The notes under the pieces: model-generated
The model's input: only the letters and a program-made list of their open reading frames with translations
What the model was told of the DNA's origin: nothing
The model's database searches: none
Assembly: GCA_019058315.1 (NCBI GenBank)
Contig: JAHPZH010000002.1
Coordinates: 224,001 to 288,000 of the forward strand
From: Candidatus Helarchaeota archaeon
Lineage (GTDB): Archaea; Asgardarchaeota; Lokiarchaeia; Helarchaeales; RDOG01
Direction of reading: 5' to 3'
Length of the DNA: 64,000 bases
Translations under genes and position numbers: made by a program
Shown: positions 1-64,000 of the stretch, in pieces
Layout of the letters: every line of letters begins with the position of its first letter
Position numbering within the stretch: position 1 is the stretch's first letter

Positions 1-1
1 A

Positions 2-592
2 AAATTTATTGGAACGGGAGAAAAAAGTGAAGATCTCGAAAAATTTGACCCAAAAACTTTTGTCGGAAGGTTATTAGGAGTTCCTGATATAAAATCTCTA
101 CTAGAACAGATCAAAGCAGCAGAAATTGCACCTCAAAAAGATGCACAACAAAAATTTCTCTCAGGAAAATTTACATTGAAGGATATGTATGAACAATTAA
201 AAAGTATAAGTAAGACTAGCTTCAGTCAAAAAATATTAGATGCATTTGGAATGGGTCCACAAATACCACCAGAAATGAAAGATATGGCAATGAAAAATAT
301 AGACGTCTGGAAATATATACTAGATTCCATGACCGAATACGAACTGGAAAAGCCGAAAAAAATAAATCGCTCAAGACTAATTCGAATCGCGAGGGGTTCA
401 GGTAAAGCTGAGGGAGATGTAAAGCAATTACTAGAACAATTTGATATGATGAAACGGATGTTTAAAACATTTGGAAAACAAAGAAAATTTAGAAAGGGAG
501 GTGGAATTCCGCCTGGACTTATGGGAATGCCAAAAGGTGGAATTCCTGGGAAAGGATTGCCTAAAAAATTTAAATATAAAGGTATAAGATAA
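2..592 (+). CDS. srp54: Signal recognition particle protein SRP54, C-terminal part (5' truncated by window edge)
   Basis: Frame open from base 2: KFIGTGEKSEDLEKFDP...RLLG, then M-domain motifs FTLKDMYEQL, ILDSMT, SRLIRIARGSG. Confidence 0.93.
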   Translation, partial: KFIGTGEKSEDLEKFDPKTFVGRLLGVPDIKSLLEQIKAAEIAPQKDAQQKFLSGKFTLKDMYEQLKSISKTSFSQKILDAFGMGPQIPPEMKDMAMKNIDVWKYILDSMTEYELEKPKKINRSRLIRIARGSGKAEGDVKQLLEQFDMMKRMFKTFGKQRKFRKGGGIPPGLMGMPKGGIPGKGLPKKFKYKGIR

Positions 593-595
593 AAT

Positions 596-1393
596 TCAGG
601 ATTCTTCTTTACTTATTTCCCATTCTTTTACAATTGTGTCTATTTGGTTATTTAATTCTTTTTTATTGTCTTTGGCCAGATTCTCTATTTTTCCTTTAAC
701 TTCAAGCCAACTTGGGAATAAGGAGATACCATTAAAAATCTTTAATTCCCCGAAATTTCCTTCAATATTTTCGACTAATTGTTTTGGAAGTAAATTTTTT
801 AGAGTTATATACTGCTTTTCTAATTTTTCTAAAACTGTTTTGTATTGTTTTTTAATACCAAATGGACAAACTAAGCATTTTTTTATTCTATTTCTAACCA
901 AATTATAATTAATGAGTTTATAAACATACGCGACTTCTTTATTTTTCTCTATTCTTAATTTACGGGCAAAATATGATGTTCGACAGATATAAACAGGATA
1001 AATACAGAAATTTTTCACAAACCAAAAAGGGTCAGAATCTAAAATTGTTGGTATCTCATGGGCTATTTCATAAAATACAGTTTTCCCTACTTTTTGCTTT
1101 TTCAATACATTTTCTTTAATCAATTGATTTAAATAATTACTGATCGAACTTCGTGAAATAGGTTTAAAGAATTTTTCATATTCTGCCTCTATTTTTTGGG
1201 TAGTGACTCTACTCTTATTAGTATTTTTTAACCAAAGAAAAATGCCTAATATCCTGTTCTTTTGTAATTGTCCTAAGTTAGATTTTAAGGTTTCAGGTCT
1301 ATCAAATATTTGCATACAAATATCGTTTAAACCTTCAAACTCCTTTGCATAATCTTCAATTGCTTTAAAATCGCAATATAATAGAGCTTCCAT
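596..1393 (-). CDS. Winged-HTH domain protein, putative transcription regulator
   Basis: ISRSSISNYLNQLIKENVLKKQKVGKTVFY wHTH pattern; last gene of the minus-strand run. Confidence 0.55.
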   Translation of the reverse strand: MEALLYCDFKAIEDYAKEFEGLNDICMQIFDRPETLKSNLGQLQKNRILGIFLWLKNTNKSRVTTQKIEAEYEKFFKPISRSSISNYLNQLIKENVLKKQKVGKTVFYEIAHEIPTILDSDPFWFVKNFCIYPVYICRTSYFARKLRIEKNKEVAYVYKLINYNLVRNRIKKCLVCPFGIKKQYKTVLEKLEKQYITLKNLLPKQLVENIEGNFGELKIFNGISLFPSWLEVKGKIENLAKDNKKELNNQIDTIVKEWEISKEES

Positions 1394-1412
1394 TAATTAT
1401 TCACTCTTTAAT

Positions 1413-1757
1413 TTACCCAAGTTTATTTTTTAACGAGTTTATAAAGCTGTCTCCTTCTTTTTTAACTTGATCCCAAATTTCTATTATTTTATTATCAAAT
1501 TTACCTTCTTCATAACATTTATTTTGAAGTTGTAATAATTTCAATATACTTTTTAATATTGGTGAATATAATAACGTCATTTTAGCAGAAGGAACACTAA
1601 CTTCAGTTATAATTGCACTTTCAACTGTATTTGTGGTTCCAAGAATATCTCTTAAGATAATATTTTCATCAATTTTTGCGTATAATACCTCATTACAAAC
1701 GTCTTTTACACTATTCTCAGCATTCAGTTTTACTTTAAATTCGCACAAAAAACTCAC
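1413..1757 (-). CDS. CooT-like small protein with helical C-terminal extension
   Basis: N-terminal LCE..V, IILRDILG, IITEV pattern resembles the CooT family. Confidence 0.5.
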   Translation of the reverse strand: MSFLCEFKVKLNAENSVKDVCNEVLYAKIDENIILRDILGTTNTVESAIITEVSVPSAKMTLLYSPILKSILKLLQLQNKCYEEGKFDNKIIEIWDQVKKEGDSFINSLKNKLG

Positions 1758-1791
1758 CTAATTATTATTTCGATTTTTATAATTTTAATCT

Positions 1792-2898
1792 TTAGTTGAA
1801 AATCGGGAGTAAATAATCTCGCGATTTTGCTAAGTACGAGCCAATAAGTAATCTATGATAAGTTCTATTATTTTTATTATCAATTACTTCTTCTAATTTT
1901 CCTCTTGCTCTGAAGGATTCTCCTTTTCTGACCATAGAGCAATATAATCCTTCATATGAACAGATTTGAATGATATCATCGACTCTTGGCCCCTTAAGAA
2001 TTTTAACATCTGAAATATCATATTTACAAGGAAGAAACATGGAATTTGCATCCTGGGTTACAATACCTTCAATTTCAACTATGCCTTTAGGATTAAACTC
2101 TAAATCACCATATTTTTCTAAAATCTCTTCGTCAGTCCGTATTGGATGTATAGAAAATCTTGTTCCTCTAAAATTACCCATATTCCATTTTCTTTCATAT
2201 AATAGATTTGCTTCGGTTTTAGTAAAATTGAAATATTTCATCTTATTATTTCGCCAATCCTCAGCTTCCTTAGGATTTAATCTTGAAATTTCGTTATTAT
2301 TCCCCTCAAATAATTCTAATACAACATTTTCAATTACTTGACTATTCATTCTTCCATGTACCGTAAGATCAATATCTGAAAAAGTAATATTATGTGTATT
2401 GGTTAAAATTGAACCAGTTACTCCAAAATTTGAAGTTTTAATTTGTGAGTTTTCCGATAAAAAATCTATAAATTTAATTGTTTTTATTTGTAGCTTATCC
2501 AAATTGTTTTTATTATAAAGATTAATTAATGATTTTATTTTTTCTTGTGGCTGATAATATTCTTTTATAGCATTATGAGGAACAGCTGTAATTTTAATTT
2601 TTGAAATAGGACAATCATAAACATATTTCAGATAATCATAAAGCAAAATATCATAAGATTTTAAAACTTGTTCAGCTGAATAATGATTTAGAACTCGCAT
2701 TAAAGGTATTATTCTTTTTTTTCCATCTCCCTCTGATTCTGGTAAATTTAATTTCCATTTTCCAGTAATATTTGGAACGTATTTTAGGTAGCTTATTATT
2801 CGATTTTCTGGATGTATATAACCAATAACACAAAATAAGTAATTCTCTTCTGTGCGTATAAAATCATGATCTTTGGGATTTTTAATAGTATTATTCAT
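1792..2898 (-). CDS. Predicted nucleotidyltransferase (COG1665-like), paralogue 1
   Basis: Pol-beta-type GVTGS...SDIDL motif; N-terminal DFI.T...F.V.G..HP..YLKYVP; C-terminal OB-like ARGKLE. Confidence 0.75.
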   Translation of the reverse strand: MNNTIKNPKDHDFIRTEENYLFCVIGYIHPENRIISYLKYVPNITGKWKLNLPESEGDGKKRIIPLMRVLNHYSAEQVLKSYDILLYDYLKYVYDCPISKIKITAVPHNAIKEYYQPQEKIKSLINLYNKNNLDKLQIKTIKFIDFLSENSQIKTSNFGVTGSILTNTHNITFSDIDLTVHGRMNSQVIENVVLELFEGNNNEISRLNPKEAEDWRNNKMKYFNFTKTEANLLYERKWNMGNFRGTRFSIHPIRTDEEILEKYGDLEFNPKGIVEIEGIVTQDANSMFLPCKYDISDVKILKGPRVDDIIQICSYEGLYCSMVRKGESFRARGKLEEVIDNKNNRTYHRLLIGSYLAKSRDYLLPIFN

Positions 2899-2922
2899 TC
2901 TTGATCATATTAAAAATAGAAA

Positions 2923-3930
2923 TTATGAGTATAAAAAGTCACCTTTCTCCCCACCGACTATCAAACGATGATATTCTTCCCCATTCTCGCCTTTAACCAA
3001 CTCTATTTTTCCCCTTGCTAATATTGGTTCCTCTTTTTTGGCTTCGCAACATCTACCTCGATAAGAAAAAATTTCATTTAAATTATCAACTTCTGTTCCT
3101 TGTAGAAATTTAACATCCTCTATTTTATAACGACATGGAGTGAAAATGGACTCTTTATCATTGGTAATATATCCTTGAACTAAAGCATTTCCAATTGGTT
3201 TATAGGTAAAATATCCGTATTTTTCTTTAATTTCGTCCCAAGCTTTGATGCATCGAATATAGAAATCAATATTATTAAATTTTCCTTGTAAGTTCTTTCT
3301 TTTTTCAAATTGAACGAAATTTTCAAAGTCGATTTTAGTATCTTTTCCCCTAAATTCATATAATTTCTTCAGATCTTCTAAATCATATCTTTCTATTGGA
3401 ATGCTTTCATCATCAAAAAGTCTATACATATTATTATAAAGTTTATAACAATTATTTTCCCCATAGACGATTAAATCTATATCAGATTGAGGTGTATTTA
3501 GTCCCACCATGTGGGATCCTGTTACTCCCAAGTCTATCATTAAAATTTTACAGTATTTGATGATATATTTTATAAATTTGAGTATTATTTTTTCTAATGG
3601 GCTTTTTCTTTTATTAAATAATTTATCAATATAGTCATGTGGATAATAAATCTTTTTTATTTTATCATGAGGAACTGCTTGTATTGAGTCGTTTATTACA
3701 GAATCAGTGTATATATAATGAGGATGGTTGCTTTTTAAATAATTAAACCTTTTTTTAAGCGAATAAATCTTTCTATAACGTACCCCATCTAATCTTCGCT
3801 TTCCTGTAGGATCTGGTATATATCTTAAAAAAGCTATTACATTATTTTGAGGATGAACTAACCCTTTTACATCAAAAATTAAACCTTCCAAAGTCTGAAT
3901 AAAGTCGCCTTCTCTCGCATGGATTGGCAA
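2923..3930 (-). CDS. Predicted nucleotidyltransferase (COG1665-like), paralogue 2
   Basis: GVTGSHMVGLNTPQSDIDL; collinear similarity to the adjacent gene. Confidence 0.75.
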   Translation of the reverse strand: MPIHAREGDFIQTLEGLIFDVKGLVHPQNNVIAFLRYIPDPTGKRRLDGVRYRKIYSLKKRFNYLKSNHPHYIYTDSVINDSIQAVPHDKIKKIYYPHDYIDKLFNKRKSPLEKIILKFIKYIIKYCKILMIDLGVTGSHMVGLNTPQSDIDLIVYGENNCYKLYNNMYRLFDDESIPIERYDLEDLKKLYEFRGKDTKIDFENFVQFEKRKNLQGKFNNIDFYIRCIKAWDEIKEKYGYFTYKPIGNALVQGYITNDKESIFTPCRYKIEDVKFLQGTEVDNLNEIFSYRGRCCEAKKEEPILARGKIELVKGENGEEYHRLIVGGEKGDFLYS

Positions 3931-3947
3931 TATATATCACTTGGGAT

Positions 3948-4889
3948 TTAACTTTTTTTAATTTCTTCTCTCAAAATTTTAAAAGTAGCGTGCTTCTGAG
4001 CATAAGCATTGTGTTGATGGATACTTTCTAGAGCTTCTATTTCTAAAATTACTTCACAATCATCCGGAAAATTAGGAAAGGCTTCAACTACTTTGTTTGC
4101 CATCTCTCGACAGCTATCTTCAACGAATTTTGGATTTAAATGTGCTAATCGTACCAACTTCGCTTCATCTACTCTTTTAAGTACATCTTGCACTTTAGCT
4201 GACATGCTGCTTTCTATTATATCGATTAGTTTTAAAAGATCTATATTAAAATTTTCTGGAATTTCAATCGTTAATGAACCCTTACTTCTTTGGCTATGCG
4301 TAGCGATAGGCATTATATCTAGAATATTTTTTATATTTTTTTCGTCTAAATCAAATTTTTCCTTCCGTTCTGAAATAATTTCATTTGCATAATCAATCAT
4401 TAAATCTTTAGCGCATGGACATGCGTTTATGCCGAAAGCTGAAATTTTTAAAAAAACTCGTGTTTTAACTTGATTGTTTTCCTTTTTTGAAATTGCCTTA
4501 ACTTTGATTGGATGTGCTTTTTGTTGCTTACCAGTTCTCTCATTAGGTACTTCAATAACTATTATTCCTTCACAATCAACTTCCGCAATAGTTGCGTACT
4601 CATGTTTACTTAATAAATGAGTAGACATCTTGCTCATAAAATCCTCTATATGAGAACTAGGTTTAAAATCTAGCTCATTTATGACATCCTGAAGTGTCTG
4701 AGGATTCCGTGACATATGTATTCCTTTCAATTCTCTTGGAAGATCTACATATGCAGAAAATTTAGCGGGAAACTCAGTAACTTCCGAACCTTTTACAAGT
4801 CTAACTTTTTTTATGATTTCTTTAATGCCAACTCTATTAAGACTGAATTTAAAATCTGATTTCGTATTTTGTATATCTGGTAATGTCAT
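3948..4889 (-). CDS. mptA: GTP cyclohydrolase MptA (FolE2 family)
   Basis: LPDIQ, KGIHMSR, ACPCA, THSQRS, LKRVDE, NPKFVED, ESIHQHNA motifs. Confidence 0.93.
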   Translation of the reverse strand: MTLPDIQNTKSDFKFSLNRVGIKEIIKKVRLVKGSEVTEFPAKFSAYVDLPRELKGIHMSRNPQTLQDVINELDFKPSSHIEDFMSKMSTHLLSKHEYATIAEVDCEGIIVIEVPNERTGKQQKAHPIKVKAISKKENNQVKTRVFLKISAFGINACPCAKDLMIDYANEIISERKEKFDLDEKNIKNILDIMPIATHSQRSKGSLTIEIPENFNIDLLKLIDIIESSMSAKVQDVLKRVDEAKLVRLAHLNPKFVEDSCREMANKVVEAFPNFPDDCEVILEIEALESIHQHNAYAQKHATFKILREEIKKS

Positions 4890-6439
4890 TAATACTCACC
4901 AAATTTCATATCTTGCATGTAACTTTTTCCTAATTTTAAACAAATTTCAGCTTTCTCTAATTCTCTTCCGAGATATAAAGCATGATTTTGTGAAGTAATT
5001 AATTTTTTTGCTAAAAATTCCTTTCCAAGATATTCCGCAGAAGTTCCAGAAAAGGCAATATTGATTAATCCTGCTTTTCGATAATGAACAACAAATATTT
5101 TACCTTTATCATGATTAACCCAAATTCTGAAAAAACCCTTTGTATCGGGGTAAAAATCTTGATTTTTCTTTCCAACTTCGATTATTTTTATATTATCTAA
5201 TGAAATTTGCGGTATAAATTCGTTTTTACTTTTAGATTTTAAAACTGCAATTGGTAAATCTTTGGGAACCATATTACGTTTATTTGCTAAAAACGCCATT
5301 TTTAGAGAATTTGATAATTCATTCACGGTCCCTCGGGTCTTAGTACTATATTCAGTTGTTAAAAATGCAGTAACTTTCAATTCAAATGCCAGACAAGCAA
5401 AAATTGCATTAATTCCTACACCATCAGCATCAATTAACTCAATTACATTTCCGATTCCAAACATAAGGGGTGTAATAGCATTTGATTTTCTGAATAAATT
5501 ATAAGCTTCAAGAGAATTAAATAGACCTGGGTTTATTGGAGCTTCTAATAAAGGATCAGCAATGATTTTATGAAAACCTAAGTTTTCTGCGGTTTTTATA
5601 TTGTTATTTAAGTGTTTTATGCGTTCATCGATTTCATGTGGCATAAAACCTTCTTTAATATTTGTTGGAAGAACAACTACTCCAAGATCTTTGTTTAAAT
5701 TTGAAAGTTCTTTCATATTTCCTTTGTCAAGACTTAAAATTAAATCTGCTCCTGCTTCAACACTAGATTCAATTTCTGTAGGATTTAAACTATCAATACT
5801 TATTGGAATTTTGTTTAAAATTGGGTCATTTCTTAAAGCTTCAATAATTATATTTAGTTGTTTTGAATTATCTTCTCCAACAATTGCTCCAATATCTATG
5901 ATATCTGCTCCTTGTGAAACATAATATTTTGCTTTTTCAAGATTTTTTTCAATACTTAACTTTGGGGCATTAACGATTTCTGCGATAATTATTGGATAGG
6001 AATTTATGCCTACGTATACAGCCTTATCTGATTTTCCGATTAAAAATGATGTATCATCAATTCTATTTTGTGTAATTCCTTCTAATTCTTTAATTTCGTT
6101 TTCAAGAAAAATAATATCCGCTGGTTTTTTTGTAGAAAGTTTTTCGGGTGATTTTATTGTTGCAGGTATATCATAAGCATACCTAGGACCTTTATATACT
6201 TTGATTCCTAATTCTGATTCTAGCTCTGATAAATTACCTCGCATCAAACCAGGACATAAAACATATTCATATTTTGAAAGATCTATATTTTTAAGAGATT
6301 TTAAAAGATTTTTTGGGGAAATAAAGGCAGCGATTGATATGGGTAATTTTAAAATCTCAATTTTATCCCTTATATCGCTTGTCAATTCTTGTATAGAATC
6401 AAAGGCTAGTTTTCCTGTTACAATAAGAATTTTCTTCAT
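4889..6439 (-). CDS. Dihydropteroate synthase-like protein with C-terminal DUF4346-like domain (methanopterin pathway)
   Basis: ILIVTGKLA N-terminus, GADIIDIG, PISIDS, IIADPLL, ELIDADGVG, HALYLGRELEKAE. Confidence 0.85.
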   Translation of the reverse strand: MKKILIVTGKLAFDSIQELTSDIRDKIEILKLPISIAAFISPKNLLKSLKNIDLSKYEYVLCPGLMRGNLSELESELGIKVYKGPRYAYDIPATIKSPEKLSTKKPADIIFLENEIKELEGITQNRIDDTSFLIGKSDKAVYVGINSYPIIIAEIVNAPKLSIEKNLEKAKYYVSQGADIIDIGAIVGEDNSKQLNIIIEALRNDPILNKIPISIDSLNPTEIESSVEAGADLILSLDKGNMKELSNLNKDLGVVVLPTNIKEGFMPHEIDERIKHLNNNIKTAENLGFHKIIADPLLEAPINPGLFNSLEAYNLFRKSNAITPLMFGIGNVIELIDADGVGINAIFACLAFELKVTAFLTTEYSTKTRGTVNELSNSLKMAFLANKRNMVPKDLPIAVLKSKSKNEFIPQISLDNIKIIEVGKKNQDFYPDTKGFFRIWVNHDKGKIFVVHYRKAGLINIAFSGTSAEYLGKEFLAKKLITSQNHALYLGRELEKAEICLKLGKSYMQDMKFGEY

Positions 6440-6470
6440 TTTTAAATCCCTACAATGACTAGGGCAGAAG

Positions 6471-7559
6471 TTAATCTCTACAGTATTCTTTTTTTATTTC
6501 GTCTATATCTTTAAAATAAATATGGTCTAAATTTGAACCTTTGGCTTCCTTTAATCGGGAAACTTCTAATAATTCCTTAAATTGCCCTCCAATAAGTCCA
6601 TCTGCAATTATTGCAGCTCCTTGTGCAGCTTCTTTTGCAATTTTTACATTGTCTAACCCCTGAATTCTACGAATTGGGGCTATTTTACTAATTTTAGAGG
6701 AAAGTTTATTTTTAATATCATCAAATTGTGAGAGTTTTCCAGATAATAAAATTTCGAGAGGTTTTTCTACAGAATAATTTAATGCTGCGACGTTTTTTAT
6801 AATCCCATCAATAAAAGCTTTATATGCCATTTCAAATATATCATCTTGCTTAGAAAGTATCTTAAATTCCTCAAAACTTAAATCTCTATAGCCTGCTACA
6901 TATGCTGCTCCCCCCTGATATAGAAATCGTTTTTTAAATTCTCCAATAAGATATGCTAACTCACCGTCCAAAGCACCACATGATAAAAATCCGATCCCAC
7001 CTAAAGTTCCGCCAATTCCATCTATTATTTGTCCATTTTCAATACCTAAAATTGCATTAAATCCAGAACCCATTTCAATTAGTATAAAGGAGGTTTCCTT
7101 ATATGGAATTGATAATTTTCGAGATTGGTCATAAATCCCCAAAATTGCACTACAAACTTTATCAGCTGTACCTAAATCAATTTTATTCACTTTTCTATAG
7201 TCAGGGACTGTCGGTAAATGCTTTACTCCCGGAATAAAAAACCCTTTATAACCTGATTCTTTCAATAATTTCGCAACTTTACTTATCGCAGTTATTTTCC
7301 CCTCTATTTTTTTCTCCAAAGTCATTTCAAATAAATATTTATCATTTAGATCTTCGATCTTGACCATTGGTACACCCATACCAGATGGGGCGACTAAAAG
7401 ATCAATATCCTCCATAGATTTCAAAGTATCAATTACTAATTCCGGCTGATTAACAACATTTTTTGTAGGAATTAATGTGTCTAATATAACTTTTCCATCT
7501 TCTAATCCAATTATTCCATAAGATTTAGTACCAGGATCAATTCCAACTACTTTTACCAT
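6471..7559 (-). CDS. DUF1464 family protein (butyrate-kinase/ASKHA-like)
   Basis: GIDPGTKSY, APSGMG, NKIDLGTADK, DGIGGT, DGELAY, AAQGAAIIADG. Confidence 0.8.
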   Translation of the reverse strand: MVKVVGIDPGTKSYGIIGLEDGKVILDTLIPTKNVVNQPELVIDTLKSMEDIDLLVAPSGMGVPMVKIEDLNDKYLFEMTLEKKIEGKITAISKVAKLLKESGYKGFFIPGVKHLPTVPDYRKVNKIDLGTADKVCSAILGIYDQSRKLSIPYKETSFILIEMGSGFNAILGIENGQIIDGIGGTLGGIGFLSCGALDGELAYLIGEFKKRFLYQGGAAYVAGYRDLSFEEFKILSKQDDIFEMAYKAFIDGIIKNVAALNYSVEKPLEILLSGKLSQFDDIKNKLSSKISKIAPIRRIQGLDNVKIAKEAAQGAAIIADGLIGGQFKELLEVSRLKEAKGSNLDHIYFKDIDEIKKEYCRD

Positions 7560-7583
7560 ATATATTATCCCATATAATAAAAA

Positions 7584-8576
7584 TTAAGTGAGAACTTCAA
7601 ATTTCATGCCTTGATTATTAACATTAGTTATAAAAACTTTTCCTCCTCCATTTTTATTCAAAAATTCTTCCGTTTTATGTTCTAATTTCTTTGCATTTTC
7701 TACCCCTTCTACTAAGCCGTAAGTTGTGCATCCAAAAGAGCTAATTCCACTTCCATATGCGCCATTATCAGCCATAAATTGAATTAAATCTTTAATTATT
7801 GTGGGTTGTATATCAACTTCTTGTTTTTTAAAACCTACATTCTGTAATTCAGATAGACCTCTTCCAAATACTTCTATATCTTCTTCACGAAGCCCTGGCA
7901 GTAACACCATTAGAATTAACCTGGAAACGGTCCCTACTTCTTCTTTAGATATAGGGCATGTATTTTGAAACACATTAATTTCTTTTAAACCCTCAATCTC
8001 ATCATAGATGTTTGGGAGGGCGATAACAAATTGCCAGTTTTCAGGGACTGTGTAATGAAGTAAAACTGGTGGAGGAGGTGCATTAGATGCTCTAGAAGGT
8101 AAAAAGGAATTTTTTTGCTTATTTTTTCCAAAAGTATGTCCTGCATCAAGAATAAATCCGCCCTTTTGGAATACATTGACCCCTATACCGGAAGTTCCCC
8201 CTCTTTTAACAATTTTAGCTAATTCATATACAGTTTTTCTTTTATTAAATAAATAATTTACAGCAAATGCAACAGCGAGAGACATTTGCGTTTTTGACCC
8301 TAATCCTACATGTCTTGGAATAGATGATGTTAAATTAAATTCAATTCCACCATCTATTTCTAAATGTTTGAAAACATTTTTAGCAATATCATAAATTAAT
8401 TCACTATTGTATCCATTATTAACAATAATATCATTATTCGGTAAGGAGCTAGCTTCTAAGACTATTTTCGGGTAGTTTAGAGCGACCCCTACTCCCCCAT
8501 CTACCCTTCCTAAATCTCCACTTAAATCGATTAATGCAAAATGCAATCTACTGGGAGTTATTATTCTAATTTTCAA
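7584..8576 (-). CDS. mptG: Beta-ribofuranosylaminobenzene 5'-phosphate synthase (GHMP family)
   Basis: TPSRLHF, GRVDGGVG, HVGLGSKTQ, RGGTSGIG, GGFILDAGH, SSFG. Confidence 0.9.
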   Translation of the reverse strand: MKIRIITPSRLHFALIDLSGDLGRVDGGVGVALNYPKIVLEASSLPNNDIIVNNGYNSELIYDIAKNVFKHLEIDGGIEFNLTSSIPRHVGLGSKTQMSLAVAFAVNYLFNKRKTVYELAKIVKRGGTSGIGVNVFQKGGFILDAGHTFGKNKQKNSFLPSRASNAPPPPVLLHYTVPENWQFVIALPNIYDEIEGLKEINVFQNTCPISKEEVGTVSRLILMVLLPGLREEDIEVFGRGLSELQNVGFKKQEVDIQPTIIKDLIQFMADNGAYGSGISSFGCTTYGLVEGVENAKKLEHKTEEFLNKNGGGKVFITNVNNQGMKFEVLT

Positions 8577-9990
8577 ATTTATCAGCTCTTTTTTTTATCC
8601 AATTAATTATTCTTTCTCTTTTTTTAATAGCATTAGCAACAGAATCTTCTATTTTTTCTTCAAATCTTTTCCTCGTAGTTTCGTCTATCTCCTCGCCTAC
8701 TACTTGTTTAATTTTTGTATATGCACTTTCCCTAAATTTAGGAATTAATTTTTCTTCGCCAGTAGCGCTTTCTAATACTATTTTCCCATCTTGATTATTA
8801 ACCGAACCAATTTCTTCTATTTCTATCCCTACATCCCTAATAGTAGAACATATTCTATCCGCTTTATCAGAAGGGCAAAATATCAATAATGCGTCTAGAG
8901 ATACTCCCAAATAGTCAACATTAACTTTATTCAACATTTGAAAGACTTTATCATTAACTAATTTTTGAACCTTCTTCTCAATGACTCTAATTCCAACTTT
9001 TGCCTCATATGCAATTTCATGTAAATCCCCACGTAATCCCCCATTGGTAACATCACAGCAACAATGAATATCTTTAAGTAAATTATTATTTATTAATGCC
9101 TCACATGCGATGAGAAATTTAATGTTTAAAGTCTCTTTCAAAACATCATGCATTCCGCTATATATAGCTGTAGTTGCAATTGTTCCCCCACCTGCTCCCT
9201 CTGACATTAAAACAACGTCTCCACTTTGAATATTTCTCCTAACCAATAATTTTTCGGCTAATCCTACTGCTGCAATACCTCCTGTTATTCGTGTACCAAT
9301 TACAAGGTCCCCTCCAATTCTTAATGTGGAACCTGCAGTAATTGGAACACCTGACAATTCTGCAACCGCAGAAACTCCACCCATAAAATCAAATAATTTT
9401 CCAATATCCGCGTCATCAGCTAAATGTAGATCGACCATGATAGAAATGGGTTGGGCTCCTTTTACATAAAGGTCTCTTAAAGCAGCTCTTGTAACATGAA
9501 ATCCCGCAATAAATGGAAAATCACTGAGTCTGGAATGCATACCTTCACTTTTTGTTACTATAAACATCTTTCCATTATATTCTTCCTTTTTTGCATGGTA
9601 TACAACAGCACCTGCATCATCCAATGATTGGGGGGATAATATTGGGTCATTAGAAGTCTTGGCAACATCAGCAATTAGCTTATGAACAAAAAAATCACCC
9701 CAACCTCTGCATCCCACTCCTTGTTCTCCCATTGTAACTCCTGAATTTGGAATTTTTAGAATATCTTTTACTATCGGATCATTAGCAGTTTTACTGCTAT
9801 TTTCTACTTCTCTTAAAACAGCATCAGCTAGGTTTTTAGCAGTTTCATTGGGTATATTTTTATAAAATAAATATTCTTTAATCAGTGTGCTCAATATATT
9901 TTCCCGTGAAATGTTTTTTTTTAGAAGTTTTCTCGCCAGTCCTTCAAGATCAGCCAAAAAGATCAATCTCAAGTTTATTTGTGTAACCAA
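8566..9990 (-). CDS. AIR synthase/HypE-related archaeal protein (probable start TTG at 9957)
   Basis: DLEGLAR N-terminus, GVGCRGWGDF, EGMHSRLSDFPF, DVTNGGLRGD, PKFRESAYT. Confidence 0.8.
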   Translation of the reverse strand: MVTQINLRLIFLADLEGLARKLLKKNISRENILSTLIKEYLFYKNIPNETAKNLADAVLREVENSSKTANDPIVKDILKIPNSGVTMGEQGVGCRGWGDFFVHKLIADVAKTSNDPILSPQSLDDAGAVVYHAKKEEYNGKMFIVTKSEGMHSRLSDFPFIAGFHVTRAALRDLYVKGAQPISIMVDLHLADDADIGKLFDFMGGVSAVAELSGVPITAGSTLRIGGDLVIGTRITGGIAAVGLAEKLLVRRNIQSGDVVLMSEGAGGGTIATTAIYSGMHDVLKETLNIKFLIACEALINNNLLKDIHCCCDVTNGGLRGDLHEIAYEAKVGIRVIEKKVQKLVNDKVFQMLNKVNVDYLGVSLDALLIFCPSDKADRICSTIRDVGIEIEEIGSVNNQDGKIVLESATGEEKLIPKFRESAYTKIKQVVGEEIDETTRKRFEEKIEDSVANAIKKRERIINWIKKRADKFEN

Positions 9991-10185
9991 CTACATAAAT
10001 ATGAATTATTTTACACTTATTTCGAATAAAAGAACGTAAGAATAAGATTTATAGTTTTCCTTTTTACATTCTGCCAAATTTAATCGATAAAAAGAGAAAA
10101 TAATTTATAAAAAACAAAAAAGACAAAACTAACGAAGGAATTAAATTTATTTAAGAAGGGAAGTATTATCTAGTGGTGATAAAAA

Positions 10186-10536
10186 ATGAAAGTTAAATAC
10201 GCTACCATAATAGTTGAGGATATGGAAGAGTCAATTAAATTTTACACAGAAGTTATGGGACTTGAAATAGATAGCCAACACAATCCCCTACCTGGAGTAA
10301 CAATCACATTATTAAAAGGGGGAGGGGATGCTATGATAGAGCTTATAAAAAATACAGAATATAAAACTGGCCTGTATTCGGTGGGAATGGATGTTGAAGA
10401 CATAAACACCACAGTGAAAGAGCTCAAATCTAAAGGTGCCAAAATCACCATGGAACCCACACCAATAACCGTTGGAACCCTTGCCTTCTTAGAAGATCCA
10501 AATGGAGTCCGAATTGCGCTAATTCAACACCATTAA
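10186..10536 (+). CDS. VOC/glyoxalase family protein
   Basis: [18 protein letters not shown] ... [13 protein letters not shown]; GGTGA SD upstream. Confidence 0.85.
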
Positions 10537-11087
10537 ACCTCTTTATACAATTTCGGAAGGAATATGGAGAATTGTTCCATTTCCTCTTGATTATGTTTGC
10601 GAAGGCCTGTGATAAACTGTTGAGGAGTCTTCTCCGGCAACCTAAATATTGAGCGCATTTGTGTTCCTTTTTCTATTGCCTCATATTCATGAACGATCCA
10701 GTTAATAGATACGTCATGTTGGTCAAGGATACTACCCACTAGGACATGGCTGTAAGTTGTAGGGATGGGCACTAAACTTGGATCTTCCCAACGAATACGC
10801 AACATGGTAGGAATTTCCCCAATATTCTCCAGAACGAGGTGAATAGCACCGACATGCCCTTTGTTTGGAGAAACTTCCCATTGAAATAACTTGTGATCCT
10901 TGGGATGCCATAAATTATAGCGCTCTGTAGTGTCAATATGGTCCCACCACCAGTCAATCATCTCAGGCGTCACATTCTGCAATTTATGTTCAATAATCAA
11001 ATCTATAGTCTTGCCTTTTGATGCCTTGATACTCGTTTCCATAAATTGGTAAGTATATTTTAATAGTCTTTGGTGTTTTTTATTCAT
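10533..11087 (-). CDS. PhlG/DAPG-hydrolase-like protein
   Basis: [31 protein letters not shown] motifs. Confidence 0.7.
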
Positions 11088-11761
11088 TTTATTTTCAACC
11101 TAGTCATTTTACTTAAGTTCAAAACTATTTCGTTCATAATTTCTTCAAAATCTGAGTTTGGATAAACTCGCTTTATGAAGCTATTATATTCTAATATATT
11201 ATCTATTAATATCTTCCCTTTTTCTGGGTTTTGTTCCATTAAAATATTAATTCTAGTAAAATGAATTATTGATTCCAATACTGCAAAATAGCCACGATTA
11301 TATGGTTCAATATTAGATTCAATATTTTCAAATTCATCTATCTTACAAAGAATTTTGGCTCTATTTTTAGATTCATTAATTTCCATTTTCTCCATTCTCA
11401 CCACAAAACGAGTGATTGAATCTTTTAAAAGGGGAATTTTTTTCTTTTTAGAGGTTAAGAAATTATTTTGGGAAATTTTTGACTTTTTTATAGCTGAATT
11501 ATAAAATAATTTTATATTATTGGTAAAATTAATACCTGCACATCTATGAGACTGTATATTTTTATAAGTATTAGTAGTTAAATAAGGTCTTATAATAATA
11601 TGTTTGGAATCTGGAAAAATTACTCCCATTGGAGCTGCATTATATGTAATTTTTTCAAGAGCTAAATTCACATTACATGTGGTTACAATTGCTTCATATA
11701 AACAATCCATTTTCACTTGAAAATTCCCAAATAGAGCTTCTTTTTTTGACATCAAAACCAC
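11084..11761 (-). CDS. DUF447 family protein (methanopterin-cluster associated)
   Basis: YEAIVTT, NAAPMGV, NTYKNI, YNRG..AVLESIIH.TR. Confidence 0.8.
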   Translation of the reverse strand: MVLMSKKEALFGNFQVKMDCLYEAIVTTCNVNLALEKITYNAAPMGVIFPDSKHIIIRPYLTTNTYKNIQSHRCAGINFTNNIKLFYNSAIKKSKISQNNFLTSKKKKIPLLKDSITRFVVRMEKMEINESKNRAKILCKIDEFENIESNIEPYNRGYFAVLESIIHFTRINILMEQNPEKGKILIDNILEYNSFIKRVYPNSDFEEIMNEIVLNLSKMTRLKIK

Positions 11762-11818
11762 TCCAATTTTTTATGTGAATCTTCTTAATTATAATTATCT
11801 TAATGAGAGGTTATTAAA

Positions 11819-12211
11819 TTGAATAAATTTGAACAAGAAGCTAAAAAATATTTTTCTAATAATGTTACAGATAGAGATAGAGCTATTTTTGAGGGTGCAA
11901 TTACTTTAGGAGCAATATTTCACCAATTTATAGGAACTCCTATTAAGAATGATCCCAAAACTATAGAATCATTAGAAAAATCAATCGAGTTATCAATGTC
12001 CTGTCAACCTTACATAGAAAAAATTACTGCTAAAATAATCCCCTCTAGATTAAAATCTGGAGAACATATCTACGATTATTCAGAATTAAGGGGGGAGAAT
12101 TTGATTCTCGAAGTAATTTCAAAATATGGTAATGTTAGAGTTCATTCTGGAATGAAATACATAGATGAATTAGATTTCCCTTTGATGTATATTGAAAAAA
12201 TTGAAGAATAG
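11819..12211 (+). CDS. mptD: Archaeal dihydroneopterin aldolase
   Basis: TDRDRAIFEGAITLGAIFHQFIGTP, QPYI, YSEL, LDFPLMYI. Confidence 0.88.
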   Translation: MNKFEQEAKKYFSNNVTDRDRAIFEGAITLGAIFHQFIGTPIKNDPKTIESLEKSIELSMSCQPYIEKITAKIIPSRLKSGEHIYDYSELRGENLILEVISKYGNVRVHSGMKYIDELDFPLMYIEKIEE

Positions 12212-12223
12212 GTAAATTGTGAG

Positions 12224-12907
12224 ATGAATAAAATGGAGGAAAATCTGTATCCTTATTTAATTTTACTTCCAAATGATCCTAAATCTCAAAAAAAAATCCT
12301 ATCAACCATTTTTGGGTCAGATATAGCTCAATCACTAATTATTAATATTGCTTCAGGAGTTGAGTTTCAAAAAGATTTAATAAAAAAATTGACATTTTCA
12401 AACAAAACAATTATTAATTATCTAAGAGATTTGGTTGATTTAAATATTCTAGAGGAAAATTCAACCACTGTTGGGGGTTATAGAAGATTATTTTACAAAT
12501 TAACCAAGATGGGGGAGTGGTTTTCCAGTTTGGTAGTTTATCGGGACTATAAACCAGAAGAATTCAAAGGAATATTGGAAGAACTATTCCAAATGTATTT
12601 AAAGCATGCCATCGGTCTCCTATTGGAAAATAAATTTAAACAAGATAAAATAAGGGATATATTTGAGAGTACTTTAAGTTCGCATTTAAAAGAAGAATAT
12701 ATAAAAAAATTAACTATTGAAAAATATATTGAAGACATTCAATCCCTTAATAATGAGTTAGATTCTATATTATCTTCAATCGATTCATTTAGTAAAGAAA
12801 AAAAGAAGGAATTGCTAAAAATTAATGAATTAAAGGAACTAGATGAATTTTATGGTATTTTAAAAAACAAGTTCCAAAAATTAAGTGAAAAATTGAAAAA
12901 TTTTTAA
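12224..12907 (+). CDS. ArsR-like winged-HTH protein
   Basis: QKDLIKKL.FSNKTIINYLRDLVDLNIL...YKLTKMG. Confidence 0.65.
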   Translation: MNKMEENLYPYLILLPNDPKSQKKILSTIFGSDIAQSLIINIASGVEFQKDLIKKLTFSNKTIINYLRDLVDLNILEENSTTVGGYRRLFYKLTKMGEWFSSLVVYRDYKPEEFKGILEELFQMYLKHAIGLLLENKFKQDKIRDIFESTLSSHLKEEYIKKLTIEKYIEDIQSLNNELDSILSSIDSFSKEKKKELLKINELKELDEFYGILKNKFQKLSEKLKNF

Positions 12908-13044
12908 ATTATTTGTTGTTATAATTAATTTCAATGTTTTAAAATAACCTTTTATAGTCATCTTTTCAAGATAATATTATCTAGGAAGGGTAAATTTGAT
13001 CTTTTATATCTGCATAAAATCCATTTAACGCAATAAGTGATTGA

Positions 13045-13512
13045 ATGAATACAAAAAACGAAAAAGATGAATATGATAAAATAATTTCCAAAGAGAACAT
13101 TGGAGTTCGGATGTTACAAGGTGGTTTAATGTCATTTTTCCCAGGAATATTCCTTATAATAATTAGTACTCAACAAATTCCTAATCGTTTTCAACAGGGT
13201 ATTTCCGAAGTTCTTTTTTTTGGAATCTTAGTTCTTACCATGAGTTCTATTTTACTAATATATGGAGCCTATTTATTCGGACAAGCTTCAAAGGAAGTTA
13301 AAAAATTTCCACTAGAATACAGGTATCAAAAAGCTTTTGAGCAGGTTTCAGAAGAGGTAAAAATTTTTGGTAAAGCAATGAGTGAAGCACTGGGATATCC
13401 ATCAGAATCAAAGACTAGGGTGTCTTCTTCATTAAAATGCCCTGATTGTGGTGCTCCTTTAGAAACTCAACCTCCTTGTAAATGTTCTTATTGTGGGAGA
13501 CTCTTAGAATAA
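13045..13512 (+). CDS. Two-TM membrane protein with C-terminal zinc ribbon
   Basis: Two hydrophobic segments; CPDCGAPL...CSYCG. Confidence 0.65.
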   Translation: MNTKNEKDEYDKIISKENIGVRMLQGGLMSFFPGIFLIIISTQQIPNRFQQGISEVLFFGILVLTMSSILLIYGAYLFGQASKEVKKFPLEYRYQKAFEQVSEEVKIFGKAMSEALGYPSESKTRVSSSLKCPDCGAPLETQPPCKCSYCGRLLE

Positions 13513-13553
13513 AATCTCTTAAGTAAAGAAAATATTTTTTTTTAGCTAAAAAG

Positions 13554-13922
13554 TTATATTTTCTCAAGGTCTCGAGAAGATATTATATTAATATCTAAAT
13601 TTAGTATATCGTTGATTAAAATATCTCCCATTTTTATTGGAGCTTCTGCTATAGTTTTATTTATGATTTTCATTGAGTCAAATAATTTTTCCTTTGGTAT
13701 AGGAATATCTGAACGCACTGGAATAACTGGTAAAATTCCATTTTTAACTCGAATAGTTGTTGTTAATATACGTTTGGGTGCTTTAAATTCTTCTAAGGCG
13801 TATTCATACCCTCTTTTACATGTATTTCCAGAGACTTTAATTTCGCCTTCATCTTCCCAAACGTCTATTGGACAGCCCTGAGGACAGACAATACAAGTTA
13901 GTGTCTTTTTATTTTTAACCAT
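13554..13922 (-). CDS. DUF1667 CxxC protein, partner of glycerol-3-phosphate dehydrogenase
   Basis: CIVCPQGC, GNTCKRG, P.RILTTT. Confidence 0.85.
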   Translation of the reverse strand: MVKNKKTLTCIVCPQGCPIDVWEDEGEIKVSGNTCKRGYEYALEEFKAPKRILTTTIRVKNGILPVIPVRSDIPIPKEKLFDSMKIINKTIAEAPIKMGDILINDILNLDINIISSRDLEKI

Positions 13923-15191
13923 TTAATTGTCTCCTCCTGGACTAATTTCAAATATTATTTCATTTATATCTGGACCAATTTCCAATGTTCTTGTCTTTAA
14001 TTCTATCATCTCACTAGGGCGGACAAATTTCTTTTTAAGTTCTTTCAAGATTGTACCATTTGCTTTTAAACTTATTAAAACATCATTTTCTGGTTTTTTT
14101 ACTCGCATAAAGAAAATAAGTGGTTGAGATAATGATTTTCTATTTATGTGTTGAGGAACAATATAACCGATATTACGTCCAGCTTTGGTCTTAACTAATT
14201 CCTTTTTCTCTTTCAGTTTTTGTTTAATATATTTAGCAGCATTATTTCCAGCATTAATAGCCTCTTGTGTGACATTATCAACCAAATCATGAACTTGAAG
14301 CACATTACCACAAGAAAATATTCCCTCTATTGAAGTTTCGAGATTTTCATCAACAATAGCTCCTCCAGTTACAGGATCCAATGCAACTCCAATTTTATTT
14401 GATAATTCATTTTCTGGGATGAGTCCTACAGATAATAATAATGTATCACATTCAATAATTTCTTCAGTACCTGGAATAGGTTTCCAATGCTCATCGACCT
14501 GGGCAATAGTAACAGCTTCAACTCTATTTTCACCGTGAATTTTTGTAACTGTATGTTCTAATAATAATGGAATATCAAAATCTTCTAAGCATTGAACTCT
14601 ATTTCTTACTAAACCATTTGTATAAGGCATAATTTCAACAACTGCCTTAACTTTGGCACCTTCTAAAGTAAGTCTACGTGCCATAATTAAGCCTATGTCT
14701 CCTGATCCTAGAATAACAATTTCTTTTCCTGGCATATATCCTTCAATATTTACAAAACGCTGAGCTAAGCCCGCTGTATAAACACCAGAAGGACGGTAGC
14801 CTGGGATTCGAATTGCTCCTCGAGTTCTTTCACGACAGCCCATGGCCAGTATAATTGCCTTAGGAATTATTTTAAGAACTCCTTCATCTTTATTAAGAGC
14901 GATTATATGTTTATCTTTGGTAATATCAATGACCATAGTGTTTAATTTTACTGGAATATCCAATTCATGGATCTGATTGATATATCGCTGAGCATACTCT
15001 GGACCAGTTAATTCTTCTTTAAATACATGCAATCCGAATCCATTATGAATACATTGAGGTAAAATACCTCCTAATTCAAAATCTCTTTCAATAATTAGTG
15101 GATTTACTCCTGCTTCTTTTGCAGTAACTGCAGCAGCCAACCCTGCGGGGCCACCACCTATAATTGCAAGGTCTACATCAATTTCAATCAT
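13923..15191 (-). CDS. FAD-dependent pyridine nucleotide-disulfide oxidoreductase (G3PDH-associated NADH oxidase type)
   Basis: GGGPAG, GGILPQCIHNGFG, AMGCRER, ILGSGDIG, GNVLQVHDLVD. Confidence 0.88.
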   Translation of the reverse strand: MIEIDVDLAIIGGGPAGLAAAVTAKEAGVNPLIIERDFELGGILPQCIHNGFGLHVFKEELTGPEYAQRYINQIHELDIPVKLNTMVIDITKDKHIIALNKDEGVLKIIPKAIILAMGCRERTRGAIRIPGYRPSGVYTAGLAQRFVNIEGYMPGKEIVILGSGDIGLIMARRLTLEGAKVKAVVEIMPYTNGLVRNRVQCLEDFDIPLLLEHTVTKIHGENRVEAVTIAQVDEHWKPIPGTEEIIECDTLLLSVGLIPENELSNKIGVALDPVTGGAIVDENLETSIEGIFSCGNVLQVHDLVDNVTQEAINAGNNAAKYIKQKLKEKKELVKTKAGRNIGYIVPQHINRKSLSQPLIFFMRVKKPENDVLISLKANGTILKELKKKFVRPSEMIELKTRTLEIGPDINEIIFEISPGGDN

Positions 15192-16642
15192 TTTTTATCC
15201 TCCCATACCGATTTAAACTTAGTTTTACTTACGAATAATTCCGACCCCGGTCCCATCTTTGATACTTTTTCTATAGGAATATCCAATTCTTTGGAGAGGA
15301 TCTTCACTGTTCGAGCAGTACAGAAACCTGCTTGACAACGCCCCATCCCACAACGAGTCCTAAATTTTATCCCATCCAGAGTTGTTGCACCAACTGGTCT
15401 TTTAATTGCATCTATTACCTCAGCTTCAGAAACATGCTCACATCTACAAACTATATTACCGTAATTTTGATCTTTCATTATAAATTCATGCTTCTTTTCA
15501 TTTGGAAAATTAGTAAGGCTTATGGGTCTTTCTCTACGCGGATTAAAAGATTCTTTTTCTAATAATTCTAAGCCAGAATCTCTCAAAATATCAATTACAT
15601 AATCAGCAATTCCTAAAGAAGCAGTTAATCCTGGAGATTGTATTCCTGCTACGTTTATGAACCCTTTTATTTTAGTTTCTTCAATAATAAAATCATTTGT
15701 ATCAGAAACAGCCCTTAAACCAGCAAAATTTGTGATAATTTTTCTTAAATTAATATTAGGAAGAAGTTTTAGACCCCCAGCTATAATTTCTTCTATACCT
15801 TCTGTGGTGGTTGATGTATCTGCTTTATCATCTAAATCAACTGCATTAGGTCCAAAAAACACATGTTTATGTAAAGTTGGAGCAGCTAAAATTCCTTTAC
15901 TTTTTTTTGTGGGTAAAGGAAAGAGAGGACGATTAAGTTTTAATGTTTCCTTATCAAATAGAACATATTCTCCCCTTCTTGGAGTAATTTTAAAATAATC
16001 TAATCCAACCATTTTAGAAATTTTATCCGCATATACTCCTGCTACATTAATAATATAATTAGTATGAAATTCTCCCTCCTTTGTCATTACTTTTTTACTA
16101 GATTCTTTGACTTCTATATTTTCTACTTCTGAATTAAATCTAAATTCTACACCATTCATATTTGCATTTTCAGCTAAAGCAATTGTTAAACCATATGGGG
16201 AAACTATTCCGCCAGTTGACGCATATAACACCCCATTTGCATCATCTGTTAGATTTGGTTCCATTTCTTTAATCTTCTTTTTATCTAAAATTAATTCAGT
16301 TTTTATTCCATTTTTTTCTCCTCTTATTCGTAATTCTTCTAACTGATTTATGCCCGAATCTATTGTTGAGACCACAAAGGTCCCACATCTTCTAAATTCT
16401 ACATTAAGATCTTTGCAAACTTGATCAAATAATGGGTTGCTAATTGTATTAAATTTTGCTTTAAAAGTTCCAGGTTCTGCAGCATAACCAGCATGGACTA
16501 TTCCCGAATTGCCCTTACTTGTCCCAGAACAAACATCCGACGATTTTTCTAGCACTAATGTATTTAAAGAATATTTCGAAATGTTTCTGGCTATTGTGCA
16601 ACCAATCACGCCAGCACCTATTACAATTACATCCCATTTCAA
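15188..16642 (-). CDS. glpA: FAD-dependent glycerol-3-phosphate dehydrogenase-like protein with C-terminal BFD-like [2Fe-2S] domain
   Basis: GAGVIG, TSKGNSGIVHAG, GIQSPGLT, VCRCE...GMGRCQAGFC; glycerol kinase-like gene nearby. Confidence 0.8.
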   Translation of the reverse strand: MKWDVIVIGAGVIGCTIARNISKYSLNTLVLEKSSDVCSGTSKGNSGIVHAGYAAEPGTFKAKFNTISNPLFDQVCKDLNVEFRRCGTFVVSTIDSGINQLEELRIRGEKNGIKTELILDKKKIKEMEPNLTDDANGVLYASTGGIVSPYGLTIALAENANMNGVEFRFNSEVENIEVKESSKKVMTKEGEFHTNYIINVAGVYADKISKMVGLDYFKITPRRGEYVLFDKETLKLNRPLFPLPTKKSKGILAAPTLHKHVFFGPNAVDLDDKADTSTTTEGIEEIIAGGLKLLPNINLRKIITNFAGLRAVSDTNDFIIEETKIKGFINVAGIQSPGLTASLGIADYVIDILRDSGLELLEKESFNPRRERPISLTNFPNEKKHEFIMKDQNYGNIVCRCEHVSEAEVIDAIKRPVGATTLDGIKFRTRCGMGRCQAGFCTARTVKILSKELDIPIEKVSKMGPGSELFVSKTKFKSVWEDKK

Positions 16643-16984
16643 ATTAATTACCTATTTTAAATAATATCTCATTAAATTCAAATCTAATTTAACGGTAAAA
16701 CATTATAATTATTTATTCTTCATATTAAAGGATTTGTAAATGAGATTGGATGTAAAATATATACATAATTAAAAGAAAATGTAAAACTCTGTTCTTCATT
16801 CTAGTTTTATTTTTTAAAGAAAAAATAATCCAAAATCCAATTTCTAACTTTTTTATTAAAAAATATCTTAATTTGGTAAAACTATATTCATATTACATTT
16901 TTAGATCATTTTATTTATTTGTAGAAGTATTATAATCCAAGATAAAAAAAATCATTAAAATATGGATAATTACTGGTGAATATT

Positions 16985-17398
16985 ATGGATTTCCAAGTAA
17001 CATCTTTAGCAGGTGAAGCTATTTCGGAAATGTCATCTGGTTTGATACAAAAGAATTTAACAGAACACCCAGTGGTTTCAATCTATTTTAAAGGTACAAC
17101 TTCTGCCATATGAGGTACAGGAGGTTCGGATACCGTTCCAGCATATCTTAAATTAACAATTGACGTTGTGTCCCAAGAAGATCTTGAAAAAGAAGAGGAA
17201 AAATTCACACGTCAAGGTGATTACCAAGAAGTTCCAATTTTTACTCAAGATTTAGCTCTGAATTACCTTGTTGATCCTACGATAATTGATGCCAAAAAAT
17301 TCTATCACTTCAGCGAATTATTCATTCCAAACGCACCGGTCTTAATCGAGAATACTTTTTGGAAAGTAGATGAAGTTAAAAAAGGCGGTGGCTGTTAG
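16985..17398 (+). CDS. Candidate selenoprotein, 137 aa, Sec at codon 43 (TGA 17111-17113), C-terminal GGGC; possibly HesB/IscA-like fold
   Basis: ATG at 16985 after a GGTGA SD; 42 sense codons, TGA, then the same frame continues into track ORF 17168-17398; SECIS-like hairpin right after the TAG. Confidence 0.75.
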
Positions 17399-17399
17399 A

Positions 17400-17471
17400 A
17401 AGGTCGATGGATGAAATTTTTTTGTAAATATTAGAAAAAAATTGACACAGTTTATGCAAACTGCCGACCTT
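17400..17471 (+). promoter_or_regulatory. Eukaryote-type SECIS element in 3' UTR
   Basis: AUGA(17411-14)-N11-AAA(17426-28)...GA(17444-45); stem AAUUUUUUU/AAAAAAAUU; basal helix AAGGUCG/CGACCUU. Confidence 0.75.
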
Positions 17472-17629
17472 AACTTACTTTTCTTTTAATTAAAATTTTA
17501 TTTCTAAATTTTATTAACTATTATACCCAACTTAGTAAAAAAGCAAAATAATAGAATATTTGAATTTTATTTTGTGAAATACTAATTTGAAAATCTAATT
17601 TTAATTTATAATTTAAGGAATAAACAAAA

Positions 17630-19168
17630 ATGGCTCAAGATCTCGTATGTGTTATTGATGCTGGAACAACTGGTTTAAGAACAATGATTTTTGATAGTAA
17701 TGGAAACGAAATTGATAGAGCTTATCAAGAATACAAAAGTTATTTTCCAAAACCTGCTTGGGTAGAACAAGATGCAAATGATTGGTGGCAAGCGGTTTGT
17801 AACACATCAAATAAGGTGCTAAAAAAAATCAATACCTCTGATATTGTTGGAATAAGCGTTACAAACCAAAGAGAGACAATTGTTCCAGTAGATGAAGCCG
17901 GAAATCCTTTAAGAAAAGCTTTGGTTTGGCAAGATCGTCGAACTATACCTGAGTGTAATATTATTCGAGAAGTTATAGGGGAAGATGAAATATATAGGAT
18001 TACTGGATTAACAATAGACCCATATTTTTCATCATCCAAGATTATTCATATAAAAAATCAACAACCAGATATCTTTTCAAAGACCTCCAAATTCCTTCTT
18101 GTCCATGATTATATTGAAATGAAATTAAGCGGAAAATTTGTGACTGATTGGTCAAATGCCTCTAGGACTATGTTATTTGATATTGAAAAGCACGAATGGA
18201 GCAAAAAAATTTGTGATAAATTAGAGATACCTATTGAAAAGATGCCCCAAACGTATCCTTCTGGGGAGATCATTGGCGAAATCACAAAAATCGCTGCTAA
18301 ACAAACGGGATTCATAGAAGGAACTCCAATAATAAGCGGTGGGGGAGATCAACAATTAGGTGCATTAGGTTTAGGTGTTATTAAATCTGGACAAATATCT
18401 TGTACAACTGGAACAGGGACGTTTATATTAGCCTTTTTAAATCAACCACTACGTGATCCTCAAAAAAGAGTTCTTTGTAGCTGTCATGCAGTCCCTAATA
18501 CATGGGTTATGGAAGCCAGCATATTCACTACTGGTTCGGTTTATAGATGGTTTCGTGATCAATTCAGTCAATATGAAAAAGACCTTGCTAAACGACAAAA
18601 TAAAGATCCTTATGAACTTCTAAATGAAGAAGCTATAAAGTCTCCCGTAGGTTCTAATGGAATCATTTTAATACCTCATTTTGCAGGAGCTGGGGCACCA
18701 TATTGGAATCCTTATAGCCGTGGTATTATTGCAGGGCTTGCCCTTGGACATACTAGAAATGATCTAATAAGAGCCATTATGGAAAGTATATGCTTTGAAA
18801 TTAGAAAAAATATTGATGTTATGAGACAATTAAATATTCAGGTAAATGAGATCCGGTTAACTGGAGGAATGACTAGGAGCAATACATTTAATGAAATACA
18901 AGCCGATGTTTACGGGATTCCTGTATTACATAGCAAGACTGAAGAAGCAACTGCACTAGGAGCCGCGATGTTAATTTTAAAGGGGACTAAAATTTATAAG
19001 AACTATGACGAAATCGCAAAAAAAGTAGTTAAAATTAGCGCAACCAAAAAACCTAATAATATAAATCATAAAAAATATTCAAAAATCTTCGAAATATCGA
19101 AAAAAATTTATGAAATATTCCAAACCAATAATTTATACAAGGATTTTTATGATATGGGGGATTATTAA
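17630..19168 (+). CDS. glpK: FGGY-family kinase, glycerol kinase-like
   Basis: DAGTT, TNQRET, WQDRRT, DPYFS, TDWSNASRTMLF, GDQQ, GAGAPYW; next to G3PDH operon. Confidence 0.72.
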   Translation: MAQDLVCVIDAGTTGLRTMIFDSNGNEIDRAYQEYKSYFPKPAWVEQDANDWWQAVCNTSNKVLKKINTSDIVGISVTNQRETIVPVDEAGNPLRKALVWQDRRTIPECNIIREVIGEDEIYRITGLTIDPYFSSSKIIHIKNQQPDIFSKTSKFLLVHDYIEMKLSGKFVTDWSNASRTMLFDIEKHEWSKKICDKLEIPIEKMPQTYPSGEIIGEITKIAAKQTGFIEGTPIISGGGDQQLGALGLGVIKSGQISCTTGTGTFILAFLNQPLRDPQKRVLCSCHAVPNTWVMEASIFTTGSVYRWFRDQFSQYEKDLAKRQNKDPYELLNEEAIKSPVGSNGIILIPHFAGAGAPYWNPYSRGIIAGLALGHTRNDLIRAIMESICFEIRKNIDVMRQLNIQVNEIRLTGGMTRSNTFNEIQADVYGIPVLHSKTEEATALGAAMLILKGTKIYKNYDEIAKKVVKISATKKPNNINHKKYSKIFEISKKIYEIFQTNNLYKDFYDMGDY

Positions 19169-19198
19169 TATAATCAAAAAAAAGAATGTGTGATATGA

Positions 19199-20149
19199 TT
19201 GAGCCAAAAATGGTTTAAGATTCTGTTTTTAGGTCTTGATAATGCCGGGAAGACTTCATTTCTACTTTCATTGGAGAATAAATATAGTCATTTACATTCT
19301 TTAAGACCAACTAAAGGACTTTATAAGTACGAATATAAAATACTCGGTTTTGAAATCAATCTCCTCGATTTTGGAGGACAAAAGATATATAGAGAGGAGT
19401 TTTTTAAAAAACCAGAAAATTATATTGGAACTGACTTACTATTCTTCGTTATTGACATTCAAGATAGAAGAAGATTTGCAGAAAATGGGGAATTTTTTGA
19501 AAAATTACTTGATGAATTTGAAACTAATGATGTTAAACCTAATATAATTATCTGTTTTCATAAGCTTGATCCCGACCTTATGACAGATCCCGAATCTTAT
19601 ATTCATGATAATATTCAAATCGCAGAAAGATTATTTAAATCTAAAAGTAACGGACGGGAATTGGAATTTTTTCAAACAACTATTTACGATTATTCAAGTT
19701 TGGCTCGAGCTTTTTCTTCAGGGTTATTGAAAATCATTAAAGATTTTAAAAAAGTAACCGAAACTATCTTTGCTGATTTTATGAACAAAACTAATGCAAA
19801 TGGTGTCTGTCTTCTTAGTGAAAATGCTCTTATTTTATCAGATCTCTATGATAAAAAGTCTGAAGCCCAAGAAATTATCGAAATTATTGGTACAAATATG
19901 GCCCAAATGTCTCAAAAACTAATAGAATATAATCATGGGATACCAGAATCTATTGAAATAAAAATGAAAGGGTGGTCTTTTTTTAGAACTTTTGAACTCG
20001 AGGATAAGGACGTAAAAGAGGGGGGTATGAAGAGATTTTACCTAATAATTTATTCAGAGAATCCTAAAAATTTTGATAAAATAAATGAATTATTAACTAA
20101 TTTTACTCTAACAGTTGCAAATACTTTGAAAAATTTTCTAAAGGAGTAA
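19199..20149 (+). CDS. Rag/Gtr-like small GTPase with C-terminal roadblock/longin-like domain
   Basis: GLDNAGKTS, RPT, DFGGQ, HKLD (HKxD-type G4); C-terminal alpha/beta domain. Confidence 0.75.
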   Translation: MSQKWFKILFLGLDNAGKTSFLLSLENKYSHLHSLRPTKGLYKYEYKILGFEINLLDFGGQKIYREEFFKKPENYIGTDLLFFVIDIQDRRRFAENGEFFEKLLDEFETNDVKPNIIICFHKLDPDLMTDPESYIHDNIQIAERLFKSKSNGRELEFFQTTIYDYSSLARAFSSGLLKIIKDFKKVTETIFADFMNKTNANGVCLLSENALILSDLYDKKSEAQEIIEIIGTNMAQMSQKLIEYNHGIPESIEIKMKGWSFFRTFELEDKDVKEGGMKRFYLIIYSENPKNFDKINELLTNFTLTVANTLKNFLKE

Positions 20150-20152
20150 AAA

Positions 20153-20866
20153 TTGGATTTTCCTAAAATTCGAATTCTTTTATTTCAACGTGGAATGTAT
20201 GGAGAAAGGGTAGAAGAAACAATTAATAAATATGGGAAAAAATTACAAATATCCAAAATTTTTAAAATACCTAAAGAGCTACCAGATATTATTGAGGAAC
20301 CAGAAACCTATATTCCTGATGAAATATTCAAAAATATTGATTTAATTATTTCTTATTCTCTACATGCAGATTTATCACAATATATAGTAGAAAAAGCAAA
20401 AAATAACGGTATTAAAGTAGTGATTATGCCTGGAGAAGACCCATCCTTTAGTCAATTGGGGGCTAGAAGACAACTTTTTGAAATTGCAGGAGACGAAGTT
20501 AATATTTTTGGTCCTGAAGTTACATGTGCTTTAAAACCAGTACAAGATAATGAAATTATTTCACTATTTTGTTCTGAATTAGGACAACCAGAATTTAAAA
20601 TAGAAACTAAAGACGGAAAAATTAGTAAAGTTGAAGTAATTCGGGGGGCTCCATGTGGTGCAACGTGGTATGTTGCAAAGGAGATTATAGGAGAATCGAT
20701 CAAAGAAGCTCCTAGAAAAGCAGCATTACTTACACAATATTATTGCCGAGCGTCAAGAGGATATGATATTATCGGAGGGGAGGGAAAAATTCATAAAGCT
20801 GGAAAAATTACTATGAAAGCATTTGAGAAAGCAATTGAAGAAACATTGAATAATAAAAAAGATTAA
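20153..20866 (+). CDS. DUF166 family protein
   Basis: LHADL, TCAL, EVIRGAPCGATW, YCRA, IHKAG. Confidence 0.75.
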   Translation: MDFPKIRILLFQRGMYGERVEETINKYGKKLQISKIFKIPKELPDIIEEPETYIPDEIFKNIDLIISYSLHADLSQYIVEKAKNNGIKVVIMPGEDPSFSQLGARRQLFEIAGDEVNIFGPEVTCALKPVQDNEIISLFCSELGQPEFKIETKDGKISKVEVIRGAPCGATWYVAKEIIGESIKEAPRKAALLTQYYCRASRGYDIIGGEGKIHKAGKITMKAFEKAIEETLNNKKD

Positions 20867-20869
20867 TAC

Positions 20870-21211
20870 GTGTTTAATATGACTGATATGAAAATAATTA
20901 ATTTTAATGATGTTAAACCAGTTGAAATGGTACCTGGAATATTTCGGCATACTCTGGTTTTTACAAATGATGTAATGATGGTGTATTTTGATTTGAGAAA
21001 GGATGCAGAGCTCCCAATGCACTCCCATCCGCATACTCAAATGGGTTATATAGTCAAAGGAAAGCTCGAATTTCAAATCTATAACAAGAAATATATTTTA
21101 AAATCAGGGGATAGTTATTTAGCTCCATCAAATATAGAACATGGCGCAAAAGTTATTGAAGATTGTATAGTAATTGATATATTCAATCCTGCAAGAGATG
21201 ATTATAAATAG
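20870..21211 (+). CDS. Cupin domain protein
   Basis: PMHSHPHTQMGYIVKG ... GDSY.APSNIEHG ... DIFNPARDDY. Confidence 0.88.
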   Translation: MFNMTDMKIINFNDVKPVEMVPGIFRHTLVFTNDVMMVYFDLRKDAELPMHSHPHTQMGYIVKGKLEFQIYNKKYILKSGDSYLAPSNIEHGAKVIEDCIVIDIFNPARDDYK

Positions 21212-21326
21212 CTAATGGGTGCAAATATAAATGAATTATCAAGCACAGAAGCTAATTTTTCCGATTCTTAAAGATGAAAATTTATATATACTACAGTTTT
21301 TATTCATACTAAAGAGCTGAAAAAAA

Positions 21327-21512
21327 ATGTGGACTAAAGTCAAAGATAGTCTCAAAGGAACTTTTTCACTATACCAATTTATGGAGCTATTAGGTTTAGA
21401 TAGAAGAGAATTTAAAGATAAGAGAGACGCAAGAAATATATTAAATCAACTTTATAAATCAAAAAAAATTTATAGAATATCAAATAATGTTTATAAAAAG
21501 AGGGAAGATTGA
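21327..21512 (+). CDS. Small hypothetical protein, possibly winged-helix
   Basis: 61 aa, ATG start, ARNILNQLYKSKKIYRI pattern. Confidence 0.5.
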   Translation: MWTKVKDSLKGTFSLYQFMELLGLDRREFKDKRDARNILNQLYKSKKIYRISNNVYKKRED

Positions 21513-21584
21513 ATAAAACCCTACCTCGAAATATCTTAAGAACCGTCAATTAATAAAATTATAATAAGGGGATTAATTTCTTTT

Positions 21585-23909
21585 ATGGAAGATAATATAT
21601 TTTTTGAAGATTGTTTCCAAAAATTTGAAGAAGAAGTACAAGAGGCTATTCAAAAGAACCATCGGCGGATGTTTATTTTACCTGAAGGAAATATTTATGA
21701 TATAATCCCGAATTTTTTTACACTTTATATCATATTACGACCTGCGTTATCTCTTAAAGTCCTATTTGCCTCATCTCAGAATATTTCAACTTTTGAAAAT
21801 ATTCGCTTAAATCTAGATCCCACAATTTTTCAAGTAACTGATATTAAATTTTCTCAATTAAATGAAATATTGGGACAGACTTTTGACATTTTGGTCTTGG
21901 ATTTAACGAATCAATTGAAACCAAATGATTTGGGAATATTAATTGAGACTGTAAGAGGTGGAGGTATAATTTTTGTTCTAACACCGAATTTCGAAGCTTG
22001 GATAAAAAATATTACAATTTTCCACAAAACTTTAATAACCCCCCCATTCTCCATTGATGATATTAACTTTCGTTTTACTCCATTCTTTATCGATAGCTTG
22101 AAAAAATATAAAGGAATTATTATTTTCGACTCTTTAAATCATAAGATTCTAGAAGGCTCATACAGTAGCCAAAATCCCCATCCAAAAACAAAAGTAATCC
22201 AAAAAACTGCTCCGTTTAAAAAATTATTTTATGATCTAGTGGCAACAGATGATCAACGTTCGTTTCTAAATTCCTTAGAATTTATTCTTCAAAAAGATAG
22301 GAAAAAAAGGGTTCTTATCTTAACATCCGATAGAGGAAGGGGAAAATCTGCAATTCTAGGTATCGGAGCTGTCGCAATTTCTCATATATTAGTTGAAAAA
22401 TTAAATTTCTCTCATGTAAAAATTCTTATAACTGCTCCTAATGTAGAAAATGTGGAGATTTTTTTTCAATTTGCGGAAAAAGCCCTCAAGAACTTAAATT
22501 ATAAAATTAACATTAGAAAAAAATCCATCATTACCGATACAATCACGATTCAATACAAAGATCTATTGGAAGTTGTCAATCAAAAGTCATATTTGACCAT
22601 TATAGATGAGTGTGCAAGTATTCCCATACCCATTTTATTCGAGATCTTGGAATCTTCTCGTAATATAATCTTTTCATCCACTCTTCATGGTTATGAAGGG
22701 GCTGGAAGAGGATTTTCCTTATTATTTAGAAAAGAAATTAACCAAAAGAAAGATTTAAAAATAAGCCAAGTTGGATTGAATGTTCCTATTCGTTATTCTT
22801 TAAATGATCCAATTGAACAGTGGTTATTTGACACTCTTTTTTTGAATGCCCAACCTGCTAACCTAAATAGCGAAGATATAGCAGATGTTACTAATTCAAA
22901 TATCATAGTTAAAAAAATCGACTTGGATAAATGCTTTTTAGGTGAAGAACAAGATTTTTTTTCGGATTTTGCGGGAATCTTCGTTTTTGCCCATTATCGA
23001 AATCAACCAGATGATATTGTTATTCTTTCAGATTCGCCTCATCACGAAGCTTGGGCTATTTTGACGAAAAATCAAAAACATATTGTTAATGTTGTCCAGA
23101 TCGCAAAAGAAGGTAATCTATCAGATTCAATTATTCAAGAAATGTTGAAGGGAAACCAAACTCCGGGAAATATTTTACCATGGATCTGTATTACACACTA
23201 TCGGATAGGAGATTTTGCAAAATTAAAAGGAGTAAGAATTGTTAGGATTGCTACTCATCCAGATTTATTCCAAAAAGGTTTAGGTTCAGAAATGTTAACA
23301 CAAATTGAAAAAAATTATAAAGATCTAGAATATGATTGGGTCGGAACCAGTTTTGGGTTAACTCCTGAGTTACTTAGATTTTGGGAGACAAATGGTTATA
23401 AATCAATACATTTATCTTCTAGAATGACTCCTTCAACAGGAGAGTATTCTATAGTTATGATAAAACCGCTTTCAGCTGAATCAGAAAAAATTGTTAATTT
23501 ATTATGTCAAGAATTTAAATTTAAAATTTTCGAATGGTTTCGTACGATATACTATAATCTCCCTCCTAATTTAGCGTTCAATCTTTTGGAATCAACCCAA
23601 AAATTTGAGGATCCAGTTATTTTTGAAATAACTCTTACTGAAAATCAAAAAGCTCGATTAGATGCTTATTTTGGTGGGATTTTAGATTATTCCAATACTT
23701 CAGATGTTATTAACCAAGTCCTTAAATATTATTTTCTCAATTTCGAGAGAGATAAAGTCAAATTATCTCCAAAACAAAAAGAATTAATAATTATGCGTTG
23801 TCTTCAAGCTCGATCATGGCAACAAACTCTAAATTACACCAAATTAAATTATAAAGTTGGCCATGGTCTTCTTAGAAAAGCTATTCGTAAAATTTATAAA
23901 GTTATTTAA
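21585..23909 (+). CDS. tmcA: tRNA/rRNA cytidine N4-acetyltransferase (TmcA/NAT10 family)
   Basis: ETVRGGG, SDRGRGKSA (Walker A), IDE, STLHGYEGAGRGF, AHYRNQPDD, RIVRIATHP..QKGLGS. Confidence 0.92.
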   Translation: MEDNIFFEDCFQKFEEEVQEAIQKNHRRMFILPEGNIYDIIPNFFTLYIILRPALSLKVLFASSQNISTFENIRLNLDPTIFQVTDIKFSQLNEILGQTFDILVLDLTNQLKPNDLGILIETVRGGGIIFVLTPNFEAWIKNITIFHKTLITPPFSIDDINFRFTPFFIDSLKKYKGIIIFDSLNHKILEGSYSSQNPHPKTKVIQKTAPFKKLFYDLVATDDQRSFLNSLEFILQKDRKKRVLILTSDRGRGKSAILGIGAVAISHILVEKLNFSHVKILITAPNVENVEIFFQFAEKALKNLNYKINIRKKSIITDTITIQYKDLLEVVNQKSYLTIIDECASIPIPILFEILESSRNIIFSSTLHGYEGAGRGFSLLFRKEINQKKDLKISQVGLNVPIRYSLNDPIEQWLFDTLFLNAQPANLNSEDIADVTNSNIIVKKIDLDKCFLGEEQDFFSDFAGIFVFAHYRNQPDDIVILSDSPHHEAWAILTKNQKHIVNVVQIAKEGNLSDSIIQEMLKGNQTPGNILPWICITHYRIGDFAKLKGVRIVRIATHPDLFQKGLGSEMLTQIEKNYKDLEYDWVGTSFGLTPELLRFWETNGYKSIHLSSRMTPSTGEYSIVMIKPLSAESEKIVNLLCQEFKFKIFEWFRTIYYNLPPNLAFNLLESTQKFEDPVIFEITLTENQKARLDAYFGGILDYSNTSDVINQVLKYYFLNFERDKVKLSPKQKELIIMRCLQARSWQQTLNYTKLNYKVGHGLLRKAIRKIYKVI

Positions 23910-23917
23910 TGATTTCC

Positions 23918-24751
23918 TTATTTTTTTTGAAAAAAACTTATTGTACTTGCAAATGCAATCGCACTAAAGTACTCAAATTCTGGTCCAACCCTAGATGTAT
24001 CAATAACAGGTCTATTTAAACTTAAATAAACCGCTCCATGGCTTTTTCCCGCTCCTAAATGAACGAGAGTTCTATAAATTAAATTTCCAGCAATTCCTTC
24101 AGGTGCAATTATTAGATTTGCTTTTTCTTCAATGGCATCTTCTATTAGTATATTGTAATTTTTAACGTTGGAAATTCCTAGGTCATTGGCTCTTTCTACA
24201 ACTTGATTTGCCTCATCAATAGTCTTTGCAATTCTAGAACCTCTTTTTTTATCTTCTTCCCTTCCTCCAGAAAGCACTGCAATTTTCGGTTGAATTTTCA
24301 ATTTTTTTAATAGGAGTGAACCTTCCTTTACAAAAAACAGCTTTTCATCTGCATTTTTACATTCATCAATTCCGACTGGTGAAAAAAGAAACTGATGTGA
24401 AGTTTTTGCCGTTTCTAGTAATGCTAACCGATAAAAAACATCTTTCTTAAAAGATTTTTTTAAATTAACTAAGAATTTAGAGGAACTTAAGCTCCCTCGA
24501 ACAATTCCATCTACTTTATTTTGATTTGATAAGTTAATTATACTCTTTTCTGGAGAATCTGTACTAAGAAATTCCAATTTGCAATCTATAGGTGCTTTCT
24601 TCCCTATTAATATTATATTAGCGAGTTTATTTTCAATTGCCTTTTCAGCGACATGAATAGTTCTTTTGATGTATTTAGGGTTTTCCCCCACTCCAATTGC
24701 TATTTTAGCTGGATTTTGTTTTGCAATTTTAATTAATTTTTCAGTTATCAA
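23918..24751 (-). CDS. mtxX: MtxX/Mmp4 phosphotransacetylase-like protein
   Basis: DGIVRGSL, FSPVGIDE, LSGGR, APEGIAGNLIYRTL, GKSHGA, IDTSR. Confidence 0.85.
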   Translation of the reverse strand: MITEKLIKIAKQNPAKIAIGVGENPKYIKRTIHVAEKAIENKLANIILIGKKAPIDCKLEFLSTDSPEKSIINLSNQNKVDGIVRGSLSSSKFLVNLKKSFKKDVFYRLALLETAKTSHQFLFSPVGIDECKNADEKLFFVKEGSLLLKKLKIQPKIAVLSGGREEDKKRGSRIAKTIDEANQVVERANDLGISNVKNYNILIEDAIEEKANLIIAPEGIAGNLIYRTLVHLGAGKSHGAVYLSLNRPVIDTSRVGPEFEYFSAIAFASTISFFQKK

Positions 24752-24763
24752 ATTTTAACACAT

Positions 24764-25852
24764 TTAAAAGATGGTATGTATCTTTTTTAAAGCGAATAAG
24801 ATTAATTTTATCGCATTTTCAACATCTTTCATTGATAGTAATTCAACTGGAGTGTGGAGGTATCTTGCGGGAATGCCGATGCTACCACAAGGGATTCCGC
24901 CTCTAGAAAGAGCTATACTTGTGACATCTGTGGTACCTCCTTGAAATATTTCTAATTGATAAGGAATATCATTTTTTTTAGCTACATCTACCAATAAACG
25001 AAATACTTTAGGGTGTACAACAAATCCACCTCCAAGACTCGCTCGGCGCCCACTAGCTATTGTAATTGTTGGTCCAGCTCCCATTTTAATATTTGAATGT
25101 TTTATAGAGGGATAATCACCAGCTGCGGCAACATCTAAAGCAAGACCGACATCTGGTTCTATTGAAAAAGCAGAAGTTTTAGCTCCTCTTAATCCAATCT
25201 CTTCCATTACAGTAAAAGCGCCAATTAAGTCACCATCGAATTGCGCTTGTTCCAATACGTTTATTAAAATATAAATACCAATGCGATTATCAAAGGCTTT
25301 TCCACTTACTCTATTGTTTGCAAGCTCTTTTAAAGGACTTTGCCAAATTACAGGGTTTCCAATACTAATTCCAAGATTCTCAACATCTTCACGGTTTGTA
25401 GCTCCTACATCAATAAAAATAGAATCCATTTCCAAAGGTTGTTTTCTTTCTTTTTCTGACTGTTGATGAATAGATTTAGTTCCTAAAATTCCTGGAATAG
25501 GTCCTTTTTCGGTTTGGATTATTACACTTTGGTTTACTATTGCTTGGGTATGAATGCCTCCTAAGGGTGCAAAATAGAGAAATCCATTTTCATCAATAAA
25601 TTTTATTAGCATCCCAATTTCGTCCATATGAGCTGCGATCATTACTTTTGGTTTTTTATTTGGACCGTATTTTGAACAAATAAGTGTGCCTAATGAATCG
25701 GTAGAAATTTCATCTACTACTGGACGTAGTCTTTCCTTCAGAAATTCCCTCATTTCATTTTCAAAGCCAGATGCTGCGTTAATTTCTAATAATTTTTTTA
25801 ATAATGAAGACAATTTTACCAACTCGAATATACTTAATTGAAATGAATTCAC
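24764..25852 (-). CDS. M42 family aminopeptidase (TET-like)
   Basis: SGFE, AAHMDEIG, KAFDNRIG, EEIGLRGA, GGTTD, RYLHTPVE. Confidence 0.92.
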   Translation of the reverse strand: MNSFQLSIFELVKLSSLLKKLLEINAASGFENEMREFLKERLRPVVDEISTDSLGTLICSKYGPNKKPKVMIAAHMDEIGMLIKFIDENGFLYFAPLGGIHTQAIVNQSVIIQTEKGPIPGILGTKSIHQQSEKERKQPLEMDSIFIDVGATNREDVENLGISIGNPVIWQSPLKELANNRVSGKAFDNRIGIYILINVLEQAQFDGDLIGAFTVMEEIGLRGAKTSAFSIEPDVGLALDVAAAGDYPSIKHSNIKMGAGPTITIASGRRASLGGGFVVHPKVFRLLVDVAKKNDIPYQLEIFQGGTTDVTSIALSRGGIPCGSIGIPARYLHTPVELLSMKDVENAIKLILFALKKIHTIF

Positions 25853-26008
25853 TTAATCTTAAAAATTTCTATTTGATTTTGTTTTTACATTAAAAAATTT
25901 CTATTTATGCATTTTAACTAAATAATAACAGTTGAAATAAAAATAGGAAAAAAAAATATAAAAAATAAGTTTCATTTGGTAACTTGAATTGTTTTAATTT
26001 ATCTCGTA

Positions 26009-26476
26009 ATGGAGCTCATAATAATGCCCGCAGAAGCAAATCTGGAATGGATTGATAATATTGGTTTTAAAATTCATATAGAAGGTTTCCCTGAAATGCT
26101 AACTGATGAACCAGTCGAATTTTATGGGGATAATCGCGGTCCTTCATCTGTAGAATATTTAATGGCGGCAATTGGAAGCTGTCAAGGTGTTTCATTTGCT
26201 TATTCAATTCAAAAATACAATGCGTTAATAGATAATCTCAAAGTAAATGTCTCCTGTGAACAACATCACATTGATAGAAAAGGAAATCTCAATAAACAAG
26301 AAGGAATTTTGAGAATTACAAAAGCATTCGTCAAATTTAAAATTAAACCTAAAAATAAGAGCGAAGAAAATTTGGAAAATATCGATATTGCATTTAGAGC
26401 TTATAAAAAATATTGTGTTGTATCAATGAGCATTATTAAAGCGCTTCCTATTGATATGTCATACGAGATAATTTAA
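26009..26476 (+). CDS. OsmC family protein, paralogue 1
   Basis: TDEP..GDNRGPSS.EYL.AAIGSC ... KYCVVS. Confidence 0.85.
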   Translation: MELIIMPAEANLEWIDNIGFKIHIEGFPEMLTDEPVEFYGDNRGPSSVEYLMAAIGSCQGVSFAYSIQKYNALIDNLKVNVSCEQHHIDRKGNLNKQEGILRITKAFVKFKIKPKNKSEENLENIDIAFRAYKKYCVVSMSIIKALPIDMSYEII

Positions 26477-26604
26477 GATAAGCGCAGATAAAAATAATGA
26501 GTTATTAAAAAAAGATGGTTTTGATTTTTTTAAACTGTCTATCACACGAATTACACATTAATTAATATATTAGTCTGGATTTAAGCTAATTATATAAAAA
26601 AGGG

Positions 26605-27054
26605 ATGAAAATGCCAACAAAAGCAACTTTAAAATGGACTAATAATTTGGGTTTTGAAGCATTAGTTAAAGATTTTGATAAAATAACAGTGGATGAACCA
26701 AAACAATTTCATGGAGATGATAGAGGACCTAGCAGCTTAGAATTCCTATGTGTGGGAATCGGAGGTTGTATGGGGACAAGTCTAGTCTATTGTCTTAAGA
26801 GATTTAAGGCTACATTTAGCGAATTACAAGTCGACGCTGCTGCAGAAATTCATCACGTTCCACCTAATAGAATGCTACGTGTAACCGCACTACATGTAGA
26901 TTTCCGCATTACCCCCGACCCAGCAACCCAAGATAATATCGATAATATCAATGAGTGTTATGAACATTTTGCTAAATATTGTGTTGTCACGCAGTCCGTT
27001 AAACAAGGAATACCTTTTGATATTAAACTAAAAATCAAAGATGGTACCCCCTAA
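26605..27054 (+). CDS. OsmC family protein, paralogue 2
   Basis: VDEP..GDDRGPSS.E ... GGC ... KYCVVTQSV. Confidence 0.85.
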   Translation: MKMPTKATLKWTNNLGFEALVKDFDKITVDEPKQFHGDDRGPSSLEFLCVGIGGCMGTSLVYCLKRFKATFSELQVDAAAEIHHVPPNRMLRVTALHVDFRITPDPATQDNIDNINECYEHFAKYCVVTQSVKQGIPFDIKLKIKDGTP

Positions 27055-27133
27055 TTTTGTTCAAAATACAAATTATCTCTTCTTTTATTTAACGCGCACG
27101 AAGAATGAAATTTTTATGTTTTTTATGTTGATA

Positions 27134-27150
27134 TGATCAAAACTTGATCA
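27134..27150. promoter_or_regulatory. Perfect 7-3-7 inverted repeat upstream of a wHTH gene, candidate operator
   Basis: TGATCAA-AAC-TTGATCA. Confidence 0.3.
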
Positions 27151-27252
27151 ATCTCAAATCTCAATTTAATTAGTGCAAATTTCTTTTATGATTTGTATTT
27201 TAATCTAGTACAAAGTGGTGTATATTCCAATTAAATTTGGAGTAAAAAAAAT

Positions 27253-27519
27253 ATGGCTCAAATAGTTACTCAAAAAGGAAAATTAGTAACAGAACAAAAT
27301 ATGCAATTGGAGATACTAAAATTATCTCCTAGTATACAGGAAATATATTATATTTTAAAACAAAACGGGCCTCAAACACCCAAGGAAATATCAGCTCAAA
27401 CTTCTTATGCCCCCAGAACATTAAGATATGCCCTAAAGAAACTTTTAGAGTTGAATTTAATTAAAAAGGCACCTAATTTTGAGGACCTAAGACAGAACTT
27501 TTATAAAATTCTAGTTTAA
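27253..27519 (+). CDS. Small winged-HTH transcription regulator
   Basis: LSPS...IY.IL...GPQTPKEI...YAPRTLRYALKKL...DLRQ.FY. Confidence 0.8.
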   Translation: MAQIVTQKGKLVTEQNMQLEILKLSPSIQEIYYILKQNGPQTPKEISAQTSYAPRTLRYALKKLLELNLIKKAPNFEDLRQNFYKILV

Positions 27520-27622
27520 TCTAATTCAATTTTAATTTTTTTCTATATATTGAATTAAAAGTCTAATTTGATACTATAATTCTTATTTAAACCAGATTAT
27601 TAAATTCTAAACCTTATAAAAT

Positions 27623-29365
27623 TTAACGATGGGTAAAAAAACCGTGAATTTGAGGGGTTATTTTATCTATTTTTACAAATCCAAATCGCTCGAATTGTAA
27701 AATTTCTCCAATCTTAATATTTTCACAAAAAGGTTCTCCAAACCCTTCAGCTGTTTGTCCATCATCAAGAATAATCGATATTGGCACATTTTTTTTAGTG
27801 GGTACCCAATGTAAAATCTTAAATTTCTTATTTCTTGCTATTTCCATCTCTTTACTATGATATTTCGCTTGAATAGGAAATTTAATATTTAATATTTCTA
27901 TATTGAATAAATCTTTGAGTCGAATTAACATTCCTTCTTTTAATTTAGATAGATCTCTTTTAGAAATTAATAGATTTATATTACCATTTTCTTTTTGCAC
28001 TTCTATTTTTCTAGTGCCACGATCTGGAAAATCTGGTTGAATTAATGGTTTAGCGACTATTTTAGCATCGGGAACTTCCTTTATTACTAATTCAATTGGG
28101 TCATCTACAAAGAAATATCTGCTAGATGGTTTATCGATTATTTTCTTATTAAATGAATATAATATATCAGGGCTATACTGAATATCTGCTAAACTCATGC
28201 CCAAATCCAGAATTGCTTCCCTAAGGCTTTCTGGAAGAATACCGCGTTTAGCAAGAGAATTTAAACTCCAAGTTCTTGGATCATTCCAACCAATATATAC
28301 TCCACTCTCTATTTGTTGTCTGGAATAAGTTTTACTCAATTTCATTTTTTGGAAAGCGATTAGTCCATAATGAATGAACTGAATTTTTGGCCAATTAAAA
28401 AGTTTCCAGATATGAGATTCTATGATATCTTCTTTAATGAGATCTTTTCCTCGAAGAATGTGTGTGATACCGAGTAAATGGTCATCTATTCCCCAAGAAA
28501 ATTCTAACAAAGGCCATACCCTAAATTTTGTTCCAACTCTTGGATGCTCTCTTTCTGCAATTCGCATAATAACATGATCACGAAGTGCAGGATTTTTGAG
28601 TTCCATTCCTGTTTTAAGGCGAACAACAGCTTGTTTCTCTAAATAAGTACCATCAAGCATTTTTTCCCAGTGTTCGAGATTTTGTTCTATGCTTTGGTTT
28701 CTATGCGGACACGGTTTACCAATTTTCTGCCTTTTTCTTCCATATTTAGTTCTCCAAAGATCTGCATCGCATGTACAAACGTATGCTTCATGCATTTCAA
28801 GTAATTTCTTACAATAATTATAAAAATTAGATATTCGGTCTGATTTATAAAAAACCTTATCTATCTTTACTCCTAACCAGTCAAGGTTCTCCTTTATTAG
28901 ATCATAAGCCTCAGGAATGATAATTTTTGTTTCAGAACCAATTGTATCATCATAGACAAGAAATAATTTTCCATTATATCTTTTTTTATAAGTATCATTT
29001 AAAATAACCATTCGAGCGTTACCGATGTGTAATGGTCCGCTGGGATATGGTGCCAGTCTTAGAGTAACTTGTTTATCTTTTTCGATATTTTCAAGCGGTG
29101 GTAGCTCTCTTTTTTCCTCAATTTGAGAATCTTTTCTGAGTTCTATTGGGGAAAGTGCATTTAACTTTTTCTTTTGCTGATCTATTGAAAGTTTATTAAT
29201 TTGTGCTACAATTCCCTCAATTAATGGTTTTATCTCTCCTACCTTTTTTTTATAATCTTGATATTCAGATAAAAATCCCTTTATAACAAATTTTAAGTTA
29301 GTTTTTCCTGAATGCTTTAAAGCATTTTCTAAACCTATAATCCATATAGTTTTTTCAATATCCAA
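27623..29365 (-). CDS. gltX: Glutamate--tRNA ligase (archaeal type)
   Basis: RLAPYPSGPLHIGN (HIGH), DDHLLGITHILRGKD, KLSKT, QFERFGF. Confidence 0.95.
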   Translation of the reverse strand: MDIEKTIWIIGLENALKHSGKTNLKFVIKGFLSEYQDYKKKVGEIKPLIEGIVAQINKLSIDQQKKKLNALSPIELRKDSQIEEKRELPPLENIEKDKQVTLRLAPYPSGPLHIGNARMVILNDTYKKRYNGKLFLVYDDTIGSETKIIIPEAYDLIKENLDWLGVKIDKVFYKSDRISNFYNYCKKLLEMHEAYVCTCDADLWRTKYGRKRQKIGKPCPHRNQSIEQNLEHWEKMLDGTYLEKQAVVRLKTGMELKNPALRDHVIMRIAEREHPRVGTKFRVWPLLEFSWGIDDHLLGITHILRGKDLIKEDIIESHIWKLFNWPKIQFIHYGLIAFQKMKLSKTYSRQQIESGVYIGWNDPRTWSLNSLAKRGILPESLREAILDLGMSLADIQYSPDILYSFNKKIIDKPSSRYFFVDDPIELVIKEVPDAKIVAKPLIQPDFPDRGTRKIEVQKENGNINLLISKRDLSKLKEGMLIRLKDLFNIEILNIKFPIQAKYHSKEMEIARNKKFKILHWVPTKKNVPISIILDDGQTAEGFGEPFCENIKIGEILQFERFGFVKIDKITPQIHGFFTHR

Positions 29366-29446
29366 TAATCTATCCTCAAATTAACCTTATTAAGAAAGAG
29401 ATCAAAAATAAATTAAATGAAAAAGCAGGAATAATTATTAATTGGA

Positions 29447-30949
29447 CTAGTCTAGATTGGAACCACAATAAGTGCAAAATTTCCAAGCAGTGCTAATTTT
29501 TCTACCGCAGCCAGGACATATAACTTCTTTTACTTTTTTCTCTTCTTTTTCTTTAGGAACAACCTCTAGTATAATTTCTTCAGTCTCTTCTATTGTTGTT
29601 ACAAAAGGAGTAAAACTCACCTTTTTTTCCTCTATTTTTGGTGCACTTTTCATGAAATCAATCCAAGAACCACCAGTAGAACCTGATGAAGTAGATGGAG
29701 TTGAAGGTCTAGGGGTAGAAGTTGGCTCACCTAAAGTGAATGGAACAAATACAGGACTAGCTGTTGTTGGTTCAGACGATGCACTGGAAGTTGATGAAGC
29801 AGTACTAAAAGGAATAAAACTAGACGGAGTTTCTGGAACAGGAGGTTTCGTATCTAAAGGAGCAGGTTCTGGGCTGGGAGGTGTTGTGTCAATAGGTGGC
29901 GGACTCTCTATTGTCGGTGTAACATCAATTGGCTTAATCTGGGGGGGAGTTAAATCTATAGGTTCTGGACTGGGAGGTGAAATATCTATCGGTTTGAGAG
30001 TTGGTGGAGAGATATCAATAGGCTTTGCCATAGGAGGAGTCATTTCGATAGGCTTTGGCGTAGGGGGAGTCATTTCGATAGGCTTTGGCGTAGGGGGAGT
30101 CATCTCGATAGGCTTTGGCATAGGAGGAGTTATATCAACAGGCTGCGGTGGTAAAGTACTAAGATCTGTAGGTTCTGGGGTAGGTTCTTCTGTACCCTCT
30201 AATATTTTTAATGCTTCATCTAAACTTGGAGAGCCATCGAGACTTGGGGTGGTTGTTGCAGGAATTGTTGGAACTGTTGGAGGTTTAAAGGTTGGTGGTT
30301 CTGGGGTAGCAGATATAGTAGGCACTGTAGGTGGTGGCGAAATTGTAGGCACGGTAGGTGGTGGTGTGAATGTTGGAGCAATAGGGGTTGTAGGTGTTTC
30401 TACCTCTGCTGGAGCAGGTGCTGCTGCAATTGCTGGAACTTTTGCTTGAAGTAAAAGTGTACCTAATTGATGAAATAATGAATTGATATTTTGACCACTT
30501 TTAGCAGAAGCTTCAAAATAAGTAATTCCCATTTGTTGAGCAAGTCCTTGTGCTTCACTACTTTCAACTGCACGGTCAGGTAAATCTGATTTGTTACCAA
30601 TTAACATTAATGGGATCGCACCACAATTATCTGCGACTTCTTGAAACCATTTCGGGAGATTGTCGTAACTCTCACGATTAGTAAGATCGAAGATTGCAAG
30701 TGCTGCCATCGCTCCCTTATAATACAAGGGACGGATATATGAGAATCTTTCTTGCCCTCCAGTATCCCAAACTTGGAGTTTTACCTTATATCCTTCGATT
30801 TGAATCAATTTTATGGCGAAATCAACGCCAATTGTCATTTTATAGTGCTCTTCGAACCTTCCTTCAGCAAATCTGATGGTGATGGCCGTTTTCCCCACTG
30901 CACCGTCTCCTACTACAATGACTTTGAATAGATAATCATATTCACTCAT
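29447..30949 (-). CDS. Rab-like GTPase with long Pro/Thr-rich repeat linker and C-terminal zinc ribbon
   Basis: YDYLFK, GDGAVGKT, TIGVDF, WDTGGQERF, YYKGA, GNKSD, EASAK; CPGC...CTYCG at the end. Confidence 0.9.
   Translation of the reverse strand: MSEYDYLFKVIVVGDGAVGKTAITIRFAEGRFEEHYKMTIGVDFAIKLIQIEGYKVKLQVWDTGGQERFSYIRPLYYKGAMAALAIFDLTNRESYDNLPKWFQEVADNCGAIPLMLIGNKSDLPDRAVESSEAQGLAQQMGITYFEASAKSGQNINSLFHQLGTLLLQAKVPAIAAAPAPAEVETPTTPIAPTFTPPPTVPTISPPPTVPTISATPEPPTFKPPTVPTIPATTTPSLDGSPSLDEALKILEGTEEPTPEPTDLSTLPPQPVDITPPMPKPIEMTPPTPKPIEMTPPTPKPIEMTPPMAKPIDISPPTLKPIDISPPSPEPIDLTPPQIKPIDVTPTIESPPPIDTTPPSPEPAPLDTKPPVPETPSSFIPFSTASSTSSASSEPTTASPVFVPFTLGEPTSTPRPSTPSTSSGSTGGSWIDFMKSAPKIEEKKVSFTPFVTTIEETEEIILEVVPKEKEEKKVKEVICPGCGRKISTAWKFCTYCGSNLD
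29900..30150 (-). repeat. Intragenic 30-bp tandem repeat encoding 10-aa units (PKPIEMTPPT-like), about 8-9 degenerate copies
   Basis: Near-identical gtcatttcgataggctttggcgtaggggga units around 30039-30128, degenerate on both sides. Confidence 0.85.
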
Positions 30950-31346
30950 TTAGAAGCCTCAAAACTTTAATTCCGATTATTAGCTTAACTTATATGAAAA
31001 ATTTATATTCAGAATAATTACTTTATTCTTAAAACCTTATTTTTTTACTATTTTAATATAAATTCTTATTAATATACATTAATTCTATTTGGTATTATTT
31101 TTTTTTATTTATAAAAATAATTTTATCTAAATTAAAGTATGCTCATTTTTGAAAAGGAAGCATTGAATTTTAAGTTATAGCCTTCAAAGATCGGATTATT
31201 ACAGTAATTTTGAAATTAGAATAAGGATCATAAATTTTTAAAAATATTAAAATATTTACTATTTCTTATTTGATTGGAGTAAATCTAGAATCGTTAGAAT
31301 TGTTACATTAGCAAACAAATTAATTATTTAATAATAGGTGATTTAA

Positions 31347-33323
31347 ATTCAAGAAAATCCAATTTTAACCAATAAATTAAACGAAAGAATTGTTATGCTC
31401 GGAAATCAAGCCATAATACGAGGAGCATTAGAAGCGGGTGTTCAATTTGTATCCCAATATCCCGGAACACCACTTTCAGATATAGGAACTATGTGTACTG
31501 AATTATTACAATCTAAATCCCTTCCAGGTTTTTATTTTCAATGGGCCGCTAATGAAGCAGCATCAATTCAGGCTGCAGCTGGTGCTAGTTGGAGTGGTAT
31601 TCCTTCATTGGTCCCTGCTAAACATGTTGGAATAAATGTATTAGCTGATTCTCTATGTGTAATTGCTTTGAATGGACCAACTTCTTCGTATGGAGAAGGC
31701 GGCATAGTGATTATTGCAGGTGGAGACCCTGCATCCCTAGGAAGTCATTGTGAACAAAATGAACGATTTTATAGCTGGATGTTTCATTTAGTTCATATGG
31801 AACCAAGTGATGTGCGAGATTGTCTGGAATGGATTCCAGAGTTATATAAAATCTCTAAAGAATTTGATCTAATTGGATTTTTCCGGGTTACAAGTAGAGT
31901 TGCCCATACTCGTCAAGATGTAATATTAAAAAATCCTCTACCTCAATTTCAAGATAAGAAGGGTTTTTTTGAGAAAAATATTCCAAAATATTGTTCCCTC
32001 CCTCCCCATTGCGTTAATAATCATCTTCGATTGTATGAACGGATTGAAAAATTCAAAAAAAGTCCATATTCTAAAAAATTTGATAAAATTATACCAGGAG
32101 ATTCTAAGTTAGGTATATTAACAGCTGGTGTTCCATTTGGATATACTATGGAAGCCTTACGTATTCTTGATATTAAAGATACACCTGTTCTTAAATATGG
32201 GGTTATCAATCCTATTAATGAAGAGATCTTTCTAAAATTTGCAGAAAATTTAGATAAAATTATCATATTAGAAGAATTAGAACCTTTTGTTGAAGTAGAA
32301 ATTAAAAGAATTGCCCAAGAAAATGGTATTACAATTCCAATTAAGGGTCATGAAATTGTAAGAAAATGGGGAGAATTGAGTACTTCTGATGTTGTTCAAA
32401 TTTTGGGTAAAGAAATTAATAAGTCGATTACAACATATGATGCAATTTTAGAAAAAGTGAATAAATATCAGCATCTAATTCCGCCAAGACCTCCTACTTT
32501 TTGTGCTGGATGTCCCGAAAGATCTCTACTTTATGCTATTGAAAAAGCAGTTGATAAGAAAAAGACAATAATTGCAGGCGATATTGGTTGTTATGTGATG
32601 AGTTTTTTTCCGCCACATGAACTAACTGATTGGGTTATATGTATGTCTGGAGGATTGGGAGCGGCAGTAGGTGCTGCTGTTAAAACGGATCAAGATATTA
32701 TTGCTTTTGTTGGAGATTCCACTTTCTATCATACTGGACTACCAATTTTAATTTCAGCCGTTTATAATGGAGCTAATGTAACATTAATCATTTTTGATAA
32801 TTCTTGGACTGCTATGACTGGAGGACATGAAAATCCCAATACACCAACACATCTGAGAGCTGCTAATATATTACAAGATCCAATTACATTTAATCTAAAA
32901 GATATTTTGAAGGCTTGTGGAGTGCAATACGTCAGAGTTATTGATCCTTATAAACCAAAATCTGCAGAAATGGCTATCCGTAAAGCCATGAAACATAAAG
33001 GAGTAAAGGCTCTTATATCCCGAAGAGAATGTGGTCTGAAATATGGAAGAAGGTTGAAATCTGAGAAGTACAAGTGGATGAGACAAGATAAACCCTTTTC
33101 TAAAGTTATTTATCAAGTTATTCCTGAAAGATGTGTACTTTGCAAAGAATGCACTCAAATACTCTGTTGTACCGCTTTAAGTATAGTAAATAAAGATGGA
33201 ATTGAATGTGTAGAGATTGATGAGGCAAGGTGTAATCGTTGTGGAGTGTGTCATCAAATTTGCCCAAATTCCGCAATAAGAATTACTACAATAAATCCAC
33301 AAGATCCTGAGGTGAGGGTATAA
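31347..33323 (+). CDS. iorA: Indolepyruvate:ferredoxin oxidoreductase alpha subunit (possible ATT start at 31347; first ATG at 31395)
   Basis: GNQAIIRGALEAG, YPGTP, KHVG.NV, RPPTFCAGCP, GDIGCY, GDSTF, C-terminal ferredoxin cysteines. Confidence 0.9.
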   Translation: MQENPILTNKLNERIVMLGNQAIIRGALEAGVQFVSQYPGTPLSDIGTMCTELLQSKSLPGFYFQWAANEAASIQAAAGASWSGIPSLVPAKHVGINVLADSLCVIALNGPTSSYGEGGIVIIAGGDPASLGSHCEQNERFYSWMFHLVHMEPSDVRDCLEWIPELYKISKEFDLIGFFRVTSRVAHTRQDVILKNPLPQFQDKKGFFEKNIPKYCSLPPHCVNNHLRLYERIEKFKKSPYSKKFDKIIPGDSKLGILTAGVPFGYTMEALRILDIKDTPVLKYGVINPINEEIFLKFAENLDKIIILEELEPFVEVEIKRIAQENGITIPIKGHEIVRKWGELSTSDVVQILGKEINKSITTYDAILEKVNKYQHLIPPRPPTFCAGCPERSLLYAIEKAVDKKKTIIAGDIGCYVMSFFPPHELTDWVICMSGGLGAAVGAAVKTDQDIIAFVGDSTFYHTGLPILISAVYNGANVTLIIFDNSWTAMTGGHENPNTPTHLRAANILQDPITFNLKDILKACGVQYVRVIDPYKPKSAEMAIRKAMKHKGVKALISRRECGLKYGRRLKSEKYKWMRQDKPFSKVIYQVIPERCVLCKECTQILCCTALSIVNKDGIECVEIDEARCNRCGVCHQICPNSAIRITTINPQDPEVRV

Positions 33324-33324
33324 A

Positions 33325-33969
33325 ATGAAGATTTGGAATGCATTAATTGTCGGAATAGGTGGAACTGGAGTTATAACATTAAAAACAATATTAGAATACG
33401 CGGCATTGAAAGATCCTAAAGTTGGAAAATTAATTGGTGCAGAAAAACACGGATTAGCTCAAAGAGAAGGTTCTGTGGATGTTCATGTTCGATTTCTTAT
33501 TCTAGATCCAAATGAAATTATTGATGAATATTTTCTAACTTCTCCTACAATCCCCATTGGTGGTTCTGATATGGCTATAGGGATTGAACCAGTTGAATTA
33601 TTAAGAGACGCGAAGTTTTTTTCTCAAAAAACAACATTTATAGTAAATACTTATACCATGCCTCCTCCCAGTGTCATTTCTGAACGAAATACTTATCCAG
33701 CGTTTGAAACAATAATTAATACTTTAAAAGATACCTCTGGATCAGATGATTTTTTAATTATTGATGCAACTAAAATCGCAATAGAAGAAATGGGAGATGC
33801 TTTATTTGGAAATAATATTTTACTTGGAGCTGCTCTTGCTTCAGGAAAAATACCATTAGAAAAAAAATTGATTGAAAATGTTTTGAGAGAGCAAGTCAAA
33901 CAAGCTGATCTAAATATAGATGCACTAAATCTTGGTTATCAGAGGGGATTAGAAATCCTTAAAAAATAA
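33325..33969 (+). CDS. iorB: Indolepyruvate:ferredoxin oxidoreductase beta subunit
   Basis: GIGGTGV, HGLAQREGSV, EPVE, NNILLGA; directly after iorA. Confidence 0.88.
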   Translation: MKIWNALIVGIGGTGVITLKTILEYAALKDPKVGKLIGAEKHGLAQREGSVDVHVRFLILDPNEIIDEYFLTSPTIPIGGSDMAIGIEPVELLRDAKFFSQKTTFIVNTYTMPPPSVISERNTYPAFETIINTLKDTSGSDDFLIIDATKIAIEEMGDALFGNNILLGAALASGKIPLEKKLIENVLREQVKQADLNIDALNLGYQRGLEILKK

Positions 33970-34080
33970 TATTAAATATTTTTCATCATTTCGTAAAATA
34001 CAATTATTTTTTTGTATTATACCTTTAATGTCTCCTAATTTTAGCGAAATTAATAAAATGTTTTATGATAATTAAATAAC

Positions 34081-34143
34081 CTTTATTAGTCATTTTAATG
34101 ACTTCTATATTAAAATAAAATAAAAAAGTTTGCAAATTTGCAA
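34081..34143 (+). promoter_or_regulatory. Putative promoter of the radical SAM gene with two palindromes
   Basis: TATA-like CTTTATTA at 34081-88, AGTCATT-TT-AATGACT at 34088-34103, TTGCAAATTTGCAA at 34130-34143. Confidence 0.35.
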
Positions 34144-34176
34144 TATTTTCTTGAATTTTAAAGGTGAGAAATTATC

Positions 34177-35808
34177 ATGGTAACTGGTTCAATAATCAAA
34201 AAAACAAAAAGTTTATGCCCAGAATGTAAAAAAGTGATTGACGCAAATATTATAGAAGAAAATGGGAAAGTTCTAATGAATAAAAAATGCTCTGAACATG
34301 GAGATTTTTCAGATATTTTATCAATTAATCCTACTCATTTTCGATGGAGTCAAAACTTCATGATTGACGGTCAAAAACCAAAAGACCCTTGTGTATCGAC
34401 TAAAAAAGGATGCCCTTATGATTGTGGATCATGTCCCGAACATAAATCCTCTCCAGCTATTGCTATTTGTGATATTACTTATCGTTGTAATTTAAAATGT
34501 CCAATTTGCTTTGCTAATGCTGAAAGCCGTGGATTAAATTATGAACCATCGTTCGAAGAACTAATTCGAATTTATAAACATTTTAGAAATATTAAACCTC
34601 AGCCACCAATTGTTGCAATGTATGCAGGTGGAGAACCAACTGTACGAAATGATCTCCCGGAGTTATTAACCGAATGTGTAAAAATGGGATATCAACAATT
34701 ACAAATTGCTACAAATGGGATACGTTTAGCTAACATTGATTACTTCCAAGAATTAATTGACGCCGGATTGCCAAATTCTACTAATAATAATAGAACTCGA
34801 ACTTGTATTTATTTACAATTTGATGGAATTGAACGTGAAACTTACATAAAAACAAGAGGCGCTGATATTTTAGATAAAAAATTAAAAGTAATTGAAAATG
34901 CTAGAGAGCTAAATTTTCCTAATATGATTTTAGTTCCTACCGTTGCCAAAGGTGTTAATGACCATGAAATTAATAACATTCTACAGTTTGCTATAGATAA
35001 TATTGATGTAGTTTCTACCCTAATGTATCAACCAATGGCTATGTGTGGAAGATTTGATAAAGAAAAACTTCATGAAATGAGAATCACCTCTTCCCATTTA
35101 GCAAAAGAATTACAAGCATATACAAAAGGAAAAGTTGGAAAAACATATCCTCTACCCACTATTTCAAAATTCGCAAAAATAATTGCTTTCTTAAATAATG
35201 AACCTCCTGTGGAATTTACATGTAATGCGGATTGTGGTTTTGCCAACTTCATGTTTGTAGATCCTAAGACAAAACAACTTACCGGGATCGAAGATTTTGT
35301 TGATGCGGATAGATTTCTAAAGATTTGTGATAAATGGTATAATAGAGTAGAAAGAGAGAAAAAATGGGAACAAGAAGGAAAAACAGGACTTTTTGGTAGA
35401 TTTTTTGACAGAGCTAGAAAAGATATTTTAAAAGCAAGAATTTTTGGAGAACTTGCATTAACGATGAGATCTCCACAAGCACTTCTTAATAATTTTTCAG
35501 ACCCAATTTCAGTTGTTAGAAATTTTGCCGATACTGTCTTAAATACATCTTGGGAATCCAGTTCAAATTGGCTTATAAATGGAAATGTTCTGCTTGTAGG
35601 TTTAATGCATTTTCAAGATTTATATAATTTCGATCTCGAGCGTGTAAGTCGATGCTTAGTTCATTACGGCTATATAGATCCTACCACAAACCAAGTAAGG
35701 CAAGTTCCATTCTGTGCAATGAACGCAGTCCATAGAGAAAGAATTGAAAACGAACTAGAACAAGCAGATAAAATGGTTCAATATACACCCGATATTCAAT
35801 CAAACTAA
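34177..35808 (+). CDS. tes: Radical SAM protein of the tetraether lipid synthase (Tes/MJ0619) family
   Basis: TKSLCPEC...C.EHG, GCPYDCG.C.EH, CNLKCPICF, GGEPT, YLQFDG, MHFQD.YN.D.ER..RC, PFCAMN. Confidence 0.78.
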   Translation: MVTGSIIKKTKSLCPECKKVIDANIIEENGKVLMNKKCSEHGDFSDILSINPTHFRWSQNFMIDGQKPKDPCVSTKKGCPYDCGSCPEHKSSPAIAICDITYRCNLKCPICFANAESRGLNYEPSFEELIRIYKHFRNIKPQPPIVAMYAGGEPTVRNDLPELLTECVKMGYQQLQIATNGIRLANIDYFQELIDAGLPNSTNNNRTRTCIYLQFDGIERETYIKTRGADILDKKLKVIENARELNFPNMILVPTVAKGVNDHEINNILQFAIDNIDVVSTLMYQPMAMCGRFDKEKLHEMRITSSHLAKELQAYTKGKVGKTYPLPTISKFAKIIAFLNNEPPVEFTCNADCGFANFMFVDPKTKQLTGIEDFVDADRFLKICDKWYNRVEREKKWEQEGKTGLFGRFFDRARKDILKARIFGELALTMRSPQALLNNFSDPISVVRNFADTVLNTSWESSSNWLINGNVLLVGLMHFQDLYNFDLERVSRCLVHYGYIDPTTNQVRQVPFCAMNAVHRERIENELEQADKMVQYTPDIQSN

Positions 35809-35896
35809 ATATGATTGCGTTTTCTATTTTTTTAAAAATTCAAATTTCTTTTATTTTTTGTATCAAATTATTTTATTTTTTCAATTAATTTCATAT

Positions 35897-38575
35897 CTAA
35901 ATAGGAAGATTAATTGAAAAAAAGGAAGGTTTGATTATTATCTCATATTCATTATAAACGATTTTATCAGGCAGATGAAGTTTTAAATTTAATTTATAAC
36001 GACCACTTCTTCCTTTAGGTAATAATACGTTTATTTCTCCAATTTTGATCAATGAATCCTTATCTATATTAATATTATATTCATTCTGAAAGATAGCTTT
36101 ACCAGAACTTGGTGAAATATCAACTGTTAATTTAATATCATTAAATTCTTGGTGTAAGTCGTTTGTCACATACAATTCAGTTTTAAATCGTTTTCCTTGA
36201 GTATAATTTTTATTTGGCCATTTCATTATAAACGGATATACTGGTTCAAAGCAATTTTTAACTACATAATAAGCCTTTTTAGGTTCACGCCAATAGTCGA
36301 CGATACTCCATGTGATTCCAGGGAAACAATCGTTGAATAGAAAATGTATTACACCTCCACAATGATCATATTTCAAAAATCTAAATAGTTCTATGTGAAA
36401 TTTTGCTATCTCAGCTTGATAATCTTGAGTCGCTTGTATAAATTCCTCTAAAGTTTTAAAATTTTCTTCTTTAGCATAGTTTCTGACAAACATTTGTTGA
36501 TATCGATGATATTTTATTAAAATCGCTGTATTTAAGGGGAATAAGTCCTCTGGATTATCCTTAAAACATGGAAATTTTTGTAAACTTTCCAAATTTGGAA
36601 ATGCTTGTGCACCAAATTCCGTTACGAATCGAACTTTTCTTCTACTAGTTAAGAATTTATAAGCTGCTCTATATCTAGGAGCTGTTGGCCAATAATATCC
36701 ACAATAACTATGAAGGTCAGTGCCTCCTCGTATTAGACCTGCTATACCCGAATTTTTTACAATTATTCCGTTATGATTTTTTTCAGGTTCGAGCTCCATT
36801 TCAAGGACTTTAACCATTTCTGAATCTAATTTGTCCTTATTAAAATTTCTAACAATATTCCACGGAAGTGCATTAACTGGCAATGTTAAAACACAAAATA
36901 GTAAGAATTCAATTAGATTACCCATCGTTAATATAGTATCTGTGTGAAATAATGGATTTGTTTCTAATACTCCAGGAATTAACGTCATTTCGGGTAAAAA
37001 GAAATCTAAAATTGTTGGAATGGAAAATATAAGGAAAACGCCTATAGCTTCTTTTTCATTTACGAAATTTAATGGTGGCATTTGAAGAAGAAGGGCTATA
37101 GCAATGCCTAATAAAACAGGTTTTGTAATAAATGGAATATCTTTAAAGATATCACGACCCAAATCTAAAAATTCACGTGTTGTTGTTGAAAATTGCCATG
37201 TGCTTATATTAAAAACTGATGACCCAGGAAATAGGGTAATAATTAAATTTACACCAAAAAGTAAGAAAATTAGCCCTATTAAAAAAAGGGGAATTTTTAA
37301 TTTTCCTAAAAGTTCAAAAGGTTCATTATGTGTACAATAAATTGCTTGTGAGGGGTGATTTTGAAGTAATTCAACAGCTTTTTTAGCTTGTTTTTTTGCA
37401 GGTTCCAATATTTTTTTAGAATATCCCCATTGAAAAGGTAAATCTTGCCAAACAAGAACTCCCAATTCATCGCAGGCATTATGAAAAAGAGGTTCATTAT
37501 CAAGATGTGCGTGGACTCGAATCATATTCATATTACAATCCTTAATTAATTGGATGTCTTTTTTATAATCCTTGGGAGTACAGTATGCCAAACGCATATC
37601 ACATGGCGCATAGTTATTCCCTCTTATAAAAATTCTACGTCCGTTTAAGAATATCTTCCAACCCTTCTGCTTTGTAGTCATGTAAATTTCTCGAATTCCA
37701 AAAGTATTTTCTAAAGATTCAGATTCTCCATTTTGAATTAAAATCTGGGATTTTAAAGTATAAAGATTCTGCGCTCCATGATCCCATGTCCACCACAACT
37801 TAGCATCATCTATTTCTATTTCCTCATAGATTGTATTTGTCCCAATTACGAGTTTTTTGGTAAGATCTAAATTAATATTCTTACCTTCAAAATTTTTTGG
37901 ACTTACTTTTATTTTAAGGTTAATTTCAAGGTCTTTTTTTGATTCAATTATATAGATTACTTTAATTTTAGCCTTCTTTTCTGAAAGAATTTTTGGGATA
38001 ATTTTGATATTTTTGAAATAAGCTTGATCGGTGCTTATTAATTCTACACTTTTCCAAATTCCACCTGGATTTGTAACCGGATCGCTGGCGTCCCAATGGC
38101 TTAAAACACCCGTTATTTGTTTTTTATTCCACATATTTTTTTCGTCTTCACAAGTCACCTTTACAGCAATACTGTTTTCTTTTTCAAAATCTATTTTATC
38201 TGAAATATCAAATTCGAAGGGAAAGAAATATCCTTCATTTTCCCCCAATTTCTCTCCATTTAACCAAACAGAAGTCAGATAGAAGACTCCATTAAATCTC
38301 AACCTTATAATTTTATTTTTAAATTCGCTCGGAGGAATAAAATTTGTTCTATACCAAACAATAGGTCCTCCATAATCATTATATATCCCATCTTTACTTA
38401 AATCTGTAATATATTTTTCATTTGCTTGCCAATGTCCTGGTACTTTAATTTTATCCCATGTACTATCATCATACTCAGTGTTAAAAAATTTTTGGACTTC
38501 ACCCTGATTATTCTCATCCTTTATTACTTTCCATGTGCCATCTAACTTCTGTATCAATTGAAAAAACTCCTTCAT
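35897..38575 (-). CDS. Glycoside hydrolase family 2 (beta-mannosidase-like) with internal multi-TM insertion
   Basis: VPGHWQ, LRFNGVFY..SVWLNG, GGIWK.V, NMIRVHAH, CDELGVLVWQD, HNEP, TEFGAQ, WSIVDYWR.PK. Confidence 0.88.
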   Translation of the reverse strand: MKEFFQLIQKLDGTWKVIKDENNQGEVQKFFNTEYDDSTWDKIKVPGHWQANEKYITDLSKDGIYNDYGGPIVWYRTNFIPPSEFKNKIIRLRFNGVFYLTSVWLNGEKLGENEGYFFPFEFDISDKIDFEKENSIAVKVTCEDEKNMWNKKQITGVLSHWDASDPVTNPGGIWKSVELISTDQAYFKNIKIIPKILSEKKAKIKVIYIIESKKDLEINLKIKVSPKNFEGKNINLDLTKKLVIGTNTIYEEIEIDDAKLWWTWDHGAQNLYTLKSQILIQNGESESLENTFGIREIYMTTKQKGWKIFLNGRRIFIRGNNYAPCDMRLAYCTPKDYKKDIQLIKDCNMNMIRVHAHLDNEPLFHNACDELGVLVWQDLPFQWGYSKKILEPAKKQAKKAVELLQNHPSQAIYCTHNEPFELLGKLKIPLFLIGLIFLLFGVNLIITLFPGSSVFNISTWQFSTTTREFLDLGRDIFKDIPFITKPVLLGIAIALLLQMPPLNFVNEKEAIGVFLIFSIPTILDFFLPEMTLIPGVLETNPLFHTDTILTMGNLIEFLLFCVLTLPVNALPWNIVRNFNKDKLDSEMVKVLEMELEPEKNHNGIIVKNSGIAGLIRGGTDLHSYCGYYWPTAPRYRAAYKFLTSRRKVRFVTEFGAQAFPNLESLQKFPCFKDNPEDLFPLNTAILIKYHRYQQMFVRNYAKEENFKTLEEFIQATQDYQAEIAKFHIELFRFLKYDHCGGVIHFLFNDCFPGITWSIVDYWREPKKAYYVVKNCFEPVYPFIMKWPNKNYTQGKRFKTELYVTNDLHQEFNDIKLTVDISPSSGKAIFQNEYNINIDKDSLIKIGEINVLLPKGRSGRYKLNLKLHLPDKIVYNEYEIIIKPSFFSINLPI

Positions 38576-38969
38576 AACTTTTTACTAATAATTGTTTCAA
38601 AGATCTATTAAAATGAATCTTTTAAAATGAATATCCTATTCTAATTTAATTCTTTAATGAACAAATGAGAATTATTTTTCAATTTTTTAAATTTTTTTTC
38701 GTTGATAATGAAATATAATGGAATAATTTGAAATTTATGCATTTTTAAAAAGATTTATAAAAAAACTCGTGTGTCTCCTCCATAATTAAAATAGTTTATA
38801 TTTGAAATTCATATAATATTTTGAACTATGTAACATATAAAACACAATTTTTATCGGAAATTTTTTAAATCTAAAAGTAATTAAGGTTTATCATAACTCT
38901 ATTAAGAGTTTCTCTTTTCTAATAAACCAGAAAGAGAAAAATTAAAAAAATTTAACAATAAACCCAAAT

Positions 38970-39398
38970 GTGATTAAAATGGGAGCAGTTGATGAAATTA
39001 AAAAGAAAATTGAAAGCAAAGCTTACGATCTCAAAGATCTACCATTATTCATGAAAGCAGTCGAAGAAGTAGCAGCCTCAAATGAAGATCTTCAAGATGA
39101 ACTAGAAGATCAAGACGATGTTGTAATCATGATGGAAGTACCTGGCATTATTGCAGGTTATATGGAAATTAAAGACGGAAAACTTACTGCAGGTGAAGGT
39201 AAACACTCTGATCCTACAGTCACAATCCAAATGAATGAAGATGTCGCTGCAGGCTTACTCACTGGTGAAGTAGATACCGCAAGTGCCTATATGGCTGGCG
39301 ATATTAAAATCGTCGGCGAAATGGCCAAAGCTATGGCTCTCCGTTCAATCTTAGAAATTGTTGGCGAAGAGCTCGGTGTCGAAATGGGTGGCGGCTAA
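38970..39398 (+). CDS. SCP2 sterol/lipid-binding domain protein (probable start ATG 38979)
   Basis: DPTVTI ... LLTGEVD..SAYMAGDIKIVGEM..AM. Confidence 0.85.
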   Translation: MIKMGAVDEIKKKIESKAYDLKDLPLFMKAVEEVAASNEDLQDELEDQDDVVIMMEVPGIIAGYMEIKDGKLTAGEGKHSDPTVTIQMNEDVAAGLLTGEVDTASAYMAGDIKIVGEMAKAMALRSILEIVGEELGVEMGGG

Positions 39399-39612
39399 AC
39401 TAGAATCTATCAACTCTAACTTTATCTTTTTTTTATTTCTATATTTTTTTCATTACCTAATTACATTTTAATAAACAATTTTAAAATCTTTTACATTTAT
39501 ATGTTAAAAATTCAAATGTTTGACTCTTCATTTTGCCATTTTATATTCATAAAAATATAATAATAGTGCTAAATACACAAGACTTTTTTAGATTTTAGCC
39601 CAAAATTGATAA

Positions 39613-40188
39613 TTGAAAATGCAAACAAAGAAAAAAAAAGTTTTTAAAATTGTAGTATTGGGAGAAGCTGGAGTAGGAAAAACCAGTTTAGTTAGGAGAT
39701 ATTGCGAGGGGACTTTCCTAGAAGGATATAAAACTACAATTGGCAGCGATTTTTATGTAAAATATCTTCGTTGTGAGGATGGAAGTCCCTTAATTCTTTC
39801 AATTTGGGATTTAGCGGGAGAACATCGTTTTCAGTTTGTAATGGAGAATTTTATGAAAGGTGCAAAAGGAGCACTCCTTGTTTTTGATCTAACAAAAAAA
39901 AGAACATTCATAAAATTAGGTGAATGGTTACAAATATTACAAAAAGCAGCTGGATCAGTACCTTTGATTCTAATAGGCAATAAATCAGATTTGATTGATT
40001 CACGTTTTGTTTCTGCTGATGAAGCTAAGGCATATGCTGAAAATAATGGAATTGCTTATTATGAAAGCTCAGCTAAAACAAGCTGGAATGTTGATAATAT
40101 CTTTCAAAAAATATCAAATTTATGTTTAAATAAAGAAGCAACTGAAGTTGTTGAATACAAAGAAGAAGCAAGGCGAATAGACTTATGA
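39613..40188 (+). CDS. Rab-like small GTPase
   Basis: FKIVVLGEAGVGKTS, TIGSDF, WDLAG, GNKSD, ESSAK. Confidence 0.9.
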   Translation: MKMQTKKKKVFKIVVLGEAGVGKTSLVRRYCEGTFLEGYKTTIGSDFYVKYLRCEDGSPLILSIWDLAGEHRFQFVMENFMKGAKGALLVFDLTKKRTFIKLGEWLQILQKAAGSVPLILIGNKSDLIDSRFVSADEAKAYAENNGIAYYESSAKTSWNVDNIFQKISNLCLNKEATEVVEYKEEARRIDL

Positions 40189-40198
40189 GGGGTATATT

Positions 40199-40396
40199 TT
40201 GCCACAAAAAATAATTGTTTGCCCAAAATGCAAAGAACAACTAAATTTTATTGTTGATGATTCAGTAATTGCTAATTCTAAAAGTTTTCCGATACCGAGT
40301 GTTGTTCAACACAAAGATCATTATCTAATAGTCTATCTTGATTCTCAATGTGCAATATGTGATATAGAAATTCCCTTATTTTTTAAAAGTGAATAA
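40199..40396 (+). CDS. Small putative Zn-binding protein downstream of the GTPase
   Basis: CPKC ... H.DH ... YLD; GAGGGG SD; 10-bp gap after the GTPase. Confidence 0.6.
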   Translation: MPQKIIVCPKCKEQLNFIVDDSVIANSKSFPIPSVVQHKDHYLIVYLDSQCAICDIEIPLFFKSE

Positions 40397-40429
40397 ATGA
40401 ATATAAACGCTTTAAAATCTCTATTATCT

Positions 40430-40753
40430 TTAAAATCCACATTTAAGAGTTGAATTATAAATATGATTAGCATGCATTTCTATAATTTCAAGCTCTTCTT
40501 TTCCTATTGTTTTTTTAATTAATTTACCATCAATTATTACTCTATCTCCCTTTCGTATGATTATTTGACCTGTACGTGTATAAGTATAAACTAAGAATTC
40601 GTCTGGAATGCCTTCAATTTCTTTATCTAATTTAAGACTAAATTCATAATGACCACCTGCTTGAGAACGTCCATATATCAAATTCGAAGTCGTAGTTCCC
40701 GAGAGAACTCCTTTAAATAACTCCACTTTTCCCATTAGATTCAACTTCCGCAT
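40430..40753 (-). CDS. OB-fold-like array member A (single domain; likely TTG start at 40744)
   Basis: ELFKGVLSGT...FSLKLDKEIEGIP.EFLV...RKGDRV.I.GKL...HIYN.TLK. Confidence 0.75.
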   Translation of the reverse strand: MRKLNLMGKVELFKGVLSGTTTSNLIYGRSQAGGHYEFSLKLDKEIEGIPDEFLVYTYTRTGQIIIRKGDRVIIDGKLIKKTIGKEELEIIEMHANHIYNSTLKCGF

Positions 40754-41379
40754 TTAAGAGTTTTATTATAAATATGATGAGCTTCCATTTCATTTATATG
40801 AAATTCGTCGTTTTCCATTCTGCCTTGGTACAATTTACCTTCAATTAACACTTTATCTCCCTTTTTTATGATTAAACCATAAACATCATGTGAATAAACC
40901 ATAAATTCATTTGGAATGCCTTCAATTTTCATATCTAATTTAATGCTAAACTGACGTTCCAAAAAAGAATAGATTATGTCTGAAGTTGCAGTTCCTGAGA
41001 GAATACCGTTAAAAACCTCCTTCTTCTTAATTTTTAAACCTGCTCCATGTTTAAGTGTTTTATTATAAACATAATTAGCTTTCATTTTTATGTTTTCGAT
41101 TTGCTCTTTACCCAAGAAATATTGATATAAATAACCTCCAATTAATACTATATCTTCTCTTCTTAACACAGTTCCCCTGATATACTTATAGATAGGTGTT
41201 CCTTTGGGTTTGGTACGAAGTCTTTTGTGGTAAATTTCAACTAAAAATTCCTTTGGAATCCCTTCAATCTCCTCATTTAATTTAAAAGCAAAATTAATAC
41301 CGCCATGATATAAAGTAACTGTTCCCGATAACATTCCTTTAAATAATTCAATTTTTTTCATTAGATTCAACCTCCGCAT
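40741..41379 (-). CDS. OB-fold-like array member B (two domains; likely TTG start at 41370)
   Basis: Two copies of the same ~100-aa framework joined by KHGAGLKIK. Confidence 0.75.
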   Translation of the reverse strand: MRRLNLMKKIELFKGMLSGTVTLYHGGINFAFKLNEEIEGIPKEFLVEIYHKRLRTKPKGTPIYKYIRGTVLRREDIVLIGGYLYQYFLGKEQIENIKMKANYVYNKTLKHGAGLKIKKKEVFNGILSGTATSDIIYSFLERQFSIKLDMKIEGIPNEFMVYSHDVYGLIIKKGDKVLIEGKLYQGRMENDEFHINEMEAHHIYNKTLKCGS

Positions 41380-41963
41380 ATAAGATCTCTATTATAAACA
41401 TTCAAAGCTTTCATTTCTGTATAAGTATATTCATTTTTTCCCATAGTACCATGGAACAAAATGCCTTCAATTAGTATTTTATCTCCTCTGCGTATGATGA
41501 TTAGGTTAGACGAAGAAACCACAAATTCATTTGGAATTCCTTCAATTTCTTTATCTAATTTAATGCTAAATAACCAAATATACTGAGAAAAGGTGAGTAG
41601 ATCTGAAGTTGCAGTTCCTGAGAGACTACCGTTAAATACCTCTTTTCTCTTAATTTTTAAACCTGCTCCATGTTTAAGTGAAGTATTATAAACATTATCA
41701 GTTTTCATAAATATATGTTCGAGTTGTTCTTTACCCTCGAAAGATTGGAATATTTTCCCTCCAATTTTTACATTATCTCCTTTTCTTAAGAATAAGAAAT
41801 GGTGACTAATTTTACTTCTAACTAAAAATTCCTTTGGAAGACCTTCAATCTCTTCATTTAATTTAATACTAAAATTATAACCATCCCTCATCATAAACGA
41901 ATCTGAAGTAACAGTTGCAGATAAAACTCCTTTAAATAATTCTATTTTTCCCATTAAATTCAA
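41367..41963 (-). CDS. OB-fold-like array member C (two domains)
   Basis: Same framework; GGAGG immediately upstream of the TTG. Confidence 0.75.
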   Translation of the reverse strand: MNLMGKIELFKGVLSATVTSDSFMMRDGYNFSIKLNEEIEGLPKEFLVRSKISHHFLFLRKGDNVKIGGKIFQSFEGKEQLEHIFMKTDNVYNTSLKHGAGLKIKRKEVFNGSLSGTATSDLLTFSQYIWLFSIKLDKEIEGIPNEFVVSSSNLIIIRRGDKILIEGILFHGTMGKNEYTYTEMKALNVYNRDLICGG

Positions 41964-41984
41964 CCTCCATTTTTGCCATAAGAT

Positions 41985-42614
41985 TCAAAATCCGTATTTA
42001 AGATTTGTATTATAAATGTGATCAACATGCATTTCTGTAATGCTAAATTCATTTTTTCCCATAATACCTTGGAATAACTTGCCCTCAATCAATAATTTAT
42101 CTCCGTTTCTTATGAATATATTGGTATGTATTTGTGAACAAACCAAGAATTCATTTGGAATACCTTCAATTTCTTGATCTAATTTAATGCTAAATACTAA
42201 AGGAGGTTGTGCGGATATATAAAGTTTTACATCTGAAGTTGCAGTTCCTGAGAGCTTACCTTTAAAGACCTCTTTTCTTTTTATTTTTAAACCTTTTCCA
42301 TGTTTAAGTGTTGTATTATAAACATAATTAGCCTTCATTCTTATTCTTTCAAGTCTTTCTCTAGGCTCTAAATATTTCAATAATGTACCTCCTATTGTTA
42401 CAATATCTCCTTTTCTTACGAAAAATGGACTTTTAGGATAATTAAATAGTGATTGTCTTGAGTGAAAAGAAACTATAAATTCCTTTGGAAGTCCTTCAAA
42501 CTCTTCATTTAATTTAATGGTAAAACCATAACTTATAAAAGCTCCTGATTTCGAATCTAAAGTAGCAGTTCCAGATAAAACTCCTTTAAATAATTCTTTT
42601 TTCCCGATTTTCAA
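41985..42614 (-). CDS. OB-fold-like array member D (two domains), first gene of the operon
   Basis: Same framework; TTG start after GGGG. Confidence 0.75.
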   Translation of the reverse strand: MKIGKKELFKGVLSGTATLDSKSGAFISYGFTIKLNEEFEGLPKEFIVSFHSRQSLFNYPKSPFFVRKGDIVTIGGTLLKYLEPRERLERIRMKANYVYNTTLKHGKGLKIKRKEVFKGKLSGTATSDVKLYISAQPPLVFSIKLDQEIEGIPNEFLVCSQIHTNIFIRNGDKLLIEGKLFQGIMGKNEFSITEMHVDHIYNTNLKYGF

Positions 42615-42769
42615 AACCCCATATATAAGTTCTTTTAATTAATTATCACAAATAATTGATAATTATTAAAGGAACTAAGTTTTGATATAAAAGTATTATT
42701 TTATAGGAAATTTTATGTATATGTATAAAAAAGTAAGTTATATTCAAGATTACTGTAAAGGGATAAAAA

Positions 42770-43909
42770 ATGAGTGAAAAATGGTTATTTGAAGCTAATA
42801 AAGACGAACCTGTAAAATATTTGGCACATATAAATGCACTTGTAGGAAATATGACAAGCACTTTAGGAAAAAATCCTGACTCACCTGGTTTAATTGCGAT
42901 TGAAGGGTTTAAAGGACATGCAATAAGTCTAGGTTATTTTCAAGATCTGGATACCGAAATTCATTATGATAAATGCAAAGCTGCAGGCATCTTAGTAGGG
43001 CGTAGGTCCGGTGTTGGTGGAGGTACTATCTTTGTGGACCGATCTAGCATGGCTATGGCAATGGTTGCCGACCAAAATAAAGAAATTGTTAATAATACCT
43101 TTCCTGACATGGATTCTGCATTTCATAAAGTGGGTGCTGTTATAAAAAATGCATATGAAATTCTTGGAGTAAAGGATCCTTGGTATAAACATATTGGAGA
43201 TATTAAAATCGGAAAAGGAAGTAATGAACGGAAAATCACAGGATTTGGGTTTGTAAATTTCGGAAATCTTTTAATTTGTAATTGTATTCTTTCAATTGGA
43301 GAGATGGATATCGATAAATTTATAGACTGTGCAAATATTCCTCCAGAAAAAATTAAAGATAAAAATTTTACTCAAATTGCAGATTATTTAAAGGGAGGAA
43401 TAACAAGCATTGAAAGAGAAACCGGTTATTGTCCAACATTTGAAGAAGTTAAAGATGCATTCTACAATTCTTTTAAGAAAGTGCTAAATTTTGATTTTGA
43501 AATACATGAACGGACAGAAAAAGATATTCGAAAAATTGAAAAATCTATTACACGTGATGAACGCAAACATGGAGAAGACTTCCTATTTGAATTTTCTAGT
43601 AAGAAAAAATTTGTAAATATTCCCAATGAGTGGAAGGTTAACTTTGGAAGATACAAATCACGAAAATTACTGGTTGCCCATATAATTACTAACCAAGAAA
43701 TCATAGAAGATGTAATGTTTTCAGGAGATTTTTATTGTAAACCTACTGCATACTTATTTGAATTAGAGAGATCTTTAAAGGGACTGAATTATAAAGATCA
43801 CAAATCTATCGAAAACAAGATAAAAGAGATATTTAATCGCGAAGATTGGGAAATGCCCGAAGTTATTACGGAAGATTTTTTAGAAGTAATTAAAACAGCA
43901 ATAAAATAA
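42770..43909 (+). CDS. lplA: Lipoate-protein ligase A family protein with C-terminal domain
   Basis: ISLGYFQ, RRSGVGGGTIFVD, GDI...RKITG, FSGDF. Confidence 0.8.
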   Translation: MSEKWLFEANKDEPVKYLAHINALVGNMTSTLGKNPDSPGLIAIEGFKGHAISLGYFQDLDTEIHYDKCKAAGILVGRRSGVGGGTIFVDRSSMAMAMVADQNKEIVNNTFPDMDSAFHKVGAVIKNAYEILGVKDPWYKHIGDIKIGKGSNERKITGFGFVNFGNLLICNCILSIGEMDIDKFIDCANIPPEKIKDKNFTQIADYLKGGITSIERETGYCPTFEEVKDAFYNSFKKVLNFDFEIHERTEKDIRKIEKSITRDERKHGEDFLFEFSSKKKFVNIPNEWKVNFGRYKSRKLLVAHIITNQEIIEDVMFSGDFYCKPTAYLFELERSLKGLNYKDHKSIENKIKEIFNREDWEMPEVITEDFLEVIKTAIK

Positions 43910-43920
43910 TTACCAAATAC

Positions 43921-44006
43921 TTATGTATTCCTGAAAAATAGGAAATTAGACACCATAATTCCTGAGAAAACTCCTTTATACAATTCTATTTTGTTATTAG
44001 ATTCAA
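43921..44006 (-). pseudogene. Frameshifted, truncated 5' remnant of an array gene
   Basis: TTG AAT CTA junction as in members B and A, then KIELYKGVFSG in a shifted frame ending at TAA. Confidence 0.7.
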
Positions 44007-44632
44007 ATTCCGGATTTAAGAGTTATATTATATACATGTTTCGCTTCCATTTCCATTATATATAAGTCAGTTTTTCCCATGGTACCCCGGAACAATGTAC
44101 CTTCAATTAATAATTTATCTCCGTTTTTTATGAATAGATATGAAATATGTGGTGTAAACACCAAAAATATATTTGGAATTCCTTCAATTTCTAGATCTAA
44201 TTTAATGCTAAATACAAAGTTAACTTTACGCATACCAATATATTTTAGATCTGAAGTTGCAGTTCCTGAAAGTTTACCCTTAAAAACTTCTTTTTTCTTA
44301 ATTTTTAAACCTAATCCATTTTTAAGTGTTCGATTATAAATATAATTAGCTTTCATAAATATATTTTCGATTTGTTCTTTACCCCTGAAGTACTGGTTTA
44401 ATGTACCTCCAATTGTTACAATATCTCCTTTTCTTAAGAGAAATGGTTTGACACGACCTGCATTCCTATCAAAATTTGATGAATATTTAACAAAAAATTC
44501 CTTTGGAAGCCCTTCAATCTCTTCATTTAATCTAATAGTAAAACTATAAGCATAAGGATCAATAATTACCAAATCTGAAGTAACTGTTCCAGATAATACT
44601 CCTTTAAATAGCTGTTTTTCTCGGATTTTTAA
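44003..44632 (-). CDS. OB-fold-like array member E (two domains); the position homologous to D's TTG start reads TTA, so possibly a pseudogene
   Basis: Frame extends upstream of track start 44572 as LKIREKQLFKGVLSGTVTSD, matching member D's N-terminus. Confidence 0.7.
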   Translation of the reverse strand, partial: LKIREKQLFKGVLSGTVTSDLVIIDPYAYSFTIRLNEEIEGLPKEFFVKYSSNFDRNAGRVKPFLLRKGDIVTIGGTLNQYFRGKEQIENIFMKANYIYNRTLKNGLGLKIKKKEVFKGKLSGTATSDLKYIGMRKVNFVFSIKLDLEIEGIPNIFLVFTPHISYLFIKNGDKLLIEGTLFRGTMGKTDLYIMEMEAKHVYNITLKSGI

Positions 44633-44802
44633 AACCCCACTTTCAAAATTTGTTGTATTAAAAAATTTTGTGTAATTTATGTTATAAATAATAATATAAA
44701 ATAATTAGCAAATAGGTCCACAAATCATAATCATTTTAACAAATTTAATGAAAAGAATTAAAGGAATGAATTTATTTTCAAGAATAATACTTGAAAGGAA
44801 TA

Positions 44803-44862
44803 ATGCACGAGAAGTGGCTATTCGAAGTTAATAAAAACGAATCTATAAGTCATTTAATATAA
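44803..44862 (+). pseudogene. Remnant of the lplA 5' end
   Basis: MHEKWLFEVNKNESISHLI* versus LplA MSEKWLFEANKDEPVKYLA. Confidence 0.75.
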
Positions 44863-44867
44863 AGTAA

Positions 44868-46172
44868 TCACCAAATACTAATATGTTCCTGACATATTGG
44901 ACATTTCTGAGAGTGCTTTACATATTCTTTCCAACAACATTTATGAAAAATTCTTTTACAATGTGTGCACCTTATTTGACATTCAAATTCCCCTTGAACT
45001 CCGGGAATTGTTCCTGATACATTTTTTTGACAATAAGGACAGACTAAATTCTTACAAATACTGCATACAAATTGAGAGGTATCTGCCATACTATCTCTTA
45101 ATTTATTAAAAAATTCAGCTAAATTAGAGGCAGGAAACCATTCTATAATGAAATCATTAATTGCAGTCTGAAATTTTTCTGAAAGTTGTTGATCTTGGGG
45201 TAAAGTTACTAGGTTTATGGCTGGGGGGGAAGAAGGGTAGTTATTTGGAATTTGGATATCGAATTTGTATTTTTTAGGATTTGTTTTAGATTCTGTAAGA
45301 GAAACATGTATCATATTATTAACTGAATCAAAAATTGCATCCAAATCTTTTTGTTTTAAAAGTTTTAACTCTAAATTTATTCTTAATTTCCTATCTAAAA
45401 TTGCTGAAATTTCTCTTAGTATATGAACTACATGACTGCTACTTGGATTCCAAGATCTTATTGATTTTAAACTATCTAAAAAAATGAATTTTTCCATTTT
45501 TTGTGAAGGAATAATTTTTGGGAGTTGGGGAAACTCTTTCAAGTCAACTTCAAGGTCAAATTGTTCAGCATCCAAACTATAAATATGAATTTTTAATTTG
45601 GTTGATAATTCTGTGGGTTGTTCAACATCAAACTCCTGATAAAGACTTTGAACTTCTTCATCTAATCTTGATTTTCCCATAATTTCTTCTTCAATTGTTC
45701 GAAGAATTTCAACTAGATGAGCTGGAGGTTGTTGAGGAAAATTCTTAATTAAGGCAATTGAATCTGGTGGTCCGAGGAGCTCTATCAGTTCTTGAGGAAA
45801 TGAAATTTCAATTCGTTTTGGATAATCTTGGCATTTAAGTCCTACTGGATAATAAAAACCAATTGAAGAATAAAAATCCACTTTGATATCAGTAACATTT
45901 TCAGGATTTAATTCAACTTGAAAATTATCAATAACTGATTCTATCTCCTTTTTTAGAATTTTTTGCTGTTCTGACAAATCATTTTCTATCGAAGTAATTT
46001 GATTTGATATTTCTTTATTTCTATTTTCTATTTCTTCTATTTTAGCTGTATATTGAGATAAATTAATTTTTCCTGAATTGAAATCACTTTTCAATTCCAG
46101 GTTCTTTAATTTATTTTTCTCAATCTCCTCCTCTAATGTGAAGATTAAATCTAAAATTTTAAAAGAATTCAT
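44868..46172 (-). CDS. Coiled-coil + three UEV/RWD (inactive E2-like) repeats + C4HC3 RING-like finger; putative ubiquitin E3 ligase
   Basis: Three repeats with DYPKR/EFPQLP/NYPSSPP and terminal (W/F)xP...L helices; CPYC...CTHC..FH.CC...CPIC. Confidence 0.7.
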   Translation of the reverse strand: MNSFKILDLIFTLEEEIEKNKLKNLELKSDFNSGKINLSQYTAKIEEIENRNKEISNQITSIENDLSEQQKILKKEIESVIDNFQVELNPENVTDIKVDFYSSIGFYYPVGLKCQDYPKRIEISFPQELIELLGPPDSIALIKNFPQQPPAHLVEILRTIEEEIMGKSRLDEEVQSLYQEFDVEQPTELSTKLKIHIYSLDAEQFDLEVDLKEFPQLPKIIPSQKMEKFIFLDSLKSIRSWNPSSSHVVHILREISAILDRKLRINLELKLLKQKDLDAIFDSVNNMIHVSLTESKTNPKKYKFDIQIPNNYPSSPPAINLVTLPQDQQLSEKFQTAINDFIIEWFPASNLAEFFNKLRDSMADTSQFVCSICKNLVCPYCQKNVSGTIPGVQGEFECQIRCTHCKRIFHKCCWKEYVKHSQKCPICQEHISIW

Positions 46173-46219
46173 GGAATTAATAATCCTAAAAATCTATATA
46201 TGTTTTAAAAAACTATTAA

Positions 46220-46501
46220 TTACGAAATTTTTTGCTCTCTTAATGCTTTTCCTAATGTTTTTCCCCACTTTTCCGCTAAGTCTGCCATTATACCATCTAT
46301 TGGGTCTTGAATTATATCATATCCCCTTAATTCTTCAAGAAAGTTCCATAATCGTAATTTAGTTGTTTTTTTTCGGAGATCTTTTCTCGGAAATCTCTTT
46401 AAAAAACCATCAATTTTGCCTTTAATTTCAGGATCTAATCCGGTCTTTTTACTTAATTCCATAAAATTTTGAATGATTGTACGCGAATTCATTTTGCTCA
46501 C
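46220..46501 (-). CDS. Hypothetical helical protein, translationally coupled to the roadblock gene
   Basis: 93-aa ORF; ATGA overlap at 46498-46501. Confidence 0.6.
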   Translation of the reverse strand: MSKMNSRTIIQNFMELSKKTGLDPEIKGKIDGFLKRFPRKDLRKKTTKLRLWNFLEELRGYDIIQDPIDGIMADLAEKWGKTLGKALREQKIS

Positions 46502-46947
46502 ATCGTAGGAATTTTTAAATCTGAAAAATCTACATCTTTTTTCATTGGTTGTTTTGGACTTAAAGGTAATTTAGCGATCTCTGCAGCTGCTTGATTTAAG
46601 GCTAAGAGAGTAATTCCTAAGGATGCACCAGCTGGCAAATTTACTAAAATCAGTGCACTGTCTCCTGCACTTTTGACAATCATTTGTCCATTTTCAGAAT
46701 CGATTAACATTTTGGATAAAGTTCCATGTTCATAAATATCTGTAGATCTTGTGGCTAAAGCAAGGATACTGGCTCCTAACCCAGCAGCCACAATTTCAGT
46801 CTCATTATCTAGGGGTTTATTTGTTTCTTTATCAAATGAAGTTATTGGGAGTCCATTTTTATCAATTATTACCGCAGATTTTATAGCAGTAGTCTCAAGC
46901 ATCTTCTTTAGGATATCATGCAGTTGAATCTCAATTTTTTTCGACAT
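46498..46947 (-). CDS. Roadblock/LC7 domain protein
   Basis: SAVIIDKNGLPI, AAGLGASIL, MLIDSENG.MIV..AG..A.IL, LG. Confidence 0.88.
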   Translation of the reverse strand: MSKKIEIQLHDILKKMLETTAIKSAVIIDKNGLPITSFDKETNKPLDNETEIVAAGLGASILALATRSTDIYEHGTLSKMLIDSENGQMIVKSAGDSALILVNLPAGASLGITLLALNQAAAEIAKLPLSPKQPMKKDVDFSDLKIPTM

Positions 46948-47188
46948 TAGTGATTTCCGTCCATAACACTAATAAGAAATAATGATGTTTGGATTATTTT
47001 CTTATATTTCATAATATTTTAAATTATTTTTCCCTATCTGGATAATATCTAAACATTATCATAAATATAAAATGGTGACAAAAAGAAGAATTTTATAAGA
47101 TCAAAATTATATTTATGTTCTTATTTGAAATAAGTAAAAGGAATTTTCAGAAATTTTTGAAGATTCACAATAACTATGAGGAAACCAG

Positions 47189-48241
47189 ATGTCTAATCTT
47201 AAAGATTACATTAAGCTACTAAGACCGCAACAACAATATAAGAATGCTCTAATTTTTTTGGGACCTATTTTTGGTTTAAACTTTCTAAATTTAGATGTTT
47301 TATGGAAACTTTTAAATTTTCAATTATTTGGTCCCTTAATTTTCAGAGTCACTCCTTATGAGTCGTTATTTAATATAAATTTATACATAACTCTAATTAT
47401 TGGATTTTTTTGTTTATGTGGTGTTTCAGCAGCTAACTACATAATTAATGACATTATTGATATGGAAAAGGATAAAATACATGAAGATAAAAAAGAAAGG
47501 CCACTTCCCTCGGGTGCTGTTTCTGTTAGGTCAGCGAAAATTCTATGCGTCATACTTCTAATTGGAAGTATCGGTTCCGCATTTTATTTTAATCCCTATT
47601 TTTTGTTCGACCATCCAGTTTTCGGATATCTAATATTCCCTGATATAATTTTTGGATTTCCTTGGTCAGGGGTTATGGTTATATTAGTCTTCTTAACAGG
47701 TCTTCTTTATAACCTTAAATTGAAAAAAATCGCATTTGCAGATGTGATAACTATATCTGTCAATTATGTTTGGCGTGCGATTACCGGTTGCTTTTTAGCA
47801 TTAATAAATATCTCTGCATGGTTAATTATAATAATATTCTTAGCCGCTTTGTTTATTTCTCTTTGTAAAAGAAAAGCAGACTTAGATCTCCTACAAGAGG
47901 ATGCTCAAAAACATAAAGCAATATATGAATATTATTCTCCAACTTTAATTGAAAATTATATTGTGATAAGCGGCACAAGCTTTCTGCTTGTATACCTTTT
48001 ATACACAATCCAAAAAGAAACTTATTTTGGGGTAGGATGGCTATCAATTACGTTGCCATTTGCATTTTTCTTTATTATGAGATATATGTATCTTGTGTAT
48101 TCTAAAACAGCTATTCCTAGAAAATTTCAAAAAGTCTTTTTCGACAGACAGACACTATATAATTTTATATGTTGGGGAAGTATTGTGTTTGTTGTTTTAT
48201 ATTACTCTCAAATATGTTTTTTCTTGAGTCTGATATTTTAA
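47189..48241 (+). CDS. UbiA-family prenyltransferase (decaprenyl-phosphate phosphoribosyltransferase-like)
   Basis: LLRPQQ.YKN, YIINDIID.EKD..H..K.RPLPSG, KRK.D; multiple TMs. Confidence 0.85.
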   Translation: MSNLKDYIKLLRPQQQYKNALIFLGPIFGLNFLNLDVLWKLLNFQLFGPLIFRVTPYESLFNINLYITLIIGFFCLCGVSAANYIINDIIDMEKDKIHEDKKERPLPSGAVSVRSAKILCVILLIGSIGSAFYFNPYFLFDHPVFGYLIFPDIIFGFPWSGVMVILVFLTGLLYNLKLKKIAFADVITISVNYVWRAITGCFLALINISAWLIIIIFLAALFISLCKRKADLDLLQEDAQKHKAIYEYYSPTLIENYIVISGTSFLLVYLLYTIQKETYFGVGWLSITLPFAFFFIMRYMYLVYSKTAIPRKFQKVFFDRQTLYNFICWGSIVFVVLYYSQICFFLSLIF

Positions 48242-48268
48242 AAAAGAAAAAATAAATTTTTATTCTTC

Positions 48269-49732
48269 TTATCCCTTAGTAACTCCAATCGGTACCATTC
48301 TAACTAATTTTTTTGCTATTTCTAGTTTATCACTGACTTTAGCGACTAAATCAATATCTTTATAAGCTTTTGGAGCTTCTTCGCTTATAATTTTCATAGA
48401 TGCAGCTTTTACATATGTTCCTCTTTTTTGAAGTTCTTTTTTTATAGTCTCTCCCCAAAATTTTCGCTTAGCAGCAGAACGTGATAAAACTCTACCTGCA
48501 CCATGTGCTGTTGATCCAAAGGATAGTTCCATAGATCTTTTTCCGCCAAGTAATAAATAAGATGCTGTTCCCATACTTCCAGGAAGTAGTACAGGTTGCC
48601 CTATCTCCTTATATGCGACACTTAATGCTGGATGAAAAGGAGGAAATGCTCGTGTTGCACCTTTACGATGAACACAAAATGTTTTCTTTTCACCATTAAT
48701 TTCATGTTCTTCTATTTTGGCAATATTATGTGCTACATCGTATATAAGATTTAAATCTAAATCTTCAGCAGATGTATTAAATATTCTTTCAAAGCTGTTC
48801 CTGACCCAATGCATAATCATCTGTCTATTTGCCCAAGCAAAATTTGCAGCACAAGCCATTGCTTTTAAATATCGTTGACCCTCTGCACTAGAAACTGGTG
48901 CACAAGCTAATTCTCTGTCTGGTAATTTTATATTATATTTATGCATTGCTCGCTCCATTTCCCTCAAATAATCTGTGCATATTTGATGTCCAAAACCTCG
49001 ACTTCCAGTATGTATCATGACTAGAATTTGTCCTGGTTCAATTATTTTCAATCTTTTTGCTAGTGCTTCATCATATATTTTATCAACTTTTTGAATCTCT
49101 AAAAAATGATTTCCAGATCCTAAACTACCTAATTGGGGAATACCTCTTTCTTTTGCTCTATCTGAAATAGTATGTGCATCAGCTCCGGCCAATTTACCTC
49201 CTTCTTCGGCATGTTTTAAATCTTCAGGCCATCCATAACCATTTTCTACAGCCCATTCCATACCATTTTCTGCAGCTTGATCCAATTCATTTCTAGTTAA
49301 ACGAATTTTTCCTTTGGATCCCAATCCAGAGGGAACGTTTCTAAAAAGTGAATCTATTAATTCCTTTAATCTTTTAATATCCTTTTGAAAAAGATTAGTT
49401 CTAACTAATCGTACTCCACAATTTATATCATATCCAACTCCACCTGGAGAAACTACTCCTTCCTCCACATCTACAGCTGCAACTCCGCCTATAGGAAAAC
49501 CATAACCTTGATGTGCATCAGGAAGAATAGCGGAAAACTTTGTAATGCCAGGTAGAAAAGTAATATTAGACGCTTGCTGGAGTGTTCGATCCCTTTTCAT
49601 AGCTTCCAGCAATTGCTCATTACAATAAACTCTTGCAGGAACTTTCATTCCCTGCTTAAATTTTGGGGAAATTTCATATACATATTCCTCCAATTTTTTG
49701 ATCGGAATGTTTGAACTGTCTATCTTTGACAT
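48269..49732 (-). CDS. rtcB: RNA-splicing ligase RtcB
   Basis: PDAHQGYGFPIG, GYDINCG, GSGNHFLE, HTGSRG, HNIAK, HRKGAT, HGAGR, EEAP.AYK. Confidence 0.96.
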   Translation of the reverse strand: MSKIDSSNIPIKKLEEYVYEISPKFKQGMKVPARVYCNEQLLEAMKRDRTLQQASNITFLPGITKFSAILPDAHQGYGFPIGGVAAVDVEEGVVSPGGVGYDINCGVRLVRTNLFQKDIKRLKELIDSLFRNVPSGLGSKGKIRLTRNELDQAAENGMEWAVENGYGWPEDLKHAEEGGKLAGADAHTISDRAKERGIPQLGSLGSGNHFLEIQKVDKIYDEALAKRLKIIEPGQILVMIHTGSRGFGHQICTDYLREMERAMHKYNIKLPDRELACAPVSSAEGQRYLKAMACAANFAWANRQMIMHWVRNSFERIFNTSAEDLDLNLIYDVAHNIAKIEEHEINGEKKTFCVHRKGATRAFPPFHPALSVAYKEIGQPVLLPGSMGTASYLLLGGKRSMELSFGSTAHGAGRVLSRSAAKRKFWGETIKKELQKRGTYVKAASMKIISEEAPKAYKDIDLVAKVSDKLEIAKKLVRMVPIGVTKG

Positions 49733-49919
49733 ATTATTTTACCTCAAATATATTATGAAACTATAATTTTCAAACAATCATAATTAATAGAATTCTAAAA
49801 ACTAGGATATGTTACATTTGAAAATTAAATAGCTTTAATTACTACATTATTTCAATTTATAAAATTGAATTAGTTTATTTAAGAATTTTGTTTTTAAGTC
49901 TAATTTACTAATAAATTCT

Positions 49920-50348
49920 CTAGATATCCAATACAAACCTTAAAATTACATTATCAGATAATATTTTAATTTCCATTAAGCTATAAGTTGGTGCTTTTAT
50001 TTCTGTTTTTGATTCATGCTTTTGGGGATCAAATTCTTCACCCCATAATTCCCCAAATAATTCAATTTTCCCATTTATCGATTCTAATTTTAGTATTTTA
50101 ATTTTAGAAAAAATAAGATTTTTTGAATCAAAAATATAAATTAATTCTCCAAGCCAATCAAAAAGTAAAGCTTCTGTATCTTCAGCCTCTAATCTAATTT
50201 CATGTTTAATAATTGGCTCTATTTTTTGAATATTAGTCATCGTCTCAAATACTGCTTTACCCGCCTCTTCAAAGGCTTCGGTCAAATTTCTGGCTTGAAC
50301 TTCAATATAAACATCGCTTATATGCTCAAGAAACTTAAAACTTCCCAT
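49920..50348 (-). CDS. Archease
   Basis: FLEHISDV, LLFDWL.ELI, GEEFD, EIKAPTY, LDI C-terminus; upstream of rtcB. Confidence 0.9.
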   Translation of the reverse strand: MGSFKFLEHISDVYIEVQARNLTEAFEEAGKAVFETMTNIQKIEPIIKHEIRLEAEDTEALLFDWLGELIYIFDSKNLIFSKIKILKLESINGKIELFGELWGEEFDPQKHESKTEIKAPTYSLMEIKILSDNVILRFVLDI

Positions 50349-50516
50349 CTTAAGTCAGTTCGAAATTAATCTATTATAATATTATTGTTTTGCATTAAAA
50401 AATCAATTTAAAATAAATCTTTTTTAAATATTGTTATAAGGATAATTCAATTTGTTAAATTAAAATTATTTAATATTCATTCTATTACTAATTATTACTA
50501 AAAGTCTAGAAAGAGA

Positions 50517-51344
50517 GTGGACAAGATTCTTCAAGAGTTTTGGATTGTTGAAAAAAAATCAGGAAGATGCATGTTTAATAAAAGTTATGCTAGTGTTTCG
50601 ACAGATCCAGACCTTTTGACAAGCTTTTTAAGTGCACTTTACCGATTCTCAGAGGAGGTATCTACAAAACAGCAAGGCATCGAAAGTGTTGAAATGGGGG
50701 GTTTAAAATGGGTCTATATCGATAAAGATAATCTATTATATATCGCAGCAGCAGATAAAACTGACAAAACTTCCAATCTTCGGTCTCAAGTAAATGTAAT
50801 TAGGATAAATTTTACAGACAAATTTCCAGAATGTAAGGATGATGAATTTAGTGAAAAATGGGATGGAAATATTACTAAATTCGAAGTATTTTCTGATAAA
50901 GTAGATGAATTAAAAGATCATTGGAAAAAACTTGAGAAAGTTACCGATGCGGCAGAAATGATGGATATTTTAGAGGTATATCAACATATATTTAATAGCT
51001 TATCTAAAATAATCCATACAATAAAAAAAGGTAGGGAACAACTTGATGAAAAGATGATACATTTAAAAGAGGTGTTACCAAAATCTTTTCAAAATGCTGT
51101 TTATTCAGATAGCGGATGGGATATCTTAACAATAAATGTCTTTCAACAAGATATTAATGAAGAAGAGCTTAGAACAAGTTTAATTTCTATGCTACAGTAT
51201 TATATAGATATTTTACGAGAAATATTTAAAGATAAAATGCCTGAAATAATAAGAACTCTTATATTTCCTTATATACGTTCTGATTGGAAGAGAATTTCAA
51301 ATTTAAAACTAGATAAGATGTTTATTGACCTATTTTTAACTTGA
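50517..51344 (+). CDS. Longin-like domain protein with helical C-terminal region
   Basis: SGRCMF..SY...DPDLLTSFLSALYRFSEE...IESVEMG..KWVY pattern typical of Asgard longin-like domains. Confidence 0.65.
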   Translation: MDKILQEFWIVEKKSGRCMFNKSYASVSTDPDLLTSFLSALYRFSEEVSTKQQGIESVEMGGLKWVYIDKDNLLYIAAADKTDKTSNLRSQVNVIRINFTDKFPECKDDEFSEKWDGNITKFEVFSDKVDELKDHWKKLEKVTDAAEMMDILEVYQHIFNSLSKIIHTIKKGREQLDEKMIHLKEVLPKSFQNAVYSDSGWDILTINVFQQDINEEELRTSLISMLQYYIDILREIFKDKMPEIIRTLIFPYIRSDWKRISNLKLDKMFIDLFLT

Positions 51345-51497
51345 GAAATTTTTTTCTTTGTTCAAATTAAACGAATCATCTTCGATATTTTTATTCGACA
51401 GATTATTATATTTTGGTAGACTCTTTTCATTGAATTTGGACAAATCTATAGGTAATATAAATAGAGATTTATTTTTTATATCTATTAAATAAAACTA

Positions 51498-51595
51498 GCC
51501 GGGATAGCCAAGTGGTTTACGGCGCGGGCCTTGAGTTTTTTAAGAAAGTCCGTGCTCTACGGAGCGCGAGGGTTCAAATCCCTCTCCCGGCGCCA
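51498..51595 (+). tRNA. tRNA-Ser(UGA) with 11-nt intron at 37/38 (51536-51546) and encoded CCA
   Basis: Acceptor GCCGGGA/TCCCGGC, discriminator G, anticodon stem CGGGC/GTCCG, long variable arm CTC-TACG-GAG, T arm GAGGG-TTCAAAT-CCCTC. Confidence 0.9.
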
Positions 51596-51671
51596 ATATA
51601 ATCAATAAAATGATATAATATTCTCCAAATGGATACATTTTTCAAGCAAAAATTAATTTAAATTTGAATTA

Positions 51672-52184
51672 TTATTGTTTATTAAGCAATGTAGCTGCAA
51701 GATCAGTAAATGCTTCAACAACTTTTATTCCATTTAAAGCACTAGTCTCGAAAAAAGGACAATTCATTTCTGAGGCTAAATCTGCCCCTTGATTACTATC
51801 AATTTTTCTTTTATCCTTTAAATCTACTTTATTTGCAAGTAAAATTTTAGGAACAGAACTAGCGTTTTTTAATAATTCTTCATGCCATCTAGAAATTGAA
51901 TTAAACGTTGTAGGTCTTGTAACATCATAAACCATAAGAGCGCCCTGTGCACCCTTATAATAGAGCTGACGAACTTCTGACCATTTCATTTGTCCAGCAA
52001 TATCATATAATAGTAACTTAATTTGAATATTTCCAATTTCAACTTCTTTAATTAGAATATTTGCACCCAAAGTTGGTTTATATTCTGTTTCAAACTTATG
52101 TTCTGAAAACCTTTTTATTAGCGATGTTTTCCCCACAGCTGGATCGCCAATCACAATAACTTTGAACACAAATTTTCTTGACAT
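51672..52184 (-). CDS. Rab-like small GTPase
   Basis: FKVIVIGDPAVGKTS, PTLG, DIAGQ, YYKGA, ANKVD, ETSA. Confidence 0.9.
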   Translation of the reverse strand: MSRKFVFKVIVIGDPAVGKTSLIKRFSEHKFETEYKPTLGANILIKEVEIGNIQIKLLLYDIAGQMKWSEVRQLYYKGAQGALMVYDVTRPTTFNSISRWHEELLKNASSVPKILLANKVDLKDKRKIDSNQGADLASEMNCPFFETSALNGIKVVEAFTDLAATLLNKQ

Positions 52185-52214
52185 AATAGAATATCTCTCT
52201 TTCTAAGTAAATAA

Positions 52215-52826
52215 TCAACCTATTTTCTCTTTAATTTTAGTGGCTTTCTCAGGTTTAATGATAAATTCACAAGCTTCATCCCCCATAGCGATACATTTAA
52301 TTTCTTTGACATGAAATTTTTCACCTGTCGCCTCTTCTTTAAACCTCGCGAGAGTACCACTAATAATATGGCATACGGGGTTATTTGCTGTAATATCTTT
52401 GCTAATTGGGTTATTCTTAATTTTAATATGGATTATATCAGGATCATTTGGATCTTTATAGAATGACCATTCGCCACCTATCCACTCCTCTAACTTTTTG
52501 ATAATATCTTCTAGAGAAATACCAAATGGGGATAAATAGAGTGCGAATTTTCTTCCGGATTCATAAAGTATAGCATGAGTTCCATGACCAAGAAGAGAGT
52601 TCATAGATTTTAAAAGTGCGCTAAAATCTTCAAACGAGATCGACTCACTAAGGCTCGGTTGAACCTCTTCGTTAATGTATCGAGATAAACCCGCAAATCG
52701 GAGGATACTTTTTTTGCCATCTTCTCCCATTATGTCTGTTAGGGCGGTTAATAAAGCTGAAAAAACTACCTTCCTTACACTTTGGGTTATACTCAAAGTT
52801 AAACTCCCGAATATTAGTGATCTCAA
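52215..52826 (-). CDS. V4R domain protein
   Basis: PVCHIISG, VKEIKCIAMGDEACEF. Confidence 0.8.
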   Translation of the reverse strand: MRSLIFGSLTLSITQSVRKVVFSALLTALTDIMGEDGKKSILRFAGLSRYINEEVQPSLSESISFEDFSALLKSMNSLLGHGTHAILYESGRKFALYLSPFGISLEDIIKKLEEWIGGEWSFYKDPNDPDIIHIKIKNNPISKDITANNPVCHIISGTLARFKEEATGEKFHVKEIKCIAMGDEACEFIIKPEKATKIKEKIG

Positions 52827-52952
52827 ATAGATTGAAAAATTGTTATATCTGTTACTAAAAGAATTTTTTGTTTTAATATATTTTAAACTAGTTATTAATT
52901 TTTTTAAAATGTCTATAAAAGTTTTAACTTGCGATATTGAAATTTATTATTT

Positions 52953-53894
52953 TTAGATTTTTCCAATTTTTTGTTGAAACCATTCAATTTCATCGGAAAG
53001 AGCATCAGATAATGGAGTGAAACTTTTTATATTAAGATCTTTGTTTAATTTATTTGGATTTGAGATTAATTTCAAAATGTCCCCTTTCCAACTGAAACCC
53101 GTGTAGGTTAATTTAGTATTTTTTAAGTTTAATTCTTTCAAAATCTTTGTAGCGAGCTCTGTTATAGAGATTCCTACACCAGTTCCCAAATTATATGCTT
53201 TTCCATCAGAAATTGCTTTTTCAGCACAATCCATAAAAATTTTTACCAAATCACCCACATAAATAAAATCTCGAATATTTTTTCCAGTTCCTAAAATTTC
53301 TAGCTTCGAATTATCATTTTTCAATTTATTCAAAAAATCATAAATTACATATCTTGGCTGACGTGGACCTATTGCATTGAAAATTCGTAATGATGTAAAT
53401 TTAATTCCATAAGTTTCTTGAAATGCAAACCCATATAACTCTCCTGCTAATTTAGAGGCACCATATGGTGATATCGGGTTTGTTGAATGCGCTTCATCAA
53501 TTGGTAAATATTTAGGTTCTCCAAAAATAGCTGCACTTGAAGCAAATACTACCTTTTTTACTTCAGAATCTACACAAGTCTTGAGTAAATTAAATGTACC
53601 TTTCACATTTGACATGTAATCAAGAGTTGGATTTTCTACACTCAAGGGAACATTTGCATTTGCAGCTATATGAAAAATAATATCAATATCAGAAACAACA
53701 TTTTGGACTACTTCTAATTTTGATATATCTTCTTCTATAAATTCAATTTTATCTAAACTATCCAAATTTTTTTTAAAACCAGAGGATAAATCATCTATGA
53801 CTCTAACTGTAACTCCATTTTTGACCAAGGCATCAACTAGATGTGAACCAATAAATCCTGCGCCTCCAGTAACAAGAACATGAGAGTATTTCAT
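52953..53894 (-). CDS. NAD-dependent nucleotide-sugar epimerase/dehydratase
   Basis: VTGGAGFIGSHL, ASSAA, PYGASK, RDFIYV. Confidence 0.9.
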   Translation of the reverse strand: MKYSHVLVTGGAGFIGSHLVDALVKNGVTVRVIDDLSSGFKKNLDSLDKIEFIEEDISKLEVVQNVVSDIDIIFHIAANANVPLSVENPTLDYMSNVKGTFNLLKTCVDSEVKKVVFASSAAIFGEPKYLPIDEAHSTNPISPYGASKLAGELYGFAFQETYGIKFTSLRIFNAIGPRQPRYVIYDFLNKLKNDNSKLEILGTGKNIRDFIYVGDLVKIFMDCAEKAISDGKAYNLGTGVGISITELATKILKELNLKNTKLTYTGFSWKGDILKLISNPNKLNKDLNIKSFTPLSDALSDEIEWFQQKIGKI

Positions 53895-54073
53895 TTTTTT
53901 TACCTTAATGAAAAACCTATTTAATCTTAAAAAATGTATTTGGTTGTTTTATAAAAATATATAAATTGATTATTTACTTCAAAAAAATAAAAGTTAAAAG
54001 ATTAATTTGACTCGTAAAGTTTTTAAAAATAAGACGTATTTGTGGAAATATATTTAACTTGGTCGTTATCTAA

Positions 54074-55201
54074 ATGCCAAATAGACTCGAAGAAATTAAA
54101 AAGAAATTACGAAAAGAAGGATATTTAATCGATCCTAACAATATGGAACCATATCTAAAAAAATTTGAAGGAATTAAATTTAAAAATCTAACTAAACCAG
54201 ATTTTTGGAAAGATAGTAGGGTTTTTATAACTGGAATAAGTGGCTTTGTAGGGAGTCACTTAACTGATAAATTATTAGAATTTGGTGCTAATGTAGGAGG
54301 ATTAATTCGGAGGCATAGTGTTCCAGAATACCCCAATATAAAACATGTTATGAAAGAAATAACCACCTTTGAGGGAGATTTAAAATATTTAGATCCAATC
54401 ATTGGGGCTTTTAGAAAATTTGAACCAGAATATGTTTTTCATCTAGGTGCACAGAGTTTTGTACCAACATCAATAAGAAATCCTATAGAAACTTACGAAA
54501 CTAATGTAATTGGGACTTCTAATGTACTCGAGGCTGTCAGAATTCTTGATGGTGTTAATATTAATGCAGTACAGATGGCATGCTCATCTGAACAATACGG
54601 TAGGGTGTATATAGACGAGTTACCAATAAAAGAGACTAATCCTAACCGCCCATTATCTCCTTACGCTGCCTCAAAACAAGCTTGTGAACATATTTGTATT
54701 ACACATTTCGAAAATTATAAAATTCCAGTCAGAATTACTCGGGGTTTCAATCATACAGGTGCCCGGCGTGGATTACAGTTTGTTACTTCAGTAGTCACAA
54801 GACAAATCGCCCGTGCTAAAAATTCTGATAATAAAGAGATAATTATTGGTAATCCTGCACCAGTTAGAGATTTCACTGATGTCCGAGATATTCTACAAGG
54901 ATATTTATTAAGTGTAGAAAAAGGTAAAAATGGAGATATTGTAAATTTGGGCCATGGGGCGGGTATATCAATAGGAGATTTAGTTGTTTTATCCGCAAAA
55001 GTAGCTAATTTGGAAAAATATGATCTTATTATAGATGAAAGTCGATTTCGTAAAGCAGATGTTGAAGTATTAATATGTGACTATTCTAAAGCAAAAAAAG
55101 AATATGGATATCATCCTCAGTTACCTATTACTCAATCAATAAAGGATAGTATTGAGTACTTCGAGAAAAATCCAAGATTAATGTATATGGAAAGACATTA
55201 A
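54074..55201 (+). CDS. GDP-mannose 4,6-dehydratase-like SDR
   Basis: TGISGFVGSHL, HLGAQSFV, SSEQYG, SPYAASK, FNHTG.RRG, RDFTDVRD. Confidence 0.82.
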   Translation: MPNRLEEIKKKLRKEGYLIDPNNMEPYLKKFEGIKFKNLTKPDFWKDSRVFITGISGFVGSHLTDKLLEFGANVGGLIRRHSVPEYPNIKHVMKEITTFEGDLKYLDPIIGAFRKFEPEYVFHLGAQSFVPTSIRNPIETYETNVIGTSNVLEAVRILDGVNINAVQMACSSEQYGRVYIDELPIKETNPNRPLSPYAASKQACEHICITHFENYKIPVRITRGFNHTGARRGLQFVTSVVTRQIARAKNSDNKEIIIGNPAPVRDFTDVRDILQGYLLSVEKGKNGDIVNLGHGAGISIGDLVVLSAKVANLEKYDLIIDESRFRKADVEVLICDYSKAKKEYGYHPQLPITQSIKDSIEYFEKNPRLMYMERH

Positions 55202-55323
55202 AAATTAAATAAAACCTTTTAATCTTTTATTTCTTCAATTCATCCTAAATCATAAAATTGATTAATACCTTTAAACAAGATTTTTATCAGTAGTTCATTT
55301 GATTTAACTTCGGGCAATGTAAA

Positions 55324-56562
55324 ATGGCTTTAACTTTATTAGACAATGTAACTATTGCGGTTATAGTTGTTAGTGTATGGTATATAATATATCATATTGC
55401 TATTTATTACGGAATTTACCATAGAGTTCAATGGAATGAATTCTTATATGGTGAAGGTTTTAACCCCGCTATTTCTGTAATTATAGCTTCCAAAAATGAA
55501 GAAAAAGATATTGAAAATTGTTTAAATGCTATTCTTAATCAAGATTATCCTGAAAATAAATTTGAAATACTCGTTGTTGATGAATCCACCGATAATACCC
55601 CTGAAATTATTACTAATATAGCTAAGAGATACCCCGAAGGAAAAATCAAATTAATTAGACCTCCTCCACCCCCTCCGCATATTAATGGTATCTCTTATTC
55701 AATTACTATTGGTGTAAAAGCAGCAAAAAACGAAGTTATTGCTGTTACTGAAGCTGATTGTATACCCTCACAAGAATGGCTAAAACTAATAGTATATCCT
55801 TTAACTCCTCATAATCCCGATGAAGTAGGAATAGTGGGAAGTCATGGTATTATTATTGGTGATAGTTTAAGTGCAAATCTTCAAAGACTCGAGTTTAGTG
55901 GATTTTTATTTGAATTTTTTGGAGCACTTGACAGAGCGAGGCAGTCAGTGGGAGTAGGTGGCGCCTCATGGGGTGGAAGTATGTGTTTCAGAAAAAAATC
56001 ATTCGAACAAATTGGGGGCTATGAAGGTGTTGAACATATTCACTTACAAGATATTGCTCTTACTTGGAAATTTGCAAAAGCTGGCTTTAAAACCGCATTT
56101 CTATTTAATCAAAGAGTTAAAGTAGTAACTAGACCTCACCCACAGCCAATTAAACAACGTCTTAGATGGTTTCGTGGTGGTTGGCAATGTCGCTTTCACT
56201 ATACCTATCATATCGGAGCAGTAAATATATATGGAGTTCCTTTAGCAATCGAGATGTATTCACTAATTCTAATAATTCTAGCAATTTTTGAGATAATACC
56301 TATTCATTTAGGTCATATAGGGTTTATCTTGATTTTTATCACTACTCTCATGAAATATTTGACTTTATTACAATTCACTAAATCTAAATTATTGTTAGGA
56401 AATTATAAGCATAGTTGGAAAGCGATTCTCCTTTATGGATTTTGGATATTTATAATACAATGGATTTGGTTCATTAGTATATTTACAAAACCAACATATA
56501 AATGGAAAGAAGTAGAGAAATATAAAGATGAAGAAATTTCTTCTTATATTAATACCATATGA
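55324..56562 (+). CDS. Membrane GT2 glycosyltransferase
   Basis: SVIIASKNEE, VDESTD, EAD, QD, KQRLRW (QxxRW); N- and C-terminal TMs. Confidence 0.85.
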   Translation: MALTLLDNVTIAVIVVSVWYIIYHIAIYYGIYHRVQWNEFLYGEGFNPAISVIIASKNEEKDIENCLNAILNQDYPENKFEILVVDESTDNTPEIITNIAKRYPEGKIKLIRPPPPPPHINGISYSITIGVKAAKNEVIAVTEADCIPSQEWLKLIVYPLTPHNPDEVGIVGSHGIIIGDSLSANLQRLEFSGFLFEFFGALDRARQSVGVGGASWGGSMCFRKKSFEQIGGYEGVEHIHLQDIALTWKFAKAGFKTAFLFNQRVKVVTRPHPQPIKQRLRWFRGGWQCRFHYTYHIGAVNIYGVPLAIEMYSLILIILAIFEIIPIHLGHIGFILIFITTLMKYLTLLQFTKSKLLLGNYKHSWKAILLYGFWIFIIQWIWFISIFTKPTYKWKEVEKYKDEEISSYINTI

Positions 56563-56613
56563 TAACTTATCTAGTTTTCAGATTATTATATAAAAAAAAT
56601 TTGAAAATAAATA

Positions 56614-57789
56614 CTAATTAGCTTCAATTTCTTTATAAAAATCTTCTTTTTTGTAGTAAAATAATAATGGAATTAATAAAATAAACCAATAATGGTATAA
56701 ACCTGTCTGGTTAGCAAAAATTAGAGCACAATAAGTAATAATCATGTAATCAAACGTTCGGTCTCTATCATTACTCTTAAAATTATGAAGTAACAATATA
56801 CAAAAGGTAACTATTGCTAGGACTGTTAAATATGTACTAATTTGCATTCCAAAATCAAATTGAAAATTAAAAGGATAGAGTAACCATATAAAGGGAAGAG
56901 ATTCAGAAGATAAGCTATTTAAAATGTAAAATACCTGATACGCGGGTAAATTTAACCCACTTCCAGTCATATTAAATATCAAAGCAGGTAATGAACAAGC
57001 GTAAGCAATTGGGACATCTCTAGCCCAAATACTCGTCCAAGGTATATATTGGCGTCCAAATTGCATTAAAAGAACATCATTAATAAAAACTTTTGGTCCC
57101 ATCATAAAAAAAACTCCTAAAACGAGTAAAGCAGGTAAGAGGCTAATAATAAATTTCTTCAATTCTTTTCTGTGATAAATAAAAACAAAACTTATGAAAA
57201 TCAAGATATATTGATATGATATTGAAGCTAGGGCAAAATAAAATGAAGATAATTTAGGATTTTCAAGATTTATAAATCCTAATGCCATTAAGAAAAAAAT
57301 TGAATTAAAAAAACTGAAAGCTCCAACTAATACCATAATTGGATTTACCCAATAAATCCATGAAACTTTTTTAAAGGTCTCATATTTGTACAGATGATAA
57401 AAAGTAAGAAAATCAAACACATTGTTCATTATCACAAAAGCTGGCATAAAATCCATTGCGCCAATTGAGGCAAATTTAGAAGGCCATAATAGAGTCGGTA
57501 AATATAAAATAAACATAAATGGACCATAACCAAAATAGGTTTGATTGTGGCCTTCGAAATAACCATAATTGAAAATCTTTAAAAAATACCACTGTCCATA
57601 TGGATTGATTCCTCGACTAAGATAAATCAAACCTTCATAAACGATTTCATTCATATCATTTAAATCATTTAGTAAATTCACAAGACCTAAAAGAACAAAG
57701 ATTGATATAATTCGAATAATTAAACCAAAAATAAATGCTTTAGTTCGGATTAGTTCCTTGAGATAATCCAGACTAATATTTATAAACAT
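56614..57789 (-). CDS. Polytopic membrane protein, GT-C/GT87-like glycosyltransferase
   Basis: D...GINPY...Y.P loop, W.NP, multiple TMs, HYW. Confidence 0.55.
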   Translation of the reverse strand: MFINISLDYLKELIRTKAFIFGLIIRIISIFVLLGLVNLLNDLNDMNEIVYEGLIYLSRGINPYGQWYFLKIFNYGYFEGHNQTYFGYGPFMFILYLPTLLWPSKFASIGAMDFMPAFVIMNNVFDFLTFYHLYKYETFKKVSWIYWVNPIMVLVGAFSFFNSIFFLMALGFINLENPKLSSFYFALASISYQYILIFISFVFIYHRKELKKFIISLLPALLVLGVFFMMGPKVFINDVLLMQFGRQYIPWTSIWARDVPIAYACSLPALIFNMTGSGLNLPAYQVFYILNSLSSESLPFIWLLYPFNFQFDFGMQISTYLTVLAIVTFCILLLHNFKSNDRDRTFDYMIITYCALIFANQTGLYHYWFILLIPLLFYYKKEDFYKEIEAN

Positions 57790-58071
57790 GAATTTGAATC
57801 ATCCTTTAATAAATAAGTAAGTACTAAATTTTTACTATTGAATATAGTTAAAATATTAAGAAATATTAATAAAATTATTTAATAATGACTACATTAGAAA
57901 AAAGGTAGATCTTAAGAATAACCAGCAAGATGAATTTGATAGATAAGAGTTTTAAATTATCCCTCATCTTCATATATTACACTGATAAAGAAATAAGAAA
58001 AAAATTAAATTAGAATATAAGAAAAAATTTCATATCTAATAAGTATATTAAATAAATAAAAGGAAATTTTT

Positions 58072-58539
58072 ATGTCATCGGAATTTCGTCATATTATTCG
58101 TCTATTTGGAACAGATTTAGATGGTACAAAACCATTAAAATATAGTATTATTAAAATTCGTGGTATAAACCAACGATTTGCTAGTGTGGTTATTAAAAAG
58201 GCAAATTTATCTCCAAATGTTCGTCTTGGCACTTTAACCGATAAAGAAATAAGTAAAATAGAAGAGATAGTACTCCACCCACAAGATAATGGAATTCCTT
58301 CTTGGTTATTGAATAGGCAAAAAGATGTAATCAAAGGAGGAGATCACCATATTATTGGATCTGACTTGATCTTAGTAAATAAAAGCGATATCGATAGACT
58401 GAAAAGAACTAGAAGTTATAAAGGAATCCGACACCAACTTGGACTAAAATTAAGAGGACAAAGAACACGTACTACAGGAAGAAGAGGTGGGGTTGTAGGA
58501 GTACACCGCAAAAAACTAATGAAACAGAAAAAGAAATAA
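58072..58539 (+). CDS. rps13: 30S ribosomal protein uS13
   Basis: FRHIIRL.GTDLDG, IPSWLLNR, YKGIRH..GL.LRGQRTRTTGR. Confidence 0.96.
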   Translation: MSSEFRHIIRLFGTDLDGTKPLKYSIIKIRGINQRFASVVIKKANLSPNVRLGTLTDKEISKIEEIVLHPQDNGIPSWLLNRQKDVIKGGDHHIIGSDLILVNKSDIDRLKRTRSYKGIRHQLGLKLRGQRTRTTGRRGGVVGVHRKKLMKQKKK

Positions 58540-58552
58540 AAGGTGGAAATTT

Positions 58553-59065
58553 ATGGGAGATCCTAAAAAACATCGAAAAAAATACTCTAAACCTAGAAAC
58601 AAATGGCAAAAAGAACGATTGGAAAAGGAATTAAATATTATTGGGAAATATGGTCTAAGAAATAAGAAAGAAATATGGCGACTTCAATCAATGATGTCAA
58701 ATTTTAGAGGACGTGCAAGAAAACTACTTTCACTTTCTGGAGAAGAAAGAGATTTGGTTATGAAAGAGCTCAATAACCGGCTAAATAAAATTGGACTTCT
58801 ACCAGAAACTGCAAATGTTGAAGATATATTACGATTAACAATTGAAGATATTCTTGAAAGGAGATTACAGACTATGGTATTTAACCTTGGTCTAGCAGTT
58901 ACCATATATCATGCTCGTCAGCTCATTACACATGGTCACATAGCAATTGGTGGGCAACGGGTCACTTCGCCAGGGCATTTGGTAAAAAGAAATGAAGAGA
59001 ATAATATAAATTACTCGCAAAACTCTCCTTACAGCAATCCAGATCATCCTATGAGAAATATATAA
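58553..59065 (+). CDS. rps4: 30S ribosomal protein uS4
   Basis: MGDPK, YGLRNKKE, ERRLQT, ARQLITHGHI. Confidence 0.96.
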   Translation: MGDPKKHRKKYSKPRNKWQKERLEKELNIIGKYGLRNKKEIWRLQSMMSNFRGRARKLLSLSGEERDLVMKELNNRLNKIGLLPETANVEDILRLTIEDILERRLQTMVFNLGLAVTIYHARQLITHGHIAIGGQRVTSPGHLVKRNEENNINYSQNSPYSNPDHPMRNI

Positions 59066-59095
59066 AATAGAATGTTACTTGAGGTTTAAATTAAA

Positions 59096-59494
59096 GTGAG
59101 TAAAGAAAAAGAAATAAAATGGGGCATGGCACACATCTATAGCTCTTATAACAATACAATTGTTCATATCACTGATTTAAGTGGCTCTGAAACAATAGCG
59201 CGATACTCAGGTGGAATGATCGTGCGTGCGGATAGGGATGAGAGTAGTCCCTATGCTGCAATGCAAGCCGCTGCCCGTGCCGCAGCAGAAGCTCAAGAAA
59301 AAGGAATAACCGCAATTCATATCAAAGTTAGAGCCCCTGGTGGACATGGACCAAAAACTCCAGGACCGGGAGCACAAGCCGCAATTCGTGCCTTAGCAAG
59401 AGCGGGTTTACGTATAGGTAGGATTGAGGAGGTAACCCCTATTCCACATGATGGGACTCGACGCCCTGGTGGACGGCGAGGTAGAAGAGTATAA
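59096..59494 (+). CDS. rps11: 30S ribosomal protein uS11
   Basis: [43 protein letters not shown]. Confidence 0.97.
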
Positions 59495-59527
59495 TTATTA
59501 TTAAAATTTCTAATTTTGGTGTAATGT

Positions 59528-60340
59528 TTGGATATTAAAATTATTGAAAAAAATCATGAAAGTATTAAATTTATAATAGAAGACTTTGATCCCAGCTTTG
59601 TAAACGCCTTACGCCGTATTATGTTAGCCGAAGTTCCTACTTTAGCTATAGAAGATGTTTGGATTGTTGAAAATTCTAGCCCCTTATATGATGAAATTAT
59701 AGCTAAAAGATTAGGATTAATACCAATAAAGACTGATTTAGAATCATTTATATTACCAAATGAATGTTCATGTGGAGGAACGGGCTGCCCCCAATGCCAA
59801 GTGGCTTTTACTTTAAGGAAAGAAGCGATTGAAAGTGAAGGGGCAACGGTATATTCTGGAGACTTGGAATCTCAAGATCCTGAATCAGTTCCTTCGTCTG
59901 AAAAGATTCCAATTGTAAAATTAGAAAAAGGACAAAAAATAGTACTTGAAGCATATGCTAAATTAGGACTAGGAATGGACCATGCGAAGTGGCAAGCTGT
60001 GGGAACTTGTTCATTTTCATATTTACCAATAATAAATATTGACTATGAGAAATGTACAGGTTGTGGAACATGTGCTAAAGAATGTCCTCACAATTTAATT
60101 AAAATAGAAAATGATAGAATCTTCATAGAAAATATTTTAGATTGTTCTCTATGTAAGATATGTGAGAATGTCTGTGAAGAAGACGCTATAAAGATTAGTT
60201 GGAATAAAAAGAACTGTATATTTAAAGTTGAGAGTACTGGTGCTTTACCACCTGAAAGAATAGTAATAGAAGCAGCAACAATTTTAAAAAATAAAGGAAA
60301 AGAATTATTAGAAAAATTAGAAGATTTAGAAAGTTTATAA
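59528..60340 (+). CDS. rpoD: RNA polymerase subunit D (Rpo3) with ferredoxin-like insertion
   Basis: VNALRRIML.EVP, DEIIAKRLGLIP, HAKWQ, CTGCGTC...CSLCKICENVC. Confidence 0.95.
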   Translation: MDIKIIEKNHESIKFIIEDFDPSFVNALRRIMLAEVPTLAIEDVWIVENSSPLYDEIIAKRLGLIPIKTDLESFILPNECSCGGTGCPQCQVAFTLRKEAIESEGATVYSGDLESQDPESVPSSEKIPIVKLEKGQKIVLEAYAKLGLGMDHAKWQAVGTCSFSYLPIINIDYEKCTGCGTCAKECPHNLIKIENDRIFIENILDCSLCKICENVCEEDAIKISWNKKNCIFKVESTGALPPERIVIEAATILKNKGKELLEKLEDLESL

Positions 60341-60352
60341 CAAGTGATATGA

Positions 60353-60712
60353 TTGCCTAAAGTAGATATATTTAAAACTCCAAATCCAGATAAACAAGAT
60401 TTATTAAAGAAATTGTGGAGCACAAAAAGAAGAATTTGGAGAACAGTTGCAAAAAATCTATCAAAAAGAAGAAAAGATCACATTGTAGTAAATTTGGGTA
60501 GAATAAATAGATTGGTAAAACCAAATGAAACAATTGTAGTCCCAGGTAAGGTTCTTGCTACAGGAAACTTAGATAAGAAAATCATTTTAGCTGCTTATGC
60601 TTATTCTAATGATTGTGAAGAAAAAGTAAAGAAAGTTAAAGGTGAATGTATTTCTATTCAACAATTAATAGAACGAAATCCAGAAGGAAAAAATGTAAAA
60701 ATAATTGTATAA
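60353..60712 (+). CDS. rpl18e: 50S ribosomal protein eL18
   Basis: VNLGRI, VVPGKVL.TG, NPEG.NV.I. Confidence 0.93.
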   Translation: MPKVDIFKTPNPDKQDLLKKLWSTKRRIWRTVAKNLSKRRKDHIVVNLGRINRLVKPNETIVVPGKVLATGNLDKKIILAAYAYSNDCEEKVKKVKGECISIQQLIERNPEGKNVKIIV

Positions 60713-60730
60713 AAAGGAGTATTATAGATT

Positions 60731-61177
60731 TTGAAAGCTACTATAATTGATGCTGATGGACTTATATTAGGTAGACTAGCAAGTATTGTTGCAAAAAGAT
60801 TATTATTAGGGGAATATATCCAGATTGTAAATGCTGAAAAAGCAATAATATCTGGGAGGAAAAAAGAAATTATTGAAAGATATAAAAGTTGGTTAAAAAA
60901 AAGGACTGCAACAGCACCTTGGCGTGGACCACTTCATCCCAGGCGACCCGACCTTTTATTAAAGCGAACAGTTCGTGGTATGCTTCCTTGGAAGAAAGAA
61001 AGAGGAAAGGTGGCATATAAGCGATTAAAGGTCTTTATAGGAATCCCTTCTGAATTAGAAAATAAGACAATCTCAACATTTGAAGACATTAATTTGAATC
61101 ATATAAGAGGAAATTATATGAAATTAGGTGAGTTAGCTCAAGAAATTGGTTGGACACCATTAGAAAAGAGGATTTGA
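60731..61177 (+). CDS. rpl13: 50S ribosomal protein uL13
   Basis: IDA..ILGRLAS.VAK, VNAEK, RTVRGMLP. Confidence 0.95.
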   Translation: MKATIIDADGLILGRLASIVAKRLLLGEYIQIVNAEKAIISGRKKEIIERYKSWLKKRTATAPWRGPLHPRRPDLLLKRTVRGMLPWKKERGKVAYKRLKVFIGIPSELENKTISTFEDINLNHIRGNYMKLGELAQEIGWTPLEKRI

Positions 61178-61186
61178 GGTTTATTA

Positions 61187-61591
61187 ATGGTAAAAGTAGT
61201 ATTATCCTCAGGTAAGAGAAAAACAGCTATTGCAAGGGCCACAATACGTGATGGAAAAGGTAAGATTCGAATAAATAAAAAACCTCTTGAAATTTACGAG
61301 CCTGAATTTGCAAAATTAATTATTATGGAACCTCTTATCATCGCTGGGGAAAAAGTTATTGAAAAATTGGACATTAAGGTATTTGTTGAAGGAGGAGGAT
61401 TTGTAGGGCAATCTGAAGCTGTTAGAATTGCAATTGCACGTGGTTTATATAAATGGACGAATTCTGAGAAGATAAGGAAAAAATTCATTCAGTATGATCG
61501 GACCTTACTATCAGGTGATTCGAGAAGAACCGAACCAAAGAAATTTGGGGGTAGAAGTGCTAGAGCGAAAAGACAAAAAAGCTATAGATAA
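61187..61591 (+). CDS. rps9: 30S ribosomal protein uS9
   Basis: [29 protein letters not shown]. Confidence 0.96.
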
Positions 61592-61636
61592 TTATTATAC
61601 TCCCTTTAATTATGTTTAGACCGTAGGTGATAAATT

Positions 61637-61843
61637 GTGATAATACCCGTTAGATGTTTTACTTGTGGCAAATTAATCGCAGATAAATGGGAAATATTTA
61701 CACAAAGGATTCAACAAGAAGGAGAAAAAAATACGAACAAAATTCTGGATGATATCGGACTTAAACGTTATTGTTGTCGAAGAATGCTGATTTCTCATGT
61801 TCCCTTACTTAAACCTATAAGCGAATTTAGTCAAAAAGGTTAA
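61637..61843 (+). CDS. rpoN: RNA polymerase subunit N (Rpo10)
   Basis: MIIPVRCFTCGK ... RYCCRRM. Confidence 0.96.
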   Translation: MIIPVRCFTCGKLIADKWEIFTQRIQQEGEKNTNKILDDIGLKRYCCRRMLISHVPLLKPISEFSQKG

Positions 61844-61888
61844 CTAAAAATCTTTTTTATTAATCTATTAGTTAAGAGGGGTTAAACA

Positions 61889-62866
61889 TTGATATCTTGC
61901 ACTGCATCAGCACCGGGAAAATGTATTCTTGTTGGAGAGCATGCTGTAGTATATGGAACAAAAGCTATTGTCACTGCTTTAAATTTACGTGCATTTAGCT
62001 CTATAGAAATTATTTCTGATAAAATAATTGATATTGAGGCAATAGACTTTCAACTCCAGAAAAAATTTCCATTTATTAAAGAGACCATGTTGGATAAAAA
62101 ATTCCTTCCTTTAAAACCAATAGTAAATTGCTGTCAAATCATGATAAATAAATTTAAATTAAATAAAGGAATGAAATTAAAAATTCGGTCGGCAATACCT
62201 TCTAGCGCTGGATTGGGTTCTTCTGCTGCTGTATCTGTAGCAACAGTTAAAGCAATAGAGAGTGTTTTTGAACTAAATCTTACTAATGATGAAATTTCTC
62301 AGATTGCATTTGAAGTAGAAAAAATTGTCCATACTAGACCATCTGGGATTGACAATTTTATATGTACTCACGGCGGGTGTATTCAATATTCAAAGAAAGA
62401 ACAAATTAAAAAAATTGAGCTTCCCAAAAATTTTTCATTAATAATTTGTAATTCGGAAATACCTAGAAATACTGGAGTTTTGGTAGAAAAAGTTGCTAAA
62501 TTACATAATAAATTCCCTAATATCACAGAGAAAATCTTTGATGCAATTAATTTATTGTCGATAAAAGCACTCGAATCATTGAAAAAAGGTGATCTCGTTG
62601 AATTAGGTGAAATCTTTAATTTAAATCAAGGATTATTGGAGGCTTTGGGTGTATCAACAGCCATTCTCTCCAAATTTATTAATATTGCAAAAGAAAACGG
62701 AGCTTATGGTGCAAAACTAACTGGAGCTGGGGGAGGAGGCTGTATTATAGCTATTTCACCATCTAGTAAACAAAAAAATATTGTAGAGGCCTTAAAAAAA
62801 ATTGGTGGAGTTCCCATATTAACTGAATTTTCTCAAGATGGTGTAAAAGTGGAAGATTTAAAATAA
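61889..62866 (+). CDS. mvk: Mevalonate kinase
   Basis: APGK.IL.GEHAVVYG, P..AGLGSSAA, PSGID, KLTGAGGGG. Confidence 0.92.
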   Translation: MISCTASAPGKCILVGEHAVVYGTKAIVTALNLRAFSSIEIISDKIIDIEAIDFQLQKKFPFIKETMLDKKFLPLKPIVNCCQIMINKFKLNKGMKLKIRSAIPSSAGLGSSAAVSVATVKAIESVFELNLTNDEISQIAFEVEKIVHTRPSGIDNFICTHGGCIQYSKKEQIKKIELPKNFSLIICNSEIPRNTGVLVEKVAKLHNKFPNITEKIFDAINLLSIKALESLKKGDLVELGEIFNLNQGLLEALGVSTAILSKFINIAKENGAYGAKLTGAGGGGCIIAISPSSKQKNIVEALKKIGGVPILTEFSQDGVKVEDLK

Positions 62867-62963
62867 AAAATTTTATTAATAAAATAAGTATTAAAAAGAA
62901 AAATGAAAAGTTATTATTTAATTACTAAAGATGAAGGCTTTATGCCAGATAAAGGTAAGAAAT

Positions 62964-63332
62964 ATGTCAAAATTTATACGTTTTGAAACCCCCAAAGAAC
63001 TGCAAGATGAAGCTTTAAAAGCTTTAGAAATGGCAAGAGACACTGGAAAAGTTAAAAAAGGAACGAATGAAGCTACAAAAGCAATTGAAAGAGGAATTGC
63101 AAAATTAGTGGTAATTGCAAGCGATGTAGAACCTGCAGAAGTTGTTATGCATCTACCTCTTCTTTGTAACGAGAAAAAAGTCCCATATTTATATGTTCCA
63201 GGTAAGAGACAATTAGGTAGAGCAATAGGAATAGAGGTTCCTGCAGCAGCAGCAGCTATTACTCAACCAGGTGAAGCAGAAAAAATGATTGCAAGTATTA
63301 AGGATAAACTTAATACACTAGGTTTGAAGTAA
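62964..63332 (+). CDS. rpl7ae: Ribosomal protein L7Ae (start reassigned to ATG 62964)
   Basis: KKGTNEATKAIERG, DVEP.EV..HLP.LC.EK; SD-like AAGGT upstream of 62964. Confidence 0.95.
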   Translation: MSKFIRFETPKELQDEALKALEMARDTGKVKKGTNEATKAIERGIAKLVVIASDVEPAEVVMHLPLLCNEKKVPYLYVPGKRQLGRAIGIEVPAAAAAITQPGEAEKMIASIKDKLNTLGLK

Positions 63333-63353
63333 TAAGAGGAGATTATATAAATT

Positions 63354-63572
63354 ATGAGCGAAGAAATAGATGAAGCAATTCCCGGTGAAATAATACAACT
63401 TATTGGTAGAACTGGGATGACTGGTGAAATTTTACAAGTAAAAGTAAGAGTTTTAACAGGTCGAGATAAGGGTAGAATATTAACAAGAAATGTAAAAGGA
63501 CCACTTCGAATAGGCGATGTATTAATGATGAGAGAAACTGAACGAGAAGCTAGAAAAATAAAAGCGCCATAA
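63354..63572 (+). CDS. rps28e: 30S ribosomal protein eS28
   Basis: GRTGM.GE..QV, RNVKGP.R.GD.L...ETEREAR. Confidence 0.96.
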
Positions 63573-63592
63573 AAATATTTAGAGGATAAAAA

Positions 63593-63775
63593 ATGGTAAG
63601 AATAAGACAATGCGTTTTCTGTGGTAATGATATTGAACCTGGTACAGGAACAATGTACATAAAGTTAGATGGTAGTGTAAATTTCTATTGTACAAACAAA
63701 TGTCGTAAGAATCATTTAAAATTACGTAGAAATCCAAGAAAACTGAAATGGACAAAATTTTATAGAAAAATTTAG
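63593..63775 (+). CDS. rpl24e: 50S ribosomal protein eL24
   Basis: CVFCG.DIEPGTG, C..KC.KN, RNPRKLKWT. Confidence 0.96.
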   Translation: MVRIRQCVFCGNDIEPGTGTMYIKLDGSVNFYCTNKCRKNHLKLRRNPRKLKWTKFYRKI

Positions 63776-63790
63776 AAATAGACCGATATT

Positions 63791-64000
63791 TTATAATTTA
63801 CAAGCGTCTATAATTACATCAGTAAATATTTTTACTTTTTCTTCATCAGATGTGTAACATTCTTCTTTTAGTAATTCAATTATTTTTTTTCGAATTACAT
63901 CTTCTGTTTTTTTAGAGTTGACTAGCTCGGAACACCATTTTTGCAGTTTTTTAGAATAATTATTATCATTTAAAGACCATTTAGAAACATAATCTTTTAT
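63791..64000 (-). CDS. 3' end of a hypothetical protein (truncated by window edge)
   Basis: Open minus frame of 69 codons, IKDYVSKW...IIDACKL, ending TAA at 63791-93. Confidence 0.5.
   Translation of the reverse strand: MKDYVSKWSLNDNNYSKKLQKWCSELVNSKKTEDVIRKKIIELLKEECYTSDEEKVKIFTDVIIDACKL

Follow-up and report, generated by a model that had tools for sequence, protein, structure and literature searches.

The window, by which we mean the whole 64,000-nucleotide stretch of Candidatus Helarchaeota DNA analysed here, lies on contig C5 of a 5.8-Mb genome that is 94% complete and 6.6% contaminated. On its forward strand, which carries all features of the gene described below, positions 16985-17398 form a frame of 137 codons that ends in TAG (17396-17398) and contains a single internal TGA, codon 43 (17111-17113). 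A Shine-Dalgarno-like GGTGA at 16975-16979 stands 5 nt upstream of the ATG, with a GGTGA-like word at similar spacing in most homologues. The context of codon 43 is S-A-I-U-G-T-G-G, and the sole cysteine of the protein is its final residue (Cys137, 17393-17395). Standard open reading frame calling reports just a 76-aa piece from 17168, which is the 3' part of this frame, and database annotation renders the genes of the subfamily as one 42-aa piece and one 70-86-aa piece. The initial annotation of this locus, made from the sequence by itself, had extended the 76-aa piece to a longer frame opened by a Shine-Dalgarno sequence and ATG at 16985, with the UGA as its only interruption and cysteine only as its last residue, and each of these readings was verified. 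Existing annotation almost certainly splits one gene at the UGA, the product being one 137-residue selenocysteine protein.

The gene is located between a divergent cluster, encoding a GlpA-like FAD oxidoreductase, a pyridine-nucleotide oxidoreductase and a DUF1667 protein, and a gene for an FGGY kinase (17630-19168). The kinase had been taken for a glycerol kinase, an identification that its scores do not bear out: it scores best as a xylulokinase (401 bits against a cut-off of 380) and misses the GlpK cut-off (348 against 590). A gene for a small Arf/Rag-like GTPase with a C-terminal extension (19199-20149) immediately follows that of the kinase, a syntenic arrangement shared by relatives, and at 20153-20866 there is a DUF166 protein, kin of the bacterial (seleno)protein DfsP (NF041372, 143 bits, cut-off 200), with no UGA. 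Sigma-70 and terminator scans, whose models are unsuited to archaea, gave results at chance level.

A three-helix SECIS element follows the stop codon at 17400-17471, its basal helix formed by 17400-17406 pairing with 17465-17471. It encloses a core at 17411-17445 that follows the lokiSECIS definition of PMC4989117, with AUGA at 17411-17414, a 9-bp stem (17415-17423/17435-17443), an 11-nt loop ending in AG (17424-17434) and GA at 17444-17445, and a 3' side hairpin with a (U)GCAA tip at 17448-17463. The hairpin 3' of the stop folds at -17.7 kcal/mol (z = -3.81), and 0 of 200 shuffles were as stable. Across ten copies, 96% of pair cells hold standard pairs, both sides have changed at four pairs, and the side hairpin shows a compensatory A-U/G-C change; the covariation score was matched by 0 of 500 shuffles, a test inflated by the relatedness of the copies, and slid controls were 39-63% paired. 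The strict lokiSECIS pattern occurs at seven sites in the genome and at none in simulated controls, and two of the seven sites lie behind UGA-containing ORFs, namely the window gene and one paralogue. The eukaryote-like, SECIS-like hairpin that had been noticed 3' of the gene is thus upheld by both the lokiSECIS core and the covariation. Rfam gave no meaningful match to the window SECIS, and a covariance model of the family's SECIS elements recovered mainly itself.

With the published lokiSECIS, or Asgard type I eSECIS-like, elements (PMC4989117, PMC11227280) the window element shares the AUGA, the 9-bp stem, the 11-nt loop ending in AG, the GA and the location near the stop; it differs in a loop that opens with GU ahead of the adenines. 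The conserved 3' side hairpin, which creates a three-way junction, is also absent from the published lokiSECIS descriptions consulted. The SelD, VhuU and MvhD SECIS elements of this genome likewise have three helices and a 3' side hairpin that ends in GCAA, and this shared hairpin offers a testable lead on the recognition of a kink-turn SECIS in the absence of SBP2. For the short VhuU selenoprotein (G000 C5:1207483-1207636, L043; G000 is the genome of the window), the UGA stop and the GUGA of the SECIS core overlap, an arrangement already described for Lokiarchaeia. One copy of the window gene (L005) keeps the TGA although its SECIS (L005:531-600) is overlapped in the 3' part by a convergent gene for an alpha/beta-hydrolase and has neither the side hairpin nor the 3' basal-helix strand, a point against the selenoprotein reading. 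In another copy (L038), the end codon is a TGA (8247-8249) approximately 15 nt ahead of the SECIS core.

Protein searches provided 13 distinct subfamily copies, including that of the window, and the DNA of the copies was inspected at codon 43. This codon is TGA in 12 of the 13 (55-89% identical) and TAA or TAG in none, at the same time as the true stop codons vary between TAG, TAA and TGA. Since 73% of the genome's long ORFs stop at TAA and 14.6% (320 ORFs) at TGA, an ordinary stop at codon 43 should have tended to change to TAA over time. Only six codons, the TGA among them, are invariant across the 10 copies compared, in which synonymous sites are 24-75% diverged. Values of dN/dS against the window, which are rough pairwise estimates and not independent, are 0.20-0.56 upstream of the TGA and 0.09-0.35 downstream; the counts are not independent either, as the homologues are close kin. 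Homology on both sides of the UGA, which the initial annotation had named as a check, is therefore found, with dN/dS below 1 on either side. The downstream pieces annotated in databases have a start codon that differs from copy to copy.

The exception at codon 43 is L006:577-972, which has GAG (Glu) and a changed loop. This copy is a tandem duplicate, and the second copy, L006:1270-1514, located 300 nt downstream and cut off by the contig end, keeps the TGA, such that the sole loss of the UGA is confined to a redundant duplicate. L006:577-972 also has the highest dN/dS of the set (0.69 and 0.39) and a SECIS with a weakened basal helix, folding at -10.5 kcal/mol versus about -17. Genomes named 'Candidatus Helarchaeota' supplied two syntenic homologues, and a further subfamily copy (L155) lies on a 3.5-kb contig of an assembly labelled Hodarchaeota (GCA_048887025.1), is syntenic with the Helarchaeota loci and is possibly misbinned. 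A summed match to P0008, a eukaryotic pyrin-domain repeat protein, was spurious and was not counted as a homologue. Narrow queries returned no close copy in 60 genomes, in 399 other genomes or among the genome contigs; these blanks mean only that no close copy was found, as the relative in genome G004 was missed there and found by the wider profile described below.

The genome encodes the selenocysteine machinery. SelB (C5:124363; 287 bits), SepSecS (C5:125922; 400 bits) and tRNA-Sec (C5:127141; 63.5 bits, anticodon TCA) form a cluster on C5, the contig that also carries the window, all above their cut-offs, and SelD, also above its cut-off, is found on contig C11 and carries an in-frame TGA of its own. 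Of the components listed initially for confirmation, only the kinase PSTK is represented less securely, by a PSTK-like gene with an E value of 1e-49 that scores 170 bits against a curated cut-off of 290.5. The identification of tRNA-Sec is based on Rfam RF01852, and an intron-containing 'SeC' call by ARAGORN on contig C3 was set aside. The same contig holds a dense one-strand array of approximately 19 tRNA-like genes, several of them called with introns (G000 C3:627504-631783). With a conserved TGA, a lokiSECIS and the machinery all present, the proposal that this UGA is decoded as selenocysteine is very strongly favoured: by conservation and by analogy to the published Lokiarchaeota system, we are highly confident that UGA43 is read in this way. 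The lokiSECIS, 298 nt downstream, would recruit the genome's SelB and Sec-tRNA-Sec for this reading.

Beyond the subfamily, the window protein matches PF01521 only in Pfam, and weakly (E 0.12); for P0005, a natural homologue, PF01521 is the best Pfam match (E 0.022), with both matches below the cut-off. When 400 genomes of the phylum were searched with PF01521, weak matches with an in-frame TGA appeared in related genomes, and one of these, the G004 relative, is a clear homologue, with 27% identity over 121 residues and the U in the same loop. Behind the gene for this closest outside relative (L070/L102 1693-1790) there is a three-helix element with an A-rich loop and a GCAA side hairpin and no AUGA/GA core. 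The wider profile found the family in at least 52 of the 400 genomes and recovered four members in the genome of the window. In addition to the window gene, these are a G-U-G-G paralogue with a SECIS (G000 C3:786506, L110), an S-U-C paralogue with a SECIS (G000 C2:186048-186365, L111) and a Cys-only paralogue behind a gene resembling a heavy-metal P-type ATPase (G000 C5:1280143, L112). Among the UGA members inspected, most are followed by a SECIS-like element.

In a 37-row alignment of the wider family, the codon-43 column holds Sec or Cys in 36 rows. Cys-for-Sec homologues, also suggested initially as a check, account for 12 of the rows, with Cys in this same column, and the close subfamily yielded none. 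When the subfamily is left out of the profile, the window gene is still recovered in its genome with an E value of 1.8e-8, HHalign pairs the subfamily profile with that of the rest of the family at 97.9%, and in the tree the subfamily is one well-supported group (96/93), with deeper branches mostly unresolved. Judged by its sequence, then, the window gene belongs, as a divergent branch, to a widespread family of Asgard (seleno)proteins that includes Cys-only members. The subfamily is set apart by an insertion of approximately 7 residues after the Sec, giving a longer hairpin, and by its distal position: 18 of the 27 non-subfamily rows have a distal Cys there (N-T-C and similar), and the subfamily has Phe or Tyr. 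The terminal Cys is present in 6 of the 11 UGA copies whose 3' end is intact; the other 5 are without any Cys. The conserved pair of Sec43 and C-terminal Cys that had been envisaged is as such not supported. A feature-based search placed PF01521 and CC/Se clusters at 0.78-0.88, which we treat as a lead only.

The fold was addressed with a model not of the window protein but of P0005, which is 66% identical to it and is a Sec-less duplicate. An earlier model from 7 sequences (pLDDT 55.7), for which fold searches gave no matches, was discarded; AlphaFold with a deep alignment yielded a P0005 model with a pLDDT of 83.9. In VIA-align, this model matched seven IscA-like chains, SufA, IscA, DsrR and two Lactobacillus PF01521 proteins among them, at Z 6.8-8.9, with the next match at 2.8. 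The individual comparisons gave Z 8.9 and an rmsd of 3.0 over 91 residues for SufA (2d2a), Z 8.7 and 3.3 over 95 residues for IscA (1r94), and Z 8.1 for DsrR. The first eleven rows of a Foldseek search were the same IscA-type proteins, none of them at E 0.001. The HesB/IscA-like layout proposed initially, and the structure prediction suggested for checking it, thus agree, with the P0005 model matching only IscA/SufA/DsrR-type folds, and it is very highly probable that the product adopts the predicted IscA/HesB fold. In the model, hairpin strands span residues 29-44 and 47-63 with the codon-43 position at the tip, and the C-terminal tail is disordered. When the family profile is compared to Aquifex IscA (1NWB), the Sec/Cys falls on the Cys of the G-G-C-S-G loop, a weak match (E 0.11), and Sec43 probably occupies the place of this first Cys of IscA.

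Among known proteins, the CC/Se family (NF041239, PF28096) likewise groups small proteins resembling IscA that carry Sec or Cys in a hairpin loop. Its NF041239 model matches 15 of 37 members of the wider family at E values up to 1, the best being 2.4e-7 and the nearest outside relative (G004) scoring 18.6 bits, and PF28096 is present in two relatives; these weak matches bear out the kinship to CC/Se proteins that had been suspected. NF041239 (cut-off 40 bits) gave no match to any of three subfamily copies scanned singly, nor to the window locus in the genome search. The window protein differs from CC/Se proteins in having neither a CC nor a CxxU motif (motif per PMC13188914), in extending approximately 40 residues beyond the 91-position model and in having an archaeal 3' SECIS. 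The HesB-like selenoprotein of Methanococcales and bacteria (TIGR01911) is similar in being an archaeal IscA/HesB-superfamily selenoprotein with one Sec in a like loop. It is distinguished by its U-x-G-P motif, compared to U-G-T-G in the window, and by the methanogen-type SECIS of its Methanococcales form, compared to the eukaryote-like SECIS here; TIGR01911 (cut-off 66.35 bits) had no match in the genome of the window. The A-type carriers IscA, SufA and ErpA (PF01521, TIGR00049) would share the predicted fold at approximately 14% identity, whereas the window protein has no C-terminal C-x-C, Sec in place of Cys, and a longer hairpin and first helix. The CC/Se and HesB-like selenoproteins are the closest kin of the family, and the subfamily is a member of neither as curated.

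Two alternatives concern the reading of the UGA itself. Were codon 43 a true stop, the locus would contain two short genes, a pseudogene or a sequencing error, as the separate 42-aa and 70-86-aa pieces in databases would suggest. However, the same TGA recurs in 12 sequences from independent assemblies with no replacement by the predominant TAA or by TAG, the downstream pieces lack a common start codon, both halves contribute to the predicted fold and the SECIS has been conserved, making a true stop very improbable. A reassignment of UGA to Trp or Gly in this organism might be read from the W at position 43 in four database homologues, but this W is the gene caller's own reading, flagged 'with_TGA=W'; TGA terminates the 320 long ORFs counted above, and distant relatives have Cys, not Trp, in the column. 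Reassignment is largely refuted and retains next to no probability. With UGA43 read as selenocysteine, we consider it likely that the locus as a whole represents a real, probably monocistronic, selenoprotein gene with an IscA/HesB fold, for which the role of a lone-selenol adaptor is the most likely one.

As for that role, the Sec would lie at the tip of a beta-hairpin extended by about 7 residues. With the IscA C-x-C tail absent and the distal Cys of the wider family replaced, Sec is the only conserved reactive residue, and since it is also predicted to be exposed on the hairpin tip we favour, tentatively and at somewhat less than even odds, a lone-selenol redox or ligand adaptor as the most likely mode of action. 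The exposed selenolate would attack a disulfide or persulfide of a partner protein, or briefly bind a metal or cluster ligand, and the Sec would then be released by a Cys of the partner or, where present, the flexible terminal Cys. Precedents are DsrR, an IscA-fold protein that, to judge by the title of Grimm 2010 as cited in PMC11406059, does without cluster binding, and the Cys-less A-type domains of NfuA (PMC10301553).

Alternatively, the selenoprotein could be an A-type Fe-S or iron carrier, for instance a dimer that holds a cluster by two Sec and two terminal Cys and matures the [2Fe-2S] domain of the neighbouring GlpA-like protein. The IscA/SufA fold would suit such a carrier, as would the distal Cys of the non-subfamily rows. 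In the window and in L002, L006, L039 and L041, the divergent neighbour is a GlpA-like gene that encodes a BFD-type [2Fe-2S] domain, the kinase is downstream in 7 loci, and the G001 relative lies, by inspection, behind an acetyl-CoA synthase-like operon. However, A-type carriers have three conserved Cys, a loop Cys and a C-terminal C-x-C (PMC10301553), compared to one Sec and zero or one Cys in the subfamily, so that a self-sufficient three-Cys Fe-S carrier is unlikely. The gene order also speaks against this carrier. The arrangement of GlpA-like gene, selenoprotein and kinase recurs in close relatives, and the rest of the block, unrelated genes included, is equally syntenic, so that the synteny reflects kinship. 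In the four other genomes of the order with usable flanks (G001, G002, G004 and G006), the GlpA-like and kinase orthologues are apart and have no family member within 1.5 kb, two loci (L005 and L040) have different neighbours, and other family members, including the G000 paralogues, lie in unrelated neighbourhoods. In L038, a D12-class DNA methyltransferase and two small ORFs (L038:5675-7358) stand between the gene and the GlpA-like cluster. The role in glycerol metabolism that had been drawn from position is as such not supported, the arrangement being confined to the lineage; a functional link to the neighbours is possible and weakly supported, and we regard the carrier as quite unlikely. 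An unlikely reading as well, if a little less so, is that of a selenium store, sensor or DsrR-like regulator whose synthesis reports selenium supply and which is not a catalyst. DsrR is among the top structural matches; the methanogen HesB-like selenoprotein has no clear function, its disruption having left nitrogen fixation unimpaired (PMC11097638), and the three Sec and one Cys paralogues of this genome lie in unrelated surroundings. Against this, one Sec per 137 residues makes a poor store. The lone-selenol adaptor stays our preferred reading. More speculatively, this could be an overlooked Asgard radiation of IscA-fold selenoproteins in which the present branch was reduced to a single-Sec carrier or redox switch serving the adjacent flavin/[2Fe-2S] glycerol-phosphate oxidoreductase. 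We give this little credence; if true, it would give selenium a part in the heterotrophic carbon metabolism of an archaeon.

HesB-like selenoproteins and lokiSECIS elements are already known kinds. Published accounts list 11 archaeal selenoprotein families, HesB-like with motif UxGP among them (PMC13188914), and seven Asgard families (PMC11227280; Huang 2024), the latter from searches that used known families as queries. The term 'HesB' is absent from the main texts of Huang 2024, Mariotti 2016, Sun 2021 and a 2024 wetland paper (PMC11227280, PMC4989117, PMC9723677, PMC11291895), and the open literature, as distinct from subscription papers and supplements, yielded no Asgard HesB or IscA selenoprotein. 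Within the open literature searched, the family thus appears unpublished for Asgard archaea, in agreement with the initial suggestion of an undescribed Asgard selenoprotein family. Because it occurs in so many genomes of the phylum and is annotated as fragments, the Asgard selenoproteome is undercounted. The subfamily in addition provides a natural experiment, with one Sec lacking a conserved partner Cys alongside a Sec-less duplicate whose SECIS basal helix has decayed. One UGA-bearing member of the wider family (L120, G002:C139:55854-56210) has a TAA after 55 codons and would be a pseudogene or an assembly error.

Follow-up and report, generated by a model that had tools for sequence, protein, structure and literature searches.

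Within the window, the 64,000-nucleotide (nt) stretch of Candidatus Helarchaeota DNA analysed here, a small gene with an in-frame UGA codon is followed, 1 nt 3′ of its TAG stop, by an RNA element (17400–17471) that joins the core of a eukaryote-like SECIS to a complete additional hairpin. An earlier note on this DNA took the element for a structural SECIS variant, with the side hairpin as its unusual feature. The locus raises the question of whether the hairpin belongs to the SECIS at all and, if it does, whether it marks one gene or a whole family of elements. In our assessment, with a probability of about 80%, the element is the SECIS of the gene directly upstream and a member of the lokiSECIS family, built as a kink turn (k-turn) on a three-way junction with the hairpin as its third arm. 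It would direct the reading of the UGA at 17111–17113 as selenocysteine.

RNAfold returns the same three-way junction as the minimum free energy (MFE) structure and as the centroid structure of the element (Table 1). The energy of −17.7 kcal/mol, compared with −9.25 ± 2.2 kcal/mol for dinucleotide shuffles (z = −3.81), is matched by none of 200 such shuffles. Helix I, the AUGA/GA core, the upper helix, the AAA and the side hairpin all lie where the earlier note had read them from the sequence, with AUGA at 17411–17414 and AAA at 17426–17428, 11 nt past it. Its picture of an internal loop carrying a side hairpin is right about the hairpin but not about the open loop: U17408–A17447 and G17409–C17446 pair, forming a C helix of 2 bp and leaving a bulge of 3 nt. 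Above this bulge, G17413/A17414 and G17444/A17445 are expected, by analogy with known k-turns and SECIS elements, to form tandem sheared G·A/A·G pairs. The T-rich tract that follows the element is possibly an archaeal termination signal; a terminator search found no bacterial-type terminator.

Table 1 Coordinates of the host gene, the parts of the element and two further selenocysteine loci. Positions are those of the window unless a contig is named.
Feature	Position	Strand	Remarks
Selenoprotein gene	16985–17398	+	137 codons; single open frame when TGA is read as U
Helix I, 5′ strand AAGGUCG	17400–17406	+	Pairs with 17465–17471; MFE and centroid fold
k-turn C helix, U-G on the 5′ strand	17408–17409	+	Pairs with C17446-A17447; covariation
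k-turn bulge G-A-U, 3 nt	17410–17412	+	AUGA begins with its A and U; sequence
G-A of AUGA	17413–17414	+	Opposite G17444-A17445
Helix II and apical loop	17415–17443	+	9 bp, 17415–17423 with 17435–17443
Apical loop GUAAAUAUUAG, 11 nt	17424–17434	+	A at loop positions 3–5, AG at the end
GA on the 3′ side of the core; C-A (C helix, 3′ strand)	17444–17445, 17446–17447	+	
Helix III (third arm), CAGUUU/AAACUG, loop AUGC (17454–17457)	17448–17463	+	
Helix I, 3′ strand CGACCUU	17465–17471	+	Fold and helix I survey
T-rich tract UUUUCUUUU	17479–17487	+	Directly 3′ of the element; sequence only
Locus L010	G000:C3:786878–786946	+	G000 is the window's genome
Locus L013	G000:C2:185966–186040	−	As above

When TGA is translated as selenocysteine, the in-frame UGA becomes residue 43 (Sec43, U43) of the host protein, and the frame ends at the TAG at 17396–17398. 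Metagenomic relatives of the protein, with 67–76% identity, align on either side of the UGA, and three have W at the selenocysteine position, indicating that a TGA there was read through by gene callers. In L096, the one ortholog whose DNA was compared (68% identity), a TGA stands at the same codon as Sec43, and the UGA and the SECIS element are both conserved. Another relative, P0005, has E-D-K-G-K in place of the U-G-T-G-G around the selenocysteine position and may be a form with neither selenocysteine nor cysteine at that site. A search of 161 genomes of the class and of the genome contigs found no orthologs of the host protein.

Pfam gives the host protein a sub-threshold match to Fe-S_biosyn (IscA/HesB; E = 0.12). 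The same genome carries two other small genes with an in-frame UGA, at the L010 and L013 loci, with the motifs SIGUGG and FSUC; a three-armed lokiSECIS lies 3′ of each. These genes also have weak Fe-S_biosyn matches (E = 0.0047 and 0.084), and one of the two shows faint similarity to the host protein. Because weak matches to this family recur in the host gene and in the two other selenocysteine genes, we apply the label IscA/HesB-like to the host gene, though with low confidence. The AlphaFold model of its product (pLDDT 47) was too poor for a structure search. Within window 13923–19168, the gene has two divergently oriented FAD oxidoreductase genes on one side and a gene for an FGGY-family carbohydrate kinase on the other, and one of the oxidoreductases has DAO and BFD-like [2Fe-2S] domains; from their domains, these neighbours look like a glycerol-utilisation cluster. 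At window 19199–20149 (+) lies a gene for a Gtr1/RagA- and Arf-like small GTPase (Pfam E = 6e-19), which we take to be a typical Asgard ‘eukaryotic signature’ protein. The genome as a whole (5.8 Mb, approximately 30% G+C) contains a tRNA-Sec. An AIRS-domain gene adjoining this tRNA gene was considered as selD and is not a selenocysteine-containing selD.

Eukaryote-like SECIS elements have been known in Lokiarchaeota since 2016 (PMC4989117). The lokiSECIS (Mariotti 2016, PMC4989117), also named the type I eSECIS-like structure of Asgard archaea (Huang et al. 2024, PMC11227280; 2026 review, PMC13188914), has AUGA directly before a stem of 9 bp and GA (or AA) directly after it; its apical loop of 11 nt has adenines early on and ends in G, usually as AG, and the whole lies close 3′ of the stop codon. 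The window element has AUGA before and GA after a 9-bp stem with an 11-nt loop, and it lies close 3′ of a UGA-containing gene in a genome with tRNA-Sec; its loop starts GUAAA, whereas the published loop starts AAAAA. By geometry and location, the element is predicted to be a genuine SECIS of the lokiSECIS family, of eukaryote-like type. The same geometry, with its 11-nt spacing, bears out the eukaryote-type AUGA…AA…GA k-turn core that had been proposed from the sequence. As this is the published lokiSECIS geometry, the eukaryote-like core was already known (PMC4989117), and the notion of a structural variant peculiar to this gene falls away.

Relatives of the element were collected with a covariance model of the core only (R1) and a strict pattern scan, the latter used in place of a loose regular-expression scan of the genome that gave 472 mostly spurious matches. 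The strict scan and R1 find six core elements in the genome, all of them 0–18 nt 3′ of open reading frames with an in-frame UGA. HdrA is among these genes, and it and others thus use the same element as the host gene, not an unrelated one. One lokiSECIS (L009/L014; G000:C2:355614–355654, −) has upstream of it a gene in which two UGA codons stand side by side, reading G-C-U-U, near the C-terminal third. Another (L012/L016; G000:C10:42120–42160, −) lies directly 3′ of a short, hydrophobic-looking open reading frame of approximately 95 codons that contains H-V-U-P-L-C and a second in-frame UGA.

Outside this genome, R1 matches 84 of 85 genomes of the related family f4. It has no match in the other Asgard families sampled, where SECIS geometry differs, so that third arms in those families are not addressed by our survey. 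Nor does it match G001–G006, the nearest relatives of the window's genome, which come from its own family and order and stand closer to it than f4; within the order, the distribution of selenocysteine use or of this SECIS geometry may be patchy. A second covariance model (R2), built from 22 elements that all come from other genomes, recovers the window element with 46.6 bits (E = 1.2e-8). Every aligned element keeps AUGA and GA unchanged, and helix II between them has double-sided changes in all 9 pairs, with 98.4% of cells paired in an alignment guided by the covariance model (CM).

R1 describes the core only, and the sequence 3′ of its matches is therefore an independent test of the third arm. 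Our sample comprised 72 distinct lokiSECIS elements found with this model, and a hairpin was counted if it scored at least 4 and started 0–6 nt after the GA. Such a hairpin directly follows the GA in 97% of the elements; at the same loci, random controls anchored on a GA have one in 29% of cases, and shuffles in 27%. Over the 28 nt that follow the GA, the MFE averages −5.0 kcal/mol in the elements versus −1.3 kcal/mol in the controls. The stems themselves are diverse, with 56 different helix III sequences among the 72 elements. MAFFT alone misaligned the third arm, and we used a gapless, same-register subset of 22 elements together with the CM-guided alignment. Double-sided changes occur in five of the six stem pairs in the former and in all six in the latter (90.9% of cells paired in 71 distinct rows, leaving out the window row, whose third arm was cut by the CM), and many of the sampled elements are orthologous, so that these counts overstate the number of independent events. 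Sliding the partner strand, as a control, lowers helix III pairing to 42–47%. In the ortholog L096, the AUGC loop of helix III is kept while the stem shows a compensatory change from A-U to G-C. Judged by these sequence comparisons, the side hairpin is no local oddity but forms a conserved third arm of the lokiSECIS; it sits on essentially all the lokiSECIS elements sampled, in this genome and in f4 (84 of 85 genomes).

The loop of helix III carries a motif of its own. The dinucleotide GC occurs within it in 64 of the 72 elements, where composition alone would give 7.2 and no run among 2,000 simulations exceeded 18. Loops without GC mostly have GU, and a U often precedes, giving a UGY motif. 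Loop length ranges from 3 to 9 nt and the position of GC within the loop varies, which argues against one rigid tertiary contact; inspection by eye revealed no obvious partner elsewhere in the element that covaries with the C/U of UGY. The conservation of the UGY loop suggests an additional specific contact.

At its base, the third arm meets the C helix. The alignment model treats the C-helix columns as unpaired, so covariation between them is not a product of the fit. Across 71 distinct elements, position −2 (before AUGA) and position +1 (after GA) form G-C in 61, A-U in 7 and U-A in 3, with none unpaired, and position −3 pairs with +2 in 83%, with 29 double changes. A C directly follows the GA in 62 of 72 elements, and the C helix is 1–3 bp long, with a mode of 2. 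At the first base of the bulge (L1), 50 of the 72 elements have A, 20 have G and 2 have U, giving the consensus R-A-U. All four helices, namely I, II, III and the C helix, are conserved and covary around an invariant AUGA/GA core, helix I clearly in about half of the elements. Secondary structure and covariation together provide what defines a simple k-turn of the Kt-7 or box C/D type: a C helix, a 3-nt bulge, and tandem G·A/A·G pairs opening the NC helix, with no unpaired base on the opposite strand. With its C-helix pair, R-A-U bulge and invariant GA/GA, the core reads as a textbook simple k-turn, which suggests that the lokiSECIS core is a canonical simple k-turn placed on a tight three-way junction.

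How closely the hairpin is built into this junction bears on the best-surviving alternative, that it is a separate element travelling with the SECIS, such as a 3′-end, stability or termination hairpin of selenoprotein mRNAs. The hairpin does stand at the 3′ edge of the element, with T-rich sequence next to it. An enclosing helix I, of differing sequence, is present in about half of the 72 elements; in the other half it is weak or undetected and does not clearly enclose the hairpin, so a closed three-way junction is not universal. Helix I nevertheless scores at least 6 in 39% of elements, versus 6% when the 5′ and 3′ flanks are re-partnered, and wherever it is clear the hairpin lies inside it. 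No spacer separates helix III from helix I in 19 of 37 elements, and the hairpin adjoins the C helix with 0 nt between them in 47 of 72, which speaks against an independent passenger. A mere stability hairpin would not need the UGY motif that its loop retains. Transcription termination in archaea uses oligo-T and not hairpins, and no terminator-like site scored. We consider a separate hairpin improbable, and prefer the third arm of a three-way junction.

Among known systems, the window element is like form 1 of the eukaryotic SECIS in its AUGA/GA k-turn-like core, in an AAR 11 nt after AUGA (within the eukaryotic range of 10–13 nt), in its place in the 3′ UTR and in its lower helix I; unlike form 1, it has a helix II of only 9 bp and a whole hairpin on its 3′ side. 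Search tools for eukaryotic-type SECIS gave no matches on lokiSECIS elements (Mariotti 2016, PMC4989117). With the SECIS of Methanococcales and Methanopyrus the element shares its location in the 3′ UTR of an archaeal selenoprotein gene, and the VhuD versions of that SECIS also carry AUGA…GAC (PMC4989117). However, the GAA_A bulge and the three consecutive upper-stem G-C pairs of the methanogen type are both absent from 17400–17471, in agreement with the earlier reading of the element as something other than a methanogen SECIS.

An Rfam search of the element (E ≤ 10) returned no SECIS family, only sub-threshold noise. One such match, to snoR31/Z110/Z27 over 17400–17471 (21.1 bits compared with a gathering score of 45; E = 7.2), together with the resemblance of AUGA to the start of box C, would point to a box C/D-like k-turn small RNA in place of a SECIS. 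This is very unlikely: the match is far below threshold, the sequence reads GGAUGAA where box C reads RUGAUGA, box D (CUGA) is missing ahead of helix I's 3′ strand, as are the C′/D′ boxes, all relatives of the element lie directly 3′ of UGA-containing genes, and the geometry is that of a lokiSECIS. A chance fold in AT-rich sequence, of the kind that puts a hairpin of score at least 4 into 29% of random control windows, can practically be dismissed for a hairpin that is present in 97% of real elements, has 56 distinct stems with compensatory changes where slid controls pair at only 42–47%, and keeps its loop motif.

The main texts of published accounts describe the core, the upper stem and the apical loop, and beyond these an internal loop and a lower stem in generic terms (PMC4989117, PMC11227280, PMC13188914). 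In the main texts of the 2016, 2021 and 2024 papers and of the 2026 review, the third arm, the UGY loop and the G-C pair closing the bulge are not described; the 2016 supplement may draw the arm. The main texts of the Asgard SECIS papers likewise report no conserved nucleotides outside the key regions, and a full-text literature search combining SECIS with ‘three-way junction’ and ‘Asgard’ found nothing. That the side hairpin is missing from published SECIS models, as had been remarked, thus agrees with these main texts, which cover core, stem and loop only. Our study adds the covariation counts for the third arm, the UGY loop statistic, the C-helix pair and the junction spacings. The window element itself is an ordinary member of the lokiSECIS family that serves a gene family unlisted among Asgard selenoproteins, the putative IscA/HesB-like host family being outside the seven Asgard selenoprotein families (Huang 2024, PMC11227280).

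Most likely, we infer, the third arm props a C helix of so few pairs, presents the UGY loop to an Asgard SECIS-binding factor, or does both. K-turns need a C helix. One of 2 bp would not be expected to stand alone, and the three-way junction would here supply the stability that a long helix I gives in eukaryotes: helix III would stack on helix I or on the C helix, stabilising the too-short C helix and fixing the kink. In the k-junction of the TPP riboswitch, a third helix departs from the strand without the bulge and is stacked on the C helix (Wang et al. 2014, PMC4005666). The window element is like that k-junction in having a three-way junction built on a k-turn and a third helix from the non-bulged strand; in TPP the third helix lies directly opposite the bulge, whereas in the lokiSECIS a C helix of 1–3 bp, with a mode of 2, stands between them.

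The UGY loop and the k-turn might further form a joint surface for an Asgard SECIS-binding factor, which could be L7Ae, L30e, EFSec or another protein. The cores of SECIS elements resemble k-turns, and in eukaryotes L7Ae-fold proteins read them. Because the core has the form of a canonical k-turn, an L7Ae-family protein is a plausible candidate binder of the element. The window carries a gene for ribosomal protein L7Ae at 62931–63332 (+; Pfam E = 5e-31), a candidate k-turn binder; L30e is encoded at C10:156062–156328. There are only the usual two L7Ae-family genes in the genome, one of them that in the window, and no SBP2 or SBP2-like extra copy of the family was found there. A more specific proposal, which we hold only tentatively and think somewhat doubtful, is recognition in two parts: an L7Ae-fold protein would bind the k-turn, the UGY loop of the third arm would be the docking site for a SECIS-binding factor or EFSec, and the arm would have been lost in eukaryotes when SBP2 took over.

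Labelled from sub-threshold Pfam matches only, the putative IscA/HesB-like host gene would bring the Asgard selenoproteome a family that is not among the seven published ones. If the k-turn on a three-way junction holds, published models of the Asgard SECIS, by which selenoproteins are discovered in Asgard genomes, could be extended, and their specificity should improve. The model would also name the targets for mutation, namely the closing G-C pair, helix III and its UGY loop, and would give a defined RNA to use as bait in the search for the binding factor. Should recognition in two parts prove true, the third arm would serve as the pull-down bait for the archaeal counterpart of SBP2.

Follow-up and report, generated by a model that had tools for sequence, protein, structure and literature searches.

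What is the function of a run of related small domains, with a constant framework and variable loops, encoded side by side in an Asgard archaeon? Within the window, a stretch of 64,000 nucleotides (nt) to which the coordinates below refer, five neighboring minus-strand open reading frames (ORFs), A to E, encode 1 + 2 + 2 + 2 + 2 = nine such domains of 99 to 112 amino acids (aa) each, alignable over their full lengths. The locus is organized as follows.

39613 to 40396, plus strand: Ras-family small GTPase (191 aa; Ras Pfam E value, 3.5e-47) and 65-aa Cys-rich protein
40430 to 40753, minus strand: gene A, one predicted OB domain (107 aa for the listed ORF; profile E value, 5e-44)
40741 to 41379, minus strand: gene B, two predicted OB domains
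41367 to 41963, minus strand: gene C, two predicted OB domains
41985 to 42614, minus strand: gene D, two predicted OB domains, 209 aa; first gene of the main array
42770 to 43909, plus strand: divergent lipoate-protein-ligase-like gene, 379 aa (PF21948 E value, 4.7e-14; Lip_prot_lig_C, 7e-4)
43912 to 44869, no strand assigned: E block (gene E, its upstream region, and a decayed fragment), a 958-bp insertion between the convergent stops of the ligase-like and RING genes
43921 to 43989 (approximate), minus strand: decayed 5' fragment of a tenth OB copy (IELYKGVFSGIMVSNF...; IELYKGVFSG...), read directly from the sequence
44003 to about 44644, minus strand: gene E, two predicted OB domains; frame open from 44701
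44868 to 46947, minus strand: operon encoding a roadblock/LC7 protein, a 93-aa protein, and a 434-aa UBC/RWD plus RING-H2-like protein (weak Pfam matches)

All nine copies matched a profile hidden Markov model built from them with E values of 1e-35 to 1e-44, bearing out the five paralogous genes and nine ~100-aa copies described in an earlier note on this DNA. The framework motifs given there are also real (ELFKG.LSGT.TS, F.IKL..EIEG.P.EF.V, RKGD.V.I.G.L, and M.A..YN.TLK.G). A series of nine equal units is ruled out by the domain phylogeny, as the N-terminal domains form one clade (50 to 60% identity; support, 100/99) and the C-terminal domains form a separate one (58 to 63% identity; N versus C, 42 to 47%), indicating that a two-domain gene was duplicated as a whole. 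The likely starts of genes A, B, and C are ATG 40735 (giving 101 aa), ATG 41361 (206 aa), and ATG 41954, respectively. Genes C to B and B to A had been described as coupled by TTGA stop/start overlaps; a TTG that is in frame and overlaps the TGA stop does exist, but an ATG 5 nt past each stop is the start annotated in a syntenic relative, and each downstream gene has its Shine-Dalgarno sequence in the final codons of the upstream gene (GGA GGT). The TTG start of gene D overlaps the stop of an upstream three-codon mini-ORF (ATG GGG TTT TGA). In gene E, TTA occupies the position of that TTG, and no canonical start was read in the sequence ahead of an internal TTG at 44572, so that E may be a young pseudogene or may use an unusual start. 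The decayed tenth copy sits after E, out of frame and with its start changed from ATG to ATA. As the earlier note had stated, no signal peptide or membrane segment was seen on inspection of the array translations by eye.

Searches of Pfam, NCBIfam, PADLOC, PHROGs, and PDB sequences gave no significant match for the array family and hence no family identity or known ordinary function; PF00436 (E value, 0.1) and PF01336 (0.04) both fell far below the Pfam cutoff. Searching 1.84 billion proteins exhaustively recovered only 105 representatives as relatives. A match is present in 8 of 400 Asgard genomes, with expansions in two lineages only, and no family members were found on viral contigs. About 25 domains in 20 ORFs occur in the host genome, and the present locus is the largest cluster of the family. 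Judged by sequence, these proteins appear to constitute an undescribed, lineage-restricted multigene family. Second-lineage domains form a monophyletic group (SH-aLRT, 95), which indicates that the two expansions were independent. Proteins of that lineage carry an N-terminal zinc ribbon, one of them is fused to HEAT repeats, and their paralogues show the mosaic pattern of variation described below for the present array (dN/dS, 0.35 to 0.56). Their beta4-beta5 hairpin is conserved as L(R/K).W.(R/K)P.Y, recalling the L45 of SSB, which is aromatic.

The array domains are predicted to be five-stranded OB barrels. AlphaFold (AF2) modeled the C-terminal domain of D alone with a pLDDT of 88.9 and the whole of D with a pLDDT of 88.0 and a pTM of 0.83. 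The best 50 Foldseek matches in PDB were all SSB or PriB (E values from 2.6e-3; TM, ~0.6), the top ESM Atlas match was an SSB (TM, 0.69), and VIA-align gave Z scores of 9.9 for SSB, 9.2 for Methanococcus maripaludis RPA, and 8 to 9 for MCM and aaRS OB domains, so models and searches agree on the OB-like fold proposed from the motifs. Bacterial or mitochondrial SSB and PriB (PF00436; PDB 4dam, 1ue6, 6cqm, and 2ccz) are the closest structural matches (Z, 9 to 10; TM, 0.6 to 0.7), sharing a ~100-aa five-stranded barrel, a long beta4-beta5 hairpin, and a faint sequence echo (KGD.V.IEG.L). Unlike them, the array proteins have no beta3-beta4 helix and no C-terminal acidic tail, carry an acidic conserved L23, show no significant sequence similarity, and belong to a family whose paralogues number in the tens per genome, not one or two.

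For the two-domain model, the top whole-chain Foldseek match was the two-OB SSB of Deinococcus-Thermus (PDB 1se8, 2cwa, and 3udg; E values, 4e-6 to 1.5e-5), which likewise combines two SSB-type OB domains in a ~200-aa chain; other matches were POT1, HIN, and Teb1. However, the global TM of 0.29 and root mean square deviation of ~20 Å (sequence identity, 16%) indicate that the predicted domain packing differs, and the arrangement fits no solved tandem-OB protein, with VIA-align pairing single domains only. RPA (M. maripaludis and Pyrococcus abyssi), POT1, TEBP, Teb1, and CST, all with tandem OB domains, gave single-domain matches (Z, 7 to 10), and the second-lineage relatives resemble RPA-type systems in combining a zinc ribbon with 2 to 4 OB domains. 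Nevertheless, no RPA profile matched, the ribbon is N-terminal rather than inside an OB domain, and the array family far exceeds RPA/POT1-type binders in copy number and evolutionary rate; separate RPA-like genes are present in the host genome.

Per-column entropy, computed over 19 array domains from the host genome and one relative, was low in beta1 (0.89 bits) and L23 (0.78), 1.8 in L45, and 1.97 in L12, where indels also occur, and it reached ~3 bits in the beta3-beta4 connector, with indels of up to 17 aa. Variation thus centers on three elements, namely L12, the beta3-beta4 connector, and the beta4-beta5 hairpin. The longest connector insert of the array is in B1 (KRLRTKPKGTPIYKYIRGT). 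The most conserved loop, L23 (EIEGIP.EF), is acidic, and the invariant columns across the domains are D, G, N, and G. In the variable segments (the two marked in the earlier note plus the beta4-beta5 hairpin), Arg accounts for 6.9% of residues versus 1.9% in the scaffold and Tyr for 5.5% versus 3.3%; of the Tyr/Phe/His/Arg richness claimed for the loops, the Arg and Tyr parts stand, but Phe and His are not enriched. Most array domains have a pI of 8 to 10; several scattered copies plus R3c and R5c of the relative's array are acidic (pI, 4.9 to 5.9).

Compared with the syntenic relative, the flanking genes show dS of 0.57 to 0.82 and dN/dS of 0.06 to 0.13, while dN/dS in the array is 0.19 for A, 0.53 for B, 0.72 for C, and 0.68 for D and its positional orthologue R1. 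The array genes therefore evolve several-fold faster than their neighbors, but dN/dS above 1 is not demonstrated, with the D loops at ~0.96 (about neutral) and C1 at 1.46 on just 38 codons. Near-neutral loops fit relaxed constraint and functional diversification equally well. The array scaffold is under purifying selection (D scaffold dN/dS, 0.45, below 1 at P = 0.005; pooled dN, 0.236 in loops versus 0.106 in scaffold). Scaffold dS between paralogues (0.19 to 0.7) is often lower than orthologous flank dS, consistent with partial gene conversion. Variation does sit in the loops, as had been claimed, but hypervariability is too strong a term, since in the relative most of the loop sequence of A and B is conserved, the 23-aa loop of B1 included. 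Identity to the orthologue is 79% for A and 81% for B (dS, 0.21), whose insert is kept; it is 62 to 65% overall for C, of which C2 clusters with the relative's R2c (support, 95/94), and just 53% for the protein of D, although the 109 nt upstream are 90% identical. By sequence, the relative has no 1:1 orthologues of D and E. Its ligase-like and RING genes abut (coordinates 2273/2274 of its contig), and in another sediment metagenome one contig runs straight from 43911 to 44870; gene content thus differs among relatives, the E block being missing from two.

Our best explanation, to which we assign a probability of roughly 50%, is that the array is a birth-and-death repertoire of probably cytoplasmic, SSB-like OB-fold binders. 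The array expanded as a two-domain gene was duplicated in tandem, and it evolves by duplication, translocation, decay, and loss. Purifying selection holds the barrel, the acidic L23, and the C-terminal YN.TLK.G motif. Paralogues differ both in the sequence and in the length of three surface segments, which are L12, the beta3-beta4 connector (found where a capping helix is usual), and the beta4-beta5 hairpin; in some members these segments drift at about a neutral rate. We infer that each paralogue holds a different ligand on the canonical OB face framed by L12 and L45, making a set of related binders.

The same data could be read as largely evolutionary debris, that is, redundant OB copies that drift under relaxed constraint with no paralogue-specific function. 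The neutral D loops, the variable copy content among close relatives, and the missing start of E followed by a decayed fragment lean that way, as does the first array gene of the relative, which also lacks a canonical start. We consider this unlikely given that the frames of all nine domains are open and their scaffolds intact, that A and B, long loops included, are about as conserved as the flanks, that tight operon spacing and Shine-Dalgarno sequences are kept, and that the same architecture expanded independently in the second lineage. Somewhat less doubtful, though still improbable, is an intracellular repertoire recognizing proteins (viral, toxin, or cargo) in an antibody-like or OBody-like manner, possibly feeding a neighboring effector such as the RING protein. 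The constant scaffold with variable loops, dN/dS several times that of the flanks and near neutral in some members' loops, the turnover between close relatives, the independent tandem expansions, the patchy distribution, and the HEAT-repeat fusion would all suit it. OBodies, engineered on the archaeal AspRS anticodon domain with a fixed barrel and varied face and loop residues (PDB 4gn3), are among the structural matches (Z, 8.0), indicating that the OB fold can serve as a protein binder; OBodies are artificial, however, and natural protein binding by the array is a proposal. Against this reading, PADLOC gave no defense-family match, viral contigs gave no family members, positive selection is not demonstrated, and the A and B loops are conserved. 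The neighborhood also argues against it. Synteny of the GTPase/Cys-rich flank is kept in the relative (65-aa protein, 88% identical), as is the operon (81 to 86% identical, with Robl_LC7 annotated there; the 434-aa gene here has weak Pfam matches to zf-rbx1 at 0.002, UQ_con at 0.005, and RWD at 0.011), but linkage to the RING/roadblock/GTPase genes is common to very close relatives only, and second-lineage arrays adjoin MoxR-VWA, nitroreductase, radical-SAM, and acyl-CoA dehydrogenase genes. Moreover, the convergent gene between the array and the RING operon makes cotranscription unlikely. Recognition of viruses or toxins is speculation, as is an E3 effector. Diversification of the loops by a diversity-generating retroelement (DGR) or other targeted mutagenesis, for which nothing speaks beyond their appearance, is effectively refuted: the genome's single reverse transcriptase (RVT_1 match) lies on another contig, no near-identical template/variable repeat pair was found (the copies share 62 to 84% DNA identity), and loop lengths differ. 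The earlier proposal of a variable binder repertoire is partly supported: the OB fold and loop-centered variation are retained, and fast evolution and turnover fit it; strong hypervariability is not retained, and the checks it suggested gave no DGR and no RING linkage beyond very close relatives.

The ligase-like gene embedded on the opposite strand offers a further alternative, in which the OB proteins would be partners or acceptor substrates of this LplA-like enzyme, with acylation of a lysine, e.g., at the beta4-beta5 hairpin tip (GKEE or GKNE). It is the lowest scoring of four paralogues in the genome, where a canonical LplA adjoins GcvH elsewhere, and its catalytic motifs are intact, the RRxxGGG..D motif and RKITG lysine aligning to solved LplA structures. 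Divergent LplA-like ligases lie inside or beside OB arrays in both expanded lineages. The present array encloses one, the relative's array is bordered by one, and a further one, 43% identical to the ligase here, lies within an OB array of the distant contig L037. Of 400 Asgard genomes, just 7 have this ligase subtype, and the lineages concerned are in essence the two with OB expansions. In the LplA2-GcvH-L operon of Firmicutes, a paralogous LplA has a private acceptor protein. The likeness lies in a divergent extra LplA with intact motifs next to genes for small beta-barrel proteins, but the neighbors here are OB folds rather than GcvH/lipoyl domains or the lipoyl/biotinyl hybrid barrel, and no lysine is invariant across the OB domain alignment. 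Neither is the linkage universal: a complete genome (G147) with at least 26 OB domains lacks the subtype, and 11 other subtype loci have no OB gene within flanks of up to ~1.5 kb. The shared distribution could also stem from gene transfer between the two lineages. We therefore regard a partner or acceptor role as quite improbable and the ligase-array association as a lead.

Returning to the repertoire of SSB-like binders, the fold relatives, mostly basic charge, and Arg/Tyr-rich loops weakly favor single-stranded DNA or RNA as the class of ligand. In POT1 and TEBP, OB loops can give sequence-specific recognition of single-stranded DNA. Several features point the other way: the family lacks sequence-level membership in any nucleic-acid-binding family, the acidity of the conserved L23 is unusual for a DNA-binding surface, some copies are acidic, and the hairpin Trp, which scattered and second-lineage copies retain, has been lost from the array-type domains. 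The zinc ribbon and the aromatic/basic hairpin motif of the second lineage count as hints toward nucleic acid.

The window, G000:C5:224001-288000, belongs to a 5.8-Mb, 12-contig genome, and the nearest public relatives of its proteins are labeled "Promethearchaeota archaeon" (Asgard). The five paralogous OB genes and nine copies of a domain of about 100 aa proposed in the earlier note were borne out as five minus-strand open reading frames (ORFs):

Gene A: 40430-40753, minus strand, ORF
Gene B: 40741-41379, minus strand, ORF
Gene C: 41367-41963, minus strand, ORF
Gene D: 41985-42614, minus strand, ORF
Gene E: 44003 to about 44644, minus strand, ORF on the far side of the plus-strand gene at 42770-43909

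Cutting the two-domain proteins at their GLKIK linker yielded nine domains of 99 to 112 aa, alignable end to end, and a profile made from the nine recovered each copy with E values of 1e-35 to 1e-44. The N-terminal domains are 50 to 60% identical to one another and the C-terminal domains 58 to 63%, against only 42 to 47% between N- and C-terminal domains. In the tree, the former make up one clade (support 100/99) and the latter a second, weaker group (84/84). What was duplicated was therefore a gene with both domains. After E comes the 5' fragment of a tenth, decayed OB gene.

The OB fold previously suggested for these domains was upheld by structure prediction and by Foldseek, VIA-align, and ESM Atlas searches, in which SSB or PriB ranked first, and the array domain is thus predicted to be an SSB-like OB fold. 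The AlphaFold2 model of a single domain, built from a 34-sequence domain alignment, is a five-stranded barrel (pLDDT 88.9). Each of the 50 best Foldseek matches in the PDB was an SSB or a PriB, with E values from 2.6e-3 and a TM of about 0.6, and an SSB cluster headed the ESM Atlas structure search (TM 0.69). The exhaustive VIA-align comparison gave Streptomyces SSB at Z 9.9 (rmsd 3.2 A over 90 residues), an RPA domain of M. maripaludis at Z 9.2, and the OB domains of MCM and class-IIb aaRS at Z 8 to 9. On the model, the three variable segments correspond to L12 (var1), the beta3-beta4 connector in place of the usual helix (var2), and, on the beta4-beta5 hairpin, the region of the tip (var3). 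The whole two-domain protein D was modeled with a pLDDT of 88.0 and a pTM of 0.83; its best whole-chain matches were Thermus and Deinococcus SSBs with two OB domains (E 4e-6), followed by POT1, HIN, and Teb1. However, the global TM to the two-OB chains was only 0.29, VIA-align aligned single domains, and no chain among the solved tandem-OB proteins searched matched both D domains together. The predicted packing of the D domains is therefore unlike that of any solved tandem-OB protein.

Members of the SSB family bind single-stranded DNA and act as homotetramers or as dimers of two-OB chains. The array domains share the SSB-like OB topology (predicted models, pLDDT 88 to 89); in Pfam, the gathering score of the family (PF00436) was not reached, the best match being gene B only (E 0.1, 13.1 bits against a cutoff of 26), and a PDB-sequence profile search returned SSB only at E 0.84. 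Unlike bacterial SSB, with its flexible C-terminal tail and acidic partner-binding tip, the array proteins have no such tail and terminate 4 to 6 residues past beta5 (...TLKCGF, then the stop). The cutoff of the RPA-type OB family PF01336 was likewise not reached (gene E only; E 0.043, 14.2 bits against 27). When A, D, and their neighbors were scanned against Pfam, NCBIfam, PADLOC, and PHROGs, the OB proteins had no significant match, and the ESM Atlas feature search gave weak unnamed clusters only, with an SSB-bearing cluster at rank 38 (score 0.87). No description of the family was found in the literature; it is undescribed and has no Pfam or NCBIfam entry.

The family is rare and unevenly distributed. 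When 1.84e9 representative proteins were searched exhaustively with a profile, only 105 members emerged, and PF01336 was carried only by the weakest relatives in that search (E 1e-7 to 1e-4). Members have one, two, three, or four to five domains, or an N-terminal zinc ribbon with two to four; one combines HEAT, a zinc ribbon, and two OB domains. Matches occur in 8 of 400 genomes of the phylum, with expansions in two lineages only, this one and genus g58, and none of 30 close relatives from the species collection had a clear member, two of them showing a single weak match. This genome has about 25 domains in 20 ORFs, those outside the array being single- and double-domain genes scattered over four contigs. 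No partner gene recurs beside the 13 scattered copies; one lies downstream of RFC genes and one beside RecJ-like and RPA-like genes, roughly as chance alone would predict. An acidic two-OB member directly 3' of two replication factor C genes (G000:C5:460331-463520, minus strand, on the contig of the window) occupies the same position in the relative genome at 81% identity (L073:1401-4681).

In the complete g58 genome, G147 (GCA_037305845.1), at least 26 domains are gathered in two arrays near 2.88 to 2.91 Mb, about 10 kb apart:

L039:8001-13720, six tandem genes for a zinc ribbon and two OB domains
L055:6674-11777, three tandem genes for a zinc ribbon and four OB domains

The g58 domains are monophyletic (SH-aLRT 95), and the two expansions were therefore independent. 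In this second lineage, L12 spans about 12 to 40 aa, whereas the beta4-beta5 hairpin keeps its sequence, L(R/K).W.(R/K)P.Y. The array type in the window is a derived clade that has lost the hairpin Trp, which most scattered copies and all g58 copies retain.

Turnover of the array could be followed on a syntenic 7.7-kb contig of a relative (L027, from GCA_048940975.1), which carries, in order, a roadblock gene, a 90-aa gene, the RING protein gene, the ligase-like gene, six OB genes (R1 to R6), a 65-aa gene, and Ras.

Proteins of the window compared with those of the relative (amino acid identity; dS; dN/dS)
Flanking proteins: 81-93%; 0.57-0.82; 0.06-0.13
A / R6: 79%; 0.61; 0.19
B / R3: 81%; 0.21; 0.53
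C / R2: 62-65%; 0.34; 0.72
D / R1: 53%; 0.48; 0.68

The 23-aa loop of B is kept in the relative. Neither D nor E has a sequence-level orthologue there; D and R1 are positional orthologues, with 90% identity over 109 nt upstream versus 53% between the proteins. Partitioning D gave a dN/dS of 0.45 for the scaffold (below 1, P = 0.005) and 0.96 for the loops, and dN for A, B, and C pooled was 0.236 in loops versus 0.106 in scaffold; the loops of C1 (38 codons) reached 1.46, which was not significant, and because loop alignments are uncertain, loop values near 1 need cautious reading. Scaffold dS between array paralogues is often 0.2 to 0.35, below that of the orthologous flanks, which suggests gene conversion or another constraint acting on the scaffold at the nucleotide level. 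In G147, the three paralogues with four domains form a similar mosaic, with dN/dS of 0.35 to 0.56, very-low-dS tracts, and windows in which pN exceeds pS. The gene content differs as well: the RING and ligase-like genes abut in the relative (2273/2274), and a contig of another sediment metagenome joins window position 43911 straight to 44870. Therefore, the intervening 958 bp, which contain E with its upstream region as well as the decayed fragment, were inserted in this genome alone. Four sediment metagenomes had contigs that covered the GTPase, ligase, and RING genes of the locus; cover of the OB genes was near nil at ≥80% likeness, which is not evidence of their absence.

Diversity-generating retroelements (DGRs), raised earlier as a possible source of loop variation, are rejected. 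DGR target proteins have a nearby reverse transcriptase and a near-identical template repeat, whereas the only RVT_1 match in the genome is on contig C3, other than the array contig, the repeats inside the array are 62 to 84% identical, and the loops differ in length through indels. The linkage to RING, roadblock, and GTPase genes, considered as a possible effector module, proved common to very close relatives only; the g58 arrays are instead bordered by MoxR-VWA, nitroreductase, and radical-SAM genes at one end and by an acyl-CoA dehydrogenase gene at the opposite end. The proposed role in defense likewise gained nothing from the searches, as PADLOC had no match for A or D (the RING protein matched only BilB, weakly, at E 0.007) and the scan of IMG/VR with the domain alignment found no family relative on viral contigs. 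The flanking operon (44868-46947, minus strand) combines a roadblock/LC7 gene with a 93-aa gene and a third gene whose 434-aa product weakly matches UBC/RWD and RING-H2, and it is syntenic in the relative at 81 to 86% identity; the sub-threshold Pfam matches hint that the 434-aa protein may be of E2/UEV-RING type.

A further lead is the gene on the opposite strand between D and E, whose product is lipoate-protein-ligase-like (PF21948, E 4.7e-14), with an RRxxGGG..D motif and an RKITG lysine that align with solved LplA structures. Such genes lie inside or beside OB arrays at three loci:

Window 42770-43909, plus strand, LplA-like ligase
L037:6297-7382, LplA-like ligase on a distant g58-like contig
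L027:2274-3413, LplA-like ligase in the relative

The L037 gene, 43% identical, sits inside the OB array on the opposite strand, so that the association, with intact catalytic motifs, spans two distant Asgard lineages. In this genome the gene is the most divergent of four paralogues; another LplA-family paralogue lies elsewhere, about 200 bp from a GcvH gene. The subtype occurs in 7 of 400 Asgard genomes (this one, five of six g58 genomes, and one of a neighboring family). These are essentially the lineages with OB expansions, and the second lineage has 3 to 4 copies per genome. Against a functional tie between ligase and arrays, G147 has OB arrays but not the subtype, and at eleven other loci of the subtype, all of the second lineage, the flanks examined, at most about 1.5 kb, contain no OB gene; nor was further ligase adjacency found at family members P0015, P0018, and P0021. 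Moreover, lipoyl and biotinyl acceptors (PF00364; GcvH, PF01597) are hybrid barrels with an invariant hairpin-tip lysine, whereas the array domains are OB folds with no lysine column invariant across the domain; Pfam found no PF00364 or PF01597 match in the OB proteins, the matches of the genome to both being located elsewhere. The predicted complex of the LplA-like protein with single-domain protein A scored 0.02, below the mark, which is no evidence either way. If the OB proteins are substrates of the ligase, the known targets of lipoate/biotin-type ligases would extend past lipoyl domains.

Taken together, these genes constitute a lineage-restricted and so far undescribed family of OB-fold proteins resembling SSB. 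Its members evolve by birth and death, the scaffold being under selection and the loops permissive. OB folds count among the binding scaffolds in widest use, and from the predicted fold and the pattern of variation we infer that the paralogues may be binders of differing specificities. Nucleic acid seems somewhat the likelier ligand class given the fold relatives, a charge that is basic, and loops rich in Arg and Tyr, and since relatives carry zinc ribbons and a conserved Trp/Arg hairpin; the leaning stays slight because the acidic loop L23 is conserved, some members are acidic, and no profile matches. The protein-recognition repertoire envisaged in the earlier note is a less probable alternative. 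A purely degenerative array is disfavored, as the scaffolds are intact, the A and B genes are conserved, and the second expansion is independent.

A more ambitious reading, which we consider improbable (roughly one chance in eight), is that the arrays would be a natural, genome-encoded OB-fold recognition repertoire, the cellular counterpart of engineered OBodies, which Asgard archaea would diversify through tandem duplication, gene conversion, and loop turnover so as to recognize changing targets, for example viral or mobile-element nucleic acids or proteins, with a dedicated LplA-like ligase acylating or loading the modules in some lineages. If so, the closest relatives that eukaryotes have among prokaryotes would possess a recognition system of a new kind. 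We know of no natural OB family with tens of paralogues in which the barrel is fixed and the loops are varied, and none was found in the literature. What makes the birth-and-death family notable is its independent expansion in two Asgard lineages and its evolution several times faster than that of neighboring genes. Distinct ligands for the paralogues would provide a ready-made natural binder set and a window on Asgard conflict or regulation; if neither distinct ligands nor ligase substrates are involved, the arrays would be a clean archaeal case of birth-and-death evolution, probably with concerted scaffold evolution.

The gene starts have features of their own. The TTGA stop/start overlaps reported earlier at C/B and B/A hold insofar as an in-frame TTG does overlap TGA, but an ATG 5 nt past the stop is the start annotated in the relative. 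The junctions read GGA GGT TGA ATCTA ATG, with spacing and start as annotated there, and the two final codons of the upstream gene are the Shine-Dalgarno sequence for the next gene. At window positions 41340-41400 and 40715-40775 (minus strand), GGA GGT or GGA AGT followed by TGA forms the ends of C and B, doubling as Shine-Dalgarno sequences. This overlap probably constrains the C-terminal "CGG/CGS" residues of C and B. D starts with a TTG that overlaps the stop codon ending a mini-ORF of three codons (ATG GGG TTT TGA); at that position E has TTA and R1 has TCA. E and R1 are without a canonical start, yet their N-terminal domains are open and intact; in the NCBI annotation, R1 is a 117-aa protein starting from an internal Met. 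The ATG/GTG GGG TTT mini-ORF, one base out of frame, is conserved at all three starts:

Window 42600-42640, minus strand, start of D
Window 44625-44660, minus strand, start of E
L027:3560-3600, start of R1

Programmed frameshifting was rejected as the source of the E and R1 starts: slipping by +1 at TTT-TGA/TAA ends in a dead frame, and slipping by -1 requires a mismatched A site, so that simple models fail for both genes. A family copy 113.6 kb outside the window (G000:C5:401568-402000, minus strand) is preceded by GGAGGTG, then an ATG, and an ORF of 7 codons whose end reads AAT TTT TAA; its OB frame (C5:401568-401900) is at +1 to this short ORF, and a canonical start is absent.

Elsewhere in the window, an 892-aa ORF (35897-38575, minus strand) has a middle part resembling a run of hydrophobic membrane-like segments, with flanking regions that we presume to be glycoside-hydrolase-like, and two adjacent ORFs at 48269-50348 (minus strand) resemble, on visual inspection, RtcB (RNA ligase) and archease.

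Follow-up and report, generated by a model that had tools for sequence, protein, structure and literature searches.

A predicted triple-RWD protein with an Rbx1-like RING, encoded behind a Roadblock/LC7 gene in an Asgard archaeon

The minus strand of a 64,000-nt stretch of Candidatus Helarchaeota DNA (called the window) encodes a protein of 434 AA, P0001, in which three non-catalytic RWD-type folds are followed by a C-terminal RING with three predicted zinc sites. We consider P0001 to be probably a component of the ubiquitin system of Asgard archaea, a RING-type E3 or else an adaptor or scaffold, for which we infer activity, E2 binding and a complex with the other products of its operon. No paper describing an architecture of three RWD domains and a RING was found in the literature that we searched.

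The gene and its domains

The P0001 reading frame starts with ATG, and a sequence search recovered orthologs ranging from 93 to 32% identity, confirming a genuine and conserved gene. Its parts, with the evidence for each, are as follows.

44868..46172 (-): the whole P0001 gene, a triple-RWD and RING protein (ORF, orthologs, AlphaFold2 model)
45975..46172 (-): AA 1-66, two long helices (DSSP on the AlphaFold2 model)
45675..45974 (-): AA 67-166, RWD-like domain 1 (AlphaFold2, hhalign to repeat 2)
45387..45674 (-): AA 167-262, RWD-like domain 2 (AlphaFold2, matches to CENP-O and the FANCL DRWD 3zqs)
45075..45386 (-): AA 263-366, RWD domain 3 (VIA-align, Pfam RWD in an ortholog and relatives)
44871..45074 (-): AA 367-434, predicted Rbx1-like RING-H2 variant (ligand conservation, PDB profile, domain model)

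A sequence-only reading of the window had described a coiled coil, three E2-like repeats and a Cys-rich tail, and each motif that it quoted was found in the ORF translation. These were the helix starts KKEIESV at residue 74, RLDEEVQSL at 169 and RINLELKLL at 264; the YP/FP turns DYPKR at 116, EFPQLP at 213 and NYPSSPP at 311; the repeat ends NFPQQPPAHLVEIL at 144, SWNPSSSHVVHIL at 240 and EWFPASNLAEFF at 344; and the Cys motifs CSIC at 370, CPYC at 378, CTHC at 402 and CPIC at 424. The HPN motif is absent, as had been stated, and the sole Cys outside the zinc region, C114, is not conserved; an alignment of 23 diverged relatives contained no conserved Cys outside the zinc domain.

The coiled coil survives as a helical N-terminus, modelled by AlphaFold2 as two long helices at residues 3-32 and 38-64 (DSSP). 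The first 66 residues gave sub-threshold Pfam matches to Knl1_RWD_C and other coiled-coil families, and this lead-in resembles that of kinetochore RWD proteins. The two helices possibly make a coiled-coil stalk, by which the protein may dimerise.

Three RWD-like domains

The AlphaFold2 model of P0001 (mean pLDDT 83.5) contains three units of RWD topology, the order of one helix, four strands and two helices being seen three times. RWD1 consists of a helix at 68-83, four strands, the DYPKR turn and closing helices; RWD2 has a helix at 153-180 that is common to it and domain 1, followed by four strands and the FPQLP turn; and RWD3 carries the NYPSSPP turn and has neither HPN nor a catalytic Cys. 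The (Y/F)PxxxP-type turn typical of RWD domains, between strands 3 and 4, has its canonical form in NYPSSPP at 311, with Y312, P313 and P317 invariant, and variant forms in FPQLP at 214 and DYPKR at 116.

Homology was detected between repeats 1 and 2 (hhalign probability 92.6%, E 4.7e-7, 88 columns). Profile comparison of repeat 3 with repeats 1 and 2 gave no significant sequence similarity, and it is the modelled fold that suggests its kinship to them. When aligned to solved E2, RWD and UEV structures with VIA-align, repeat 3 gave Z scores of 10-11.4 and an rmsd of 2.6-3.0 Å over ~100-105 residues, the matches comprising E2s, the RWD domains of GCN2 and RNF25, a SEA-complex RWD and the Tsg101 UEV. 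The double RWD of CENP-O aligned to P0001 residues 153-360 and 178-360 (Z 10.2-10.4), the FANCL DRWD 3zqs also matched RWD2 in Foldseek, and single-RWD proteins of the RWD1 type also matched UBC-like N-domains.

The Pfam RWD model (PF05773) scored 16.4 bits in P0001, below its cut-off of 22.8, and rose above that cut-off in the ortholog P0012 (25.9 bits) and in relatives (24.8-36.7 bits). At E<=0.01 it matched 22 of the 23 family members; UQ_con was matched by 21 of the 23, and UBC_like (PF23009), with scores below its cut-off, by 13. AlphaFold2, Foldseek and VIA-align all bear out the earlier proposal that the three repeats are non-catalytic folds of the UBC superfamily with RWD topology. The UBC fold, on which the sequence-only reading had staked its own refutation, held both in the model and in the structure matches. 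We propose that the three catalytically dead domains, linked by long shared helices, would form a rigid arm, and that this arm may bind substrate or partner proteins.

The C-terminal zinc domain

The Cys/His tail had been described as a C4HC3 RING preceded by a spare CxxC. The assignment to the RING class stood, but the C4HC3-plus-spare description did not, since there are 12 ligand positions (C370, C373, C378, C381, C398, C402, C405, H410, C/H412, C413, C424, and C427). All were kept in 23 diverged relatives, 11 of them invariant and position 412 being either Cys or His, and by their number they would suffice for three zinc sites. In an end-to-end profile alignment, eleven of the 12 coincide with the twelve ligands of the three-zinc RBX1. 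The cross-brace ligands C370, C373, C402/C405, H410, C413, C424 and C427, invariant in the 23 sequences, align to RBX1, and the third-site residues C53, C56, C68 and H82 of RBX1 align with C378, C381, C398 and C/H412. The counterpart of RBX1 H77 is a shifted Cys, giving C-x2-C instead of C-x-H, and the last ligand is Cys in P0001 but Asp in RBX1.

Other searches point the same way. The best matches of the profile against the PDB were ARK2C/RNF165 (2e-5) and RBX1 (3.6e-5), and the best Pfam zinc-finger model was zf-rbx1 (PF12678; 18.8 bits, E 0.002, below its cut-off of 31). The domain was modelled with moderate confidence, at a pLDDT of 75.9 alone and 53-77 for that region of the full model. 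The top 50 matches of the zinc-domain model in Foldseek, and likewise in VIA-align against 48,161 representative chains, were all RING or U-box, and a finger of some other class, which the earlier reading had held out as the finding that would overturn it, did not appear in those rows. By VIA-align the best match was listerin (Z 7.0, 26% identity); RBX2 scored Z 5.4 and FANCL Z 5.1 (rmsd 1.8 Å). We therefore describe residues 367-434 as a predicted Rbx1-like RING with three predicted zinc sites. Its end-to-end profile, its shared ligands and an H-x-(H/C)-C signature are features of RBX1, RBX2 and APC11; unlike RBX1, it lacks the N-terminal strand that inserts into and binds the cullin, and the finger is instead fused directly after RWD3.

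Residues I372, P425 and I426 align with I44, P95 and L96 of RBX1, which we take to be its E2 contacts, and this hydrophobic ridge is kept in the clade. The invariant W414 adjoins C413 and does not occupy the position of RBX1 W87, and the last Cys is followed by Gln, where Arg is the usual linchpin of RING domains. Because of the shifted Cys at the place of H77, the displaced Trp and the Gln linchpin, ligase activity could be weak or absent. In the mechanism that we favour, the RING, with a predicted third zinc site such as Rbx1 and Apc11 have, would recruit a ubiquitin-charged E2.

A conserved operon with a Roadblock/LC7 gene

The P0001 gene is the last of three, behind the following two.

46498..46947 (-): first gene, a 149-AA Roadblock/LC7 protein (Pfam Robl_LC7, conserved position)
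46220..46492 (-): a 90-AA helical protein, upstream of P0001 and between the Roadblock and RWD3-RING genes

The Robl_LC7 match of the 149-AA protein is clear (E 2.6e-10, 40.3 bits, cut-off 23), and the 90-AA protein would be 93 AA long with the GTG at 46501 as its start. The order of Roadblock, an 84-95-AA protein and RWD3-RING, with gaps of ~5-55 nt, was found at each of the eight distinct loci that were compared (the window, L046, L047, L048, L053, L055, L057, and L058) and persists down to 32% identity while the flanking genes differ. The small middle protein forms a family of ~20 clusters, all Asgard-named; it had no Pfam match at E<=1, no usable match in the ESM Atlas and only chance-level matches to PDB profiles (E>=0.05). 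A complex prediction for P0001 with the Roadblock and 90-AA proteins (score 0.14, mark 0.32) gave no verdict either way. From the conserved gene order we propose that P0001 would be co-produced with these two proteins and most likely acts with both.

The wider neighbourhood of P0001 comprises Roadblock, RtcB, archease and UbiA. RtcB and archease lie near the operon in most loci, outside the tight three-gene unit, and in several loci UbiA or PHP genes part them from it.

Distribution and ubiquitin context

Of 301 genomes that sampled the whole phylum, 46 contained the family, and these belong to a single Asgard class. When 5.8 billion proteins were searched with the profile (word-filtered, with 8000 candidates scored), the records returned had either an Asgard name or no name, and eukaryotic names were absent; phmmer against 1.84 billion representatives yielded 44 clusters. 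Publicly, members are named 'hypothetical protein', 'E2 variant' or, automatically, 'ubiquitin-protein ligase'. The sequencing sets listed as containing the stretch were DNA metagenomes of sediment and soil, with no RNA set among them. The family takes several forms, with three RWDs and a RING, four UBC-like folds and a RING, a zinc ribbon and three RWDs, or a longin domain and an RWD.

A separate conserved protein of the same genome has the last of these forms, with a longin-like N-domain fused to the same type of RWD. The Roadblock profile had no similarity to this N-domain (hhalign probability 0.3%).

The genome carries an E1, three canonical E2s, ubiquitin, small RINGs and a JAB protease, and a ubiquitin operon with a small RING lies on another of its contigs. 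Ubiquitin is encoded at L013:6623-6868 (-), E1 at L013:4911-5927 and at L012:9743-10972, and the three E2s at L013:6109-6579, L012:11237-11755 and G000:C2:154995-155471. A paralog of the same architecture, P0011, lies directly upstream of E1, E2 and JAB genes, and P0027, the ortholog of P0011, adjoins an E1. Within ~9-10 kb on each side of the relatives in ten sister-family genomes, no E1, E2, JAB or VWA-RING gene was found (tblastn E<=1e-4), and for two genomes from the same order as the window a small-RING relative was the only such gene nearby. Linkage to ubiquitin enzymes is thus limited to one subgroup within the paralog clade.

The small RING E3 of Asgard and Caldiarchaeum ubiquitin operons is a single RING of ~90 AA (PMC5654768; bioRxiv 10.1101/2023.07.25.550441), and the Asgard cascade of E1, E2 and small RING is active in vitro (bioRxiv 10.1101/2023.07.25.550441). 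Compared with it, P0001 adds three RWD domains, the putative stalk, the predicted third zinc site and the Roadblock operon, and the two are presumed to use the same set of E1, E2 and ubiquitin.

Comparison with known systems and alternative readings

Among structures in the PDB, the best Foldseek matches of P0001 were FANCL, listerin, BRE, Knl1 and CENP-O. The likeness to BRE/BABAM2 claimed by the sequence-only reading is reflected in chains 6gvw_C and 6h3c_C, both among the top matches. BRE, CENP-O/P and Knl1 share with P0001 tandem inactive UBC folds on long helices, but BRE/BABAM2 and the kinetochore double-RWD proteins have no RING, whereas P0001 has one. The Pfam BRE model (PF06113) was absent among the P0001 matches listed and sub-threshold in P0014 and P0020.

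These comparisons bear on a reading with a real, if minor, chance of being correct, in which P0001 is a non-catalytic scaffold whose RWD domains and RING serve only to bring it together with the Roadblock protein and the 90-AA protein in one complex, and which transfers no ubiquitin, much as BRE contributes tandem UEVs to BRISC or as the RING junctions of GATOR2/SEA. GATOR2 RING domains serve mainly as structural glue. Chains of BRE and of SEA/GATOR2 match the RWD and RING parts of P0001, its operon partner is a Roadblock protein and not a ubiquitin-system enzyme, Gln sits at the linchpin with the Trp displaced, and the same genome encodes the longin-RWD fusion. However, the ridge formed by I372, P425 and I426 is kept in the clade, the paralog adjoins E1, E2 and JAB, and the best profile matches (ARK2C, RNF165, and RBX1) are active RING-H2 ligases; for a RING-type E3 or adaptor of the ubiquitin system, all three are favourable. 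In the reading that we favour, the trio may possibly connect ubiquitin-type modification to small-GTPase regulatory modules. That the trio is an archaeal complex tying small-GTPase regulation to a RING/RWD scaffold of ubiquitin type, and hence a prokaryotic counterpart or forerunner of the eukaryotic assemblies in which RWD and RING domains occur with Roadblock and longin modules (GATOR2/SEA with Ragulator-Rag), is rather doubtful.

Structure searches also drew attention to the junction between RWD3 and the RING, which is no less like those of listerin and RNF25 than like that of FANCL; in listerin and RNF25, as in P0001, an RWD directly precedes the RING. RNF25 has one RWD, while P0001 has three and a predicted third zinc site. 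Listerin is a strong match for residues 177-415, ranks 4 and 6 in the whole-model Foldseek search, fills rows 2-5 of an Atlas shape search, and is the best VIA-align match of the RING by the scores given above. Almost every member of the listerin clusters in the Atlas carries UBC_like, which also matches the 13 family members already mentioned, and RtcB and archease neighbour most loci. A listerin-like quality-control ligase, its RWD-RING end docking on a large particle, for instance the ribosome, as in Ltn1, is nonetheless improbable. Listerin has one RWD after a HEAT/ARM body of ~1500 AA, and P0001, at 434 AA with three RWDs and no solenoid, lacks such a body; the UBC_like matches fall below cut-off, and RtcB and archease stand outside the tight operon.

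The FANCL-like architecture proposed from the sequence was recovered by Foldseek, the top PDB match over the whole length being 7kzp_L (E 4.1e-9, 395 columns), with further matches to FANCL 3k1l and 3zqs. In FANCL (ELF, double RWD and RING), as in P0001, a single C-terminal RING comes after three non-catalytic UBC-like folds, and the domain order agrees. On these grounds, and given the superposition of the FANCL RING and a FANCL_d1 score near the cut-off in two relatives (21.7 bits against 23.8 in P0020), P0001 could be a genuine FANCL ortholog, or the direct ancestor of eukaryotic FANCL, with a role in DNA-damage signalling, but we regard this as very improbable. None of the FANCL Pfam models (FANCL_d1, d2, d3 and FANCL_C) reached its cut-off in any family member, the best in P0001 being FANCL_d2 (E 0.3), and none was among the Pfam families that members have in common. 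Sequence identity to FANCL is 11-14% and the whole-model TM ~0.2, a low value due to differing domain orientations. FANCL has a two-zinc C4HC3 finger whereas the RING of P0001 is predicted to be of the three-zinc, RBX1-like type; P0001 has an additional N-terminal helical stalk; and unlike FANCL it has no DNA-repair context, no linked DNA-repair genes being found among its neighbours, with the family limited to a single Asgard class. What P0001 shares with FANCL is its architecture and fold. The sequence-only reading had left open whether the protein is an Asgard relative of FANCL and BRE or parallel to them, and of the two 'parallel to' is better supported than 'relative of', because of the missing FANCL Pfam signal, the TM of ~0.2, the three-zinc RING and the listerin- and RNF25-like junction.

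That the tail forms a PHD-type finger, or another finger outside the RING class, which reads a ligand and binds no E2 is scarcely credible: the spacing of C378-C427 (C-x2-C, 20, C-x2-C-x4-H-x2-C, 10, C-x2-C) fits C4HC3 and chain 2puy was matched at E 0.027, but RING-H2 and RBX1 chains scored ~1000-fold better, no PHD occurs among the top-50 structural rows, and C370, C373, C398 and C/H412 would go unexplained where the RBX1 alignment uses all 12 positions.

Implications

To our knowledge, multi-domain RING ligases with RWD arms, such as FANCL, listerin, RNF25 and GATOR2, have been considered eukaryotic inventions, and the archaeal ubiquitin systems known to us use a tiny RING protein. The family described here combines several inactive E2 folds and a predicted Rbx1-like three-zinc RING in one polypeptide in some Asgard archaea. 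Tromer et al. 2019 (PMC6601020) proposed that RWD domains radiated in the course of eukaryogenesis from a non-catalytic E2 of archaea, and the family gives a concrete start for testing that idea. Its strict operon with a Roadblock protein provides a way to test whether ubiquitin-like machinery and GTPase regulators are linked and, if the GTPase-coupling reading of the trio is true, the longin-RWD fusion would be a second link between both domain worlds.

Gene and genomic context

The gene for P0001, a protein with three RWD domains and a C-terminal RING, lies in an AT-rich window (G+C ~30%) whose gene content, which also includes a V4R gene, RtcB, archease and UbiA, is typical of Asgard archaea:

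44868..46172, minus strand: P0001 gene, an ORF of 434 AA
46220-46492: gene for a 90-AA helical protein, second of a three-gene unit
46498-46947: Roadblock/LC7 gene, first of the unit (Pfam E 2.6e-10)
39613-40188: Ras-family GTPase
51672-52184: Ras-family GTPase
50517-51344: longin-like gene

Full-length relatives with 93, 81, 68, and 67% identity were found in Asgard MAGs labelled Promethearchaeota and Helarchaeota, along with a partial relative (85%) from a MAG labelled Hodarchaeota and two more orthologs at 32% identity. The gene is real and conserved, with relatives spanning 93-32% identity.

P0001 is the third and last gene of a tight unit, Roadblock/LC7, 90-AA protein, P0001, and this order was kept in all eight of the eight distinct loci examined (the window, L046, L047, L048, L053, L055, L057, and L058; L054 and L056 are repeats of L053 and L055), with gaps of ~5-55 nt. 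The RWD-RING genes of L047 and L048 encode P0012 and P0013, which share 32% identity with P0001, and at L058 the contig end cuts into the third gene. The genes flanking the unit varied from locus to locus. Only Asgard source names occur in the small family of the 90-AA protein, and no recognisable relatives were found outside it. Its gene starts at ATG 46492 in the database record and in all orthologs; an alternative start at GTG 46501 (minus strand; ORF 46223-46501, 93 AA) would overlap the Roadblock stop. Just downstream of P0001, 44003-44572 (minus strand) encodes a protein of 189 AA made of two repeats, in which an OB-fold signal is weak; orthologous loci lack this gene and have LplA or SCP2 genes in its place, and it is therefore outside the three-gene unit.

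Three RWD domains

Every motif quoted in the sequence-only reading, which had proposed a FANCL/BRE-like protein with three UEV/RWD repeats and a C4HC3 RING, was found in its place in P0001. The absence of an HPN motif was likewise borne out by the sequence, and the sole Cys N-terminal of residue 370, C114, was not conserved among relatives. The repeats are:

AA ~67-166: repeat 1
AA ~167-262: repeat 2
AA ~263-366: repeat 3

Profile comparison showed repeats 1 and 2 to be homologous (probability 92.6%, E 4.7e-7) and detected no sequence similarity between repeat 3 and either of them. The AlphaFold2 model, for which 23 diverged relatives were used (mean pLDDT 83.5), contained three copies of one unit, each a helix followed by four strands and two helices, with neighbouring units bridged by long helices (153-180 and 248-274). 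The UBC fold proposed for the repeats was recovered in each. The first-ranked Foldseek match in the PDB was FANCL (7kzp_L; E 4.1e-9, 395 aligned columns), with further FANCL chains matched (9a0j_L, 3k1l, and the DRWD fragment 3zqs), followed by listerin/Ltn1 (9ofv_e, 8aaf_e), BRE (6gvw_C, 6h3c_C), Knl1, CENP-O, and many E2s. Whole-model TM-scores were low (~0.2); the domains of P0001 are oriented differently from those of its matches, and the likeness is thus one of fold and order, not of overall shape. By VIA-align, repeat 3 matched E2 enzymes, the GCN2 and RNF25 RWDs, a SEA-complex RWD, and the Tsg101 UEV (Z 10-11.4, rmsd 2.6-3.0 Å, ~100-105 residues), and the CENP-O double RWD covered repeats 2-3. 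P0001 itself fell below the Pfam cut-offs for RWD (16.4 bits) and UQ_con (16.9), and among 23 family members RWD matched 22 and UQ_con 21, with the RWD cut-off passed by P0012 and several others. Based on these structural matches and the Pfam matches in relatives, we concluded that the repeats are RWD-type members of the UBC superfamily and catalytically dead.

The zinc domain

The family conserves 12 Cys/His positions, of which 11 were invariant (C370, C373, C378, C381, C398, C402, C405, H410, C413, C424, and C427), and position 412 was Cys in the close group of relatives and His in other members. A profile built from 29 zinc domains best matched the RING-H2 ligases ARK2C/RNF165 (E 2e-5) and RBX1 (E 3.6e-5), the latter end to end. 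In this alignment 11 family ligand positions fell on zinc ligands of RBX1, including the H-x-H-C signature and all four residues that make up the third zinc site; RBX1 H77 alone lacked a counterpart, the family having instead an extra Cys three residues upstream. The best PHD chain reached only E 0.027. Folded alone (pLDDT 75.9), the domain had only RING or U-box chains among its top 50 matches, by Foldseek and VIA-align alike, the latter run exhaustively over 48,161 chains (Z: listerin 7.0, TRIM37 6.8, SEA/GATOR2 5.6-5.8, RBX2 5.4, FANCL 5.1). The RING assignment held against the alternative of a PHD or other finger.

Distribution of the family

Searching 1.84 billion cluster representatives returned only 44 clusters at E<=1e-3. 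When 5.8 billion proteins were searched with a profile, with word filtering and 8000 candidates scored, the family's records bore Asgard names or none, with no eukaryotic name among those returned. Matches occurred in 46 of 301 genomes sampled across the phylum, all in the window's own class, and most were in a single family (42 of its 68 genomes), whose members, 540-590 AA long, gain an acidic linker and, at the N-terminus, one more UBC-like domain, making four (four-domain relatives, L015-L033; e.g. L016:1474-3144, minus strand). In the L016 member, scanned separately, the N-terminal domain passed the Pfam UQ_con cut-off; a PDB-profile alignment placed Gln at its E2 catalytic Cys position. 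The low-complexity linker, ~100 AA, follows this domain. A quick tree gave two clades, one of P0001 and its orthologs (SH-aLRT 98) and one of the four-domain forms and P0011, a paralog from P0001's own genome (421 AA, 26% identity, the same 12 ligand positions).

The same RWD family also occurred in further architectures (P0042 and P0043, 341-348 AA, on other Asgard contigs; L011:1270-2025, minus strand, on contig C9 of the window's genome). In one, repeated RWD-like units accompany an N-terminal zinc ribbon and the C-terminal RING is missing; another combines a coiled coil, one RWD, and a TPR-like tail. In P0026 there is a RING at either end.

Ubiquitin genes and other RWD proteins in the genome

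Further loci of the window's genome that encode RWD proteins include:

L012:8359-15368 (contig C6, ~265.4-272.4 kb): P0011 cluster
L009:1114-1875, plus strand (contig C3, ~1.461 Mb): longin-RWD protein, 254 AA

Immediately downstream of P0011 come an E1 (ThiF), an E2, and a JAB/MPN protein whose long C-terminal tail is coiled-coil-like; a second ThiF, on the opposite strand, and a VWA-RING protein follow. The P0011 ortholog P0027 likewise adjoins an E1. Near the four-domain relatives, tblastn (E<=1e-4) over ~9-10 kb on each side in ten genomes detected no E1, E2, JAB, or VWA-RING genes. BRISC and BRCA1-A comprise BRE, BRCC36/Abraxas, and MERIT40, and by analogy the P0011 cluster, with its BRE-like tandem UBC fold, coiled-coil MPN protease, and VWA protein, recalls this parts list. 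The genome also holds a classic ubiquitin-ESCRT cluster (E1, E2, ubiquitin, small RING, UEV protein, ESCRT-II, and Vps4).

The longin-RWD protein fuses a longin-like domain, similar to window gene 50517-51344 (BLASTP E 4e-15), to a single RWD of the repeat-1 type, a fusion kept in orthologs P0053 (64% identity) and P0050 (47%). Elsewhere (L010:679-1614, plus strand, contig C7), a 312-AA protein carries a PCI domain (Pfam 29.1 bits, cut-off 22) and then a canonical RING-H2 (zf-RING_2, 39 bits), to our knowledge an unusual combination in prokaryotes.

Functional interpretation

The best-supported reading is that P0001 is a RING E3 ligase or adaptor, in which the predicted three-zinc RING would recruit an E2 and the RWD arm would bind partners or substrates. 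This reading draws on the RING's closest sequence relatives, which are active RING-H2 ligases, on I372, P425, and I426, which align with the E2-contacting residues I44, P95, and L96 of RBX1, and on a genome with a complete ubiquitin system in which P0011 sits in a ubiquitin operon. It also draws on the reconstitution elsewhere of an Asgard E1/E2/RING cascade (bioRxiv 10.1101/2023.07.25.550441); a Caldiarchaeum cascade was likewise reconstituted (PMC5654768). Our confidence is lowered by the only moderate model confidence for the finger, a Gln at the usual linchpin position, an invariant family Trp shifted relative to RBX1 W87, and operon partners that are not ubiquitin enzymes; the main rival, by analogy with the GATOR2 RINGs or BRE, is that P0001 may be purely structural. 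Orthology with FANCL is unlikely: the FANCL/BRE likeness stands for fold and domain order, but no sequence signal specific to the FANCL family was found, the predicted zinc stoichiometry differs, and the context is not one of DNA repair.

One RWD-like Asgard sequence was noted by Tromer et al. (PMC6601020), and our literature search found no account of a RING protein with several RWDs, of an archaeal ligase resembling FANCL or listerin, or of the Roadblock operon. The ligase or adaptor proposed here shares the RWD-RING architecture of known ligases, but it carries three RWDs and a predicted third zinc site and belongs to an unusual operon.
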